Source of the DNA: Leptolyngbyaceae cyanobacterium
GTDB taxonomy: Bacteria; Cyanobacteriota; Cyanobacteriia; Phormidesmidales; Phormidesmidaceae
Direction of reading: 5' to 3'
DNA length: 64,000 nt
NCBI GenBank assembly: GCA_965263355.1
Contig: CBDHHL010000056.1
Coordinates: forward strand, 2,048,001-2,112,000
The notes under the pieces are model-generated. The model had not been told where the DNA came from. It did no database searches and saw only the letters and a list, made by a program, of their open reading frames with translations. Position 1 is the stretch's first letter; each line of letters starts with the position of its first letter. This document shows positions 1 through 64,000 of the stretch, piece after piece. A program made the position numbers and the translations under genes.

Positions 1-772
1 TGGGACGTAAATCCGGAGGGATTACTGGGATGACATCCAAGACCATCCAATCTGGGCGGGAGCCGGTAGCAATAAAGTTATCGATCACGCGCAGACGTTT
101 GATCAACTTTGCTCGCTTCTGTCCCTTAGAATTATCAATATTTTCCCGCAGTTGCTCAGCGACTATTTCCAGTTCTAAATCTTGTAACAGTCGCTGCAGA
201 GCCTCCGCCCCGATACCAACCTCAATCCCAGAAAGATCGGATTCTTCATCATAAAGCTGATCTTCAAGCTCAATCCACTGGTCCTCTGTCAGCAATTGCT
301 TATAGCTAAGGCTTTCTGCATTACCTGCATCCAGAACAACATAGGCATTGAAATAGACAATCTGCTCCACATCCCTCAAGGGCATATCCAGCAAAATTGC
401 AATGTAGCTAGGAATACCCTTGAGATACCAAACATGAGCAACTGGAGCCGCTAATTTGATATACCCCATACGGTGACGACGTACTCGTGACTCAGTCACC
501 TCAACACCACAGCGCTCACAAACAATGCCACGATGACGTACCCGCTTGTACTTACCACAGTGACACTCCCAGTCCTTCGCAGGGCCAAAAATGCGTTCAC
601 AGAAAAGCCCATCCATTTCAGGCTTTAAGGTTCTGTAGTTAATCGTTTCCGGCTTGGTTACTTCACCAACCACTGTACCGTTGGGAAGCGTACGTTCACC
701 CCATTGGCGAATACGGTCAGGCGAAGCCAGGCCGATTTTGACATAGTCAAAGCGCTGTTCTAGTTTTGGCAT
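1..772 (-). CDS. rpoC1: RNA polymerase gamma subunit (5' part; runs off window start)
   Basis: Manual translation from ATG at 772: [32 protein letters not shown]...[25 protein letters not shown]; follows rpoB. Confidence 0.97.
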
Positions 773-944
773 TCTCTTGATTCCTTGTACACGGCCTATA
801 CATCAGGACATAGTTTTGGCTTGAAAATCGATAAAAAGTATGCTTTTCACCGATTCTGAGGCGATCGCAACAGCATTCAGTTTATTGTTAGTTGCTTGAA
901 ATACTGCTTCAAACAAACGACCAAACACTTAGTTATTCAAACGG

Positions 945-3900
945 CTACAGTGGTGGCTCTTCAAGACCAGGAGCGGGAGTAGGAGCAGCGGCTGGGACAG
1001 CAGCAGGTGGCTCCTCCGGAGCCGCCTCATCTCGCGAAATCGATTCATAGGTAGGTCGTGATGGTGACCGTCGATTTACAGAATCGGACATCAAATCAAC
1101 TTCTACATCGCGACTGGTCCCATCCTCCTGAGTTTCGAGCTTATGCACCGCAATGTCTAAACATAAGGACTGGAGTTCACGCATGAGTACCTTAAAGGAC
1201 TCGGGTGTACCGGGACGAGGAATGGCCTTACCTTTGACAATTGCATTAAGGGCTTCATTACGTCCCTGCATGTCATCAGATTTTACCGTTAGCAATTCCT
1301 GCAAAGTATACGCAGCTCCAAATGCTTCAAGTGCCCAAACTTCCATTTCCCCAAAGCGCTGACCACCCTGTTGAGCCTTACCACCCAAAGGCTGCTGAGT
1401 CACCAGCGAGTAAGGACCAGTAGAACGAGCATGAATCTTGTCGTCCACCAGGTGAACTAACTTCAACATGTAAGGTTTACCTACGGTCACAGGCCGATCA
1501 AACGGCTCACCAGTACGGCCATCGTAGAGCTGAATTTTGCCTGGATCATCGGGGTTAAATACCCAGTCTTCGCCTCTGGCATCCCGCGCATCTTGCATTT
1601 TGCCATGGGTGGTTTCCATAGATGCTTCACTACCGTACATCTCGTCAAAGGGCGTAATCTTAAAGCGGGCATTGAGATTTTCTCCAGCCCACCCCAACAA
1701 ACACTCAAATACCTGCCCCACATTCATACGAGACGGCACACCTAGGGGATTGAGCACGATATCAATCGGAGTACCATCAGGGAGATAGGGCATATCTTCA
1801 ATGGGCAAAATCCGGGAGATGATGCCTTTATTGCCATGGCGACCAGCCATCTTGTCACCCACCTGGATCTTGCGCTTTTGAGCCACGTAAACACGCACCA
1901 CCATGTTGGCACCAGGGGGAAGTTCATCTCCTTGCTCTCGGGTAAAGACGCGCACATCAACGACGCGCCCCTTCTCACCGTTAGGCACCCGCAAAGAATT
2001 ATCCCTAACGTCTCGAGCTTTTTCTCCAAAGATGGCCCGCAGTAATTTTTCTTCTGGAGGTTGGTCGGACTCACCTTTGGGTGTGACCTTACCCACCAAG
2101 ATGTCACCGGACGTTACCCAAGCTCCAATCCGGATAATGCCGGTCTCGTCGAGCTGTCGCAGGGCATCTTCACCGACGTTGGGAATTTCACGGGTAATTT
2201 CTTCAGGACCTAGTTTGGTCTGACGCGCCTCAATTTCAAATTTCTCGATATGAATAGACGTATAGAGATCGTGAAAGACCAATCGCTCACTGAGCAGAAT
2301 AGCATCTTCATAGTTGTAGCCCTCCCAAGGCATATAGGCTACTAAGACATTCTGGCCCAAAGCAATTTCGCCACCTTCGGTAGCTGAACCATCCGCCAAA
2401 ACTTGCCCTTTGACGACCTTGTCTCCAGAAAATATGAGTGGTCGCTGGTTTAAGCAGGTATCTTGGTTGGAGCGCTGATACTTCTGTAACTCCTGAGCGT
2501 ATTCCTTGCCATCCTTATCGGTAACCACCACCCGCTTGGCATCCAAAAATGTCACTTCACCATCAACGGGACTGACCACCACCATGCCAGAGTCCCGTGC
2601 AGCTTGGGCCTCAAGGCCAGTACCAACCAAGGGACGCTCCGGACGCAGCAGGGGAACGGCTTGACGTTGCATATTCGATCCCATCAGAGCGCGGTTAGCA
2701 TCATCATGCTCTAGAAAGGGAATCAGAGACGTCGCCACCGAAATAATTTGCACTGGCGACACGGCCACATAGTCTACCTCAGCTGGCGAAGTAGAAATAA
2801 AGTCCTGACGATACCTGACTGGAACTGACTCTCCGACGATATTGCCATCATGGTCAACGGGTACATCCCCCGGTGCCACGCGAAAATCGTCCTCCTCATC
2901 AGCCGTCATATATGCTGACGCTAAATCCTTACGAATACGACCATTGTCCACTTGGAAAAAGGGCGTTTCAATAAACCCAAAGTCATTGACTCGGGCATGG
3001 GTAGCCAAGGAACCAATTAATCCTGCATTGGGACCTTCAGGGGTTTCGATTGGACAAATGCGACCGTGGTGGGAGGGATGAATATCTCGCACCGCGAAAC
3101 CAGCTCGCTCACGGGTCAAACCACCTGGCCCAAGGGCGCTAATACGGCGCTTATGGGTAAGCTCAGCCAATGGATTGGTTTGGTCCATAAACTGAGATAG
3201 CTGACTAGACCCAAAGAATTCTTTAATTGCAGCCACCAAGGGTTTAGGGTTAACCAATGAGGCAGGCGTTAGAGAATCAGCATCAGAAACGGTCATCCGC
3301 TCACGGATAATTCGCTCCAAACGATTTAGACCGACACGCACCTGGTTCTGCAATAGCTCACCAACGGACCGAACACGACGGTTACCCAAGTGATCGATGT
3401 CGTCAATGATACCAATGTCAAACTCTAAGTTAATCAGATAGTCGATGGCCGCCAAAACGTCTTGAGGAGTAAGCACCCGTACAGCATCAGGCACATTCAA
3501 ACGCAACTTACGGTTGAGCTTATATCGACCCACCTTACCTAGATCGTAACGCTTGGGGTCAAAGAAGCGTGAGTGCAACAGCTGTTGCCCACCGGAAACC
3601 GTGGGAGGTTCACCAGGACGCAGCTTCCGATACAGTTCTAAAAGCGCTTCTTCTTCGCTAAATTGCCCTTCTTTTTCAATTGTTTTTTGAAAGTATTCGG
3701 GATGACGCAGGGAGTCAAAAATCTCACTATCACTTAAGCCCAAAGCTTTGAAAAGGACCTGAGCAGAAAGCTTACGGGTTTTATCAATGCGAACCCAAAC
3801 CAGATCATTTTTGTCGGTTTCAAACTTTAGCCAGGCACCTCGGTTAGGAATCAGATTAGCATTGTAGGTACGACGACCATGCTTATCGGTTTCAGCCTTA

Positions 3901-4304
3901 TAGTAAACACCGGGACTACGGACGATCTGGTTCACGATCACCCGTTCAGCACCGTTGATAATGAAGGTGCCGCGATCAGTCATCAATGGTAAATCACCAA
4001 TAAAGACTTCTTGCTCCTTAATTTCCCCAGTTTCTTTATTAATCAGACGCGTCGGCACATACATCTGCACCGAATAAGTACTATCACGACGTTTTGCCTC
4101 GTCGACCATATATTTGGGGCTTTTGAGCTTATAATCCTTACCAAGGAAATGTAACTCTAGCTTCCCTGTATAGTCGGTAATCGGAGAGAAACTCTCAAGC
4201 TCTTCAATTAAGCCTTCTTGTAGAAACCAGCGAAAACTAGAACGCTGAATTTCGACTAAATCAGGTAGTACAAAGGAGGATTGGGAAATGGTTAGGTCAG
4301 TCAT
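945..4304 (-). CDS. rpoB: RNA polymerase beta subunit
   Basis: [12 protein letters not shown] and [15 protein letters not shown] motifs; start placed at MTDL. Confidence 0.99.
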
Positions 4305-4760
4305 TCGTCTCCTCAAGCAGCAGGGTCGGGCCTAAATTAAACGGGGGGTTAAACAGAAATTTAAGACGTCTGGGCTAAATTTCTTCAACAGAGATAAGTT
4401 ACAAACACAAGAACGACCACACCTCCCAAATGGGCAATGTAGCCAAACTAATACTTTGCAGGTTTTTTGCTAGCATCCAATAGCTAAAATGGGCACGGTG
4501 GGCAATGTTCAAACGCAACCGTCAGGCACCAACGTTATGAATAGAATGAGTGCAAGAGCTGAGCCAGCTGGCTACCGTAAGGCTAACGCATGGCCGAGGT
4601 AGTATATCACAAATCAGCAGTTAATTTTAATTTTCTTGTCACTTTTTTGTCACTTTGCATTTTACTGAACGGTTTAGTAACAGGTAGATCGCCTTTGGTA
4701 ACAGTTCACCCACCAATTAAGTAGGTACAATCCGTATCACCATGTAATTTTTGCTCGATT

Positions 4761-5570
4761 TTAACTACCTGACACACTTGTAAACGAAGCATCAGGAAGT
4801 TTAAACAAGGTTCTAGCATTAGCTGTGGTCTGAGCCGCTAAGGATTCTAAGGAAACGCCTCGCAGGTTGGCTACAAATTCAGCCACGTGCAAGACATTGG
4901 CAGGCTGGTTACGCTTCTCTTTACGTTTCGGCACTGGAGACAGAAATGGACAGTCGGTCTCAACCAGAATGCGATCGCACCCCACCATTTGAGCCGATGC
5001 CTGCACCTGCTTAGCACTCTTAAATGTGACGATACCGCTAAAGCTAATGTAGAAGCCCAAATCCAAAAACCACTGAGTTTCCTCAGGTGCTCCTGTCCAG
5101 CAATGCATAACACCCCGTACAGGTCCATGCTCTTGCCAGAACGATTGCAGCACTTCACGCATGGTCACCGCCGCATCCCGACAATGAATGATCACCGGCA
5201 AGTCTAAACTCTGGGCAACGGCCAGTTGAGCCCGAAACGCTTCGATTTGACAAGCCTGGTCATCGGCCTTAAAGAAATCTAATCCAGTTTCCCCAATGGC
5301 TACAACCCGCTCATCTGACATGGCCAACTGTCGAATTCGCCCCGCCAACTCTGGCGTCCACTTATCCATGTCTAACGGGTGTAAACCAACAGCAAATGAA
5401 ACCTCATCAAATCGATCAGCAATGGCTCGAATAGCATCAAACTCCGATGGCTCAACACAAGAGTGAACAAGATGGGCAACACCTGCCTGGCGCCAGGCAG
5501 AAGCAACATCATCTAAGTCAGCTTGAAAACTATCAAAGTTAATGTGGACGTGGGTATCAACCAGCTTCAT
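4761..5570 (-). CDS. tatD: TatD family hydrolase/DNase
   Basis: [24 protein letters not shown] motifs; typical rpsT-tatD-rpoB order. Confidence 0.95.
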
Positions 5571-5575
5571 GGAAC

Positions 5576-5869
5576 CTATGAAGCAGCTTCGTGCTTTTTA
5601 AGAGCGTGGGAAATCTTAGACTTTCGACGGGCCGCTGCATTTTTATGGATACTGCCACGTTTGACCGCCTTGTCAATCTTACTAAAGGCTGCCGACATTG
5701 ATACATCAACAGCCTGCTTGTTTTCGTCAGACGGATCCTTAGCATACTCACCCAAAGCAGCAAAGTAAGTTTTGGTGAGGGTCTTAACCGCCGATTTGTA
5801 GGACTTATTTCGTAGACGATTGCGCTCCGCAACTTGGATGCGCTTCATCGCAGATTTAATGTTTGCCAC
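5576..5869 (-). CDS. rpsT: 30S ribosomal protein S20
   Basis: [10 protein letters not shown]...[20 protein letters not shown]. Confidence 0.98.
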
Positions 5870-6032
5870 TAGTTACCAGGGTAATTTTTTGTCAGGGTCT
5901 AGAATTATAGCATTAAATACCCTTTACAAGCACTTGAATTATCATATTTTAGTTGGTCTATCCGACTGCCCCTAAACTAATCCACGCTAAGCTATAACAG
6001 ACATACTCCTCCCACCCTCGCTACCCGCCTCA

Positions 6033-7325
6033 ATGTTGCGAACTTTGTACAAGCTCAGCGAAGCGCAGGCTGAACTCCAGCGTATTTGCGATCGCATCCA
6101 CACAGACCAAGTGGTTGAGCAAGAAGCCACCGTTCGAGAAATCCTCAACGCCGTTCGGCGTTCAGGGGATGAGGCTCTTTTGCATTACACCGCAAAATTT
6201 GACCAACAAACCCTAACGGCTGACACCTTACGCATCAGTGGTGCAGAAGTTGATACCGCCTACCAACAGGTTTCCGGTGAATTGCTCAATGCTATCCGTC
6301 TTGCCTGCAACAATGTCAAATCCTTTCATCAGCAGCGACTACCCAAAAACTGGGTCACCTTTGAAGAAAATGGTGTTGTCCTCGGCAAGCGCTACACGCC
6401 CATAGCCCGTGCTGGCATTTATGTACCCGGTGGTCGAGCCGCCTATCCCAGCACAGTGATTATGAACGCGGTTCCGGCCCAGGTCGCTGGCGTTAACCAA
6501 TTAGTCATGGTCACTCCCACTCCCAAGGGCCACATCAACCCAGCTGTTTTGGTTGCGGCCCAAGAAGCAGGGGTGCAGGAAATTTATCGGATCGGTGGTG
6601 CCCAGGCCATTGCCGCCCTAGCCTATGGGACAGAAACGGTCCCCAAAGTAGATATCATTAGTGGCCCTGGCAACCTTTATGTCACCCTAGCTAAAAAGCA
6701 GGTCTATGGCACTGTCGGCATTGACTCATTGGCAGGTCCTTCTGAGGTCTTAATCATCGCCGACCATACGGCCAATCCTGTCCATGTGGCTGCTGATCTG
6801 TTGGCTCAGGCAGAGCATGACCCAATGGCCGCCGCTATTTTGTTAACCACTGATAGCATCTTGGCTGAAAAGGTCGTGATCGAAGTGGATCGTCAGCTAG
6901 CTGGACATCCTCGTCAAACTCTCACCGAAAAAGCCATTGCCCACTACGGCATTGTCATCGTCGTCGATTCCTTGGATATGGCAGCCCAGCTATCTAACCA
7001 GTTTGCCCCTGAACATCTAGAGCTAGAGGTCGATGACCCTTGGGCATTACTGGAACACATCACCCAGGCAGGGGCTATATTTCTTGGTCATGATACCCCC
7101 GAAGCAGTGGGCGACTACTTGGCCGGCCCCAACCATACTCTGCCTACTTCTGGAGCAGCCCGCTACGCCTCCCCCCTAAGTACTGAAACCTTTATGAAAC
7201 ACTCCAGCCTGATTCAATATTCAAAGTCGGCATTGGAGGATGTGGCAACAGCGATTGATGCGTTGACCAGCGCAGAAGGTTTACCTTCCCATGGGGATTC
7301 GGTAAGACTACGGGTAGAGGAATGA
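6033..7325 (+). CDS. hisD: Histidinol dehydrogenase
   Basis: YVPGGRAAYPS, GPGNLYV, AGPSEV, QAEHD, PEHLEL, GPNHTLPT. Confidence 0.97.
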   Translation: MLRTLYKLSEAQAELQRICDRIHTDQVVEQEATVREILNAVRRSGDEALLHYTAKFDQQTLTADTLRISGAEVDTAYQQVSGELLNAIRLACNNVKSFHQQRLPKNWVTFEENGVVLGKRYTPIARAGIYVPGGRAAYPSTVIMNAVPAQVAGVNQLVMVTPTPKGHINPAVLVAAQEAGVQEIYRIGGAQAIAALAYGTETVPKVDIISGPGNLYVTLAKKQVYGTVGIDSLAGPSEVLIIADHTANPVHVAADLLAQAEHDPMAAAILLTTDSILAEKVVIEVDRQLAGHPRQTLTEKAIAHYGIVIVVDSLDMAAQLSNQFAPEHLELEVDDPWALLEHITQAGAIFLGHDTPEAVGDYLAGPNHTLPTSGAARYASPLSTETFMKHSSLIQYSKSALEDVATAIDALTSAEGLPSHGDSVRLRVEE

Positions 7326-7422
7326 TACCGCCCTACAACCCTCATACTGTGTTCTCCCCACTAGTATAAGTGCAGCTCTTTGTTTGCAATCATAGGAAAT
7401 CCCCATGCAGCCTTACTCACTA

Positions 7423-7830
7423 TTAATCCAACTGTCTAGCTGCTTGACGGTCTTGGATTGCCAAGAATAACTGTAGCCTCAACAGGCTGGTCGTTTGAGC
7501 AATATTCAGCGGGAGAGTGGACACCCCTTCCAAGCGAGATTGAACCCAGCCATCGCCCCAATGCCATTCATGAAAGCCATCGACACCGCGATGGAGTAAA
7601 AAGCGAATTGAGGTGTCAGACAGGCTCGCAATGGTGTGATCGACACGAATCGGACCGACATAGCTGGAAAACGCTTGCCCTATCCATAGCGGCGTTTTGA
7701 AATCATCGGAAAACTGTTGAGGCCATAGCCATTGCCGCAGCTGGTCAGAATGGGTCAAACTTTTACGTAATTGTGCAACTGTCGCATCAATTTCAATGCG
7801 CAGAGTACTTTGCTGATAAATCCCAAACAT
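7423..7830 (-). CDS. Conserved hypothetical protein (possibly SRPBCC-like)
   Basis: ORF with plausible globular composition; start at MFGIYQQ assumed. Confidence 0.65.
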   Translation of the reverse strand: MFGIYQQSTLRIEIDATVAQLRKSLTHSDQLRQWLWPQQFSDDFKTPLWIGQAFSSYVGPIRVDHTIASLSDTSIRFLLHRGVDGFHEWHWGDGWVQSRLEGVSTLPLNIAQTTSLLRLQLFLAIQDRQAARQLD

Positions 7831-7902
7831 AACAACAACCTGACACGACAGCTCTACCACTACAATAATAGATATTAAGAACTGTCAGAACCAAGCAGAC
7901 CT

Positions 7903-8811
7903 ATGGCGGATCAGCTCATTCGAGCAATAGCAGCAGATGGCGGCATTAGAGTTGTTGGAGCCATCACTACACATTTAGTTGAAGAAGCTAGAACTCGCCA
8001 CAAACTTTCCTATGTTGCCACGGCAGCCCTAGGCAGAGCGCTAACGGCTGGAGCGCTCCTGGTTTCCAATATGAAGCGGGAAGACTCACGGGTTAATATT
8101 CAAATTCAGGGGGATGGTCCCCTGGGCGGCATCATGGTGGATGCCCGATTGAATGGCAATGTTCGGGGATATGTGGCTACTCCATCCGTGGAGTTACCCC
8201 CTAACGCCCAGGGCAAACTTGATGTCGGTACAGCGGTAGGACGCAATGGATATCTCTACGTCGTACGCGATTCAGGCATAGGCTATCCTTACTCTAGTAC
8301 AATTGAGCTAGTATCGGGAGAAATTGGCGAAGACCTGACCCAGTACCTAGCAACCTCAGAACAAACGCCCTCTGCCTTAGTTTTGGGGGTATTTGTCGAT
8401 CAAAACGGAGTGGAAGCAGCGGGTGGGTTGTTGCTTCAGGTGTTACCCAAGGCCTCCGATGATGAGGCCTTGATCTCTGCTTTAGAATCTCGCCTGGGAG
8501 CACTCACTGGATTTACCCCCATGCTGAGGGCGCAAAAAACGCTGCCCCAAATTTTTGCAGACCTGGTTGGGGATATGGGATTGCAAATTTTCCCAGAGAG
8601 TAAGCTATTGCGGTTTCACTGCCCCTGTGATGGCAACCGTATGCTATCGGCGCTCAAACTGCTGGGGGAAGAGGAACTGCAGGATATGATCGACAAACGC
8701 GAACCAGCAGAGGCTATCTGCCATTTTTGCGGTGATATCTATAAGACTGAATGCGATCGCTTAACCGAGCTGCTAGCAGAGCTAAAGATGGAGAATGCAA
8801 ATCGGGCATAG
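7903..8811 (+). CDS. hslO: Hsp33 redox-regulated chaperone
   Basis: SEQTPS, AAGGLLLQVLP, C-terminal CxC...CxxC zinc centre. Confidence 0.96.
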   Translation: MADQLIRAIAADGGIRVVGAITTHLVEEARTRHKLSYVATAALGRALTAGALLVSNMKREDSRVNIQIQGDGPLGGIMVDARLNGNVRGYVATPSVELPPNAQGKLDVGTAVGRNGYLYVVRDSGIGYPYSSTIELVSGEIGEDLTQYLATSEQTPSALVLGVFVDQNGVEAAGGLLLQVLPKASDDEALISALESRLGALTGFTPMLRAQKTLPQIFADLVGDMGLQIFPESKLLRFHCPCDGNRMLSALKLLGEEELQDMIDKREPAEAICHFCGDIYKTECDRLTELLAELKMENANRA

Positions 8812-8863
8812 AAGATAGCTACATGGGGAAGGGATTGGCTATAAAGAGCGAGTAGTCATAGAG

Positions 8864-10186
8864 CTATTTAGCCATGCGTTGGTAAGCGGCAGCGACAGCA
8901 TCGTCACCACCGACATTACCTGGGAAAAGTACCACGGGGAGCTGGGGAAACTTGGGGTGAGCGGCGCTAGTGGTCACCACTGAAACACCGGGAATCACCT
9001 GGCCTAAGAGTCTGGCAGAGGTGAGAGAGAGGCCTTTGCTCAAGGTATCGTTAGAGGTAATACCTCCTTTGCTAATGAGAAAACCCAGATCAGCAGGTAA
9101 CCCGCGAACAATCTCCATCAGCACGTTAGAAACAGATTCGCCAAAGGCTAAACGTGTTGCCCCATCCTCAAATGTCAGCTCTTGACGACTGGTGTAAATC
9201 ACAGCTGTTTGACCCTGGTGATAGATAGTTTGTACCAAGGCTAAGAGGTCAGCAACCATGGCTTTGACCTGGGTAGGATCGTCCTTTAATCGGGAGACGT
9301 CTACTTCTAAACCACTCACCCCTAGTTGTTGCAAGAGATACTCTAGCTGACGAGTTGTTTTTTGAACGTGGGAACCCACTAAAATCACACCGGGTTTATG
9401 ATTTCGAGTGTAGCGAGCCATATCAGCAGCGGCAATGGGCTGCTCAGGCAGTGCCGCCAACGATGTAAGTAAACTGGCAGCACTGCGAAAGAGAAATTTC
9501 TTACCCTGGGCCGCTGTTTCTAATAACGTCTGGCAAAAGTGATCTAGATCTGATTGTTGTTGAGCATCAACTGCGACACAAACATTACCACTCAGGGCCA
9601 TTAGTCGTTGTGTCATATCTTGTCGCAATACCTCCAGAGTGAATCGCTCTACCTGATCAGCAACAATCTCGCCAGCTGTCTTTTCAGCAACATAATCGGG
9701 CAAGTAGCTATGACGATAGCCAAAGACAGAATCGTTGGCAAACTCGGTTTTATGCACTGGAGTGCGCACACCCTCAGCTTCAATGTAGTGGGTACTGTCG
9801 AGAGTAATGCGACCAGCTTCAAAAAAGGCTGGCACCATAAAGTGGGCATCAAAAGGACCTAACTCTGAGGCAATCACATCGGTCTCCAGAGGATAGTGAC
9901 CTCGTAGGGTGGAATCCGAACGGCTGACGACTAAATACTCTTGGGTATCAGTTTCAATCAGCGCCTGTTTTAGATTATGACAAACGTCACGGATAGTACG
10001 CTCTGCTTCAGCTGGTGTGAGAGAACGGGTATTGGCCAGAATAAAGAAAATGGGAGAGTTGTCTAGTAGACCTTGCTTTAAGGTAGCGACATCCCATTTT
10101 AACAAAAGTAAGCAGCTATGAACTGTTTGGGAACCGGTGGGGTCGTCGTCGATAACAATAATTTTGGGGCGGTGGGAATTAGACAT
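8864..10186 (-). CDS. Four-carbon acid sugar kinase family protein
   Basis: DDDPTG, RSDSTLRGH, KGGITS, PGNVG motifs. Confidence 0.88.
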   Translation of the reverse strand: MSNSHRPKIIVIDDDPTGSQTVHSCLLLLKWDVATLKQGLLDNSPIFFILANTRSLTPAEAERTIRDVCHNLKQALIETDTQEYLVVSRSDSTLRGHYPLETDVIASELGPFDAHFMVPAFFEAGRITLDSTHYIEAEGVRTPVHKTEFANDSVFGYRHSYLPDYVAEKTAGEIVADQVERFTLEVLRQDMTQRLMALSGNVCVAVDAQQQSDLDHFCQTLLETAAQGKKFLFRSAASLLTSLAALPEQPIAAADMARYTRNHKPGVILVGSHVQKTTRQLEYLLQQLGVSGLEVDVSRLKDDPTQVKAMVADLLALVQTIYHQGQTAVIYTSRQELTFEDGATRLAFGESVSNVLMEIVRGLPADLGFLISKGGITSNDTLSKGLSLTSARLLGQVIPGVSVVTTSAAHPKFPQLPVVLFPGNVGGDDAVAAAYQRMAK

Positions 10187-10260
10187 GGGACACTAAAAAA
10201 GGGCAGATTTAACCTTGATGAAAGTGGTGGGTAGATGCCCACTCTAAGGGGTATTTGGAT

Positions 10261-11016
10261 TTATTTCGATGGGGGTTGAGCGGCTTTGAGGTTATCCAAT
10301 AGTTCACCAAAACTTTCGGGGGGAATACCAGGAGGGACCAGCAACCCACCCATTAGAAATGTGGGAGTACCGCGTAGTTTGAGCTGTTCCGCTAAGGCCA
10401 TATCTGAGTCTACGGCGGCTTGGGCAGTATCGCTGTTGCGATCGCGATTAAACTGCTCCATATCTAACCCTATTTGCTCAGCCAGCTCCACATAGAGTTT
10501 ATCCCCTAACCGATCTTGATTGGCAAACAGACCATTGTGATAGAGCCAAAACTGATCTTGTCGAGCAGCCGCCCATGACGCCTTAGACGCCGGTTCTGCC
10601 TCTGGGTGAATGCTATTGAGTGGAAAATGTTTATACACATACAGTACCTCATCCCCCCGTTCTTCAACAAAGTCCTTCATATGACCAGCGGCCACCGCAC
10701 AAAATGGACATTCAAAATCAGAGAACTTTACCACCACCACCTCAGCATTAGGATTACCCTTGGTCGGCGAATCCCCAATAAATGTGGCCCGATCTATTGA
10801 CGATAGCACCTGATTAACCTCATCTTGACGCGCTCTCCAATCCACTTCGGCAGCCTCAATCTCAGCCTGACTGGGGGTGGGTGCTTCTGCTTGCTGGGGT
10901 GCAGACGGCTGCTGATCAGTTGTATCCTGAGCTGAATCAGGCTTTGAAGTACAGCTAACCAACGCAAGCAGAGTCACAGTAGCAACTGTGCGCATCAAGA
11001 CATTTTTGAGTGCCAT
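10261..11016 (-). CDS. DsbA-family thioredoxin-fold lipoprotein
   Basis: Lipobox LVSC; FSDFECPFC; GTPTF. Confidence 0.88.
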   Translation of the reverse strand: MALKNVLMRTVATVTLLALVSCTSKPDSAQDTTDQQPSAPQQAEAPTPSQAEIEAAEVDWRARQDEVNQVLSSIDRATFIGDSPTKGNPNAEVVVVKFSDFECPFCAVAAGHMKDFVEERGDEVLYVYKHFPLNSIHPEAEPASKASWAAARQDQFWLYHNGLFANQDRLGDKLYVELAEQIGLDMEQFNRDRNSDTAQAAVDSDMALAEQLKLRGTPTFLMGGLLVPPGIPPESFGELLDNLKAAQPPSK

Positions 11017-11088
11017 GGGAAAGGCCTGATGGTAGGGACTCATTAACGCTAACACTTTGGTTTATGGTTGGGGAGAAAGACTCGGGAC

Positions 11089-12120
11089 ATGGATCGGATG
11101 AATGCCTTGCAACCAGCCAAACTATTAGTGACCTTAGGCGATATGGCGGGGATCGGGCCAGAGGTGGTGCTGAAGGCCTTACCGCTGGTGCAACCAGAGG
11201 CTGCTCAAATCACGTTAGTAGGGAATCAGCAGCAGCTAATTACGATTAGCAAACGTCTGGGCTTATCCCTGGTAGATTACCCCATAATTGATGTGCCATT
11301 AGCAGACGAACAGACCATTCGCATGGGTCATGGGGATGCGGCTAGTGGCGATCTGAGTTTTCGTAGTTTGCAAACAGCCATTAGTTACTGTCTTAAGGAC
11401 GGTTATGACGGTGTGGTCACTGCACCGATAGCAAAATCGGCCTGGCTAGCAGCAGGACACCATTATCCTGGACAGACTGAACTACTGGCAGAAATGTCTG
11501 GAGTAGACCGGTTTGGCATGTTGTTTGTGGCACGGTCCCCGATCACTGGTTGGACCTTGCGAACGCTATTAGCGACAACACATATTCCCTTACGACAGGT
11601 ACCAGAAGCATTAACGCCGACAGTAATGACCTTAAAGCTAGAACTACTGTTGGACTGTTTGGCACAGGATTTTGGCGTGCAGAAACCGAGGATAGCCATT
11701 GCTGGATTAAATCCCCACAGTGGAGAACAGGGTCAGTTGGGACGAGAAGAAGTGGACTGGCTAATTCCCTGGCTCAACACCCAACAACAACGATTTCCTG
11801 ATGCCATTTTAGATGGCCCCTTTCCCCCTGACACCCTGTGGGTGAGTCCAGCCCAGGCCTGGACCCAGGCTGAACGCCAAGCCCACCAAGGGTATTTGGC
11901 CCTGTACCATGACCAAGGGTTAATCCCCGTGAAAATGTTGGCCTTTGACCAGGCTGTCAATACCACCATTGGCCTACCCTTTATTCGCACCTCCCCTGAC
12001 CATGGCACTGCGTTTGACATAGCGGGTCAAGGTATAGCTAGACCGGACAGCATGGTGGCTGCCATCAATTTGGCCATTGACCTGGCAACGCAACGGCAGT
12101 TAAATTGCCGCCATGTATAA
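11089..12120 (+). CDS. pdxA: 4-hydroxythreonine-4-phosphate dehydrogenase
   Basis: [42 protein letters not shown]; start uncertain. Confidence 0.95.
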
Positions 12121-12334
12121 ACTTATCGTGTGTTAAAAAAAGCACATGAGATTATGGTAATCATCAGTCATTTCTCAGGACTTTCCAGCCAAGTGTCAGG
12201 TACAGACACATATTGTTTTGTGAATCTCACATGTATATAAAAAAACCTTCAAAATCATGAAAATTAGGTGGTTCAAAAGTAGATTTGATTTGTACAATAG
12301 CCAGTGACATACAAGTTTTGTTTCAAGGAACCTC

Positions 12335-12361
12335 GGGGGGCTATTTGCCCCCCCTTTTTTT
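12335..12361 (+). terminator. Rho-independent terminator
   Basis: GGGGGGC-TATTT-GCCCCCC hairpin followed by T7. Confidence 0.8.
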
Positions 12362-12558
12362 AGCTGTTGTAGAAACTACTCAGGAATTTACGGACCCCAA
12401 TGGGTTCCGAGGCTTAATGGACAAGGTAGCTTAACGTCCTTAATTACACTCATTTTGCTTTCAAGCTGTAACATGACGGGTCAACCTGAACTTAAACCTT
12501 ATCCACGTCCAGCGTAGTCCTTTTTCCGGTGACTAATCTACAGGTTTGAACTTGAGCT

Positions 12559-13335
12559 TTATCGTTGGAAGGTTGTGGTTGTAGTGGCTTGGGTGTCGCC
12601 TTGGGTTGCGATCGCTTCCACGGCATATTCCGTTGCCACAGGATCACCAGTCACATCAAACTCCACATTAAACAGACCTGCACCATCAGCCACTGCAGAG
12701 GAAGACATTTCCCGTGGTGCCGATTCTCCAGTCGTAATTGCAAAGGGACCAATATCTACCAAAGACGCCGTTGGACGGGTGGCCATAATATTGAGGGTAA
12801 CCGTTGCCCCTGGCTGTGTCTGCCCAGACAACGTCAAGGTATTACCTGCAATCGTCTGGGTGGTAAATTCAGGTGCTAAGGGTAGGGTTGTTGCCGCAGC
12901 CGCAGCAACCGTCTCAGGCTCAGTAGTCTCGACGGGAGCCGTCACGGCTTCGATGGTAAACGGCCAGCTAAACTGACTCTGAACACCGGTCTGGGTTTCA
13001 AACTCAACAGTCAGCGTGTTATTCCCAAGATTGTAGTTTGAAGGTGTGGCTTGGAAACCCAAAGATAGATCGCTAGTATCAATAGAGAGGCTACCGTCTA
13101 GGGAAGTACCATTGAGCTGCACCTGAATGCTCTCTGTTTTAATCTCGGGTTGCTCGGTTAATTTGAGTTCAATGGGGCGGTCGGAAACTTCATTGGTACT
13201 AGCGGGTAATGGGAAAATTGGCTCCGCAACTTGGGCCTTTGCAACAGTAGTAACGACACCTGATGCAAGTAGTAGTCCTAAAGTTGTCAAAAATGTGAGG
13301 TAACGGTGATGAGTGAAACTAGTTTTCATATCCAT
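12559..13335 (-). CDS. Secreted hypothetical protein with beta-rich (Ig-like) domains
   Basis: Signal peptide ending AKA; Thr-rich beta-strand composition. Confidence 0.7.
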   Translation of the reverse strand: MDMKTSFTHHRYLTFLTTLGLLLASGVVTTVAKAQVAEPIFPLPASTNEVSDRPIELKLTEQPEIKTESIQVQLNGTSLDGSLSIDTSDLSLGFQATPSNYNLGNNTLTVEFETQTGVQSQFSWPFTIEAVTAPVETTEPETVAAAAATTLPLAPEFTTQTIAGNTLTLSGQTQPGATVTLNIMATRPTASLVDIGPFAITTGESAPREMSSSAVADGAGLFNVEFDVTGDPVATEYAVEAIATQGDTQATTTTTFQR

Positions 13336-13515
13336 AGTGACTCCATCTATTAAGAAATATTCGTGTATTAACAAGGTCAAAAAGCCGATATTGCCTCTAC
13401 GAGAACTGCACTATACAAAAAAAATTGATACGTTTGCAACGTACGATTCCCAGAGAATTCTCTGATAAATTGCTGTTATTGATAAATTACTGTTATGTCA
13501 ATGGAGACATTGTCT

Positions 13516-13737
13516 TTAAGCATTGCACTTAAACCATTCTTGTTGCGCAAGACCATAACAATTCTTGCGCAACCTTGCGCCAAGACCTGCTGACTGCTGA
13601 TCCTCGCCCTCTATAAACGCCTGCAATAGCGTATCTGGAGTGACTGGTGACATTGTTTCTAAAGTTTGCGCAGAGGCAATGCTTGCCAGACCCAAGCAAC
13701 CTCCTATACTTATATGCAAGAGAGATAGGTATTTCAT
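13516..13737 (-). CDS. Small signal-peptide-bearing ORF, possibly a truncated remnant
   Basis: MKYLSLLHISIGGCLGLASIASA-QT signal-like N-terminus. Confidence 0.35.
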   Translation of the reverse strand: MKYLSLLHISIGGCLGLASIASAQTLETMSPVTPDTLLQAFIEGEDQQSAGLGARLRKNCYGLAQQEWFKCNA

Positions 13738-13839
13738 TAAATTTAAAAGTATTGATCGCTAATAAGCTACCATTGCCTAATGTGTTACTGTGTGATTTGC
13801 AAGAAAGATTTTTGGATTACTGTGTATTAGTCTAGCAGT

Positions 13840-14063
13840 AATGACTCTATCAAAATTGTACAGGGGATTATAGTAGCTCTGAGTCTCAGATCTGTTACCT
13901 CCCAATCCCATCAAAAAGCCCCCACCACAGAGGCTTAGAATCGGCAGAGGCTTAGAATGACTCTATCAAAATTGTACAGGGGATTATAGTAGCTCTGAGT
14001 CTCAGATCTGTTACCTCCCAATCCCATCAAAAAGCCCCCACCAATCGGCAGAGGCTTAGAATG
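13840..14063. repeat. Perfect 88-bp direct duplication (13840-13927 / 13956-14043) with three CAGAGGCTTAGAAT copies
   Basis: Direct comparison of the two copies. Confidence 0.9.
14030..14059 (-). terminator. Rho-independent terminator
   Basis: Minus strand AAGCCTCTGCC-GATT-GGTGGGGGCTT followed by T run. Confidence 0.6.
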
Positions 14064-14180
14064 TGTTCGGAGAGTCTGAGAGGAAAAGGCTGCCCTGAAA
14101 ATGAAGCTTTCACAGATTACGGAGTCTGCATCGGGCACCCGAGCGTATGAGCCCAAGTACCGCAACAGCTCAGGAATCTG

Positions 14181-14327
14181 TTAGCGGACGGACTTAGTAC
14201 GAGCGTCTAGCGCATCCAGGCGAGTTTCCTGGATGTTATCGACTGATTTAGTACGCGCATCCAACGCTTCTAAACGAGCAGATTGAATATTCTCAACGGC
14301 CTTAGTCTGGTTGTTAATTAGCCTGAG
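14181..14327 (-). pseudogene. Start-less 3' fragment of an 18-aa tandem-repeat protein gene
   Basis: Frame reads LRLINNQ-TKAVENIQSARLEALDAR-TKSVDNIQETRLDALDAR-TKSVR*. Confidence 0.55.
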
Positions 14328-14344
14328 TCAGGCTACGATGCGGT

Positions 14345-15364
14345 TTATTTTTCCGCTGGATTGTAGATAAACCGAGTACAGACCACACCGTGGTCTGAGG
14401 TGCTTTTATCGTCATCCTCAACATAGTCGTTCCATATCCGCATTTCCTTAAACGACCAGACGCGCTGATCCGAGTGGTCATAAAACTGCTCGGAGACCAG
14501 TACATGGTCGATCACTTCTTGAATGCCCTTAAATTCGTGGGTGTAGTAGATGTCGCGGGTGGAGCGCATCTGTTGCAAAATGCTGGCAGTGTAAAGACCA
14601 ACGTCATTGCGATTGCCAACACGACTGGCCTCATACATACGGAATGGGGGCTGTTGGGTCAGAATCGAGAGCGTATTGCTGAGGGTGCTGTCATTGAGAT
14701 CGCCCAGTACAACAACCGGACTGTCGGTTTTCTTCATTTGTTTGGTCAAGAGGACCCTTAGGGCTGCAGCTTCTGCGGTGCGTCGAATGGTGGAAATGGC
14801 GCTGCCGATAGCTTCTTGATGTAGCTTTAAGACCTCGTTGCTAGTACGTAATTGGGTTGGGCGCTTGGACTTCAGATGAGTGGCAAAGACTTCTATGGTA
14901 GGGAGTTTAACGTCTTGGTGCCCCACCGACAGCTGTAGAATACTACGGGAAAACCGGTCGATTTCGATGTCTAGCTCATCGTCTTCGCCATCATCACTTT
15001 TTGGTTTATTAAGGGTGATACCGGCTGGAAAGTCCTTGTGAACCTGTTGATTTTCCACCCGCCAAGGTTTTCGCACAGCAGCCGCTACTGCAATGTTGTA
15101 CCATTTATCTCTGATAAAGCAAAGTTCATAGTCATCGGCTAGCTTCGCTTCTTTGAACAGATCAATCAGACATGGTTTAGACCACAATTCCTGAAAAGCG
15201 ATTACATCTGCATCCAGGTGAGCCAACATCTTAGCTGACCAGCTGATTTTTGCATCGTATTGTGCCTGACTGTAAGTGCTTTTGTACCATTCAATACCAG
15301 GCAGTTGGAGATTATAGAGATTGAACGTAGCAAAACTGATATTTTTAGAACCGCGTGAAGCCAT
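14345..15364 (-). CDS. Endonuclease/exonuclease/phosphatase (EEP) family protein
   Basis: ATFNLYNL, DVIAFQE, HLKS, GDLND, IDHVLVS, SDHG motifs. Confidence 0.9.
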   Translation of the reverse strand: MASRGSKNISFATFNLYNLQLPGIEWYKSTYSQAQYDAKISWSAKMLAHLDADVIAFQELWSKPCLIDLFKEAKLADDYELCFIRDKWYNIAVAAAVRKPWRVENQQVHKDFPAGITLNKPKSDDGEDDELDIEIDRFSRSILQLSVGHQDVKLPTIEVFATHLKSKRPTQLRTSNEVLKLHQEAIGSAISTIRRTAEAAALRVLLTKQMKKTDSPVVVLGDLNDSTLSNTLSILTQQPPFRMYEASRVGNRNDVGLYTASILQQMRSTRDIYYTHEFKGIQEVIDHVLVSEQFYDHSDQRVWSFKEMRIWNDYVEDDDKSTSDHGVVCTRFIYNPAEK

Positions 15365-15534
15365 GAAACATGCCTAATAACACAATAAAAGAGCTTGGGG
15401 CATTACAGCTCAGCACCAGGGGGCACGGACTATGTTGTTTAGAGAATTTGAGGTACAGGGGAGCCATCTGTTTCCCTATATAGAGAAACAGGTCTTACCA
15501 AGATATTCCAGACCAAACTTTGTAATCTTCGTTA

Positions 15535-15771
15535 CTATGTAGCACTGCCAAACAAACTATCCAAATAGAGCCTATTCACATGGGGCTGGTTCATGCCATT
15601 TTGCATTAGAAAGAGAGAAAGAGCCGCCTGCATTACTCGCTCCTGGCTCCATAGCTCATGGGTATTTAAATAATCCTGTATTGATTGATGTAGCGTTTCG
15701 GGAATCTCGATCATCAGACTAACAGTGACTGGAGCTGTGGTAACGGCCGGAGCTGTAGTAACTAAAGTCAT
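15535..15771 (-). CDS. DUF2811-like small protein
   Basis: EIPETLHQSIQDYLNTH..W.QERV..AALSLFLMQNG pattern. Confidence 0.8.
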   Translation of the reverse strand: MTLVTTAPAVTTAPVTVSLMIEIPETLHQSIQDYLNTHELWSQERVMQAALSLFLMQNGMNQPHVNRLYLDSLFGSAT

Positions 15772-16463
15772 AAATCTAAGGTCTCTTAAATTAATGGGCA
15801 CAACAAACTAGGGCCTAGTGCATTCCTCTTACCCATTGCTGCCATAACGAGGCTCGCAAAGCAGCAATGGGTACACAGGTTAAGGTTCCTTACTAGGTCG
15901 CCTGACTCAGTGGAGCTTTATTGTGCAGGAGGTAGGGGTAATTCGCAAGCACCCCTATTCTTTAGGTTTTTCTAATGCGATTTTTGGGGTGACGACACCA
16001 AGAGGGGTAAGGCATTTTTTTCGTTACATTTGTTGACAAAACAAGATACATCTCCATACTTAACGGTTTTCCCCAGAATCGCTGGATACCCTGGACGGTC
16101 GTCATACCCTGGGGAGAACCCCGCTCAAACTGGGGAAAAGCCAGGGAAAACCCTGGGGAAAACTCCGTTATATATTAATAAATATATTTTGCTGAAATTA
16201 CGTAGACGTACTGGATTTCAGCAAAATAGTCCGGATGCTGAATGCCTTGCTATAAGTCTCTTTCAGAAGATAATTAGGGCTTAAACAAGGCTTAATTACT
16301 GGATGAACTTCTGAACATAGAAAATGTTTTGATTCATGGCCATGCTAATTGCCGTCAACCGACACAAAAACCTTCATCAACTGGCAGAGGCTTGAAGTGT
16401 GTTGTGTATGGAGAGACTAAGTGGGAAAAGGGTGCCCCAAAATTAGCAACTGGTAAACAAGGC

Positions 16464-16494
16464 AAAAAAAGCCCCTGACATCGCTGCCAGGGGC
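16464..16494 (-). terminator. Rho-independent terminator
   Basis: Minus strand GCCCCTGGCA-GCGA-TGTCAGGGGC followed by T7. Confidence 0.75.
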
Positions 16495-16649
16495 CACGGA
16501 CTGTGCTGTTTAGAGGAATTGAGAGATAGGAGAGCTGTTTATTTCTCTGTATAGGGAAACAGACTCTTGCCGAAGCATTCCAAACTGGATTTTGTGATTT
16601 TCGTCGTCTCCTGCTGTGTTGTCGCTCACTCAAGTCAATACATCGCGTC

Positions 16650-17516
16650 CTAAAACAACCCCAGTTGCTGAGGGGGTGCTTTGATCAATGACCATGGCAA
16701 CGGCGGTACATCCACCCCCGCTTTTTCTAACTGCGCTTGAAAATAACGAGCAATGTTGGGTGACCTGGCTTCATTGGGACAATGGACAAAAAAGTAAACC
16801 GATAGCCCTTGGGCCAGCCATTCACCTACCTGCTGCACCCAGCTGGCTAAAAAATCAAGATTTCGATCTAGCTCAGGATGACTGATGTAACGGACTAAGA
16901 CAAAGGTTGCCGTTGTCACTGGCAATAGTGGTACCCGAGGCTTTTTCCGTTCTGAGCGTAGCTGTGGATCTGCAGCTGGATTGCTCCAGGTATAGATAGG
17001 GCGAGTATCTAGCAGGACACGCCCTGCTCCAAATCGGGTCAATAAATGATTCAACTGCTCAGAATAAGGAGCCTTAAACCAATCTAAATGACGCACTTCT
17101 ATGGCGAGGGGACTTGCTTGATGAGGCCAGCCTGCCACAAAGTGCGATAAGTCAGAAAAGAACGCGGGGCTATATCTGGGTGGCAACTGAGCAAAGATTG
17201 GTCCCAGCTTTTTGCCTAGCCCTTGCATTAAGGTTAGAAAGTCCAACGCTGCAGGTAGCTGTGACCTTAGCTCAGCTCCATGGGTAACCGTACGCGGTAG
17301 CTTGGGACAAAATCGGAATGTATCGGGTGTATTCTCGGCCCAGCGTTGCACGGTCTCTGGTGTTGGGCTGGAATAGAATGTAGTGTTTCCCTCCACGCAC
17401 GTCATGCGGTTGCCATAAAGACGCAAAAAATCAGCAGGGCGACTACCCGTTGGGTAAAAATCGCCTAGCCATTCTTTGTGGGCCCAAACAGCGCAACCGA
17501 TGCAAAACTCTGACAA
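16650..17516 (-). CDS. DUF72 domain protein
   Basis: IGCAVW, VEGNTTFY, FCPKLPRTVTH, QLPP, EVRH motifs. Confidence 0.9.
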   Translation of the reverse strand: MSEFCIGCAVWAHKEWLGDFYPTGSRPADFLRLYGNRMTCVEGNTTFYSSPTPETVQRWAENTPDTFRFCPKLPRTVTHGAELRSQLPAALDFLTLMQGLGKKLGPIFAQLPPRYSPAFFSDLSHFVAGWPHQASPLAIEVRHLDWFKAPYSEQLNHLLTRFGAGRVLLDTRPIYTWSNPAADPQLRSERKKPRVPLLPVTTATFVLVRYISHPELDRNLDFLASWVQQVGEWLAQGLSVYFFVHCPNEARSPNIARYFQAQLEKAGVDVPPLPWSLIKAPPQQLGLF

Positions 17517-17566
17517 TTTTGTGTTTTCCCAAAAGCTCTAATTCATCATGCTTTGGCTTGCCCACC

Positions 17567-17878
17567 CTACGACGCGGCTTGGGTTAATAATGGGTCGAGC
17601 TGGCCACGACTATCAAGGGCATAGAGGTCATCACATCCACCAATGTGATGGTCGTTGATAAAAATCTGAGGAACGCTGCGACGTTGGTTAGAGCGCTCAG
17701 CCATTTTGGCACGGGCCGCTTCATCACCATCGATTTTGTATTCGTTAAATGTTACCCCTTTCCACCACAATAGCCACTTGGCTCGAATGCAGTAGGGGCA
17801 GAGTTGCCATGTGTAGATCTCTACATTTGCCTTAACTGAGTCAGGAGCACGACTGAGCAAACGCTTAAGAAATTGCAT
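17567..17878 (-). CDS. grxC: Glutaredoxin 3
   Basis: CPYC active site, SVPQIFI, GGCDDL. Confidence 0.93.
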   Translation of the reverse strand: MQFLKRLLSRAPDSVKANVEIYTWQLCPYCIRAKWLLWWKGVTFNEYKIDGDEAARAKMAERSNQRRSVPQIFINDHHIGGCDDLYALDSRGQLDPLLTQAAS

Positions 17879-18030
17879 GGGTATATGTAGCTTTTACATA
17901 GAGGGTCAATACCGGGTTCACAACACCCGCATTTCCATGGTAATTGTTTTTGTAATGCGTTGATGTCTCGACAAAATCTATATCTCAATCGGTACTAAAA
18001 AGTCGATGCAGAATAGCGCCGTCCTGGGAT

Positions 18031-18290
18031 ATGAACTTAAACACGGTTAGGCCATGATCATCGTCACAACCCAAATCAACGACCATTGGGACAATTAAGT
18101 CATTAAGGAATAACGCTTACTGCGGCTCCTACTTCGGTGGGAGCCCTTTTTGTTTGTATGTCATGAGCTTAAACACGCCTAGGCCATGATCATCATCACA
18201 ACTCAAATCAACGACCACTGGCACAATTAAGTCATTAAGGAATAACGCTTACTGCGGCTCCTACTTCGGTGGGAGCCCTTTTTGTTTGTA
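18031..18290 (+). repeat. Two 128-bp tandem units (18031-18158, 18163-18290), each ending in a terminator; candidate sRNA or micro-ORF units
   Basis: Direct comparison; GGCTCCTAC-TTCG-GTGGGAGCC hairpin plus T tract in each copy. Confidence 0.9.
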
Positions 18291-18552
18291 CCCTCTATGA
18301 AAGGGGTAAGAGCTTATAGACAAGACGGTTTAAGTGAAACTACCGATAGGGATAATGGTTGCTTGGCAGGACCTCCGGTAGGCCAAAGCATTTCAATATC
18401 CAAATGAATTAGTATAATTCAGGATTTTTTTGCGGATCTGTCAAATCTTGATAAGACTGTTTATAGAAGCATATTGGCTACAGGTAAAAATGCTGGTTGA
18501 GTGGGTGGTTAGGAATTCGCTAGGCTGAAGACTGGCTTAATCAAATGAGTTT

Positions 18553-19383
18553 ATGCTGGGTAGCGATCTAAATGTTGAAACAGCACTGGCAGCCCGCGAT
18601 CCGCAGGTAATTGCATCGTTAATGCCGAAGTGGGAATGGTTTTATGACTATTACTTTCGTACCCGCACCGATGGCTGGCACCATGTTCCCAAACAAGCGC
18701 TTTTTGTCGGGTCTCACAACGGTGGTTTGGCGGCTCCTGACTTAGTTATGTTGATGGTGGACTGGTTTCGTCGGTTTGGCTATGAGCGACCGATGTATGG
18801 TCTGATGCATGTCAAAGTCTGGCAGGCAATGCCAATGGTGGCTAAGCTGGCTAATCAGTGTGGGGCGATACCGGCTCAGCCTAAGTTTGCGATCGCAGCC
18901 CTCCAACGCGGTGCCAACGTACTCGTTTTCCCTGGTGGAGCCCAAGACGTTTTTCGTCACCACCACCAGCGTCACCAAATCCAGCTTATGGGCCGGACCG
19001 GATTTATCAAACTTGCCCTCAGGGAGCAAGTCCCCATCGTGCCAGTGATCTCTAAAGGTGCCCACGACACCTTTATCGTCTTAGCAAACTGCTACGAACA
19101 AGCCAAATGGTTACACCAGCAGGGGTTACTCCCCTGGTTTTTAGATATTGATCCAGAAGTATTTCCTATTTATCTAGGCCTACCCTGGGGTCTGGCCCTC
19201 GGCCCTATTCCTCATCTGCCATGGCCCACTCAAATCCACACCCGCATATGTCCTCCCATCACATTTACCCAGACAGGTCGTGAAGCCGCCAAGGACAACG
19301 GCTATGTTCAGCAATGCTATCAGCAGGTTGTCGATCAGATGCAACACCATCTGGACCAATTAATTCTGGATAACCTTGTATAG
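18553..19383 (+). CDS. Lysophospholipid/glycerol acyltransferase family protein
   Basis: SHNGGLAAPD, VFPGG, GFIKLAL..PIVPV. Confidence 0.88.
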   Translation: MLGSDLNVETALAARDPQVIASLMPKWEWFYDYYFRTRTDGWHHVPKQALFVGSHNGGLAAPDLVMLMVDWFRRFGYERPMYGLMHVKVWQAMPMVAKLANQCGAIPAQPKFAIAALQRGANVLVFPGGAQDVFRHHHQRHQIQLMGRTGFIKLALREQVPIVPVISKGAHDTFIVLANCYEQAKWLHQQGLLPWFLDIDPEVFPIYLGLPWGLALGPIPHLPWPTQIHTRICPPITFTQTGREAAKDNGYVQQCYQQVVDQMQHHLDQLILDNLV

Positions 19384-19413
19384 AGGTATTACATGCAATG
19401 CCCCTACACAACG

Positions 19414-20397
19414 TTATTCACAGGTTCTAGGAGGCAGTGAAGCCCCAGCATTGATCCGAGAAAAATCATTAAGTTCCAGGGTAGCGCTAGCATAATATCG
19501 GTTGTCGTCATCCCCACGGGTACGACGCACCCTTAGAAAGGTAGCGGGTCCCCAAAACTCAAACCCCTCACCTAGATCACGGACCGCCCCATCAGGATAG
19601 GCTTGCCCACTAACCGTATTGCCACTTACGCGCCCAGTAACGCAGATGGATTCCCCATCAATGTAACTGTAAGCACCAATAATCTCATCCCCCGTCTTCT
19701 GAAAGACAAACAGCACCCCACCTCGACTCAACAGCTCTTGCTCTGAGTACACCCGATCGTCAGCTGGACCTGACACATACCGATAATTACCATCGGTCAG
19801 ACCAGCAATCGTGTCATAAAACGTTGGGGTGGCATCAGTTGCCCTTCCGGGGGAACTGCTAGGTAGTGGACTCCTTAGATCCGGCAGCTCTGAACGACGG
19901 TCACCACCGAGGTCAGGCAGTTCCACCGCCGCTGACGGACGCGACTCCGGACGTGCTGCTGGCCGAGCAGCCACTGCCTCCGCTCGACAGACCAACGAAC
20001 TATTCACTAGCTCAAATTCCTCTGGATCGTCAAAACCGACAAGTTCTCGATAGTAAGTATCGTCAGTCAGCAACAGCTGACGCACCCGATCAATAGACTG
20101 ATTCGGAAAAACCAACGACCGCTCCGACGTCAGCACCGCCTCCACAGGGCCAGGCACAAAAGACCCCAACTGTTCATAGAGAACCTCAGTTGTCCCCTCA
20201 GTTTCCGTCAGCGTAATAAAAGTCCGCATCCCCAATGGATTGGCCCCCCCCGTACTCGGATCATAGCTACAGAAGATTTTCGGGCCAGTAGTAGCAGACT
20301 GCGCCTGCAGTGGTTGGCTAACAGCATCTTGACCAGTCACAGTTGCAATGGCTGCAACCAATGCTAGCGGGAATACATGCAGATAGCGACCAACCAT
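19414..20397 (-). CDS. Secreted hypothetical protein
   Basis: Signal peptide; two domains joined by a Pro/Ser/Arg linker. Confidence 0.7.
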   Translation of the reverse strand: MVGRYLHVFPLALVAAIATVTGQDAVSQPLQAQSATTGPKIFCSYDPSTGGANPLGMRTFITLTETEGTTEVLYEQLGSFVPGPVEAVLTSERSLVFPNQSIDRVRQLLLTDDTYYRELVGFDDPEEFELVNSSLVCRAEAVAARPAARPESRPSAAVELPDLGGDRRSELPDLRSPLPSSSPGRATDATPTFYDTIAGLTDGNYRYVSGPADDRVYSEQELLSRGGVLFVFQKTGDEIIGAYSYIDGESICVTGRVSGNTVSGQAYPDGAVRDLGEGFEFWGPATFLRVRRTRGDDDNRYYASATLELNDFSRINAGASLPPRTCE

Positions 20398-20546
20398 GGA
20401 AAATAGTTCTCGATAAAAACAACTAGGAGACTAAAAGAATTCTATGGGTTCGCGGTCCCCTAAGAATGTTCAACGGACAATATTACTTAGTCAGTATCTA
20501 CCTAATATAGCCATCCGATAGCCTTAGTCAAAGCAACCCACCCACC

Positions 20547-21998
20547 ATGAAGCTTGTGAATCGTTTTGAACTACTCGAAATTTTAGACCAAGGTGGCTAT
20601 GGCATCACCTACCGAGCAATCGATCACCATCAGCCCAGTCACCCTGATTGTGTCGTTAAACAGCTGATCCACACCACGCCTAAAATTCTAGAGATGTTTC
20701 GCCAGGAGGCCAGTACCCTGGAAACAATAGGGGCACACTCCCGCATTCCTAAACTGTTGGCATATTTTGATGAGGGCAACAAATTTTACATTGCTCAGGA
20801 AATGATCCATGGCCATGATCTGAGACAAGAAATAAAAGCAGGTAAATCGCTGGACGAAAGTTATGTCACCAAGTTATTAAAAGATGTCTTGAGCGTCCTG
20901 GCCTTTGTTCATCAGCATCAAACCATTCATCGAGACATTAAGCCCGCAAACTTAATTCGTCAGGCTAGTAACGGCGATATTTTTTTAATTGACTTTGGAG
21001 TTGTCAAAGCCCTCAGCAATAGCAAAATCGACAACAAAGGACAGATGACGGCCACGGTTAACGTAGGCACACCGGGCTATGTTGCCCCTGAACAAGCACA
21101 GGGTAAACCCTGCTACGCCAGCGATCTCTATTCAGTTGGTATGTTGGCGATTGCTGCCCTCACTGACATTCATCCCCGTCAGTTAACAATTCATCCCTTA
21201 ACCCATCAGGTGCAATGGTCCAATGACAACATCAATCCAGCACTTAGAACCTTTATCAAACGGCTAGTAGAGCCTAATCCTAAGCATCGCTATCTGACTG
21301 CAGTCGAGGCTCTCAAAGGGTTTGAAAGAACCATTACAGGCATACGTGTGGGGCAAGATAGTCAACTCCCCACCCATGTTGCCGCCGGAGTTCAAGCCCC
21401 TGTGGAGTCTGAACCACCAACAAAATCGGCAAAGTTAATCCCGCCAAAACTGATTTTAAAGGTTATCGGTGCGATTACAGTGGTCTTACTCATGCTAGGG
21501 TTTGGTGTCAAAGGCTATCAATGGGCTGCCTACAACATTAGCCGCCGTTGGGACACAGTCACAGCAACGCCTAAAAGTTATGACAAAGCAAGACCAGATG
21601 AATTGGTTGCCCTGCTAGATGATGGCAGCATCCAGGCCAGACCAGAAATGGTAGACGCGTTTTGGAGCATGGTCGCTGCCGCCCAAAACGAAGGGGTGGC
21701 GCTGTTACCACTGGCAGGATATATCTCTTTATCTGATCAGCGTACACGCCTCAAGGAGAGAACAGATATCGATATTGAACAATGGCTAAAACAAAGTGAT
21801 TATCACAGCGGCTATGCTGTTGCCATTGGCGACAAAAATGCTGATGAGAGCACTGACTGGGATAGTAGCTTTGCAACAACAGATGGCTATCGCTGGCTAA
21901 AGCGCTATGCCAAAAACTATGGTTTCGAACTGTCTTACCCCCAGGGCAACCTGGCTGGAGAAGATGAGCCCTGGCACTGGCGCTATAGCGCTGAATAA
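20547..21998 (+). CDS. Ser/Thr protein kinase with TM segment and C-terminal VanY/M15B-like domain
   Basis: GGYGIT, VVK, HRDIKPAN, DFG, GTPGYVAPE; TM LILKVIGAITVVLLMLGFGV; C-terminal YGFELSYP...EPWHWRY. Confidence 0.92.
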   Translation: MKLVNRFELLEILDQGGYGITYRAIDHHQPSHPDCVVKQLIHTTPKILEMFRQEASTLETIGAHSRIPKLLAYFDEGNKFYIAQEMIHGHDLRQEIKAGKSLDESYVTKLLKDVLSVLAFVHQHQTIHRDIKPANLIRQASNGDIFLIDFGVVKALSNSKIDNKGQMTATVNVGTPGYVAPEQAQGKPCYASDLYSVGMLAIAALTDIHPRQLTIHPLTHQVQWSNDNINPALRTFIKRLVEPNPKHRYLTAVEALKGFERTITGIRVGQDSQLPTHVAAGVQAPVESEPPTKSAKLIPPKLILKVIGAITVVLLMLGFGVKGYQWAAYNISRRWDTVTATPKSYDKARPDELVALLDDGSIQARPEMVDAFWSMVAAAQNEGVALLPLAGYISLSDQRTRLKERTDIDIEQWLKQSDYHSGYAVAIGDKNADESTDWDSSFATTDGYRWLKRYAKNYGFELSYPQGNLAGEDEPWHWRYSAE

Positions 21999-22121
21999 AT
22001 GGAACGGGTATTTGTGGGCCGAGTTATAGTGGCCTTTGCCCTGGTAATTGCCGGTTATTTTGGTCAGTCACTATTCAGTCAATATATTGATACGCTAATG
22101 TTGGAGAAGGAACCACCCTAA
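21999..22121 (+). CDS. Putative 40-aa single-pass membrane protein
   Basis: ATG directly follows kinase stop; MERVFVGRVIVAFALVIAGYFGQSLFSQYIDTLMLEKEPP. Confidence 0.4.
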   Translation: MERVFVGRVIVAFALVIAGYFGQSLFSQYIDTLMLEKEPP

Positions 22122-22129
22122 CTACCCCC

Positions 22130-22771
22130 ATGGTCGCCCTTCCATCATTAGTTCCACCGCCTCAGCCCAGAGGCGAACAACGAGTCATCTTTCATAATCT
22201 TACCTGGGACGCTTATCAGCAAGTTTTACGAGCGCTAGGCACAAATCGCTCAGCTCGACTGGTTTATGACTGTGGCACGTTAGAAATTACTATGCCTCTT
22301 GAAGTCCATGAGTTTTATAGTGAACTGATTGGCCGTTTCATTTATTTTCTAGTGTCAGAAATGGGTCTAAAGCTTAAAAGCATGGGGTCAACTACCCTGG
22401 ACCGAGAAGATTTGGAGAAAGGGGCTGAACCAGACAAAGCCTATTACATTCAGAATCAGCCCAAGGTAGCTGGTAAAACGGTTGACTTAAGCCAGGATCC
22501 ACCACCAGATTTAGTAGTTGAGATAGATATTACCCATACGGATATCGACAAGCTGACGCTCTATGCCCGCATGGGAGTATCAGAATTTTGGCGATATGAC
22601 GGCAATATTTGGCATATTTATGAGTTAATTGATCATAAATACCGACAAGTTGAGATAAGCCCAACGTTTTCGTTTGTGCCTAAGGAGAAACTCTATGAGT
22701 TTTTAGAACAGGCACAGGTGGATGAAATTGAAGCAGAAAAGAGTTTACGCCAATGGATTAGAGAATCTTAA
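22130..22771 (+). CDS. Uma2 family (DUF820) endonuclease-like protein
   Basis: EPD.AYYIQN, PPPDLVVEIDIT, GVSEFWRYDG. Confidence 0.92.
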   Translation: MVALPSLVPPPQPRGEQRVIFHNLTWDAYQQVLRALGTNRSARLVYDCGTLEITMPLEVHEFYSELIGRFIYFLVSEMGLKLKSMGSTTLDREDLEKGAEPDKAYYIQNQPKVAGKTVDLSQDPPPDLVVEIDITHTDIDKLTLYARMGVSEFWRYDGNIWHIYELIDHKYRQVEISPTFSFVPKEKLYEFLEQAQVDEIEAEKSLRQWIRES

Positions 22772-22796
22772 AAGAGGATACCCAACGGTTTGTCCC

Positions 22797-23268
22797 CTAT
22801 GACCATATGCGTCTCAAGTCTAGAATAAAGCCAGGTAATATACTTTCTCCTGAAAGGGTTTCTGGATTTTTAATATAACGTTCTCTTGTCCTGCTCGATA
22901 AATTTCTACGCATTTAGTTTGTGGATCGATTAACCAGCCTAAACTAGCGCCATTATTCACATACTCTTGCATTTTCTCTTGCAGCTTTGTCAAGCTATCG
23001 GAGGCCGAACGTAGCTCAGTAACAAAGTCAGGACATAGGGAAATAAACCTCTAACGCTGTTCTAGGCTCAAGGCTTCCCAACGTTCTAAGGGTATCCAGA
23101 AAGCATCAGGGGAACGATCCCCGCCCCGTTGGGCAGATGGAAGCTGGTTGATGAATCGAAGGCAATGCCGCTACCGCCTTGTTCTTCTATCCATTTGACT
23201 AGGAAGTAGGCAATTTTAATATTGCGATGGCCAGTTTCTCCGCCAGTCGGTGGATTTACACGGTTAGT
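22797..23268 (-). pseudogene. Degraded Uma2 family gene
   Basis: Fragments PPTGGETGHRN, FDSST.FHLPNG, CPDFVTELRSASD, KMQEYVNNGASLGWLIDP with frameshifts/stops. Confidence 0.8.
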
Positions 23269-23270
23269 AA

Positions 23271-23335
23271 CGTTGGGTTAATGCAAGGTATCCCGATGAG
23301 GCGAAACATGTTGGTGGAGGGTTAACCCAACCTAC
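23271..23335. repeat. REP-like palindromic element (GTTGGGTTAA...TTAACCCAACCTAC)
   Basis: 10-bp inverted repeat with terminal CTAC (GTAG) tetranucleotide. Confidence 0.6.
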
Positions 23336-23401
23336 GTTTATGGGTGTTGGTAGGGCCAAGCGGGTCTTCGGGGTTATCCTACCAAAACGCTTGGCCCAGG
23401 G

Positions 23402-23752
23402 TTATTTTTGGAGGTGGTTACCCACGTCGCCGGAGAACGGTTCTGGACTCCCAAATGTACGCTCGATAAATTCCTGCACCAGATAAAACCGATTTGTCTG
23501 CTCAAATGACGCTAACAGTCGAGGAATCTGGTCATGCTCCCCCAGCCGCTCCAGCATTTCAGCTTCCTGATGGAATAGGCGAATAATTTGAGGATCGTTT
23601 TGATGATGGTGATGTAGTTCTTTCACCACACATAGAGGCTTTCCTGGCCGCATTGTATCTTTAGCCAGGTGGGTAATTCCAAATCCACCTTGGCTAAGTT
23701 GCTTAATGACTTGATAACGACCACCCAACATATGCATTTTGCCTAGGAACAC
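23402..23752 (-). pseudogene. Truncated Ser/Thr kinase (N-lobe only)
   Basis: RYQVIKQLSQGGFGIT...CVVKEL...YLVQEFIE, then diverges; no HRD or DFG. Confidence 0.8.
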
Positions 23753-23897
23753 ACTGATATATCAATTGATACATATCTGATAATTGATAACAGGTAAACC
23801 ACTTTATTTTCCGGTATTCCTTCGAATCTTGAAAAGATACTAGATAATAAAAGCGGCAATTGTCCTTTAAAGAATTGTTTTTAGTGGTTCTTTAACA

Positions 23898-24971
23898 TCA
23901 AATTAATGGCTCACAGACGACTCGGAAGCCAAAGGAATTACTACGGCCTTCTTGGGTATTTTTATCGCGGGCGGCTGAACGACAAACAGGCGTATCGTTA
24001 AACCAAGAACCACCCCGCATGACCTTAGACGCATTGGCCTTGTTCGACACCCATTGGTTTGCATCACTAGGAGCACCGTTATAACTATCGTGATAATCAT
24101 CAGAACACCACTCATGCACATTGCCATGCATGTTGTATAAGCCAAAGGCATTGGGCCAAAAGCTATCGGCAGCGACAGGAATATTGCGATAGTTCTCTTC
24201 AAAGTTCTCGGTAAAGGAGAAATCTGCAAAAAAGTTGGCAATTTCTGTTGTCAGGGTATCACCAAAACAAAATGGAGTTGTTGTCCCAGCGCGACAGGCA
24301 TATTCCCACTCTGCTTCAGTGGGCAACCGATAGGTGCGTTTCGTCAGCTCACTTAGCTGCTGACAAAAAAGATCAGCCTCTTGCCAGGTAATCTGCTCCA
24401 CTGGCAAATTCGTGCCATCCTCAACTTGATCATCGGCAAAGTACGATGGGTTATTCCCCATGACAGCCTCATATTGCTGCTGGGTAATGGCATAGGCCCC
24501 TATATAAAAACTAGGTACCTGGATCGAGCGCTGCGGTCCCTCTTGATCCTGACGGCTGGGCTCAGTGGGCGGAGACCCCATTAAAAACTCCCCTGCCGGT
24601 ATCTGTACCATGCGCAGGGGCAAGGCCTTATTCAAGGCTTGCCGTAGATAGGGTTCATCAAAATAGGCGACCTTAATACTTGGTTCAGCCATTATCTGTC
24701 CATCGGCATCCACCTGCACTGTCTTTAGACTGCGGGTCTTGAGGGGTTGCCCGGTAGGTGCAATGGCTGACGATGCGCTTTTACACCCCACAGCGCCTAC
24801 CGCCGCTGCGGTAGAAAAACCCAGAAATTTCAATGCTTTGCGTCGAGAGCATTGATGCTCAAGTCCCTGACTCGACCAAAGCAGCTGCCCCTGCCCCATA
24901 TCGTCCTTGATAAGAGACGTACCCCCTACAGCACCTAATTTTTTAATGACCTGGTAACGACTGCCTAACAT
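23898..24971 (-). CDS. Formylglycine-generating enzyme (SUMF1/FGE-sulfatase) domain protein
   Basis: FLMGSP, YRLPTEAEWEYACRAG, NAFGLYNMHGNVHEWC, RGGSW, GFRVV. Confidence 0.9.
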   Translation of the reverse strand: MLGSRYQVIKKLGAVGGTSLIKDDMGQGQLLWSSQGLEHQCSRRKALKFLGFSTAAAVGAVGCKSASSAIAPTGQPLKTRSLKTVQVDADGQIMAEPSIKVAYFDEPYLRQALNKALPLRMVQIPAGEFLMGSPPTEPSRQDQEGPQRSIQVPSFYIGAYAITQQQYEAVMGNNPSYFADDQVEDGTNLPVEQITWQEADLFCQQLSELTKRTYRLPTEAEWEYACRAGTTTPFCFGDTLTTEIANFFADFSFTENFEENYRNIPVAADSFWPNAFGLYNMHGNVHEWCSDDYHDSYNGAPSDANQWVSNKANASKVMRGGSWFNDTPVCRSAARDKNTQEGRSNSFGFRVVCEPLI

Positions 24972-25121
24972 AGATTCCTTAACTAAGGACACCCTTCTCA
25001 GTGATCCAATACCAGATAATTCGTTAGGTTTTGCAGCAACACTGAACTCGCAGCCCAAAAAAAACTAAAACCCAATGTATTCGTGAAGTTTTACAGAGGT
25101 TTTGGTCTGATCACACATCAT

Positions 25122-26846
25122 TTACGGTTGAAACTGCTTAGCGTAAAAGCTGGCATAGCGTCCTGATTGCTGCAGCAACTCTGCATGGGTGCCGGATTCG
25201 ATGATACGGCGTTTTTCCATCACCAGGATGAGATCGCACCCCCTCACCGTCGCCAACCGATGGGCAATGACAAACACCGTCCGTCCCTGCATGAGTCGTT
25301 CCAAGGCTTCCTGCACCAAGACTTCTGACTCGGCATCCAGGGCAGAGGTGGCCTCATCTAAAATTAGGATCTTTGGATCGAAGAGGATAGCGCGTGCGAT
25401 CGCAATCCGCTGCCGCTGCCCTCCCGATAAATTCACACCCCGTTCCCCGACCCAAGTGTGGTAGCCCTGGGAAAACTGACTAATAAATCCATGGGCATTG
25501 GCCACCCGTGCCGCCGCTTCTACATCTGCTAGGTTAAAGTCTTTTTGACCAAACGCAATATTCTCAGCAATCGTTCCTGAAAACAATATATTCTCTTGGG
25601 GAACAATGCCGATCTGATTACGTAAACTTTGCAGCGTTACCGTCCGAATATTAATGCCATCGATCAAAATCTCTCCGGTGGCCACATCATAAAAACGCGG
25701 CAACAGATTCACCAACGTGGTTTTGCCTGCCCCCGATAGACCAACTAATGCAATGGTTTGGCCCGGTTCTGCGGTCAGAGTAACGCCCTGGAGCACTGGC
25801 TGATCGGCCTGATAGGAAAAGCTTACATCCCGATAAGTCACCCGCCCAATTACCTCAGTGAGCGGTTGCGCGTCGGGCACATCTTGCACCAGCGGTTTGA
25901 GTTGCAACAGCTCCAGGGCTCGATCCACGGAGGCCTCCCCCTGCTTAAACTCATTAAAGTTTTGAATCACATGATTCACTGGGTCCAGCAGCAATAGCGC
26001 ATTAATCACATAGGTGCCAAAGCCTTCACTGGCCAGGTTACCAATACTAATTTGCCAGGTGCCCACCAGTAGCAACACCACAATCATCCCAGCATAGAGA
26101 AATCCCACCACCGGAAATTGCACAGCCTGCAACCAGGCAACCGCATAGCGAGCATCACGATTTTGAGCAGAGGCTTGGGCAAAGCGCTCGATTTCATAGT
26201 CTTCTGCCGCAAAGGCTTGGATTAACCGGATACCACTAAAGACTTCGGCAATATGAGACGAGAGATCGGCCACCTTATCCTGGCTACGGCGAGACGCGGT
26301 CAGCATTTTCTCCCCAAACCAGCCAGACAATATAGCCAACAGCGGAATCAGAATTAATGCAGTTCCCGTCAGCTGCCAGTTGAGATAGATCATGTAGCCA
26401 AACACAACCACCAGCTGTAATACCGAGGGAATAAAGTCATGGAAGAGTTTATAAACAACCTCGCCGATGCGATCCACATCTTCAGTGAGACGATAGGCCA
26501 GGTCACCGGTTTTGGTTTGCGCAAAGTAAGGCAGACTGAGCGTTTGTAGATGGCTATAAACACGGGTACGCAACTGATGAGCGACGCGAAACGCAACCTT
26601 GGCCATCAAAGAATCTTGTCCATATTGAGCCGCCTTTTGAATCAGCAAGCCCGCAAGGAGTACGACAGCAACTTGGCCAAAGGCAACAACCTGGCCTTGC
26701 ACCAGGGCAGAAACAGCTAAACCACCCAATTTGGCTAAAATCGGCCAGTAAATCGTGAAGACTAGCGTGCACAAAAAAGCAGGCATCAAGACGGCCTGCT
26801 GGCGACGTATGTAGGGTAGCAGCTGCCAGTAGTGGGGGCGGTTCAA
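25122..26846 (-). CDS. ABC exporter, fused permease/ATPase (MsbA-like)
   Basis: TM domain; GLSGAGKT; LSGGQRQR; ILDEATSALD. Confidence 0.93.
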   Translation of the reverse strand: MNRPHYWQLLPYIRRQQAVLMPAFLCTLVFTIYWPILAKLGGLAVSALVQGQVVAFGQVAVVLLAGLLIQKAAQYGQDSLMAKVAFRVAHQLRTRVYSHLQTLSLPYFAQTKTGDLAYRLTEDVDRIGEVVYKLFHDFIPSVLQLVVVFGYMIYLNWQLTGTALILIPLLAILSGWFGEKMLTASRRSQDKVADLSSHIAEVFSGIRLIQAFAAEDYEIERFAQASAQNRDARYAVAWLQAVQFPVVGFLYAGMIVVLLLVGTWQISIGNLASEGFGTYVINALLLLDPVNHVIQNFNEFKQGEASVDRALELLQLKPLVQDVPDAQPLTEVIGRVTYRDVSFSYQADQPVLQGVTLTAEPGQTIALVGLSGAGKTTLVNLLPRFYDVATGEILIDGINIRTVTLQSLRNQIGIVPQENILFSGTIAENIAFGQKDFNLADVEAAARVANAHGFISQFSQGYHTWVGERGVNLSGGQRQRIAIARAILFDPKILILDEATSALDAESEVLVQEALERLMQGRTVFVIAHRLATVRGCDLILVMEKRRIIESGTHAELLQQSGRYASFYAKQFQP

Positions 26847-26970
26847 GGCGGTGGGAAGATGACTGTCATGGATACGCTACCAGGTTTTCCTGACTTCTTC
26901 ATGAGGGCGGGGACAAGATGCTGCCCTTACCATGATTAAATGTGTACGCACATGGAACTCATACACCGTT

Positions 26971-27549
26971 ATGCCTACTGTCATCGTCGCCACTGGCAAC
27001 CCTGGGAAGTTAAAGGAAATGCAGGTTTACTTGACACCCCTGGGCTGGGACTTGCAGCTCAAGCCTGAGGAGATTGACGTGGATGAAACGGGGACAACAT
27101 TTATGGAAAATGCCCGGTTAAAGGCAAGGGAAGTGGCGATCGCAACTAACCAATGGGCCATTGCCGACGACTCGGGTCTAAAAATCGATGCCTTAAACGG
27201 TGCCCCCGGTCTCTACTCTGCCCGCTACGGCAAGGATGACCAGGACCGCATTAATCGAGTCCTGCGCGAAATGAGTGAGGCCCAAGACCGCAATGCTCAG
27301 TTTGTCTGTGCCCTGGCCCTGGCCCGTCCGGATGGCACCATCGCCCTAGAAACTGAAGGCATCTGCCCTGGTGAAATTCTCACGGAGCCCAAAGGCAGCA
27401 ACGGTTTTGGCTACGACCCCATTTTTTACGTCCCCAGTGAAGGTAAAAGCTTTGCCGAGATGAGCCGTCAGCAAAAAGAAACCTATAGCCATCGGGGCAT
27501 TGCATTTGCCCAAATTATGGAGCAGCTGGAACAGTTGACAATGACCTAA
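26971..27549 (+). CDS. rdgB: Non-canonical purine NTP pyrophosphatase (Ham1)
   Basis: ATGNPGK, ADDSGL, GAPGLYSAR, GFGYDPIF, SHRG. Confidence 0.95.
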   Translation: MPTVIVATGNPGKLKEMQVYLTPLGWDLQLKPEEIDVDETGTTFMENARLKAREVAIATNQWAIADDSGLKIDALNGAPGLYSARYGKDDQDRINRVLREMSEAQDRNAQFVCALALARPDGTIALETEGICPGEILTEPKGSNGFGYDPIFYVPSEGKSFAEMSRQQKETYSHRGIAFAQIMEQLEQLTMT

Positions 27550-27637
27550 GCAACAAAGGTGAAACTAGAGTCAATCAACAACCAAGTACAAATGAACCTA
27601 TAATATACTAGGATTAGCGTCTGAATTCCCGAGATCT

Positions 27638-27925
27638 ATGGTTGCCACGTCTACCAACTTGAGCATTCGTTGGGAAAAGCTACCCAAGCATTATGTTCTG
27701 CCGGATGATCCTGTGGACAATATTAGCCAACCCTTTATTGCCGCTGCGCTGAGTGAAAACCTTTCTATCGCTGGTCGGATTTCGGCAACAGCCCTGATAA
27801 CAACCAACTACGGCCTCTGTGCCACAGTCAACGATAAAACCGTAGTCAAGGCTCCTGATTGGGCGTTTATACCCCACATCACCGTACCTAGAGCAGACAT
27901 CGAACGGAGTTATACCCCATATTAG
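27638..27925 (+). pseudogene. 3'-truncated Uma2 family gene
   Basis: WEKLP..YVLPDDPVDN..QP...KAPDW...RSYTP N-terminus, ends early. Confidence 0.75.
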
Positions 27926-28060
27926 TTTCCCTGCGATATCGGATGCTATCAGTCAGGATTTCGTCTGATTAGCCTTGTGTGAGTAGCAATAAAAAGCTGC
28001 CTTCCACTTAGAAGACAGCCTATATGAGTAATTCGATAACTTTTCGTAACGAAAAGGGCC

Positions 28061-28183
28061 TTATTCTTCGCTAAACATGGATTGAATCTGACCTAGTGCA
28101 GCTTGGAAAATGTTAAACCCTGCCCAGCCCGCAGCTAGGGCAATGGGAGCAAGTACAGCTACAACCCGGAAATCAATGTCCAT
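28061..28183 (-). CDS. psbY: Photosystem II protein Y (below ORF-track cut-off)
   Basis: Manual translation MDIDFRVVAVLAPIALAAGWAGFNIFQAALGQIQSMFSEE; AGGAGG RBS upstream. Confidence 0.9.
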   Translation of the reverse strand: MDIDFRVVAVLAPIALAAGWAGFNIFQAALGQIQSMFSEE

Positions 28184-28407
28184 TACCGAACCTCCTGCGG
28201 AGAAAAACGTTTTAATAAATACTTAGATACAAGTCTCTCATAAACCATGCTCGGTTTGAAGTGGGGGTATCGGCTTCGCTGAAAGTTATTACCACTAACC
28301 ACCTGTGTTAGCTGGTGGACAATGCCCACCCTACAAATGCCTACAAATGCCTGATGTCTATTACTTGGGGGCATTGCAAGCCCCTAACCGTAGCCCATTT
28401 CCTTTTT

Positions 28408-28665
28408 ATGAAACTACCTGATCTGGACTCCGATACGATGAACCGTGTTATCGAGATGGCATGGGAGGACCGTACCCCATTTGAGGCGATTGAACTTCAA
28501 TATGGCCTCAAGGAAAAGCAGGTCATTGCTTTAATGCGTAGGCAAATGCAGCACTCTAGCTTTAAGATGTGGCGCAAGCGGGTAACCGGACGAAAAACTA
28601 AGCATCTAAAGCAGCGAGGTTTTGACAGCGGTCGCTTCCATTCGCAAAATCAAAAGGGTTCATAA
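28408..28665 (+). CDS. TIGR03643/DUF2805 family protein
   Basis: RVIEMAWEDRTPFEAIE.QYGL.E..VI..MR...SSFKMWRKRV.GR.TKH. Confidence 0.88.
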   Translation: MKLPDLDSDTMNRVIEMAWEDRTPFEAIELQYGLKEKQVIALMRRQMQHSSFKMWRKRVTGRKTKHLKQRGFDSGRFHSQNQKGS

Positions 28666-28686
28666 CTCACAGCTGTTTCGTTCACT

Positions 28687-29433
28687 ATGACTCATCGTCC
28701 CGTCGCCGCCATTACCGGTGCTTCCAGTGGTATTGGTCGTGCGATCGCAACCCGCCTCGCAGCGGATGGCTATGACTTAGCCCTGTGTGCCCGTCGTCAG
28801 CAGCGTCTGACCGAGCTAGCTGAAAAATTATCCCAGCAGCATGGAGCGGCAGTGCTGACGAAAAATGTTGACCTGCGAGATGAACCACAGATTTTGCAGT
28901 GGTTTAGTGCGATCGCAACCCGCTTTAACCGCCTGGACGTTCTCGTTAATAACGCTGGCCTTGGCTATCAAGAATCCCTCACCAGCGGCAGTACCGCAAA
29001 ATGGCGCGAAACCTTAGAGGTTAATGTCATTGCCCTCTCTATCTGCACCCGTGAAGCGATCCAGCTCATGCGGCATCTGGGTAACGACCAGGGCCATGTG
29101 GTCCATATCAGCTCTATGTCAGGCCATCGAGTTCCCGGTAGCGGCATGTACTCGGCATCTAAATTTGCCGTCCGTGCCCTCACCGAAGGACTACGACAAG
29201 AACTGCGGGCAAATCAAAGCGCTATTCGCATTTCCTCCATCAGTCCTGGCTTTGTGGAAACCGAGTTTGCAGAAAAATACTCCGGTAGCATCGAGCAAGC
29301 TCAACAGGTCTATAGCCAATTCCAAGTGCTGCAGCCCAAGGATATTGCTAACGCTATCGCTTATGTCTTAAGCCAACCTGACTATGTGCAGGTGCATGAC
29401 ATTTTGATCAGACCCACCCACCAGATCAGTTAA
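28687..29433 (+). CDS. SDR family oxidoreductase
   Basis: TGASSGIG, NNAG, YSASK. Confidence 0.93.
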   Translation: MTHRPVAAITGASSGIGRAIATRLAADGYDLALCARRQQRLTELAEKLSQQHGAAVLTKNVDLRDEPQILQWFSAIATRFNRLDVLVNNAGLGYQESLTSGSTAKWRETLEVNVIALSICTREAIQLMRHLGNDQGHVVHISSMSGHRVPGSGMYSASKFAVRALTEGLRQELRANQSAIRISSISPGFVETEFAEKYSGSIEQAQQVYSQFQVLQPKDIANAIAYVLSQPDYVQVHDILIRPTHQIS

Positions 29434-30296
29434 GCCTGCTCCATCCAGTCAATACAGATTTGCAACTCCTTCGCCATGGCATCGCTGTGAAACCGACGAC
29501 CGTGACCAGGGATTACCCACTCAAAGGGATAGTCTGCCAAACGTTTCATTGACTTGATTTGCTCTGCCCAGGAATACCAACAATAACGGCGGAACGCGTG
29601 GAGGTGCCCCAGGTAAACTGACCAGGCAAGGTGATCGCCTGTGAAGAGAAACTTGTTCTTATATAGCAAGACAGTATGGCCTTTGCTATGGCCAGGGACT
29701 GGAATGATAGTTATGTCAGTTGCCAGCTGATAGGGGGCTTGGCCTGTTAGCTGGATTTCGACAGCTTGGGTGTCGGTGGTAATGTCGTCGGCGTGGAGAA
29801 TGCGATCGCAACCAAAATGCTGCTGAAACTTAGCATGATCCGCCACATCATCCCGATGGGTGAGATACAAATACTGAACGCCTCCCATAGTCTCCAACTG
29901 TTTCACTAAAGGGGGTGTAAACCGAGGAGAATCAATCAACATATTTCCTTCGGGCCGCTGAATCAAGTAGCTAGCAGCGGCATAGGATTTCTCCGAGTGA
30001 TAGCCACAGTGATACACATTGTCCTCAATCAGATCTGGCAGCTGAGCCTGGGCCTGCTTTATATCCTTGGGTGTGGCCACCGTTCCAATTGATGCCGTCG
30101 GACAAGACAACAACGCCTTTAATGATTGAATCCGTTGCTCTGGCGTTTGCGGTTGAGTATGTACTGCCGACATATCTCCATCCCGACCAAACACCTCGGG
30201 AGCCATCCACCGACACGTATCACAATCAATACAAGTAGAATCCACAAACAGATCGCCGTCAACATTCTCCTGGCGACGGGCCGTAAGCTGAGCCAT
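29430..30296 (-). CDS. Ferredoxin-fused MBL-fold metallohydrolase
   Basis: CIDCDTC...CP cluster; THRDDVADH; PGHSKGH; FTGDH; PGHG. Confidence 0.9.
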   Translation of the reverse strand: MAQLTARRQENVDGDLFVDSTCIDCDTCRWMAPEVFGRDGDMSAVHTQPQTPEQRIQSLKALLSCPTASIGTVATPKDIKQAQAQLPDLIEDNVYHCGYHSEKSYAAASYLIQRPEGNMLIDSPRFTPPLVKQLETMGGVQYLYLTHRDDVADHAKFQQHFGCDRILHADDITTDTQAVEIQLTGQAPYQLATDITIIPVPGHSKGHTVLLYKNKFLFTGDHLAWSVYLGHLHAFRRYCWYSWAEQIKSMKRLADYPFEWVIPGHGRRFHSDAMAKELQICIDWMEQA

Positions 30297-30335
30297 AATA
30301 CTACCCCGCTGTGTTTTCTCTCCAGTCTAGTCAAT

Positions 30336-30397
30336 AGAACTCAAACCGTTGGCTGAGTGAAACAGAACTCAAACCGTTCGCTGAGCGAAGCCAAAGC
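30336..30397. repeat. 28-bp-period duplication with REP-like CTGAGCGAAG motif
   Basis: AGAACTCAAACCGTT(G/C)GCTGAG(T/C)GAA twice; related to 59466-59489. Confidence 0.55.
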
Positions 30398-30402
30398 CAC
30401 GG

Positions 30403-31542
30403 CTAGAACTCTCTCTGTAGCTGCATTAGCAAGTCATCCACCAGATTAATCACCAGCCCCTTTATCTCACTCGCCCCACTAGAATGGGCCGCTGTTCTCG
30501 GCAAAAACAGAATTTCAGTACTATGGGCAGGTAACGGTCTGCCCGTTTGCGCCGTAAGCCACACTAACGGCGGTGCTGGCAGTTTAGACTCTCCTGTATC
30601 GTCAGCTTGAATGCCTGCTAAAGCCGTTAACACCGATGTGTTTTCCTGCAAAAGCCCTGTCTTTGCACTCCAGAACTGAGCCGCCAACCCTTGCCTTTGA
30701 GCATAGGCATAGAGTGATGCCGCTGCAATGACCGCCTGCTCAAAACTATCGATAGCCCAGGCATCAGAAGTATCCAGAGCAATAATCAAACTCTGGTGAC
30801 TGGTCAGCACCTCCAACTCCCGCACCCGCAATTCTCCATACCGGGCACTGGTGCGCCAGTGAATTAACCGGGTTGGATCCCCCCAACGATAGGGCCGTAG
30901 GGCACGGGTTAACCCTTCTGTCCCGCTGGCATTAATGGGAGTCTTCTGCAGCCGTTGTCGCCCTGCTTCATCGCCTAAAACATCAATGGCTGGACAACGC
31001 TCCAACGGCAGTATTTGCGGATAAACTACGGCCTTGGCCTTGGCAGGCTGGAGACGACTGCACCAAAACAGACCGAGGGGAGCCGCTGTGCGTAAACGCA
31101 CATCAGGCCAGGTATAGATGCCGCGTTTCTCAGTGGGAATTTCGTAGCGCCAGGTGTGTTGAGACTTTGCTGGCAACCGATCAATGGCATGGATAGGCTG
31201 CTTCCCTAACCCAATTGGCACTAGATCTTGCAACTGTAGCAAACTCTTCAGGTGAGTCGTTGTATTTTTGAGGGTCACTACCATCGAGACGGCGTCCCCT
31301 GCTGAGACAGGGCGTGGCAGTTGCCGAGTTACGTCCAGCCCTTGTAATGCCCGCTGCGGCAAAATTGACGACACTGACAGCAACGCAATCGAGACGCCAC
31401 TGATCACATAGAGCCACCCGGCCATGGTATTGGTCGCTGCCCCCAAAAAGCACAGCGTAATTCCCAACAACACCCAGCCACTATAGGCAGGTGTCACCCA
31501 GTTTGCTTCCATCCAACGAGACAAGGGTCTTAGCCAAAACAT
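30403..31542 (-). CDS. DUF58 domain protein
   Basis: LRPYRWGDPTRLIHWRTSAR.GEL.VRE; N-terminal TMs. Confidence 0.9.
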   Translation of the reverse strand: MFWLRPLSRWMEANWVTPAYSGWVLLGITLCFLGAATNTMAGWLYVISGVSIALLSVSSILPQRALQGLDVTRQLPRPVSAGDAVSMVVTLKNTTTHLKSLLQLQDLVPIGLGKQPIHAIDRLPAKSQHTWRYEIPTEKRGIYTWPDVRLRTAAPLGLFWCSRLQPAKAKAVVYPQILPLERCPAIDVLGDEAGRQRLQKTPINASGTEGLTRALRPYRWGDPTRLIHWRTSARYGELRVRELEVLTSHQSLIIALDTSDAWAIDSFEQAVIAAASLYAYAQRQGLAAQFWSAKTGLLQENTSVLTALAGIQADDTGESKLPAPPLVWLTAQTGRPLPAHSTEILFLPRTAAHSSGASEIKGLVINLVDDLLMQLQREF

Positions 31543-31642
31543 CGATTACGCCCTCAAACGACTGAGCCAAATACCATTAATGGTGCCTTAAGTAATTAGG
31601 TTAAACTGATGACACTACAAATGGCTCCTGAACACCCTAGCC

Positions 31643-32398
31643 ATGACGATTCCTCGCTCGCCACTAAGCGCCATTATTTATCCAGAGTCAGACGGTCAAC
31701 CGATGACAGAAAGCGATGCTACCCGAGACTATTTGTTTTATGGCGTTGAGGCCCTAAGGCTATATTTCAAGAGCCGTGGCAGTGTCTATGTATCTGGTAA
31801 TTTGTTTATCTACTACGAAGAGGGTAATCCTAAAGCCGTTATTTCACCTGATGTGTTTGTGGTGTTCGGTGTTAGCCACCGCAAACGACGTAGCTATAAA
31901 ACCTGGCAGGAAAACCATAAACTACCGTCCTTTATCCTAGAAATTACGTCAAAAACGACTAAGAAACAGGACCAGGAAACCGAACCAGAACTATACGCTA
32001 GTTTAGGGGTTGAAGAATATTTTCAATATGATCCTACTGCTGATTATTTGGTTCCACAGTTACAGGGAGCACGCTTGGTAGATGGTTGCTATGAACCATT
32101 GCCAGTCCAGCACACAGAGGAAAACATTGCTTATATCCGCAGTCAGGTACTTGGTTTAGATTTGCAGCTACGTAACGTCTTCAAGGGAATTGGTATCGCA
32201 CCATTACCTAAAGCACTACGGTTTTATGATCCTCAAACTAACCGCATCTTACCTAGTCAAGAGGAAGTGCTCGAAGAACGCAATAACACCTTACAGGCAT
32301 TGGATAATGCCGAGCAGCGGGCAGATTCGGCAGAGCAGCGGGCGGCAGCATTAGCGGAGAAGTTGCGATCGCTCGGCATCGATCCAGAGGAGGTTTAG
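31643..32398 (+). CDS. Uma2 family protein
   Basis: YPESDGQPM, PDVFVVFGV, LEITS, GVEEYFQYDP. Confidence 0.92.
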   Translation: MTIPRSPLSAIIYPESDGQPMTESDATRDYLFYGVEALRLYFKSRGSVYVSGNLFIYYEEGNPKAVISPDVFVVFGVSHRKRRSYKTWQENHKLPSFILEITSKTTKKQDQETEPELYASLGVEEYFQYDPTADYLVPQLQGARLVDGCYEPLPVQHTEENIAYIRSQVLGLDLQLRNVFKGIGIAPLPKALRFYDPQTNRILPSQEEVLEERNNTLQALDNAEQRADSAEQRAAALAEKLRSLGIDPEEV

Positions 32399-33009
32399 AT
32401 TCCTGACGCAAATACTGCATCTACGGTCAAATCCAACCCAGGAAATACTCCAGAAATCAATTTTTCTCCTGTTACAAATCGTCGCATTTGATATTCGTCT
32501 CCATCTAGCTGGCAGATCGTAATCGTCGGCTGCTTCGGCTTGCCAATATGACGTACGGCCCCTAAGGCTCGAAAATCAACCAGCCAATATTCAGCAATGC
32601 CCATGGCCTCATATTCAACAAACTTGTGTCCATAGTCATCCCGCCAGTTAGTGCTCACCACCTCCACCACCAGGGGGGCTGTTTTACCATCTTGTATCAC
32701 TGAAGCTGTTGGCCATAGAGATTCCTGCTTTAATAAGTCACGATTAAGGACGACCACATCAGGCATATAGCCTGAGCCTTCGGCGTGAGGTTTCACTAAA
32801 CAAGTACGAGGAATTGAGTAAGGCAACTTATTTCGCCGAATTGCAAAATTAAATTCTGCGCTCAAAAAGCCAGCGATATCTTCATGGGGACCTGTTGGCA
32901 ACATCTCAACCACAACTCCCTCAATCAATTCATACCGACGGCCATCGTCTGGATACCACTCCAGAAACGCTTCAAAACTCATCGGGCTGACTACCCGCGC
33001 CTGAACCAT
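32395..33009 (-). CDS. Uma2 family protein
   Basis: RYELIEG, PDVVV, LVVEVVSTNWRDDY, GIAEYWLVD. Confidence 0.92.
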   Translation of the reverse strand: MVQARVVSPMSFEAFLEWYPDDGRRYELIEGVVVEMLPTGPHEDIAGFLSAEFNFAIRRNKLPYSIPRTCLVKPHAEGSGYMPDVVVLNRDLLKQESLWPTASVIQDGKTAPLVVEVVSTNWRDDYGHKFVEYEAMGIAEYWLVDFRALGAVRHIGKPKQPTITICQLDGDEYQMRRFVTGEKLISGVFPGLDLTVDAVFASGI

Positions 33010-33063
33010 AAGGAATCCTCAATTTGGTCTAAAGTCTGAGGTTAGACCTAGTATAGGCTCAAT

Positions 33064-33318
33064 TTATCCAGCGGTAATGTTCTGCCAGAGTTCAGAGATG
33101 GGGAAGGTTTGGCGGGATTGGGCTTGCTGGGTGGCGGTTTGCAGGTCTGCGAGGATTTGGCTGTTGGGTTCTTGCTCGTCAATGGGGTCAAGGCCGCTGC
33201 TGTTTTGAAGGATTGCTAGCAGTGTTTCCCACAGGTCTACCGGAATGAGGACATCGGTTTTTTCTCCGGCAGCGTTGGTGAGGTAGCGGACTTGGTTGGT
33301 GATTTTGGAGGAAAGCAT
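33064..33318 (-). CDS. Small antitoxin-like hypothetical protein (no partner seen)
   Basis: YLTNAAGEKTDVLIP...W and C-terminal T.PISELW resemble cyanobacterial antitoxin-like proteins. Confidence 0.5.
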   Translation of the reverse strand: MLSSKITNQVRYLTNAAGEKTDVLIPVDLWETLLAILQNSSGLDPIDEQEPNSQILADLQTATQQAQSRQTFPISELWQNITAG

Positions 33319-33356
33319 TGTCGAATTCTATAACTTGGTTGATAGGGCTATAAAAA

Positions 33357-33706
33357 CTAGGTAGCTAGCTTAAACGTATGTACGAGGCTCTGATTCAGAC
33401 GTTGCATGAGGTCAGGCCCTAAATTACCCAGGCGTCTTCGCAAAAGACGGCGTTCTAAGGTTACGATTCTGCCAACACGAACCTTAGAGGTTACTTTCAG
33501 ACCGCTTTGAGCAAACTCTGGTACCTCAGCTTCAATCAGAAATTCATCGTCAGTGAGGCGGTTGAGGTTTTGGGATGAGATGAAACATAGGGTAATGTCA
33601 TTGCCGTTGGGATCGCCCCATAGAATAATAGCGGGTCTGAGCTTGGTCTGGCTTAGATCGGTAAAGGGAAAGGAACTAGGACGATGTCGCCTTTAACGAG
33701 GGTCAT
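33357..33706 (-). pseudogene. PemK/MazF-family toxin with a 1-nt frameshift
   Basis: MTLVKGDIVLVPFP / TDLSQTKLRPAIIL...SGLKVTSKVRVGRIVTL; span 350 nt, one base short of whole codons. Confidence 0.85.
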
Positions 33707-33924
33707 AGGGCAGACTCTCCGATGGGTTCTCCATCTTCTAGGCTGTAGAGGTCGGGTTCTTCGGCAAGGAAGTGAAAACTGCTGCCCTGTAGGGCTAAGG
33801 TGATCAGCTCAAAGGCTGTGGGATAGGCCGTGTCGAAAAATAGCTTTTCCTCCAGGGCGGATTGTTCTGCAGTTGATAGGGACCGAATGATTTGAACCAG
33901 GGAATCAATGAGTTGGGTGTTCAT
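33703..33924 (-). CDS. Putative antitoxin coupled to the PemK-like gene
   Basis: MNTQLIDSLVQII...SFHFLAEEPDLYSLEDGEPI; ATGA stop/start overlap with toxin. Confidence 0.7.
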   Translation of the reverse strand: MNTQLIDSLVQIIRSLSTAEQSALEEKLFFDTAYPTAFELITLALQGSSFHFLAEEPDLYSLEDGEPIGESAL

Positions 33925-33971
33925 GGGTGTATTCGATGTGGTGATGGCGGATAGGTCTATGCTAACGGGCT

Positions 33972-34235
33972 TTAGAGTTGACCTTTGAAGGCTTTGTCGA
34001 GGATGGCGGGGAGTAGGACGTCGAGTTCGGTGGCGGTTTGGGTTTGGAGGGTGCGGAGGGTGTTGATTGTTGTTTGGAGCTTGTCGAGGTAAGTGACCAT
34101 TTGTTTTTGAAAGAAGGGCATGCGACAAGGCCAGCTGCAAACAATTTTAGAATCAACTCTTTTACGTGTCGTATCTCCTGTAGTTGTCGAGAGATAATCT
34201 TCTATGTCTACAGAAGCCTGAATCAAACAATACAT
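33972..34235 (-). pseudogene. hsdS: C-terminal remnant of type I RM specificity subunit
   Basis: QKQMVTYLDKLQ..INTLRTLQTQTATELDVLLPAILDKAFKGQL matches the conserved HsdS C-terminal helix. Confidence 0.75.
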
Positions 34236-34436
34236 AAAACACTGACAAATCTGTCGATGGCTGAGTGCTAACTAAAGCATCTGCTATAGTTGCCGTTGAT
34301 AGATATAGTAGGTAAATATTTTTTCTATCTTCTCCCTTAGTACTTACTGATGTGACAGTACCGATGATCGAAACTATATATCTGTAGAGAAATAGTCTAG
34401 AGATGAATAATAAAGCTTCAAGCTCCTACTGCTTAT

Positions 34437-37178
34437 TTAAATTGCTGCTTTTTGCAAAAAATCGATTAGGTGCTTATAAGTTACAGGTAATATACTCGTC
34501 AACTCCTTACGTCTCTTTAACCACTCTCTTCTTTCTTTCCAGTTAGTTTTATGATACTCCTGACTATAAGCAGTTGACCTACTGCTATAGTTTCGAAATT
34601 CATGACATTTCATAAGTCCAGGCAAAGTCATTGGAGCAAGATTTTTCATTTCCGATATCATATTTTTCATCCCATTAATGTTTCTCTCTGGGCATTGTCG
34701 TTGGGTTATTCCATCAAGTAAAACTTGGTGGAATGAATCACTGTACAAAATAAATAACTCAGGTTCTCTCTCATAATATCCTTTTGCTTTGCATACATTC
34801 TTCAGTGCCGCATCATAGGCGTCTTTGCCCAGGAAAGATTTAAGATTTATTTTTACTCCTATCTCCTGAGGTAATTTAAAGAAATGAATCATATAGTCAG
34901 TAATACCGTCTGTAGAATCTTCTTCCACAAGAAAGTAGTTACTTATGAACCAGCTTGGATAGTTATTAAAGTATTCATAACTATATCCTCTTGAAGCCAT
35001 AAGATATCCAATCACCAAATTAAAATCATCAGATATTTTTTGCCCATTTGAGTAAAGCTCATCAAAAAGCCTCATTGTAATCTCTGGAAACTCCTTAAAG
35101 ACTTTCACAATAAGAGATACATAAAAAGGTAAGTCGTTTTCATGGTTCTGTTTTTTCAATTCTGTCCTCAGTAAATCAGGCAGGATAGAATTTATATCTT
35201 CTCTCTCACTTAAAATATCTAATAAACTTCTTTTTAGTATCCAGTGAGTTTCAGCTTTTTCTAAACTTGAAAAGCTGAACGAGAGAACCTCTTTTATATT
35301 TATTTGATCCTTGAAAAGTTTATGTTCTAAAATTTTTGCTGTACACCAATCGTGTGGTAGTGAAGACTTTACTAGATGAATTAGAGATTCAGAAATGTCA
35401 TCATAATCATCAAATTTATTTAGGTAATAAATACAGACATCAGTTAAATAAGGATAGTCATATAATACCTCCAATACTATTTTTTTCGCCCAGCTAAGTG
35501 GGTTTAGTCGAAATAATGAAAACTTGAAGTTTGTCGAATCCTTAATAATAACTTCCCCTTCCGAATTCTGTTCAAAAGATGACTTTAAGATATCCTCCAA
35601 GGCTTCTTGCTTTGTCTCATCATCCTTTTCAGCAAGATATAGACTTATGAGGCTATTTTCTCCCTTTAGGATTTCATCCACATTATTTGGTTTCTTAATT
35701 TCTGTTTTTCCACTTTGTGGAATTAGGGAAAGTTCTCTGGCATTTATATCAAGCTCAATCAGCCCTTTTGTGACAGATATCTTGTCTTTACCCATCAACA
35801 TGATGTCATCAACATATCGCAGGTAAATGAAGTCATGTCTTATGGCTAATGCATGCATTTTCTTGTCCAAATGGTGAAGATATATATTAGCTAAAGCTTG
35901 TGAAGCGCATGGTCCTTGTGGAATTCCTTGAGAATAATTAAAGCTGACTTCTTTAGGCTTGCACCATTTATCTAAAGCTCTTAGGAATTGTCTCCTAAGA
36001 CTTTTATCAAAGGTATTTACTGCGACTTCAACTAAAATCTTATGATCTATAACATCATAGAAAGAAGCAAGGTCAAATTTGCAAATCCATTGGAAACCTG
36101 AATCGAATTTAGTCCTAATAGTATTCTTGTATGCTTCATATTCATCTTTCCAACTTGAAAGAAAAAATATACTTTTAGGACTGTCTATATTGAATCCACC
36201 ATAAACAAGATTTTTGCGAAAACGCTTTATCTCTTCCAATCTAGCTTCACAGACGAGATTGGCTACAGCTTGATAAAATATTTGATCTTTTACAGATAGA
36301 ACCGTAATGGGTCTAACTAAGCCTGAATTCTTTGGTAAATAATACTTGCTGGAACCAGATGGACTGTAGGTTTCATTTCTTATCTCTAGAGATAGAAGAT
36401 TTATCTTTTCCTTCTGATTCCAGCCAAATGCTTCATAAGATTCTAAATTCAGTTGCTTATAATCTTTGTTGCTGCTCGTCAATACTCTTTGCCAAGCTAG
36501 GCTTAGATTTTCTTCCCTAGACAGACTCTCAATGGTAAATAAGTTTGAGTTTTTTTGGGAAGTGCTTATACAAAATATTCTTTTATTTTCTTTGTCTTCT
36601 TGTAATTTAGAGGTAGCGTCTTCCTGTGAAGATGCTGGTGGATTATTATTGGCAATGTTTTCTCTCCTTTCTCCCTGTTGGTTAAGGGTTTTCGAAGGTC
36701 TGACAGGTAATGTTTCGCTATTCTTTCGCCTGATGTTAGATATTACTTTTTCAATTTCTTTAGAGATTTCTTGAAAGGCAAGGTCTTTTGATTCCCATCT
36801 GGTTACTGGTTGATTATTGGAGGGCAATGATTTCAGCTTTTCAAAAGGAGTGCCTTCAAAGCCTACGGGGCGTAACAAAATCGGAATTACACATGCATTT
36901 CCAGAATTATGGCGTTTCATAGCCAGCTTGACCTCAATTTCATAGCAATAGTCTGATGCTATGAAATCTACACTTACCAAAAGAAGAATGATATCAGCGG
37001 TTTTAAGATTACGGTCTATTTCATCGTCTTTCTCAGCACCTGCAAGAATTTCCTGGTCATGCCAACTGTGGATGACTTTCCGTCTTTCAAGGATTATGAG
37101 GTGTTTGGCTAACTCTGCTCTTAGCTCCTCATCCTTGTGGGAATAAGAAAAGAAAACTGATATCGGTTTTTCCGTCAT
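34437..37178 (-). CDS. TIR domain - reverse transcriptase fusion with long alpha-helical C-terminus (putative defence RT)
   Basis: TIR: VFFSYSHKD, WHD, ADIILLLVS.DFIASDYCYEIE; RT: KNSGLVRPI, KFDLASFYDVIDH, GIPQG..SQALANIYL, YLRYVDDI (Y455). Confidence 0.92.
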   Translation of the reverse strand: MTEKPISVFFSYSHKDEELRAELAKHLIILERRKVIHSWHDQEILAGAEKDDEIDRNLKTADIILLLVSVDFIASDYCYEIEVKLAMKRHNSGNACVIPILLRPVGFEGTPFEKLKSLPSNNQPVTRWESKDLAFQEISKEIEKVISNIRRKNSETLPVRPSKTLNQQGERRENIANNNPPASSQEDATSKLQEDKENKRIFCISTSQKNSNLFTIESLSREENLSLAWQRVLTSSNKDYKQLNLESYEAFGWNQKEKINLLSLEIRNETYSPSGSSKYYLPKNSGLVRPITVLSVKDQIFYQAVANLVCEARLEEIKRFRKNLVYGGFNIDSPKSIFFLSSWKDEYEAYKNTIRTKFDSGFQWICKFDLASFYDVIDHKILVEVAVNTFDKSLRRQFLRALDKWCKPKEVSFNYSQGIPQGPCASQALANIYLHHLDKKMHALAIRHDFIYLRYVDDIMLMGKDKISVTKGLIELDINARELSLIPQSGKTEIKKPNNVDEILKGENSLISLYLAEKDDETKQEALEDILKSSFEQNSEGEVIIKDSTNFKFSLFRLNPLSWAKKIVLEVLYDYPYLTDVCIYYLNKFDDYDDISESLIHLVKSSLPHDWCTAKILEHKLFKDQINIKEVLSFSFSSLEKAETHWILKRSLLDILSEREDINSILPDLLRTELKKQNHENDLPFYVSLIVKVFKEFPEITMRLFDELYSNGQKISDDFNLVIGYLMASRGYSYEYFNNYPSWFISNYFLVEEDSTDGITDYMIHFFKLPQEIGVKINLKSFLGKDAYDAALKNVCKAKGYYEREPELFILYSDSFHQVLLDGITQRQCPERNINGMKNMISEMKNLAPMTLPGLMKCHEFRNYSSRSTAYSQEYHKTNWKERREWLKRRKELTSILPVTYKHLIDFLQKAAI

Positions 37179-37289
37179 CCTACAACGGTTATATTGCTAA
37201 GCTGTGCCAATGATAGCCTTGAACTTTAAGATAGTCAGGCATTAGCAGAAGGAAGAACCTGATGTAGCTAATTCTTTTGCGCTCGACTG

Positions 37290-37371
37290 CCGTCGAGTGA
37301 GGCTCACGCTCCCACACAACCTCTTGAAGCTTGGGTAATACATACTTTCGACAGCTATCAGCTTCACTCAT
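37290..37371 (-). pseudogene. hsdR: N-terminal stub of type I RM restriction subunit
   Basis: MSEADSCRKYVLPKLQ..W..EPHS resembles the start of EcoEI-like HsdR proteins. Confidence 0.6.
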
Positions 37372-37598
37372 GGTCAAGACGGTTGAAAAATTATCGTCAG
37401 AGAGCAAAATAACGACTAAACTGCCTGTCACCTACGCCCTTCTATATAGTTCACCCATAAATCAAACAAAACTGATAGTTTTTTAGCAGAAATTTCAACA
37501 TTCGTTATGCGTCACACGCTAGACGTCTTACTTTTTGGCTCAAATCAGTTCCAATCAATTCAGCTAAAATAAGCGCAGTATATTCCCGGGCTAATGCA

Positions 37599-38192
37599 AT
37601 GGTTGCTTTGCCGTCTCTACCCTTCGATACCCACACACTCAAACGCTGGAGCGTGGACGAATACCATCGCATGGCAGAGACTGGGCTATTGGCTGAGTGC
37701 GATCGCACAGAACTTCTGGCAGGACAGATCATCCTTATGATTGCCAAAGGCACCCCCCACGTCACCGCCCTTCGCCTAGTAGCAACCGCCTTAGATCAGG
37801 CATTAGCCAATCAGCCATTCTTCGTCAGCACCCAAGACCCCATTCAGTTGGACGACTATTCAGAACCTGAACCTGACCTAGCCATTGTTAAAGGCAATTT
37901 TCTAGACTACGCCGCCCATCATCCCACCCCACAAGATATTTGCCTGGTGGTTGAAGTGGCCGATTCCACCCTAAAGCAAGACTGCGAAGTCAAAGACAAA
38001 CTCTATGCCCAAGCTGGCATCAACGATTACTGGGTGTTGGACCTACCCCATCGACAGCTGCACATTTTTCGCACACCCACCACGACTGGCTATACCAGCC
38101 ACCTCATCCTTAAACAAGATCAGCAAATCTCTCCCCTAGCCTTTCCAGAGATTATGCTGTCCTTAGAAAAGTTGTTGCCACCTGTTGTCTAA
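37599..38192 (+). CDS. Uma2 family protein
   Basis: WSVDEYHRM, SEPEPDLAIV, VEVADSTL, YAQAGINDYWVLDL. Confidence 0.92.
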   Translation: MVALPSLPFDTHTLKRWSVDEYHRMAETGLLAECDRTELLAGQIILMIAKGTPHVTALRLVATALDQALANQPFFVSTQDPIQLDDYSEPEPDLAIVKGNFLDYAAHHPTPQDICLVVEVADSTLKQDCEVKDKLYAQAGINDYWVLDLPHRQLHIFRTPTTTGYTSHLILKQDQQISPLAFPEIMLSLEKLLPPVV

Positions 38193-38213
38193 TCTGGCAA
38201 TGATCAGCACCAT

Positions 38214-38251
38214 AAAAAAAGCTGCGATGGCGCTTAACACCATCACAGCTA
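38214..38251 (-). terminator. typA terminator
   Basis: Minus strand AGCTGTGATGGTG-TTAAG-CGCCATCGCAGCT plus T run. Confidence 0.7.
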
Positions 38252-38279
38252 TTCAAAAGCTTTTAATCAATCAAACCGT

Positions 38280-40076
38280 TTAACGCTTAGCAAGCTTTTT
38301 TTTAGGCATCTTGCGCAGACGAATGGACTCCGGAGTTACTTCCACCATCTCATCCGATGCAATGTACTCCAGCGCTCGCTCCAGACCCATTTCCTGAGGT
38401 GCCTGTAGCTGAACCAATTCATCACCACTCGCCGCTCGGTGGTTGGTAAGCTGCTTCTTAGCCTTACAGATGTTTAGCTCCAGATCCTGGGGACGATTAT
38501 TTTCCCCAACAATCATGCCCTTATACACCTTGGTACCCGGCTCAATAAAGAAGATGCCGCGATCTTCAGCATTCTTCAGCGCGTAGAATGTGGCCACGCC
38601 TTCTTCAAAGGAAATCAGCACACCATTGCGGCGAGCAGCCACCTCCCCAGACATGGGCCGATACTCCAAGAAACTGTGGTTCATAATGCCCTCACCGCGA
38701 GTTTGACGCATAAACTCACCTCGGAAGCCAATCAAACCACGGGCCGGTACTACAAACTCAAGCTGGGCACGGCCATTGCCGTCCACCATCATGTCTTGCA
38801 TTTCACCACGACGCTGACCCAAACGCTCCATACAGCCACCCACAGCATCTTCAGGCACGTCCATCACCAGCTGCTCGTAGGGCTCACAGGGCTGACCGTT
38901 TACTTCACGGAAAATTACCTGAGGCTGAGATACCTGAAACTCGTAGCCTTCCCGACGCATGGTTTCAATCAAAATGCCGAGGTGAAGTTCACCCCGACCC
39001 GATACTCCAAAACGGTCGGGGGAGTCAGTTTCTTCCACACGCAAAGCAACGTTGGTTTCCAATTCGCGCATTAAGCGATCGCGAATCTGACGTGACGTAA
39101 CAAACTTACCTTCTTTACCCGCAAACGGAGAGTCATTCACCGCAAAGGTCATCTGCAGAGTGGGCTCATCCACCTTAATCAATGGCAAGGCTTGGGGATT
39201 CTCAGGAGACGTCAGCGTTTCACCAATGTTGGCATCCGCAAAACCAGCCACTGCCACAATATTGCCAGCCGTCGCTTCTTCAATTTCAGTACGCTGCAGG
39301 CCTTCAAACCCCATCAGCTTAGAAATTTTAGACTTAACGATTGAGCCGTCTTCTCTAACCAAAGCCACCTGCTCACCCGCATGAATCCTCCCGTTGTGGA
39401 CCTTACCAATGACGATGCGGCCAAGGTACTCGGAGTAAGCCAGGGTGGTCACCTGCAGCTGTAAGGGCTTTTCAGAATCACCCACTGGCGGTGGCACATG
39501 GTGCAAAATCCCCTCAAATAGAGGCTGCATATCCTTGTCTTCGTCTTCTAGCGAATTTTTGGCATAGCCAGATAGACCGGACGCAAACAGATAAGGAAAA
39601 TCGCACTGGTCATCATCAGCCCCCAGCTCGATAAATAAATCCAGCACCTTATCAACCGCACCCATGGGTTCTGCCCGAGGCCGGTCAATCTTATTGACCA
39701 CTACGATGGGTCGCAACCCTTTCTCCAGGGCCTTCTTGAGTACAAACCGGGTTTGGGGCATTGGCCCTTCATTCGCATCCACAATCAGGATGCAGCCATC
39801 TACCATCCCGAGAACCCGTTCTACTTCACCACCAAAATCTGCGTGGCCAGGGGTATCAACAATATTGATTAGAGTGTCTTTATAATGAACTGCCGTGTTC
39901 TTGGAAAGAATCGTGATCCCACGCTCACGCTCCAGATCATTGGAGTCCATGACACAGGTGGGTACCTCTTCACCTTCCCGGAAGATACCGGACTGTTGAA
40001 GCAGGGAGTCAACCAGGGTGGTCTTACCGTGGTCTACGTGGGCGATAATTGCAACGTTGCGGATGGGAAGGCTCAT
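38280..40076 (-). CDS. typA: Translational GTPase TypA/BipA
   Basis: [42 protein letters not shown]. Confidence 0.98.
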
Positions 40077-40283
40077 TGGATTGGAACTTCCAGAACTAGC
40101 GGCGTGATGTTTCGTAAAAAACCTTTACAATTGTAGCTTAGATAGCAAAGATCTCAGGCAAAAGCGGTCGGCATTTGCCAAAGTTTTCCGTTACAAAGTT
40201 CCTGATCTCAGGAAAGTACTAACACTCTCATCAAGAAATATTCAGAGATTCTGCGGACTGATTACCCATCGTCCATGCTCCAC

Positions 40284-40311
40284 GCAGGGGCATTGCATGC
40301 AATGCCCCTAC
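40284..40311. repeat. GTAG-type REP-like palindrome GGGGCATTGCATGCAATGCCCCTAC (related copies at 19381-19407 and 45140-45160)
   Basis: Near-perfect palindrome recurring in intergenic positions. Confidence 0.7.
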
Positions 40312-40452
40312 CCATTGCCTTTATCCCTGCAATCCTCACCTTCCAGTTCGGTTCTGCCCACTATGGGAACTTCAGCCACTTTGTTAGATTGATATCACAG
40401 CGGCGGATAAGCCAAAACAGCCGCTACCAACGATGTTTTGAGTGAGGTCAAT

Positions 40453-40800
40453 ATGACTAACCGATCTGACAACAATGCCAACTCTGGTTTTGTTGGTGGG
40501 GCTGCTGTAAAGGGCAATTCTCTAATGCAGTATGTCCAGTCCATGGAACCGGAAACGATTGCTAAACTGTCACGGCCCGTATCGGGTGACGTGATGCAGG
40601 CAATGGAACACAATATTATTGCGATGCTGGGGGGGCTTCCCGCCGAGGGGTTTGATGTTTCTATCACCACCAGCCGTGAAAATCTGGGCCGTTTACTGGC
40701 GTCAGCCATGATGGGTGGCTATTTCCTCAAGGGTGCTGAGCAGCGCTTAGCGATGGAAACCTCGTTTATGGGTGTTTTAGAAACTGAGGCGACTGAATAA
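40453..40800 (+). CDS. DUF760 domain protein
   Basis: L.QYVQSM.PE, ITTSRENLGRLLASAMM.GYFL..AEQRL. Confidence 0.88.
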   Translation: MTNRSDNNANSGFVGGAAVKGNSLMQYVQSMEPETIAKLSRPVSGDVMQAMEHNIIAMLGGLPAEGFDVSITTSRENLGRLLASAMMGGYFLKGAEQRLAMETSFMGVLETEATE

Positions 40801-40885
40801 CTCATAGTAGGCTTGCATCAAGCTAAAAGTTTTGGCTAGGGCGTTTAAATAGTGCAGTGCATGGTGCATAGCGAAGTGATCCACA

Positions 40886-42085
40886 GTGGGTGAGGGAAAG
40901 CAAAAAAGAAATCGCGTACGCGATCGCACCGACAGTAAGTACGGCCCAAAGCAGATGTCTTTTTCCAAGGCATCTGCTTTGGGCTTTGATGGGCCAGCCA
41001 ATTTAGCATCCGTCGCCCCTGCCCTACGTAAAGCATTGCTGAGGTGGTACGGCGAGCAGGGCCGCGATTTACCCTGGCGACGCAGTCGAGATCCCTATGC
41101 TATTTGGATTTCGGAGATCATGCTGCAGCAAACCCAGGTAAAAACGGTGTTGCCTTACTATCAGCGGTGGTTAGCAACGTTTCCAACTGTGGAGGACCTG
41201 GCCAACGCTGAGCAGCAGACTGTGCTAAAAGCCTGGGAAGGATTGGGCTATTATGCTCGGGCACGCAACTTGCATAAAGCCGCCCAACTAATTGTGGAAC
41301 AGCATGGCGGGGTGTTTCCAGAAAACGTTGAAGATGCGATCGCACTACCTGGCATCGGTCGTACCACTGCTGGCGGTATCCTCAGTGCCGCCTATAACCT
41401 GCCAGTGGCAATTCTCGATGGTAATGTAAAACGGGTGCTGGCCCGTCTAGTCGCCTTACCTCGACCACCGGCTAAGGCCATCAACGAGCTGTGGCAGCTG
41501 TCCGAACAAATTTTAGCTCCCCAGCAGCCCCGTGACTTCAACCAGGCCATCATGGATTTAGGAGCTACCCTATGCACCCGGCACCGGCCCTCTTGTCTGC
41601 TCTGTCCCTGGCAAACTCATTGTGCTGCCTACCATCAAAACCTACAGACCGAATTACCCATGTCCGAATCCCGTGCTCCATTACCCCATAAACAAATCGG
41701 CGTCGCCGTTATCTATGACGATGAGGGACATATTCTCATTGACCGCCGTAAGCAAGAAGGTCTGCTGGGTGGTCTTTGGGAATTTCCAGGGGGTAAAATC
41801 GAGCCTAACGAAACCGTTGAAGATTGTATTAAACGAGAGATTAAAGAGGAACTTGATATCGAAATCGCAGTCAATGAGCGACTGATTACGGTTAACCACG
41901 CCTACAGTCACTTTAAGGTCACTCTCAATGTATTTAACTGTACCCATGTGAGTGGTGTACCCCAGACCATCGAATGTGATGAAGTCAAATGGGTGACGCT
42001 AGATGAAATCGATAGCTATCCGTTTCCTAAAGCCAACGGTCAAATTATTGAGGCCATTAAGAAAAGAGCAGGCCAGGCTGGCTAG
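40886..42085 (+). CDS. mutY: A/G-specific adenine glycosylase with C-terminal Nudix domain
   Basis: SEIMLQQTQV, GLGYYARARNL, LPGIGRTTA, C-x6-C-x2-C-x5-C; start uncertain. Confidence 0.95.
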   Translation: MGEGKQKRNRVRDRTDSKYGPKQMSFSKASALGFDGPANLASVAPALRKALLRWYGEQGRDLPWRRSRDPYAIWISEIMLQQTQVKTVLPYYQRWLATFPTVEDLANAEQQTVLKAWEGLGYYARARNLHKAAQLIVEQHGGVFPENVEDAIALPGIGRTTAGGILSAAYNLPVAILDGNVKRVLARLVALPRPPAKAINELWQLSEQILAPQQPRDFNQAIMDLGATLCTRHRPSCLLCPWQTHCAAYHQNLQTELPMSESRAPLPHKQIGVAVIYDDEGHILIDRRKQEGLLGGLWEFPGGKIEPNETVEDCIKREIKEELDIEIAVNERLITVNHAYSHFKVTLNVFNCTHVSGVPQTIECDEVKWVTLDEIDSYPFPKANGQIIEAIKKRAGQAG

Positions 42086-42497
42086 AAGGGACTTCGTTGT
42101 GTCTGGCGAGGGGCCTACCGAGGTAGGTTACAGAGGGACTTGCAGGATTGTAAACGTCACCCAAGATTAAGAACATTGTTCTCATGAGTCTTCTTGCATA
42201 ACCAAAGCTAACAATTTTTGTGGTGCTCAAATTTACTCTTGAATGGGGGCAAGGCACACCCCACAGACATATTCAAATCCAAGGAAAATCTTAAATGTCA
42301 CCACCAATCCTTATGGGGAGAAGAAAGAGCCCCAAAGATGCATCTCCAGGGCTCGGAATCAGGGTGCATCTACCATTCAAACATGCTTGATTTATCGGGC
42401 TATATCCGGAGTTGAGCAATGACTTCACTAAGACTTCAAACAATATCCGATGTCATCCGAGTATTAATGAATTTTCCAGTTAACTTCAAAAAGCAGG

Positions 42498-44042
42498 TTG
42501 CATTATTTACTTAGAACTGCCATGGCTCTTAAACCCGTCCAGAATGCTGAACGCACTAACAACAGGACATTTCAAGGCAGAAAAATATTCTTCTGCACAT
42601 CTTTAAAGGGACTTTTAAGTATTGCCTGGGGATTGAACATTTGGCTATCAGGAGAGGCTGCCGCTGTTGCACAAGGGTATTGTCGAGCAGAGGTGGCTGA
42701 ACGGGTGGATGCGATCGCATCCCGCCCCGAGCTAATCCAAGCCCATTTGGGCCTACTCTTAGAGACCCAAGCTGCCAAGGCAACTGAGCGTCAGACTATT
42801 CTGGAACGAAATGCTAATCAATGGTTTGTTCCTGCATCTACCCTTAAACTTTTAACGACCGCTGCCGCCCTCCAGGAATTGGGACCAGATTTTCAAATTC
42901 CAACATCGGTATATCTTTATAGAGAAAACGACCAGACCAATCTCTATGTCATCGGACGAGGCGACCCCACATTTAGCGATGAACAACTCAGCGACCTGGC
43001 TCAACAGATCGCTCAACAGGGCATTCAACAGATAGATCAGCTATGGGGCTACGACAGTTATTTTCCGGGGCGCACCGTGCACCCCAACTGGGAATGGGAA
43101 GATGTGCTGGCAGGCTATGGAGCCTCAGCCAATGGTCTTATAATCAATGAAAACGCCATTGGGGTAACCCTATACCCAACTGAAATAGGCCAACCTCTGC
43201 GGGTAGAGTGGCAAGATTCAGCCCAAGCCCACTGGCAAATCAACAATACCTCTCGCACGGTTGCGGCTGGAGAACCCATCACTGCCGACGTTGGCCGTGA
43301 CTGGAGTCAACCTATTCTCCATGTCTTTGGCAACCTGACTGTTGATGCTGGCCCTGACCCATTTGCCCTGGCCATTACACAACCTGGTAATTATTTTATA
43401 GAACAGTTTGCAGCGCGCTTAACCCAGGCTGGTATCACCGTCAATCAAACAGACTTAACAACTAGTTGGCCAAGGCTAGAACTCTCTGAAATTGCAACTA
43501 TCAAATCGCCACCACTCTCTGCATGGTTAGCCAAGATTAATCATGACAGCAATAATCTATATGCCGAAGTCTTACTAAAATCTCTGGGCCTTACAACAGG
43601 TAATCCAGATGATGCTACCCAGGCAGGAACAAAATCAGTGCAATCGATTTTAAGTGGGTTAGGGGTGGATGCTAATGGCTATCAAATGGTAGATGGATCA
43701 GGGCTATCGCGTCATAATCTAGTTACCCCACATACCTTAGTCGATACTCTACAAGCCATGGCCTACAATCCCCACAGTGACCTTTATCGTCGTTCTCTGG
43801 CAACAGCAGCAGAAGGGAGCGGTTTAAATTATCGTTATCGTAATGCCCCAAGCGCAATACAAATACAGGCTAAAACTGGCTTTGTTAGCAACAACGAGTC
43901 TTTAGCAGGTTATCTACAACCTACTGATCATCCCCCCTTAGTGTTTAGTATCTTTTTAAACAACGCAAACCTCTCTGCCACGGACATGCGCCAGATTATT
44001 GATGAAATTATTTTAACAATTGCTCAATTGTCAGATTGTTAA
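42498..44042 (+). CDS. dacB: D-Ala-D-Ala carboxypeptidase/endopeptidase (S13)
   Basis: PASTLK, SNN, DGSGLSRHN, AKTG; start uncertain. Confidence 0.92.
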   Translation: MHYLLRTAMALKPVQNAERTNNRTFQGRKIFFCTSLKGLLSIAWGLNIWLSGEAAAVAQGYCRAEVAERVDAIASRPELIQAHLGLLLETQAAKATERQTILERNANQWFVPASTLKLLTTAAALQELGPDFQIPTSVYLYRENDQTNLYVIGRGDPTFSDEQLSDLAQQIAQQGIQQIDQLWGYDSYFPGRTVHPNWEWEDVLAGYGASANGLIINENAIGVTLYPTEIGQPLRVEWQDSAQAHWQINNTSRTVAAGEPITADVGRDWSQPILHVFGNLTVDAGPDPFALAITQPGNYFIEQFAARLTQAGITVNQTDLTTSWPRLELSEIATIKSPPLSAWLAKINHDSNNLYAEVLLKSLGLTTGNPDDATQAGTKSVQSILSGLGVDANGYQMVDGSGLSRHNLVTPHTLVDTLQAMAYNPHSDLYRRSLATAAEGSGLNYRYRNAPSAIQIQAKTGFVSNNESLAGYLQPTDHPPLVFSIFLNNANLSATDMRQIIDEIILTIAQLSDC

Positions 44043-44118
44043 TGTCGCCATATGGAGACTATTTTTCTAGGATGGCTTACTCGTTATTCATTGGGATAAT
44101 ATCTACTCGCCGGCCTCT

Positions 44119-44343
44119 TCAATCTTGTAAAAAGCCCTCAAAACGCTCTAGAGAAAATTGCTCTTTGGCAACTGCTTTACCGAGTTCTTCTAAAAAGGGG
44201 ATAGCATCAACACAATCCATTTGGCTAAGCTCATCCACCATATCTTTAAGAGACTTCTCCCCTAAATGAACACTATTGGCAAGCCCAAAACCTTTAAATC
44301 TACCTACACTAAAAGAGGTAGTTAATCGGAAATAAGTTAACAT
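44119..44343 (-). CDS. AT-rich short hypothetical ORF or remnant
   Basis: 74-aa ORF with GAGG upstream in a low-GC patch. Confidence 0.3.
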   Translation of the reverse strand: MLTYFRLTTSFSVGRFKGFGLANSVHLGEKSLKDMVDELSQMDCVDAIPFLEELGKAVAKEQFSLERFEGFLQD

Positions 44344-44671
44344 TTTGTCGCTATATTCCTCTTAACTGCCATTTTTTCCTCCTAGAGCCTAATTTATTAA
44401 TCTAACTACAGTATCATTCACCATTTACGCCATTAAGACGCTTTCAGCTTCTTAAACTCTTGTGTACTATGCTTTCAGCAATGAACCAGGCATCATCAAG
44501 TCTATAAGCGCAATCGCTTATGTATTATCGTTTTGGCCTGCGCCTCATTTACGGCGACTAAAATCCCAGTACTACTAAATTTATACAACTATACTACTAC
44601 AATTACAACCGCTACTCCATCGAGAATACGGGCACGGAAGTTATTAAATCCTCATTCCTTAACGTGACGCC

Positions 44672-45025
44672 CTAAGGCGCTGCAGGAGATTCTGGCGGGG
44701 CATCGAGTTTTGCTTCTAATGTTGAAACACGCTCTTGTAGTTCGATAATCAATATGGCTAGATGGTCGAACTGTTGATCAAAGGATGGTGCATCAGGAGC
44801 AGGGGGCTGACTATTGGTAATGGGTTGACGGCTACCTGCTCTTGGTAGTTGGGACTGGAGTCGGGTTACTTGGGCTTGGAGAGATCGCACCTGCGACTCT
44901 AACCGATTAATCCGTGGGTCTACCAGGGAAAGCGACGCCTCAGCTGACCGCAGCCACAGACTTAGCAGCAGTACAACGGCCAAACAAAACCACAGAAAAG
45001 GCTTGAATCGGGATTGCATAGTCAA
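44672..45025 (-). CDS. Hypothetical signal-anchored coiled-coil protein
   Basis: N-terminal hydrophobic stretch; heptad segments. Confidence 0.7.
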   Translation of the reverse strand: MTMQSRFKPFLWFCLAVVLLLSLWLRSAEASLSLVDPRINRLESQVRSLQAQVTRLQSQLPRAGSRQPITNSQPPAPDAPSFDQQFDHLAILIIELQERVSTLEAKLDAPPESPAAP

Positions 45026-45275
45026 GGATTATGCCAGATCGTATTGGAGAACCATGGTCATGCAGAATGACAAGTATGCCAATGCTAACGCAATCGACAG
45101 CTTGGCCTAACCGGTTCCAACATCTACCCTTTGACATCGGTAGGGGCATTGCATGCAATCCTCGTAAACATTCCCTATTGCCCGTTACCCCTTGTATCCC
45201 AAAATGTAGCCAACGAGGAATAATAGAACCTATCAGGCACCATCCTGACTGAGAGCCTTTATTTGGTCTGTCCCC

Positions 45276-45770
45276 ATGAGATACCTTGTCGCTGCTTTTT
45301 GCGATCGCACCCAAGCCGAAGAAGCCTATACCCGGCTAGAAGCCAATAACTTTCCCACAAACGATATCGCTATTCTCGGCAAAGGGTACAAAACCACCGA
45401 CGAGTTTGGCCTGCAAACCCCCAGAGAAGCCGCCTGGAGCCAATTCAAACGAATGGCTATCTGGCTTGCCCCCTTTGGCTTTGCAGGCGGATTTATCTTT
45501 GACACCATCACCGGGCTCAATACCTTCACATGGACCGGTAGACTCGGCAATCAGCTACTTGGTGGTGTTTTAGGCGCAGGGTCTGGCATTATGGGCAGTT
45601 TCTTTATTGGTGGCGGTCCTGCATTACTGTTTAACAACAATGAGACACCCTATCGAGATCGCATCGCCGCCGGAGAATATCTAATCGTCGTCAACGGTGG
45701 TGAAAGCATCATCACCCAGGCTGCCCGCATTCTCCAGGCGCTCAATCCAGACACCATCGAAGCCCGATAA
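45276..45770 (+). CDS. Conserved membrane hypothetical protein
   Basis: Gly-rich TM segments; general-stress-protein-like layout. Confidence 0.75.
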   Translation: MRYLVAAFCDRTQAEEAYTRLEANNFPTNDIAILGKGYKTTDEFGLQTPREAAWSQFKRMAIWLAPFGFAGGFIFDTITGLNTFTWTGRLGNQLLGGVLGAGSGIMGSFFIGGGPALLFNNNETPYRDRIAAGEYLIVVNGGESIITQAARILQALNPDTIEAR

Positions 45771-45928
45771 TCCGGTTATGACTAGAGAATTCGGAGTTCG
45801 GAATTCGGAAAATACTCGCTGCACGCCAGTCCCGAAAAATCACAGTAAACTATAGTTCTAAGTTGGAATGATTCTGGAAAGTTAGTTTTTCTGAAAGTTC
45901 TGTCACCTTATATTTCCCAAAGCAAATT

Positions 45929-48031
45929 ATGACTTCTACGGCAACTACCAGTGCTCCCGCAACAGTAACCAATCCTTTTTTAATTGGTCATGGTCTACCC
46001 CCCTTTGATCAGTTTCAGCCCGATCAAGTAGAACCCGCCGTTACCCAGCTGATTCGAGACCTCACTACGGCCCTAGAGGCATTGGAACAAACCATGAATC
46101 CCACCTGGGCAGGTCTGGCAGAACCTCTCACTAAAATTAGCGAACGGTTGGGTTGGACATGGGGAGTCTTAGGCCACCTAATGGGGGTGCAAAATAGCCC
46201 AGAGCTACGCGCTGCCTATGAAGCTGTACAGCCTACATTGGTGCAGTTTGCCACCCGTTTAAGCCAGAGCAAAGCCTTTTACAATGGATTCAAAACCCTG
46301 GCAGCAGACCCTGGCCTTAGCCCTGCTCAAAAACGCATTGTCGACGCTGCTATCCGAGATTCTGAGCTATCCGGCGTTGGTCTGGAAGGGGAAACCAAGG
46401 CAAAATTTAACCAGATTCAGCAACAGCTGGCTGAACTCAGCACCCAGTTTTCTAACCATGTGCTGGATGCCACAAAGGCCTTTAGCCTCACCCTAACCAC
46501 CCAGGATGACATTGCTGGCTTACCCCCTAGCTTGTTGAGTTTGGCGGCTCAAGCTGCCCGCGATGCAGGCGAAGAAACTGCCACTGCAGAAGCTGGTCCC
46601 TGGCGGATTACCCTGGACAGTCCTAGCTACGGTCCATTTCTAAAGCACAGCCGTCGTCGGGATCTACGGGAAATGCTCTACCGGGCTTACATTAGTCGTG
46701 CGTCCTCCGGTGATTTGGATAATTCACCCTTAATCGATAAAACCTTAGCCCTGAGAAAACAACAGGCTAATCTACTCGGCTTTGATACCTATGCCGATCT
46801 GAGTATTGCTAGAAAAATGGCCTCCTCGGTCAATGCGGTCGAAGCATTAATGGAAGAACTACGCAGCGCTAGCTATGATGCTGCCACTAAAGAATTATCA
46901 GACCTGCGGATATTTGCTAAAGGGCAAAATGCGCCTGAGGCGGATGACTTGAAACAGTGGGATATTCCTTTCTGGGCAGAGCGCATGCGGGAAATAGAGT
47001 TTGACCTCAATGATGAAGAGCTGCGGCCTTATTTTCCGTTACCCCAGGTACTCAACGGGTTGTTTGAGTTAGCCCATCGACTCTTTGGGGTAACTATTAC
47101 CGCTGCCGATGGTCAGGCCCCGATCTGGCATCCAGATGTGCGTTATTTTGCGATCGCTGACACTGATCACAATCCGGTGGCGTACTTTTACCTGGATCCC
47201 TACAGTCGACCGGCTGAAAAACGGGGCGGTGCCTGGATGGATGAATGTATCGTCCGCGCCCATACGGAACCGAGCCATCCTGTACGACTACCGATCGCGT
47301 ATCTAGTGTGTAACCAGTCACCTCCGATAGATGGAAAACCCAGCCTGATGACCTTCCGGGAGGTGGAAACCCTATTCCATGAGTTTGGCCACGGGTTGCA
47401 ACATATGCTGACCCAGGTAGATTATCCAGAGGCTGCCGGTATTAATAATGTGGAGTGGGACGCCGTCGAACTCCCCAGCCAGTTTATGGAAAACTGGTGC
47501 TATGACCGCAGTACTCTGTTCAAAATGGCGCGCCATTTTGAAACGGGAGAACCCCTGCCAGAAGCAGATTATCAAAAGCTTCTGGATGCCCGTAACTTTA
47601 TGACCGGCAGTGCCATTTTGCGTCAGGTTAACTTTGGTTGGCTCGATATCGAACTGCATTCTCGACACCAGCCCGATGGTCCTGAAACTATTTGGGATGT
47701 GCGGGATCGTCTGGCCCAAAAGACAACTGTCTTAGAACCGCTAGCGGAAGATGCCTTTCTATGCAGCTTTGGTCATATCTTTGCCGGTGGCTATGCCGCA
47801 GGCTATTACAGCTACTTCTGGGCAGAAGTCCTCAGTGCCGATGCCTTTGCTGCCTTTGAAGAGGTAGGCATTGAGAATGAAGCCGCTGTACAGGAAACTG
47901 GTAAACGGTTTCGCGATACGGTGCTGGCCCTCGGGGGTAGCCGTCATCCAATGGATGTATTCCAGGCATTTCGCGGACGTGAACCTAGCACTGATGCACT
48001 TTTGAGACATCGAGGATTGAAAGCAGCGTAA
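45929..48031 (+). CDS. prlC: Oligopeptidase A (M3 family)
   Basis: FHEFGHGLQH, VELPSQFMENW, GYAAGYYSY. Confidence 0.93.
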   Translation: MTSTATTSAPATVTNPFLIGHGLPPFDQFQPDQVEPAVTQLIRDLTTALEALEQTMNPTWAGLAEPLTKISERLGWTWGVLGHLMGVQNSPELRAAYEAVQPTLVQFATRLSQSKAFYNGFKTLAADPGLSPAQKRIVDAAIRDSELSGVGLEGETKAKFNQIQQQLAELSTQFSNHVLDATKAFSLTLTTQDDIAGLPPSLLSLAAQAARDAGEETATAEAGPWRITLDSPSYGPFLKHSRRRDLREMLYRAYISRASSGDLDNSPLIDKTLALRKQQANLLGFDTYADLSIARKMASSVNAVEALMEELRSASYDAATKELSDLRIFAKGQNAPEADDLKQWDIPFWAERMREIEFDLNDEELRPYFPLPQVLNGLFELAHRLFGVTITAADGQAPIWHPDVRYFAIADTDHNPVAYFYLDPYSRPAEKRGGAWMDECIVRAHTEPSHPVRLPIAYLVCNQSPPIDGKPSLMTFREVETLFHEFGHGLQHMLTQVDYPEAAGINNVEWDAVELPSQFMENWCYDRSTLFKMARHFETGEPLPEADYQKLLDARNFMTGSAILRQVNFGWLDIELHSRHQPDGPETIWDVRDRLAQKTTVLEPLAEDAFLCSFGHIFAGGYAAGYYSYFWAEVLSADAFAAFEEVGIENEAAVQETGKRFRDTVLALGGSRHPMDVFQAFRGREPSTDALLRHRGLKAA

Positions 48032-48124
48032 TCGGTTAGGAAGGTATGCCCATTTTTCCAGCAGAAATTTGTCAGATTTTCTTCATTCAGTGTCCGTTCC
48101 ACCACTAGACTATAGGCAACTGGA

Positions 48125-49540
48125 TTGGGCATACCTTCCTTGACGGATACTGAACAGGCTACAAGCACTGCATCATTCTCGCGCAGGGAACTGCGTGAAC
48201 TGGTGCGATCGCAACTCCAGGCTCTACTAGAACAGGACAATTACCAGGGAGCAAAAGCTCTCCTCGTGCCTGTCCAGCCTGCGGACATCGCTGAAGCTAT
48301 TGAAGGGCTGCCTGACGCCATGCAGGCCCTTGCTTTTAGACTCCTATCAAAAGCCGAAGCCATTGAGGTCTACGAAAATTTAGACTCCAGCATTCAACAA
48401 ACCCTGGTTGAAGACTTTAAGCGCCAGGATGTCATCGACATTGTGGACAAAATGTCCCCCGATGACCGGGCCAGACTTTTTGACGAACTCCCCGCCAAGG
48501 TCGTACGACAATTGCTGCAACAGCTCAGTGCTCAAGAACGCGAAGCCACAGCTTTGTTATTAGGCTACGAAGCCGGTACCGCTGGGCGGGCCATGACCCC
48601 CGAATATATTGCACTGAAGGAAAACTGGACGGTAGAGCGGGCCCTCAACCACATTCGCAAACTGGCCAGCGCCAGTGAAACAGTTTATTACCTATATGTG
48701 ACGGACAGAGCCCGTCGTCTAACAGGGATCTTATCGCTACGGATTTTGGTCACGGGGCAGCCAGACCAAACCATTGGAGAACTGATGACCCGTGAAGTGG
48801 TTTCAGTGCAAACGGGGGATGACCAAGAAGATGTCGCCCGGTTGATTCAGCGTTATGACTTTTTGGCCGTTCCCGTTGTTGACACAGAGGAGCGACTAGT
48901 CGGCATCATCACCGTCGATGACGTGATCGATATCCTCGAAGAAGAAGCCACCAAAGATATTTATGCCCTGGGCGGTGTGCAATCCGGTGGCGATAACTAT
49001 TTTCAAACCAACTTACTGACCGTCGCCCGTAAGCGCGTAGTATGGCTCTCAGTGTTGCTGGTGGCCAATACATTCACAACGGCTGTCATTAACAGTCAAG
49101 CGGATCTCATTCAGCAATTTGCCGTCTTAGCCTCATTTATTCCATTGCTTATCGGTACCGGTGGCAACGTCGGTGCCCAATCTTCAACCGTAGTTATTCG
49201 CGGATTAAATACGGATGACTTAAAGCTGCGCGAAGCGTTTCGAGTTATTCGTAGAGAAGCCATTGCCGGGGCCTTTTTAGGCCTCATGTTGGGTCTAGTA
49301 GTGACAGGAGTTTCCTATGTAGTTCCTGCCATTGATGTCGGTGTGGCCCTCACTGTTGGCTGTAGCCTGCTCGCGATCTCGATCTTAGCGTCCAGTGCTG
49401 GAGCTGCCCTACCGATCCTTTTCCAGAGTTTAGGATTTGATCCTGCCCTGATGTCAGCTCCCTTTATCACTACCGTTGTGGATGTCGTCGGCGTATTCGT
49501 TTACCTAACCCTGGCACGACAGGTACTCCAGCTCTCTTAA
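48125..49540 (+). CDS. mgtE: Magnesium transporter MgtE
   Basis: CBS pair, GTGGNVGAQ, DPALMSAPFITTVVD. Confidence 0.95.
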   Translation: MGIPSLTDTEQATSTASFSRRELRELVRSQLQALLEQDNYQGAKALLVPVQPADIAEAIEGLPDAMQALAFRLLSKAEAIEVYENLDSSIQQTLVEDFKRQDVIDIVDKMSPDDRARLFDELPAKVVRQLLQQLSAQEREATALLLGYEAGTAGRAMTPEYIALKENWTVERALNHIRKLASASETVYYLYVTDRARRLTGILSLRILVTGQPDQTIGELMTREVVSVQTGDDQEDVARLIQRYDFLAVPVVDTEERLVGIITVDDVIDILEEEATKDIYALGGVQSGGDNYFQTNLLTVARKRVVWLSVLLVANTFTTAVINSQADLIQQFAVLASFIPLLIGTGGNVGAQSSTVVIRGLNTDDLKLREAFRVIRREAIAGAFLGLMLGLVVTGVSYVVPAIDVGVALTVGCSLLAISILASSAGAALPILFQSLGFDPALMSAPFITTVVDVVGVFVYLTLARQVLQLS

Positions 49541-49748
49541 TCCTGAGGCTGCTATATTGTTATTCATCGATTTCAGGAATGCATCTAAGCTGATCATCGG
49601 AGTGATCCCAGCATTTGCCATAAATAAATTAAGATAGACATGGTGATCTGCTGTATAGCACAACTTCACTGTTCTCTGAAACAGGCACTATCCAACAAAC
49701 TTCTTTCACTGTAACCAACTGCTACGACCATAACTGAGACGTCAGCCC

Positions 49749-50528
49749 GTGCTAAAAAACTTCCAGCAAGGTTTGAAGAACGACCTAATCGCAGGTCTTC
49801 TGGTTGTTATTCCTCTCGCCACAACAATTTGGCTAACCATCACCGTAGCCAGCTGGGTAATTCGCGCGCTGACTAAGTTTCCTAAACAACTCAGCCCATT
49901 TACCGATCTGCATCCTGCCCTGGTTGCATTATTCAACCTTGGCGTTGGTTTTGCCGTACCGCTGCTGGCAATTTTGCTGATTGGTTTAATGGCCCGTAAT
50001 ATCGCTGGACGTTGGCTACTAGACTTAGGTGAGCGCATTCTCCAATCGATTCCCCTGGCAGGCTCTGTTTATAAAACCCTCAAACAGCTGCTAGAAACTA
50101 TTCTGCAAGATACCAAGAGTAAGTTCAGGCGGGTTGTCCTGGTGGAATATCCTCGTCGTGGTGTGTGGGCGATCGCATTTGTCACCAGTTCAGCCACCTC
50201 TATGAACCCTGATTCAAGCATGCTGAGCGTGTTTGTCCCCACCACCCCTAACCCCACCAGCGGCTGGTACGCCGTGGTTCCAGAAACTGACGTAGTCAAT
50301 CTCAAAATCTCGATCGAAGAAGCCTTCAAAGTACTCCTATCAGGCGGCATTGTCGGCCCCAATCTAGCTGAAGCCTTGATAGAAAAGGAGCCAGACAGAC
50401 CACAACTTCATGCTGGTCATGGAGAAGCGTTACCAACAGACTTAGCTCCATGCCAACCGGCTACCGCCGAAACCACTGAGGCTCCAGAAACCAGGGTTGA
50501 ACTCGTCAATATTGATCAACCAGGATAA
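49749..50528 (+). CDS. DUF502 domain membrane protein
   Basis: VLVEYPRRG, VFVPTTPNPTSG. Confidence 0.9.
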   Translation: MLKNFQQGLKNDLIAGLLVVIPLATTIWLTITVASWVIRALTKFPKQLSPFTDLHPALVALFNLGVGFAVPLLAILLIGLMARNIAGRWLLDLGERILQSIPLAGSVYKTLKQLLETILQDTKSKFRRVVLVEYPRRGVWAIAFVTSSATSMNPDSSMLSVFVPTTPNPTSGWYAVVPETDVVNLKISIEEAFKVLLSGGIVGPNLAEALIEKEPDRPQLHAGHGEALPTDLAPCQPATAETTEAPETRVELVNIDQPG

Positions 50529-50636
50529 ATTTTGTCTCTAGTTAACTGGTAGCAACCAACTGGTATCACCATCGTAAGCAGTACTCACACCCTGGCTGAT
50601 AAGATAGCTGAGCTAGACCACCCACTCTCAATTACC

Positions 50637-51344
50637 ATGCAATCCCGCCGCATTGCTCGTGAGCTTGCACTTCTCGGCATGAGTCAGCTGACTGACGCGC
50701 CTAAGCGTAGTAAGCAAAATTCTGTGATCTCAGTAGAGACACTGCTAACTGAAGCTATTCGCACCCTCTCCACTGAGGTCAAAGAGACATTAGAAGCAGC
50801 ATCCGCAGAACTTGTACGAGGTAATCGTCAGTTGCTCGACAGTGAGACCCGCTCCGGCGATCTTCGCAGTGCTCAAGACACGGTAAAAAGTGCCATTGAG
50901 CAAGTACAAACAGCGATTAATCGGCTGGGTGCTGCTACAGAACTACCAGAATTTGTTCAGCTAGCGGGACACAAAGACATCCAGGACTATGCCCAAAAGA
51001 TTATCACCCAGCTGATTCAACATCGGGATGACATTGACCACCAGTTAGACAGCGCCATGGTGGGCTGGAACCTGAAGCGTTTGGCCCGTGTAGATCGAGA
51101 TATTCTCAGAATTGCGCTAACTGAGATTTTGTATCTGGCCGTAGATAAACGTATCGCCATTGATGAAGCCATCGAAATCGCAAAGCGATACAGTGATGAA
51201 GACGGCTATCGGTTTATTAACGGCGTCATGCGTCGAGTCACCGATCAGCTAGAAAAACAGAAACTAGCGGCCAGGTCAGCGCCATTAAACTTGTCACAGA
51301 TAGCATCGGATAATCGCTCTGACAGTGCACCTAACGAACCTTAA
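50637..51344 (+). CDS. nusB: Transcription antitermination factor NusB
   Basis: RRIARELAL, RLARVDRDILR, DEAIEIAKRY, FINGV. Confidence 0.95.
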   Translation: MQSRRIARELALLGMSQLTDAPKRSKQNSVISVETLLTEAIRTLSTEVKETLEAASAELVRGNRQLLDSETRSGDLRSAQDTVKSAIEQVQTAINRLGAATELPEFVQLAGHKDIQDYAQKIITQLIQHRDDIDHQLDSAMVGWNLKRLARVDRDILRIALTEILYLAVDKRIAIDEAIEIAKRYSDEDGYRFINGVMRRVTDQLEKQKLAARSAPLNLSQIASDNRSDSAPNEP

Positions 51345-51445
51345 TGCACTGCCAATATTTATTTGGTAATGAGCTTACAGTAAGCTTTTTATTCCTTTGG
51401 TGGGCGTACCCATCTCCCCATTGACCATTGACTGTTTTTTGCCCT

Positions 51446-52981
51446 ATGTCCTCATTCAATTGGTTCCGCCGTAGCTATGATGACGAGTCCCCTGATGATC
51501 AGAACAAGACTCTCCCATCAGAGGAAAATAACACCGATGATGCCGCTGCCCCAGACGAAAATGCCCCCCCTGCCAACGCTGAAGATTATCTAGCCTGGGC
51601 TAAGGCGGCTTACCAAAATATTCAGCAGCAAACAACCACTGAAACAGAGCCTCAGCCGGAAGCGGAGTCAGACGTTGCAGCAACCATTGACACTGAAACA
51701 GCTCCAGTTGCAGCAACCGACACCGCTCCCCCTGAAACAACCGACACCCCAGTTACCGCAGTCATTTCCCCCGAGACTGAAGCAACTGAAATCGCCGTAG
51801 AAGAGCCCCCAGTAGACAGTCCAACTGTCGCTGCGCCATTTTGGGCCAAAGCTGCCGAAGCCGAACGAGAGGCTCGCCTCACTAAACTGAAGGAAACGGC
51901 CATTGCAGCCTCCGAGCCAGAACCAGAAGTGGTACCACCAGCTCACGAGCCAGAGCTGATCATGCCAGATGTCGATCTAGACGAGGCCTTTCTCTGGTCA
52001 GCGGAGGTGTTGGCCTCCCAAGGAAGACGGCCAGATACTATTTCCCTCGAAGAAATCACCTGGCTCAACCAACTCCGCCAGGGGTTAGGCAAAACACGAC
52101 GGGGCTTAGTTAATCAGCTCAGGTCAGTGGTTGGTCAGGGACCGCTGAACGAAGATGCGATCTATGAAATTGAGGCCCTACTGCTTCAGGCTGATGTGGG
52201 TGTGGAAGCCACCGACCAGATTATCGAGTCGCTGCAGGCCAAAATGCGTGAGGAAACTCTGCCACCTGATGCGGCAATTCGATATCTCAAAACAATTTTG
52301 CGACAGATGTTGGACAGTCCTTTGGACGGGGAACATAATCTGCTGTTTGTACCTGAAAGTGAACGGCTCAACATTTGGCTGATGGTGGGGGTAAACGGGG
52401 CCGGTAAAACTACGACCATCGGTAAGCTCACCCATATTGCTAAAAAGTCTGGCTATAACTGTCTGATTGCAGCCGCTGACACCTTCCGGGCCGCTGCGGT
52501 CGAACAGGTTAAAGTTTGGGGCGCTCGCAGTGGTGTTGAAGTGATTGCCAATCCGGGTCAAAACACCGATCCGGCGGCGGTGGTATTTGACGCCATTGCC
52601 GCCGCTCAGTCACGCAATACAGAGCTATTGTTGGTAGATACGGCAGGTCGTCTACAAAATAAGAAGAATCTGATGGATGAACTCGCCAAGGTCCGGCGGA
52701 TTCTTGATAAGAAAGCGCCTGAGGCTAAAGTGGAAGCCCTCTTGGTGCTAGACGCTACCCTGGGTCAGAACGGGGTACGACAGGCCAAGGTATTCTCAGA
52801 AGCCGCCAATCTGAGCGGTGTGGTGCTGACAAAATTGGATGGTACCGCCAAAGGGGGGGTAGCTCTCGCAGTAGTCCAACAGCTGGGTTTGCCCATTCGA
52901 TTTATCGGTGCGGGGGAAGGCATTGAAGATTTAAGGCCTTTTTCAAGTTACGAGTTTGTCGAGGCCTTATTGAGCGGTTGA
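51446..52981 (+). CDS. ftsY: SRP receptor FtsY
   Basis: Acidic N-terminus; GVNGAGKTTT; DTAGR; TKLDGTAKGG. Confidence 0.96.
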   Translation: MSSFNWFRRSYDDESPDDQNKTLPSEENNTDDAAAPDENAPPANAEDYLAWAKAAYQNIQQQTTTETEPQPEAESDVAATIDTETAPVAATDTAPPETTDTPVTAVISPETEATEIAVEEPPVDSPTVAAPFWAKAAEAEREARLTKLKETAIAASEPEPEVVPPAHEPELIMPDVDLDEAFLWSAEVLASQGRRPDTISLEEITWLNQLRQGLGKTRRGLVNQLRSVVGQGPLNEDAIYEIEALLLQADVGVEATDQIIESLQAKMREETLPPDAAIRYLKTILRQMLDSPLDGEHNLLFVPESERLNIWLMVGVNGAGKTTTIGKLTHIAKKSGYNCLIAAADTFRAAAVEQVKVWGARSGVEVIANPGQNTDPAAVVFDAIAAAQSRNTELLLVDTAGRLQNKKNLMDELAKVRRILDKKAPEAKVEALLVLDATLGQNGVRQAKVFSEAANLSGVVLTKLDGTAKGGVALAVVQQLGLPIRFIGAGEGIEDLRPFSSYEFVEALLSG

Positions 52982-52983
52982 CC

Positions 52984-53970
52984 ATGCCGGTTTATTTCTT
53001 TTGGGGTGCCGATGAGTTTCGGATGAAAAAGGCGGTGCGAGCGTTATGCGATCGCAACCTTAATCCCGACTGGGCCAGCTTTAACTACGAAAAAATTCCG
53101 CCAGACCAGCCAGATGGAGCCATCCAGGCCCTGAACCAGGCAATGACTCCACCCTTTGGCATGGGCAAACGCATCGTCTGGTTAGTCGATACCCCCATTT
53201 GTCAACGCTGTACCGCCGATCTACTGACCGAGCTAGAACGCACATTACCCAATATTCCAGACAGTGCCATTCTGCTGATGACCAGCAGCAATAAACCGGA
53301 TGGACGCTTAAAATCCACCAAACTGATCAAAAAACACGCCGATATCCGCGAGTTTGACACCATTCCCCCCTGGAAAACCGAGCAGATTGAACACCAGGTG
53401 TACCAGGTGGCCAAGGACGTGGGTCTGCAGCTGACACCTCAGGCAGCGACCCTATTAGGAGACGCAATTGGTGCTGACACCCGCCGTCTTTACAACGAAC
53501 TGGAAAAACTCAAAACCTACTGGCCACAGCCGCAGCAGGCTTTACCCCCTGAAGCCGTCAATGCCCTAGTCGCTACCAGCACCCAAAGTAGTCTGCAGCT
53601 TGCGGCGGCATTACGACAAGGTCAAACAGACCGTGCCCTGACGCTCATTACTGAACTGTTGGAACGCAATGAGCCTGCCCTTCGTATTGTCGCCACTCTA
53701 GTGGGACAGTTTCGCACCTGGCTATGGGTTAAACTCATGACCGAATCTGGCGAGCGCGATACCCGTGTCATTGCCCAGGCCGCTGATGTCGGAAACCCAA
53801 AACGTATCTATTTTTTACAAAAAGATATACGGCCCGTCTCGTCTTTACAATTGCAAAATGCCCTGAAACTTTTACTCTCCCTTGAATATTCCCTTAAACA
53901 AGGCGCGCCAGAGATTGTAACATTACATACCAAAGTCATTGAATTGGCGCATTGCTTCAAGCCGATTTAA
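52984..53970 (+). CDS. holA: DNA polymerase III delta subunit
   Basis: MPVYFFWG.DEF, AMTPPFG, KPDGRLK, NELEKL. Confidence 0.9.
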   Translation: MPVYFFWGADEFRMKKAVRALCDRNLNPDWASFNYEKIPPDQPDGAIQALNQAMTPPFGMGKRIVWLVDTPICQRCTADLLTELERTLPNIPDSAILLMTSSNKPDGRLKSTKLIKKHADIREFDTIPPWKTEQIEHQVYQVAKDVGLQLTPQAATLLGDAIGADTRRLYNELEKLKTYWPQPQQALPPEAVNALVATSTQSSLQLAAALRQGQTDRALTLITELLERNEPALRIVATLVGQFRTWLWVKLMTESGERDTRVIAQAADVGNPKRIYFLQKDIRPVSSLQLQNALKLLLSLEYSLKQGAPEIVTLHTKVIELAHCFKPI

Positions 53971-53997
53971 GGCTTACTATGCAGTATTCCTGTTTCA

Positions 53998-54501
53998 TTG
54001 ACTAAAATTGGTCAACTCTTGCTAGATATTGCCATGATGCTTCCTCGTCGCTCTAGTCATGACACCCCCCGTCCACTGCGCTGGCTCGTTGGCACCAGCA
54101 TTAGTCTGGTGGCGATCGCATCCTTGCCCCTGTCCACCTTCTGGCAAAAAGGTTATGCCCAAAGCTTTACGGACGAAGAAATCGGCAACTACGCCAAAGC
54201 CGTCCTCGGGATGGAAAACATCCGGAAAAATGCGTATGCTGAAATCAGCGACCTAATGAGAAGCCAACAGCTAGACGTCACCCGCTACAGTCTCAGTTGC
54301 CCCAGGGCCAAAACAGTTGATTTACCGCGTTCGGTGCGTAGGCCAGTACGAATTTTATTAATTAATTATTGCAACAACGCTAAGAAACTGGTTGAAGACA
54401 CAGGCCTCACAGTTACCTTGTTCAATTCCATCACCGCCACCCATGAAAAGGATGAGGCCCTGGCGGAACAGATACAATTGGAAATAGCTAGGTTGCGTTA
54501 G
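53998..54501 (+). CDS. DUF4168-like secreted protein
   Basis: EEIGNYAKAVL.ME..R, YCN..K.LVE..GLT...FNSIT; start uncertain. Confidence 0.7.
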   Translation: MTKIGQLLLDIAMMLPRRSSHDTPRPLRWLVGTSISLVAIASLPLSTFWQKGYAQSFTDEEIGNYAKAVLGMENIRKNAYAEISDLMRSQQLDVTRYSLSCPRAKTVDLPRSVRRPVRILLINYCNNAKKLVEDTGLTVTLFNSITATHEKDEALAEQIQLEIARLR

Positions 54502-54619
54502 CGGGAAATTATCCCCACTCATATACCCATATAAAGGCCCAAAGTCATGCACTTACGCATACCAAGAGGCACTACTCACCTAACCTTGCCAATACTGTTC
54601 GCCGTCTACCGTCCCCCCT

Positions 54620-55693
54620 ATGCAATTCATCGATCAAGCCGAAGTTGACGTCCAAGGGGGCGATGGTGGAGATGGGCTCGTTGCCTTTCGCCGTGAAAAG
54701 TATGTCCCCACGGGGGGACCATCTGGCGGCAATGGAGGCCATGGCGGCTCGGTTGTGCTGAAAGCTGTCACCAATTTGCAAACACTGTTAGATTTTCGCT
54801 ACGCCCACCGATTCCGGGCCGAACCGGGCGAACGGGGTGGTCCCAAAAATATGACGGGGGCCACGGGTAAAGACCTAATCGTCGAAGTTCCCTGCGGCAC
54901 AATCATTTACGATGCCGATACGGGCGAGTTACTCGGAGATTTAGTCGCAGACGGCCAAACCCTATGTGTTGCCGAGGGTGGTAAAGGGGGCTTAGGCAAT
55001 AAACATTTTTTGAGCAATCGCAATCGAGCCCCAGAAGCTTGCTTGCCAGGACTGCCAGGGGAAGAACGACGCATTCGTCTAGAACTCAAGCTCCTGGCTG
55101 AAGTAGGCATTATTGGCTTGCCCAATGCAGGTAAATCTACCCTGATTTCAGCGCTATCTGCAGCCAAGCCCAAAGTGGCAGACTATCCATTTACGACCCT
55201 GGTACCTAACCTGGGCGTGGTCCGCAAGCCCACAGGGGATGGTACAGTCTTTGCCGATATTCCAGGCCTGATCGAAGGTGCCCATATGGGAGCTGGGCTG
55301 GGCCATGATTTCTTGCGTCATGTGGAACGCACCAGGGTGCTGCTACATGTCATCGACATCACGACCCTGGATCCGATTGAGCACTATCACACTATTCAAC
55401 AAGAGTTAGTGGCCTATGGTCACGGACTGGCGGACCGCCCCCAGCTATTAGCCCTGAATAAAATAGATGCGGTGCCGGAGGATGAGTTAGAGGTGGTAAC
55501 CGAGGAATTAATGGCTAGAAGTGGGTGCGATCGCATATTCGGCATCTCCGCCGTTAGCCGCCAGGGTCTAGACGACCTTCTTCAGGTTATCTGGGACCTC
55601 CTCGAAGAAATTAAACCGCAGGAAATTGTCATTGAACCAGAGCCATTTCCCAATCTGGTGCCCTCAGAGTTGGCCCCTACCCAATGGACTTAA
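54620..55693 (+). CDS. obgE: GTPase ObgE/CgtA
   Basis: Gly-rich Obg fold; [24 protein letters not shown]. Confidence 0.97.
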
Positions 55694-55779
55694 CTCCAAT
55701 AACCACCCATTAAGGCTGACAATCTTCCTAGATAAAGTTGACAATACTGCATACGGTTGACAATAGTTAGCAGTTCATT

Positions 55780-56377
55780 GGTTATGGGTGGACTACTGAA
55801 CGTCATGCTGTCCTAGAGCTTTCAAAGGGAAAGTTAACAACAGACCCAGCCCGTCACTCAGGACAGGGAATCTTTTTTAGTTCTCGTATATTTGACTTTT
55901 TTGTGATTTTTTCAGGGAATCTTTCTTTTCTCATCAGTACGAAAAAATAGAAGATTGGATTATAGAACAGTATTCCCAAGACCTGCACCCATACAGAAGT
56001 ACATCCAAAGATATTTTTGACCAAGACCCATAGAAGAAGACTATGGCTTTATAAAAACTGTAGTACCAGTCAAACTTGTCCAATACGGAAATGAATTCTT
56101 AGTATCTCGCTCTCAAGCAAAACGATTGATGGCAAGAGTAGATAAATTTAAAGTTGTCATCCTTGATTTTGAAAAAATCGATGCCATTGGCCAAGCGTTT
56201 GCCAATGAAGTGTTTCGAGTTTTCCATAACCATCATCCTAAAATCCAGTTATATGCCATCAATACCAATAATGCTGTCAAGGAAATGATTTTGCGTGCTG
56301 GAGGCAAATCTAGTCTGGACAACTCTCAGGGGGAGATGGTACTACGGCTGGTGATAACTCTTCTGTTGGTTTCTTAG
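55780..56377 (+). pseudogene. Fragmented HATPase-like / DUF4325 (STAS-like) gene
   Basis: LELSKGKLTTDPARHSGQGIFFSSRIFD, then frameshifts, then LVSRSQAKRL..VILDF..IGQAFANEVFRVF. Confidence 0.75.
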
Positions 56378-57711
56378 CGTAGTTTCCAGGTTTGCCCTTG
56401 TTGATTTAAGGCATTTTGCAGGTGATCGATAGTAACCGCTTCATCGCCTGCCAGTTTGCGGGCTATATGCCCAATTTCCAAGATCTGATCTTGGGAAAGT
56501 AATAGACCTTCAGCTAAAGCATGCCAACGGACTTTCCCCATGGATTTAACATCGTCGGGAAAAGCTTGCTGCCAGAGCTGGAGACGTAGATCGGCAGTGA
56601 GCATGGGGATATCGATTGCAGTGAGCTGTTGTCGCCAGTGACGGCGGACTAAATGGCGATGACGCACAGCAAAAATAATGTGGGCTGATGACTTGATAAG
56701 CCAGTGCTGCAATGCTGCAGACTCTATGGTCGAGTTGCGGCCTAGCCAATGATGGGCTGATTTGATCAATACAACTGAATAGGTGGCCTGGTCTAGTTCG
56801 GCTAGGCAGGCGGGCCAGGTCTGGGATGCAAGTTGGGCCAGGTCAAGGATGTGTAAGGGCTGTTTGAGATGGGTAGCGAGTGCGATCGCACTCCTCTCGT
56901 TGCCCACACCATTTTCCCCGACCAACAACAGCCTAGACTGAGGCTGAGCCACCAATGACTGCAACCGTTGCTTAAGCGCATTCGGCACGATTAAGTCTGG
57001 CCAAATGACCCGCCCTCGACTCGGTTGAGCAAACTGGTCAGCCATCGTAAACCGCTTTGGCCAATCAGGGTCAGGATTCTCTGCTAGTAAATACTCAACC
57101 CATTCAGGAGCCAGCTGTAGCTGACTGCCCAGTAAGGTTGGTGAACCGTCTATACAGCGTAAAATCTGCCGCTGGAGCAATGAATTTGTCCCCGTCAAAC
57201 GCAGTCGTGACCGCCGTCGTTCAGTATCATTACGGCACAGTAGCCGTAGCGCTAGTTCAACCGTAGGCAACGCCCCTACCGAACAGTTAGTCCCTGTTTG
57301 TAAATAGTGATATAACCGACCGTAGCGTATCTGTACCTCTGGAGCCAGCGCCATTAGCACTAGCTTCTTTTCAAATAAGCTTAGATTCAGGGACAGCTGC
57401 ATAGTCGGCAGCCCCAGGGAAACCTTAATAGCTCGACTGAGCAAAATTCGTTTATCTAATGTTTTTTGATAACCGAGGGAGGGTTGTTCGCTAGCTTTAG
57501 GCGCAGTATCATCATAGGCCCGATTTTTAACCGCAATTAGCCCCTGCCACCAATCACTCGTTGCCTTATCAGAGGGGCTTTTCGCCGCCTGAGCCACCGA
57601 CTTTAAAGTCTTACGCTGCTGAGATACGGTCACCAGCAACAGCCGTTCTAGCCAGCTCAGCTCCGTCTCCAGATAGGCCCAATTATTTGCAAACGGAACA
57701 CCAGAAGCCAT
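56374..57711 (-). CDS. AAA-ATPase-like protein with degenerate Walker motifs
   Basis: N-terminal NWAYL..EL.WL, PTVELALRLLC; Walker A position GENGVGNE. Confidence 0.75.
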   Translation of the reverse strand: MASGVPFANNWAYLETELSWLERLLLVTVSQQRKTLKSVAQAAKSPSDKATSDWWQGLIAVKNRAYDDTAPKASEQPSLGYQKTLDKRILLSRAIKVSLGLPTMQLSLNLSLFEKKLVLMALAPEVQIRYGRLYHYLQTGTNCSVGALPTVELALRLLCRNDTERRRSRLRLTGTNSLLQRQILRCIDGSPTLLGSQLQLAPEWVEYLLAENPDPDWPKRFTMADQFAQPSRGRVIWPDLIVPNALKQRLQSLVAQPQSRLLLVGENGVGNERSAIALATHLKQPLHILDLAQLASQTWPACLAELDQATYSVVLIKSAHHWLGRNSTIESAALQHWLIKSSAHIIFAVRHRHLVRRHWRQQLTAIDIPMLTADLRLQLWQQAFPDDVKSMGKVRWHALAEGLLLSQDQILEIGHIARKLAGDEAVTIDHLQNALNQQGQTWKLR

Positions 57712-57714
57712 TGA

Positions 57715-58128
57715 TTATTTCAAGCGACGCAAAAACTCTAAGGGTAACCCATCAGTATCGGCAATAAAGGCCACTTCATATACATTAGCCCCGATCATTT
57801 GTTGTTGAGGTTCCAACAGCACGATTAAGGCCATATTTTGCGACATTGCCTTTTGCTTAAGTGTATCCAGCCAAGCCGGTAAACTGTGAGCTATTTGAGT
57901 CAAGTCAAACGAAAGGTGATAGTAACCGGTGTACTGCTCATCGCTAAAGGCATCTGCCGCCGGTTTAGGATCTGGCACCTGGATCAGCTCGATCCGTCCA
58001 TTTAATCCTTCCATCCAGCAAGCCAGGGTAATGCCAGCGGTAAAACGTTCTACCACTTCAAATCCCAACAGCTCATAAAAGCCGATGGCGCGATGGATAT
58101 CCGCCGTTCGAATCGACGCATGGTGCAT
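57715..58128 (-). CDS. VOC/glyoxalase family protein
   Basis: HHASIRTADI, GRIEL, YHLSF, FIADTDGLPLE. Confidence 0.9.
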   Translation of the reverse strand: MHHASIRTADIHRAIGFYELLGFEVVERFTAGITLACWMEGLNGRIELIQVPDPKPAADAFSDEQYTGYYHLSFDLTQIAHSLPAWLDTLKQKAMSQNMALIVLLEPQQQMIGANVYEVAFIADTDGLPLEFLRRLK

Positions 58129-58161
58129 AGCGTTTTATCGCCAACTAATAATCGACGCGGT

Positions 58162-58671
58162 TTACTCAAAAAACTTTAAATAGCGGTAGTTATTAGGTAC
58201 CCCAGGTTCTTTTTCTAAATCAAAATTGATCACTTCCCACTGAGGTACCTCCTGGGAAGACGGGCTGAAGGCCACCGGCAATCCGTATAATCTGGGCGTG
58301 CCTGAATCCACTTGCCCACGCCAGGGGGCACTGTACTCTAGATACGATTTCACTAAAGACCGGTAGCGCTCAGCAATAATCACCCGCGTTGCCCGATAAC
58401 CCTCAGTATACAAGCGATCTAGAGCCTCATGGATCTCAAACCGAATGCCATCAGGATGGGTATGCTGACGATACCATTCCCCCTCCCACTGACGCCAGTG
58501 ACGGCCCGATTGCACATGTACTAAATCTTGGGTTTCGAGACTAACCTCAAACGCACCATGGCGTGTACAAAGATAGCTATCAGTCAGGGTTAATGCCGGA
58601 ATGGTCTGCCGACAGTGGGGACATTTGATCTCTGGCCCATAAAACGGATACTGAGAAGCTGAATTTATCAT
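58162..58671 (-). CDS. TIGR02652 family protein
   Basis: CPHCRQTIPALTLTDSYLC.RHGAFE; RQHTHPDGIRFEIHEALDRL. Confidence 0.85.
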   Translation of the reverse strand: MINSASQYPFYGPEIKCPHCRQTIPALTLTDSYLCTRHGAFEVSLETQDLVHVQSGRHWRQWEGEWYRQHTHPDGIRFEIHEALDRLYTEGYRATRVIIAERYRSLVKSYLEYSAPWRGQVDSGTPRLYGLPVAFSPSSQEVPQWEVINFDLEKEPGVPNNYRYLKFFE

Positions 58672-58900
58672 GCAGGTTTATTAGAACATTGACGCCCAAC
58701 TGAACTGACCTGTCTCAACTACCCCAATGTTGAGTCCAGCATCGCTCTATTATAACGGGAGGCAAAATACCACGATCTAACCCCTTACATAACATTATTC
58801 TGAAGATTTTTGTCCCCTATCCCTTCTAATAAAACGTTTACCTTAACTTGATACCTTTTAGACCTAACCTATCACCCTAAACCTATCCCCAGGTAATTTC

Positions 58901-59446
58901 GTGGCTAACCTCACCCCTGTTTTTATCCCCTCTGGTGGCTTTTGGCCTGCACCAGACCTTTCTAAAGCTGCTTTTGTCGCCCCCAACGCCACTGTTATTG
59001 GCCATGTGGAGATTCATGATGGGGCCAATATTTGGTATACCGCAGTCATTCGCGGCGATGTCGAACGGATTCATATCGGTGCCCACACCAATGTGCAAGA
59101 CGGGGCTGTCCTACACGGCGACCCTGGGCTGCCCACGATGTTGGAAGACTATGTCACCATCGGTCACCGGGCTGTCGTGCATAGTGCCCATATTGAACGG
59201 GGCTGCCTGATCGGCATCGGGGCCATCATTCTAAATGGTGTCCGCGTTGGTGCAGGCAGCATCATCGGCGCAGGCGCGGTCGTTAATAAAGAGGTCCCTC
59301 CCGGCTCACTCGTGGTCGGCGTTCCTGGCAAAGTCATCAAAACCCTATCCCCTGAAGAAATCGAGGACCTCATCGACCATGCTAAAAAATACGAGCAGTT
59401 AGCCTTGGTCCATGCAGGGAAAGGGACAAATTTAGGCTTTGAGTAA
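58901..59446 (+). CDS. Gamma carbonic anhydrase family protein
   Basis: Hexapeptide repeats; IRGD, NVQDG.VLH, VTIGH.AVVH. Confidence 0.92.
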   Translation: MANLTPVFIPSGGFWPAPDLSKAAFVAPNATVIGHVEIHDGANIWYTAVIRGDVERIHIGAHTNVQDGAVLHGDPGLPTMLEDYVTIGHRAVVHSAHIERGCLIGIGAIILNGVRVGAGSIIGAGAVVNKEVPPGSLVVGVPGKVIKTLSPEEIEDLIDHAKKYEQLALVHAGKGTNLGFE

Positions 59447-59465
59447 CGCACCGGTACATTCCCCA

Positions 59466-59489
59466 CACCCTGAGCGCAGTCGAAGGGTG
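59466..59489. repeat. REP-like palindrome CACCCTGAGCGCAGTCGAAGGGTG
   Basis: Short imperfect inverted repeat in intergenic space. Confidence 0.55.
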
Positions 59490-59505
59490 CGCCATCACAA
59501 TTTCC

Positions 59506-60459
59506 ATGACTATGACCTCCAAATTCTTCCAGCCTGACGACTATCTCCAGCAAACACTCACCCAGGTCCTTGAGTTTACTTGGGGGCATTTTCCCAATCT
59601 GGCCCAAAACCAGATCGCGGTTACCTGGCTAGCGTACGAACCGCCCTACATCGTCAATACAGGTGGCGCATTAAGTGCTGACGACTTCTGGCAGCAGCAG
59701 CCCAAGGGGGCCACCTATCGCGGTGTGGAGCGGATTTATCCGGCTAGCGTTATCAAGCTATTTTATCTGGTGGCCATCCATGAGTGGTTGGAGCAGGGCA
59801 TGGTGCAGAACAACCTGGAACTAGAGCGGGCTATTCGTGACATGATTGTTGATTCGAGTAACGATGCGACTGGCTATGTGATAGATGTGCTGACTGGGAC
59901 AACGAGTGGGCCAGCGTTACCTCCGGGGCCGTTTGAAACGTGGAAAAGTCAGCGCAACTTGATTAATCGCTATCTAAAAGAGTTGAAATGGCCTGAACTA
60001 GCGACAATTAATGCTAATCAGAAAACTTGGTGCGATGGTCCCTACGGTCGGGAACGGGATTTTTTGGGTGAGGGCTATGAAAACCGTAATATGCTGACGA
60101 CCGAGGCATCTGCTCGGTTACTGCACAGTATTATTGGGGGTGTGGCGGTGAATGGGGAGCGATCGCAAACCATGATGACCCTGATGAAACGCGACCTGGA
60201 CCCTAAAGTTTTAGCGGCAGACCCCGAAAATCAAGTAACAGGCTTTTTAGGGGCTGGCGTACCGGTTGAGACCCAGGTTTGGTCAAAGGCAGGGCTCACT
60301 AGCAAAGTGCGCCATGATGCCGCCTACATTGAAGCCGATGGTGCACATCCTTATTTACTGATTGTATTTACCGAAGGCCAAGAGCACAGCAATAACGAAG
60401 CTATTTTGCCCTTTGTCTCAGAAAAGATTTTGGCAGCGATGCATAAAATGGGGACGTAA
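59506..60459 (+). CDS. Class A beta-lactamase-like serine hydrolase
   Basis: PASVIK, SSN, SKAG motifs. Confidence 0.88.
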   Translation: MTMTSKFFQPDDYLQQTLTQVLEFTWGHFPNLAQNQIAVTWLAYEPPYIVNTGGALSADDFWQQQPKGATYRGVERIYPASVIKLFYLVAIHEWLEQGMVQNNLELERAIRDMIVDSSNDATGYVIDVLTGTTSGPALPPGPFETWKSQRNLINRYLKELKWPELATINANQKTWCDGPYGRERDFLGEGYENRNMLTTEASARLLHSIIGGVAVNGERSQTMMTLMKRDLDPKVLAADPENQVTGFLGAGVPVETQVWSKAGLTSKVRHDAAYIEADGAHPYLLIVFTEGQEHSNNEAILPFVSEKILAAMHKMGT

Positions 60460-60582
60460 CATCCGAACTTAAAGGCAGTCTTTGCTTGCATCAGCCGAGA
60501 TTTTCGCCCCTCCCAGCCAGGAATTTACTTGCTCAGTAGCAAATTCCCCAGGGCACCCTAGACTCAGTTCAGGGGTGCATCA

Positions 60583-62022
60583 ATGATTACCACCACATCA
60601 TGGCCGCAAGTAGAGGCCCGGTTTAAAGAAATCTGGGGCTACGATAGTTTTCGCCCGCCACAGGACGACGTCATCCGCACGTTACTAGCGAAACAAGATG
60701 CTCTGATCGTCATGCCGACCGGTGGCGGCAAATCCATCTGTTTCCAACTGCCTGCCCTACTACAAACTGGGATCACTCTTGTTATCTCTCCATTGGTTGC
60801 CCTTATGGAAGACCAAGTACAGGAGCTAAAGCAACGCCATTTAGCTGCAGAACGTATCCACAGTGCTCTGGCTAACTTTGAAAAACGCAAGATACTGCAG
60901 CAGGTACAGCAAAACCGACTACGGCTGCTATACCTCTCGCCTGAAACACTCCTTAGCAAGCGAGTTTGGGAAACCCTCTGCCAGCCCCAGGTGATTATCA
61001 ATGGACTTATTTTGGATGAAGCCCATTGTTTGGTGCAGTGGGGCGACACATTTCGCCCTACCTATCGCAGGCTGGGGGCAGTTAGACCTGCCCTGCTAAC
61101 CCATAAACCTGCAGGTACCCAGCTCCCCATTGCGGCCTTTACGGCAACTGCAAACCCAACGGCTCAGCGCACCATTTGTAACGTGCTGCGCTTAAAACAA
61201 CCCCAGGAGGTCAAACTAAGTCCCTATAGGTCTAACCTAAATTTGGCTGTAAAAATGGTTTGGACCCCGAGGGGACGACGGCAGGCCATGCTGCAGTTTG
61301 TCAAGGCGCATTCGGGTCAGGCAGGCTTAATCTATGTGCGCACACGCCGAACAGCAGAAGAGTTGACTCAGTGGTTGCAACCGAAGGGGTTTTCTGTGGC
61401 CGCGTATCATGCTGGGTTGGCCAGCGAGGAACGTCGTCGCATTGAGGCGGAGTGGATAGAGGGGCGCTGTCAATTTGTAGTATGTACCAGTGCGTTTGGG
61501 ATGGGGATTAACCACCCGCGAGTGCGATGGGTCTGCCATTTTCATGCGCCTAGCACATTAAGTGAATATGTTCAGGAGATTGGCCGTGGGGGACGGGATG
61601 GGAAACCGGCAGATGCTTTGACGTTGGTGAGTGAACCCACAGGCTGGCTAGACTCGGAAGATAAACAGCGCTGGCAGTTTTTTGCGGAAAGCGCACGGAA
61701 GCTACAACAGGAGGCACGGCGGTTGGTGAAGTCATTAGCTGAGACTGGCAACATTGACCAGGTGTTGCACTCTAATGGGAAAGCTGCGACGGCGTTGGCG
61801 TTATTGCATGGGCAGGGACGGTTGATTTGGGAAGACCCGTTTCACTATCGGTTGACGGCAGGACAATCCTCCAAAGCTGATAAGCCAGTCGATAGCGTCA
61901 AGGAAATTAAGCAGTATCTATTTAGCCGAACGTGTCGCTGGCAGAAACTTTTAGTGCAGTTTGGCTGTGAAGAAGAAGCTCAAGATATGCAATGCGGTCA
62001 TTGCGATAATTGTCGCCATTAG
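60583..62022 (+). CDS. recQ: RecQ-family DNA helicase
   Basis: PTGGGKS, DEAHC, TATA, QEIGRGGRDG, CGHCDNC. Confidence 0.93.
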   Translation: MITTTSWPQVEARFKEIWGYDSFRPPQDDVIRTLLAKQDALIVMPTGGGKSICFQLPALLQTGITLVISPLVALMEDQVQELKQRHLAAERIHSALANFEKRKILQQVQQNRLRLLYLSPETLLSKRVWETLCQPQVIINGLILDEAHCLVQWGDTFRPTYRRLGAVRPALLTHKPAGTQLPIAAFTATANPTAQRTICNVLRLKQPQEVKLSPYRSNLNLAVKMVWTPRGRRQAMLQFVKAHSGQAGLIYVRTRRTAEELTQWLQPKGFSVAAYHAGLASEERRRIEAEWIEGRCQFVVCTSAFGMGINHPRVRWVCHFHAPSTLSEYVQEIGRGGRDGKPADALTLVSEPTGWLDSEDKQRWQFFAESARKLQQEARRLVKSLAETGNIDQVLHSNGKAATALALLHGQGRLIWEDPFHYRLTAGQSSKADKPVDSVKEIKQYLFSRTCRWQKLLVQFGCEEEAQDMQCGHCDNCRH

Positions 62023-62104
62023 TCAATATTTGACATCGTATGCCCGACTTCTGATAAGGGTAGCTTACACTAGAAATTGCAACCTGGTTTAAGCTCCATA
62101 GCCT

Positions 62105-62689
62105 ATGTCCGCTCTAACCCTATATTCATCAAAGGAATATCTTGAGCTAGAAACCTCAGCAACATTTAAGAGTGAATATCATGATGGCAAATTGGTATCT
62201 ATGACGGGTGGATCAACCAATCATAATCAAATCATTATTAACCTGATTGCATTTTTGAAATTCAGCTTGAAGAGTAAGGGCTATCGGCAATTTGCAGGAG
62301 ACGTAAAATTATGGATACCTGCAGTGCGACGTTACACCTATCCAGATCTGATGATTGTGCAGGGAGGTCCTGTCTATCACGATAACCGGACAGATACGAT
62401 TGAAAACCCTACGGCCATCATTGAAGTTTTATCTAAGTCCACACAAGACTATGATCATGGCGATAAGTTCAGCGCCTATAGAACGATTGCCACATTTCAA
62501 GAGTATGTATTGGTTAATCAGTACAAACAACAGATTGAACACTACGTCAAAACTGCTGAGAAACGCTGGTCTTTTCGGGAATATGATGCCAATGATCAGC
62601 AGTTGTCATTAGAAAAAGTACCGTTTGAAATCTTGTTAACTGATCTGTATGATGAGGTTGATTTTGCTCTAGAAAGTCCTGGAAACTGA
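62105..62689 (+). CDS. Uma2 family protein
   Basis: KSEYHDG, YTYPD, IIEVLSKST..YD.G.KF..YR, EYVLV. Confidence 0.92.
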   Translation: MSALTLYSSKEYLELETSATFKSEYHDGKLVSMTGGSTNHNQIIINLIAFLKFSLKSKGYRQFAGDVKLWIPAVRRYTYPDLMIVQGGPVYHDNRTDTIENPTAIIEVLSKSTQDYDHGDKFSAYRTIATFQEYVLVNQYKQQIEHYVKTAEKRWSFREYDANDQQLSLEKVPFEILLTDLYDEVDFALESPGN

Positions 62690-62803
62690 CACATTTTACT
62701 TTTCAGAATTTCAAGGAGAACGCTCCAAAGCTGCCATCCTGTTCAGGATTTATCGTTAAGGCTATGGTGCACAAATCGATGATCACAAATGCTCCCATGC
62801 TAG

Positions 62804-62913
62804 TGAGTGAACCTATAGGCTAGCTGGACTCAGAGAAGATAAACAACGCTGGCAATTTTTGCGGAAAGCGAACGAAAGCTGTCACAGGAGGCACGGTGGT
62901 TGGTGAAGTCATT
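62804..62913 (+). pseudogene. Degenerate copy of an internal recQ segment (61627-61736)
   Basis: Colinear similarity GTGAGTGAACC...GGTTGGTGAAGTCATT with indels and a stop. Confidence 0.8.
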
Positions 62914-62933
62914 TTCAAAATCTGATGAATTGC

Positions 62934-63188
62934 ATTGCCTATAGCTTGGATGCGCTGCTCTCCGGCATTTACATCTGGCTAGGCCCTATCAAACTCCGCA
63001 TTGGCGGTAGCCAACCAGAAGAAAACTATGCAGGCACTATTAGCAAAACTGGGCTCAAGCCGAGCAATTGCCTATAGCTTGGATGCGCTGCTCTCCGGCA
63101 TTTACATCTGGCTAGGCCCTATCAAACTCCGCATTGGCGGTAGCCAACCAGAAGAAAACTATGCAGGCACTATTAGCAAAACTGGGCT
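62934..63188. repeat. Perfect 122-bp direct duplication (62934-63055 / 63067-63188)
   Basis: Direct comparison of the two copies. Confidence 0.9.
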
Positions 63189-63343
63189 AGCGCTAGTGCT
63201 TCCAGACTATTGCATTTACAGCACTTACCAGGACAGCTATGATCCTTGATAAGGATAAACTGGATGGTATTGAACACATCACGGAAAAAACTCTGCCGGT
63301 TGAAAAATTTGCAAAGGCCTCTGGTTTACCCATGGGATTATTG

Positions 63344-64000
63344 TTATGACTGACTAGCATATAGCGCAGGCTTAATCGTCAGCACCTGCTGATGATAGTT
63401 TTTCAAGGTGGGCCGATGTCCCACACTAATAAACGTAATCTCCATATTCAGCAGCAACTGATAAAGATGCGCCTCATGCGCAATATCCAGCGCACTGGTG
63501 GCCTCATCCAAAATCACATAGTTAGGCCGATTCACCAATATACGAGCAAACGAAAGCCGTTGTTGTTCTCCTAACGACAACAGATCACTCCAATCTTGTT
63601 CAGTATCCAAGCCACCAAAGCGAAGGTGCAAACCAGATAACTTAACCTGTTCAAGGATATGTTCCAGATCATTATCAGTCAGTTGCTGAGTCAGATTAGG
63701 ATAATACAGCTGGTCTCGCAAGGTACCCAGAATCATATAGGGCTTCTGTGGCAAAAACAGAATTTGGTTTAGGGGAGGTCGAGAAATTTCTCCTTCACCA
63801 GAGTTCCATAACCCCGCCAATGTTCTCAACAGAGAACTCTTACCACAGCCACTTTCACCCATAATCAACAACCCCTGTCCCCTCTCTAAATTCAGCGACA
63901 AATCCTCAAACAGGGTAGTGTGATAGTTCGGTGTATGGAGGGTCAAATTGTTGATCACAACATTCTGACTATGGCTTACCTGCAAACTAGTTTCCTGCGG
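63344..64000 (-). CDS. ABC transporter ATPase domain (YddA/ABCD-like; runs off window end)
   Basis: GESGCGKSSL, FLPQKPY, LSLGEQQR, LDEATSALD, ISVGHR; frame open to window edge. Confidence 0.9.
   Translation of the reverse strand, partial: PQETSLQVSHSQNVVINNLTLHTPNYHTTLFEDLSLNLERGQGLLIMGESGCGKSSLLRTLAGLWNSGEGEISRPPLNQILFLPQKPYMILGTLRDQLYYPNLTQQLTDNDLEHILEQVKLSGLHLRFGGLDTEQDWSDLLSLGEQQRLSFARILVNRPNYVILDEATSALDIAHEAHLYQLLLNMEITFISVGHRPTLKNYHQQVLTIKPALYASQS

What the first reader, a model, noticed from the sequence alone, without database searches (positions are those of the whole stretch)
34437..37178. Single-gene TIR-reverse transcriptase fusion: candidate undescribed anti-phage system
Seen: an intact 913-aa ORF with an N-terminal TIR domain (aa ~5-145) that keeps the Glu of the DYCYEIE motif. 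A disordered linker follows, then an RT core with GxxRPI, FDLASFYD, GIPQG and YVDD (Y455), then about 400 aa of helical-looking C-terminus. It is visibly AT-rich relative to its neighbours and lacks HIP1 sites. Established: bacterial TIR domains act as NADases or signal-producing enzymes in Thoeris, CBASS, Pycsar and short-Argonaute defence. RTs with long alpha-helical C-terminal extensions belong to the UG/Abi (AbiK/AbiA/DRT) group. The retron RT-TIR fusions I recall carry TIR C-terminally and have retron motifs (NAxxH, VTG), which are absent here. Inference: a one-protein abortive-infection system in which a UG/Abi-like RT senses infection or makes a DNA product that oligomerises and activates the TIR effector.
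Basis: partly seen in the sequence, partly recalled or inferred. Interest (0 to 1): 0.92.

Follow-up and report, generated by a model that had tools for sequence, protein, structure and literature searches.

The report
TIR-fused UG19 anti-phage reverse transcriptase
This cyanobacterial gene belongs to a known but untested family of predicted anti-phage polymerases; unlike nearly all its relatives it has gained an NAD-destroying-type TIR domain at the front and lost a key residue of the RNA-cutting domain at the back, which looks like one killing module replacing another.

Summary
The 913-aa ORF is real: TIR (aa 5-152), linker, RT (215-507), helical repeats. The RT belongs to UG19, a class 1 UG/Abi group predicted defensive in 2022; I found no experimental study of it. 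Typical UG19 proteins are ~700 aa, lack TIR and keep the HEPN Rx6H motif (His in 115 of 117 aligned rows). TIR fusion appears in only three assemblies, forming one RT clade. In the window's sub-lineage the HEPN His is Thr (also in an 84%-identical fragment) and the HEPN evolves faster, while the TIR keeps four Cat1 active-site residues and is under strong purifying selection (dN/dS 0.044). The 49%-identical sister keeps both TIR and His. Best reading (0.5): an RT/ssDNA phage sensor whose output moved from HEPN RNase to TIR NADase. Nothing is shown biochemically, and AbiA's HEPN motif is dispensable for defence. A Bacillus RT carries the same TIR subfamily C-terminally, a separate fusion. The missing HIP1 sites are not significant. 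Verdict: new variant of a known kind, rare, testable.

The parts
34437..37178 (-). Whole gene, 913 aa: TIR - linker - UG19 RT - alpha-helical repeats - degenerate HEPN
36723..37166 (-). TIR domain (aa 5-152); S11, D41, S75, E82 match Cat1 active-site residues S7, D33, S68, E74; dN/dS 0.044 against L006
36933..36935 (-). Codon of the conserved TIR glutamate E82
36537..36722 (-). Low-confidence, fast-evolving linker (aa 153-214), dN/dS 0.59; no Met where TIR-less relatives begin
35658..36536 (-). UG19 reverse-transcriptase domain (aa 215-507)
35805..35816 (-). Catalytic YVDD (aa 455-458)
34869..35657 (-). Alpha-helical repeat (alphaRep) domain, aa ~508-770; together with the RT it superposes over 400-447 residues on AbiA, DRT4, DRT6, AbiK, Abi-P2
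34440..34868 (-). HEPN-fold domain, aa ~771-913
34572..34595 (-). Degenerate HEPN motif R862-x6-T869 (His in 115 of 117 aligned rows)
33972..34121 (-). Context: remnant tail of a type I restriction-modification specificity subunit
   Evidence: PADLOC Specificity_I, profile 347-391 of 391, E 3.6e-7; loose end of a contig in run X5 continues it
33357..33708 (-). Context: frameshifted PemK/MazF-like toxin gene
   Evidence: Pfam PemK E 1.6e-10; its start lies in another frame
37599..38192 (+). Context: Uma2-family gene; with typA (38280-40076) the upstream neighbourhood shared with L006

Best explanation
A one-protein anti-phage system of the UG19 (class 1 UG/Abi) family whose toxic output has moved from a HEPN RNase to a TIR NADase. 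Shown: domain order, UG19 membership, intact YVDD, intact and conserved TIR pocket, His-to-Thr in HEPN, faster HEPN evolution in this lineage. Inferred from class 1 relatives (AbiA, AbiK, DRT4): the RT primes on one of its own residues and makes template-free ssDNA that stays attached to an oligomer; a phage ssDNA-binding protein, helicase or a rise in dNTPs engages that DNA and rearranges or clusters the oligomers. Inferred from TIR enzymes (Cat1, TSR1): clustering lets the tethered TIR domains stack into composite active sites and destroy NAD+, stalling the infected cell. The HEPN is kept as a structural part, not a nuclease. History: TIR was gained first (P0002 has TIR and His), the His was lost afterwards.
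For: UG19 best hit for the protein and for all 10 relatives tested. RT+helical model (pLDDT mostly >85) superposes on AbiA (Z 20.5, 400 aa, rmsd 4.4), DRT4 (Z 20.3, 437 aa, 4.2), DRT6, AbiK. C-terminal model (pLDDT 93): best matches are HEPN domains (7ae2 Z 10.1, 122 aa, rmsd 3.4; AbiA rank 4). R862 in 115 and H869 in 115 of 117 rows; the two non-His rows are the window and P0126. Lineage-specific changes window:P0002 in HEPN 24:7, 18:8, 18:10, 24:5, 18:7, 19:12 with six outgroups, against about 1:1 in RT and alphaRep. TIR: 3 non-synonymous against 17 synonymous changes over 152 codons; S11/D41/S75/E82 align to Cat1 S7/D33/S68/E74, of which D33A, S68A and E74A were defective in vivo. The three TIR-bearing RTs form one branch (SH-aLRT 100) inside TIR-less relatives. 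Context fits a defence hotspot. DRT4 couples protein-primed ssDNA and phage SSB to an effector RNase (abstract); TSR1 is a TIR NADase on which a second domain imposes a dimer (abstract).
Against: No activity is measured for any UG19 protein. In AbiA the HEPN R and H are dispensable for defence and no RNase activity was seen, so loss of the His need not mean a change of effector. The relative-rate excess is below p 0.05 with 3 of 6 non-independent outgroups (range 0.001-0.28). The His loss rests on two sequences. This TIR subfamily is fused to many sensor scaffolds (TPR, NACHT, WD40, COR, kinases) and keeps E82 throughout, so E82 alone does not show a killing role. Cat1's trans residues K121/Y122 fall outside the aligned stretch. 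The priming residue was not identified.
Confidence: 0.5

Rival explanations
1. The RT and its ssDNA are themselves the anti-phage agent (decoy or blocker of phage replication proteins, as proposed for DRT9 and possible for AbiA). HEPN is structural in the whole family, the His loss is incidental, and TIR is a useful accessory second arm.
For: AbiA HEPN R/H mutants keep defence. Most UG19 proteins lack TIR (0 of 149 representatives). DRT9 ssDNA acts as an SSB decoy.
Against: His kept in 115 of 117 rows that are 20-25% identical is hard to explain without catalysis; its loss falls within the TIR-bearing branch and goes with faster HEPN change; the TIR is more conserved than the RT between window and L006.
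Confidence: 0.2
2. The TIR does not kill by NAD+ depletion but signals: it makes an ADPR-derived messenger (Thoeris-like) or acts as a TIR-TIR adaptor for another TIR-bearing effector elsewhere in the genome.
For: Best TIR model is PADLOC ThsB1 (E 1e-51); the subfamily is widespread on sensor proteins of cyanobacteria and myxobacteria.
Against: No ThsA-type hit among 56 ORFs of the window; L005 and L006 show no shared partner gene; the closest solved TIR by sequence is the bulk NADase Cat1 (E 2e-7). The genome is not held, so a distant partner is not excluded.
Confidence: 0.15
3. Dual effector: the window's HEPN still cuts RNA using another residue (for example the conserved H859), so TIR was added and nothing replaced.
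For: R862, H859 and D814 are kept; P0002 carries both modules, so dual forms exist.
Against: HEPN nucleases lose activity when the motif His is changed (as stated in PMC11077055); HEPN rate excess in this lineage.
Confidence: 0.08
4. A chance fusion or a decaying gene with no selected link between TIR and RT.
For: Very rare (three assemblies); broken neighbours; long TIR branches, and a single TIR origin is not resolved.
Against: One open frame and the same order in proteins 49% identical; dN/dS 0.044 (TIR) and 0.10 (RT N-part); 96 of 100 RT positions invariant in seven relatives are kept.
Confidence: 0.07

Closest known systems
UG19-large (class 1 UG/Abi RT; Mestre et al. 2022, PMC9226505; PADLOC RT_UG19)
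   Same: RT + alphaRep + C-terminal domain described there as unknown with very distant HEPN homology; predicted defence function from individual loci; stand-alone gene.
   Different: N-terminal TIR and linker (+214 aa); HEPN His replaced by Thr. 'TIR' occurs 0 times in that paper's main text; its supplementary tables were not visible to me.
AbiA of Lactococcus (PDB 8oz7; PMC11077055)
   Same: RT-helical-HEPN order; both RT+helical part and C-terminal domain superpose; a HEPN with a structural role.
   Different: About 15% identity, another UG/Abi group; AbiA keeps Rx6H and has no TIR.
DRT4 / UG15 (PDB 9vdo; bioRxiv 10.64898/2026.10.27.754916)
   Same: Class 1 fold (437 aa aligned); model for ssDNA-as-sensor coupled to an enzymatic effector.
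   Different: DRT4's effector is an RNase activity; no TIR or HEPN fusion is described in the parts I read.
Retron-TIR (NCBIfam NF042941; tested as TIR-Retron in PMC11350192)
   Same: RT and TIR in one defence protein; triggered by phage SSB and primase-helicase, a precedent for DNA-sensing control of a TIR.
   Different: Retron RT; 38 bits against a cut-off of 600, matching only RT motifs 415-464; no NAxxH/VTG; no conserved flanking RNA; 464-position model with the RT motif at 136-185, so the opposite order (inferred).
Cat1 (TIR-CARF, PDB 9mud; PMC12162218) and TSR1 (bioRxiv 10.64898/2026.09.16.751991)
   Same: Closest solved TIR by sequence; S7, D33, S68, E74 equivalents kept; activation by multimerisation.
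   Different: These sense cyclic oligoadenylates through CARF or SAVED; no RT.
DRT1 (RT-nitrilase; PMC13275509)
   Same: One gene giving RT, DNA adduct and effector; both active sites needed.
   Different: Class 3, nitrilase effector at the C-terminus.

Membership tests
UG19 (class 1 UG/Abi) | RT falls in the UG19 group | tested here: met
   PADLOC RT_UG19 E 8.9e-115 over aa 216-882, next UG21 7e-55; the relatives used for the tree also hit UG19 best where tested. Profile assignment; no tree with reference sequences of all 42 groups was built.
UG19 (class 1 UG/Abi) | alpha-helical repeat domain C-terminal to the RT | tested here: met
   Confident helical array aa ~508-770; 400-447 aa superpose on AbiA, DRT4, DRT6, AbiK, Abi-P2
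UG19-large | fused C-terminal HEPN-like domain | tested here: met
   Top VIA matches are HEPN domains, Z 8-10; Z is in the range where helical bundles can match by chance and Foldseek gave no E<=0.001, but the Rx6H column is conserved family-wide
Catalytic HEPN RNase | R-x(4-6)-H motif | tested here: not met
   R862-x6-T869; met by P0002 and 114 other rows
UG19 / class 1 UG/Abi | protein-primed, template-free DNA synthesis; homo-oligomer | not testable with these tools
   Known for AbiA, AbiK, Abi-P2, DRT4; needs biochemistry
UG19 / class 1 UG/Abi | anti-phage activity | not testable with these tools
   Predicted for UG19 from locus inspection; context here is suggestive only
TIR NADase | catalytic Glu and pocket residues | tested here: met
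   S11/D41/S75/E82 align to Cat1 S7/D33/S68/E74; E82 in 115 of 116 rows
TIR NADase | TIR fold in a structure model; multimer-dependent NAD+ cleavage | tested here: inconclusive
   The full-length model failed over aa 1-135 (pLDDT <50; only 2 of 119 rows cover it); activity not testable
   Both absent; NF042941 38.3 bits against 600
Retron-TIR / class 2 DRT | associated structured ncRNA | tested here: inconclusive
   No Rfam match near gathering score; among 6 upstream and 4 downstream flanks only window-L006 share sequence. A divergent RNA is not excluded.
Thoeris | TIR sensor beside a ThsA effector | tested here: not met
   No ThsA-type hit among 56 window ORFs (best 5 models per protein shown); rest of genome not held

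The most novel reading that the evidence does not exclude
A natural three-step series of an effector swap on one template-free polymerase sensor: RT-alphaRep-HEPN(active) -> TIR-RT-alphaRep-HEPN(active; P0002) -> TIR-RT-alphaRep-HEPN(dead; this gene). [quoted passage not shown] It would be, as far as my searches reach, the first NAD+-depleting defence RT outside the retrons, and a direct test of what the random DNA of Abi polymerases is for.
Probability: 0.4. Interest if true: 0.78.

Novelty: new variant of a known kind. Interest (0 to 1): 0.6.

Why it matters
What the random, protein-primed DNA of class 1 UG/Abi polymerases does is only now being worked out, mostly from DRT4. A member wired to a TIR has an easy read-out (NAD+), so YVDD and E82 mutants can show whether the DNA product is a trigger or a brake. 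The three natural forms (HEPN only, both, TIR with dead HEPN) allow a clean comparison of effector exchange on one sensor, and give the first handle on UG19, for which I found no experimental study. Against this, the variant is very rare and both parts are familiar defence modules.

Tried and rejected
HIP1 absence as evidence of foreign origin: rejected, P(0)=0.31. Retron, group II intron or DGR identity: scores far below cut-offs; top Foldseek and VIA ranks include such RTs but, in VIA, cover only the RT core. Conserved ncRNA: none found. Promoter and terminator scans at chance level; no convincing terminal or direct repeats in 31.5-38.4 kb. More TIR fusions: search of proteins under 502 aa with the TIR-RT junction gave 4 TIR-less RT fragments; profile search of proteins of 833 aa or more gave P0002 as the only strong hit among 11; viral contigs 0 of 91 candidates; plasmids 33 records, the 20 listed matching only the TIR; 5 of 401 genomes of the phylum of G001 hold a UG19-type RT, none with this TIR in the fetched loci. 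These searches are word- or sample-limited: not found, not absent. No close genome of the host among 401 (typA at most 76%), so an empty site could not be examined in a genome; one contig in run X5 joins 32436 to 37546 with unknown letters between, a weak hint only. HEPN homodimer prediction: no verdict (score 0.16), no evidence either way. TIR in the full-length model: failed for lack of alignment depth. Foldseek on the HEPN model: nothing at E<=0.001. ESM Atlas: best 0.81, leads only. No RNA holder listed. Single origin of the two TIRs: sisters in a 40-row tree with support 75, unresolved in a 113-row tree. Earlier findings by sequence and by five words: none.
Full report
OBSERVATION. The ORF at 34437-37178 (-) is intact, 913 aa. 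Pfam gives TIR_2 at aa 8-104, TIR at 10-158 and RVT_1 at 282-495, all above cut-off. The gene is 34.8% GC against 48.1% for the window, the lowest of 38 ORFs of 200 aa or more. The host is a cyanobacterium (cyanobacterial RNA polymerase gamma subunit; 27 HIP1 sites against 0.46 expected). The lack of HIP1 in the gene is not significant: 1.16 expected, P(0)=0.31. No whole genome is held.

WHICH RT. PADLOC assigns it to UG19 (E 8.9e-115, aa 216-882; next UG21 7e-55). NCBIfam retron, group II and Drt2/3a models score far below cut-off, including Retron_TIR (38 bits against 600). Mestre et al. 2022 (PMC9226505; I saw the abstract, term passages, part 4 of 10 of the main text and the tree file of the supplement) place UG19 in class 1 (RT + alpha-helical repeats), say it carries an unknown C-terminal domain, fused (large) or separate (small), with very distant HEPN homology, and predict defence from individual loci. 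'TIR' occurs 0 times in the main text. The supplement archive was cut before the tables, so a TIR note in Table S1/S2 cannot be excluded. An AlphaFold2 model is confident from aa ~211 on; RT plus helical part superposes over 400-447 residues on AbiA (Z 20.5, rmsd 4.4), DRT4 (20.3, 4.2), DRT6 (19.4, 4.3), AbiK (19.1, 3.9) and Abi-P2, whereas DGR, group II and retron RTs align over 227-284 residues only.

THE MISSED DOMAIN. Folded alone, aa 752-913 gives pLDDT 93; the best of 48,161 chains are HEPN domains (7ae2 Z 10.1, 122 aa, rmsd 3.4; 2hsb 9.6; AbiA 9.1; sacsin HEPN 8.8). These Z values are modest for a helical bundle and Foldseek found nothing at E<=0.001, but sequence agrees: in alignment A2 (119 rows; 2 fragments do not reach the site) position 862 is Arg in 115 of 117 and position 869 His in 115 of 117. 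Three of the 112 representatives of 640 aa or more were left out of A2 (P0133 and P0181, which have gaps at the site, and P0270, which keeps the His). The two non-His rows are the window protein and P0126, an 84%-identical C-terminal fragment from another record, both Thr, so the change is a lineage trait, not a read error.

HOW COMMON IS THE TIR. Rare. Of the best 120 listed of 290 hits, six are full-length relatives of the RT: P0002 (915 aa, 49% over 99%) with TIR and five of 700-720 aa without. An exhaustive search with the RT part gave 3266 hits; none of the 149 new representatives among the best 150 has a TIR, 112 are 640 aa or longer and the longest is 790 aa. A profile search limited to proteins of 833 aa or more returned P0002 as the only strong hit of 11. 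A metagenome scan gave 6 loci: L005 (P0002), L006 (91% over aa 1-361, cut by the contig end) and four TIR-less ones, two near-duplicate pairs. 5 of 401 genomes of the phylum hold a UG19-type RT, none with this TIR in the fetched loci. In a 33-row tree of the RT part (quick method, SH-aLRT only) window, L006 and P0002 form one branch (100) nested among TIR-less relatives. The TIR tree neither shows nor rejects one origin. One gain of TIR, then loss of the His in the window's sub-lineage, is the simplest history; P0002 has both.

SELECTION. Window against L006: TIR 3 non-synonymous and 17 synonymous changes in 152 codons (dN/dS 0.044), RT N-part 0.10, linker 0.59. Synonymous divergence of the gene (0.25) is well below that of typA (1.03) and the Uma2 gene (0.75) beside it, which suggests exchange of the gene more recent than the split of the hosts (inference). 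Lineage-specific changes, window against P0002, are about equal in RT and alphaRep but 1.6 to 4.8 times higher for the window in HEPN with each of six outgroups (binomial p 0.001-0.28; below 0.05 in 3 of 6; outgroups not independent). The TIR keeps E82 (115 of 116 rows); its closest solved relative by sequence is the NADase Cat1 (E 2e-7), whose pocket residues S7, D33, S68, E74 (PMC12162218, passages) align to S11, D41, S75, E82. The same TIR subfamily rides on many scaffolds, among them TPR, NACHT, WD40, COR and SAVED proteins, so it is a mobile module.

CONTEXT. Downstream lie the last ~45 codons of a type I specificity subunit, small toxin-antitoxin-like genes with a frameshifted PemK and Uma2 genes; upstream Uma2 and typA, shared with L006. 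TIR-less relatives and L005 also sit by toxin-antitoxin or integrase fragments. No ThsA-type gene among 56 ORFs, no partner gene shared between loci, no conserved RNA.

MECHANISM. Shown: architecture, family, motifs, selection. From established relatives: class 1 UG/Abi RTs oligomerise and make protein-primed, template-free ssDNA (PMC13275509, passages); DRT4 turns that ssDNA plus phage SSB and raised dNTPs into RNase activation (bioRxiv 2026.10.27.754916, abstract and introduction); TIR NADases need stacking; a second domain can impose a dimer on a TIR effector (bioRxiv 2026.09.16.751991, abstract); TIR-Retron responds to phage SSB and primase-helicase (PMC11350192, passages). Inferred: ancestral UG19 uses HEPN as RNase; here the trigger clusters tethered TIRs and drains NAD+, with HEPN kept as scaffold (0.5). 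The main counter-evidence is AbiA (PMC11077055, abstract and sections 19 and 25): its HEPN dimerises, shows no RNase activity, its R and H are dispensable for defence, and defence may not be abortive. Rivals: RT or ssDNA as the agent with TIR accessory (0.2); TIR as signal or adaptor (0.15); both effectors active (0.08); chance fusion (0.07).

A SECOND FUSION. P0014's cluster (16 members, including Bacillus methanolicus WP_003349674.1 and Aeribacillus composti) has an RT whose best model is also UG19 but weakly (3e-51; UG21 3e-43, UG34 9e-41), 28% identical to the window's RT, and a C-terminal TIR of the same subfamily (48%, Glu kept). Opposite order and distant RT point to a separate capture. 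Two earlier notes of this scan (unchecked by me) report a DRT8-type RT beside a TIR gene and TIR/nitrilase swaps on a helical scaffold; they are leads only.

NOVELTY. Nine literature searches found no paper on a TIR-fused UG/Abi RT and no experimental study of UG19; of 6 listed papers holding 'UG19' two concern RTs, and the second (PMC8934634, passage) only lists it. A TIR survey (bioRxiv 2025.12.03.692087, term search) does not mention reverse transcriptases in its main text. Review articles returned by these searches were seen as listings only. The library lacks most subscription papers and bioRxiv supplements. Verdict: member of UG19-large; new variant by the N-terminal TIR and dead HEPN motif; works most likely like DRT4 with an NADase output. 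Interest 0.6.

Noticed in passing
P0014 / P0284 cluster (Bacillus methanolicus WP_003349674.1, Aeribacillus composti): RT - helical region - stretch that looks kinase-like by eye (no Pfam hit) - C-terminal TIR of the same subfamily with the Glu kept; a separate RT-TIR fusion in cultured Bacillota, 16 members; accession not found in the held part of the Mestre 2022 supplement. Easier to test than the window gene.
   Followed up: partly
L005:654-3401 (P0002): TIR-UG19 with both TIR Glu and HEPN Rx6H intact: candidate dual-effector intermediate; flanked by a Phd/YefM antitoxin gene.
   Followed up: partly
window 33972-34121: Tail of a type I specificity subunit right behind the gene; a contig of run X5 continues it into an HsdS-like sequence, so the site may once have held a restriction system.
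   Followed up: partly
window 33064-33927: Cluster of small antitoxin-like ORFs and a frameshifted PemK/MazF-like gene.
   Followed up: partly
window 34437-37178 against L006:5001-6084: Synonymous divergence 0.25 in the gene but 0.75-1.03 in neighbouring Uma2 and typA, although the site is the same: recent exchange at a shared hotspot.
   Followed up: partly
UG19 family alignment A2: The 'unknown' C-terminal domain of UG19-large carries a near-invariant R-x6-H and folds as HEPN; this firms up the distant homology noted in 2022.
   Followed up: yes
window 27638-38192 and 62105-62686: Several Uma2-family (PADLOC PDC-S03-like) genes, at least four intact and one short fragment, around and away from the locus.
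   Followed up: no
window 20547-23752: Ser/Thr kinase, a kinase fragment and a gene hitting PADLOC PDC-S17 (E 1e-37) at 22130-22768 with lowered GC.
   Followed up: no
L003:5497-8890: Two adjacent long ORFs (452 and 706 aa), both under a weak RT match, that look like a DRT3-type RT pair (by eye).
   Followed up: no
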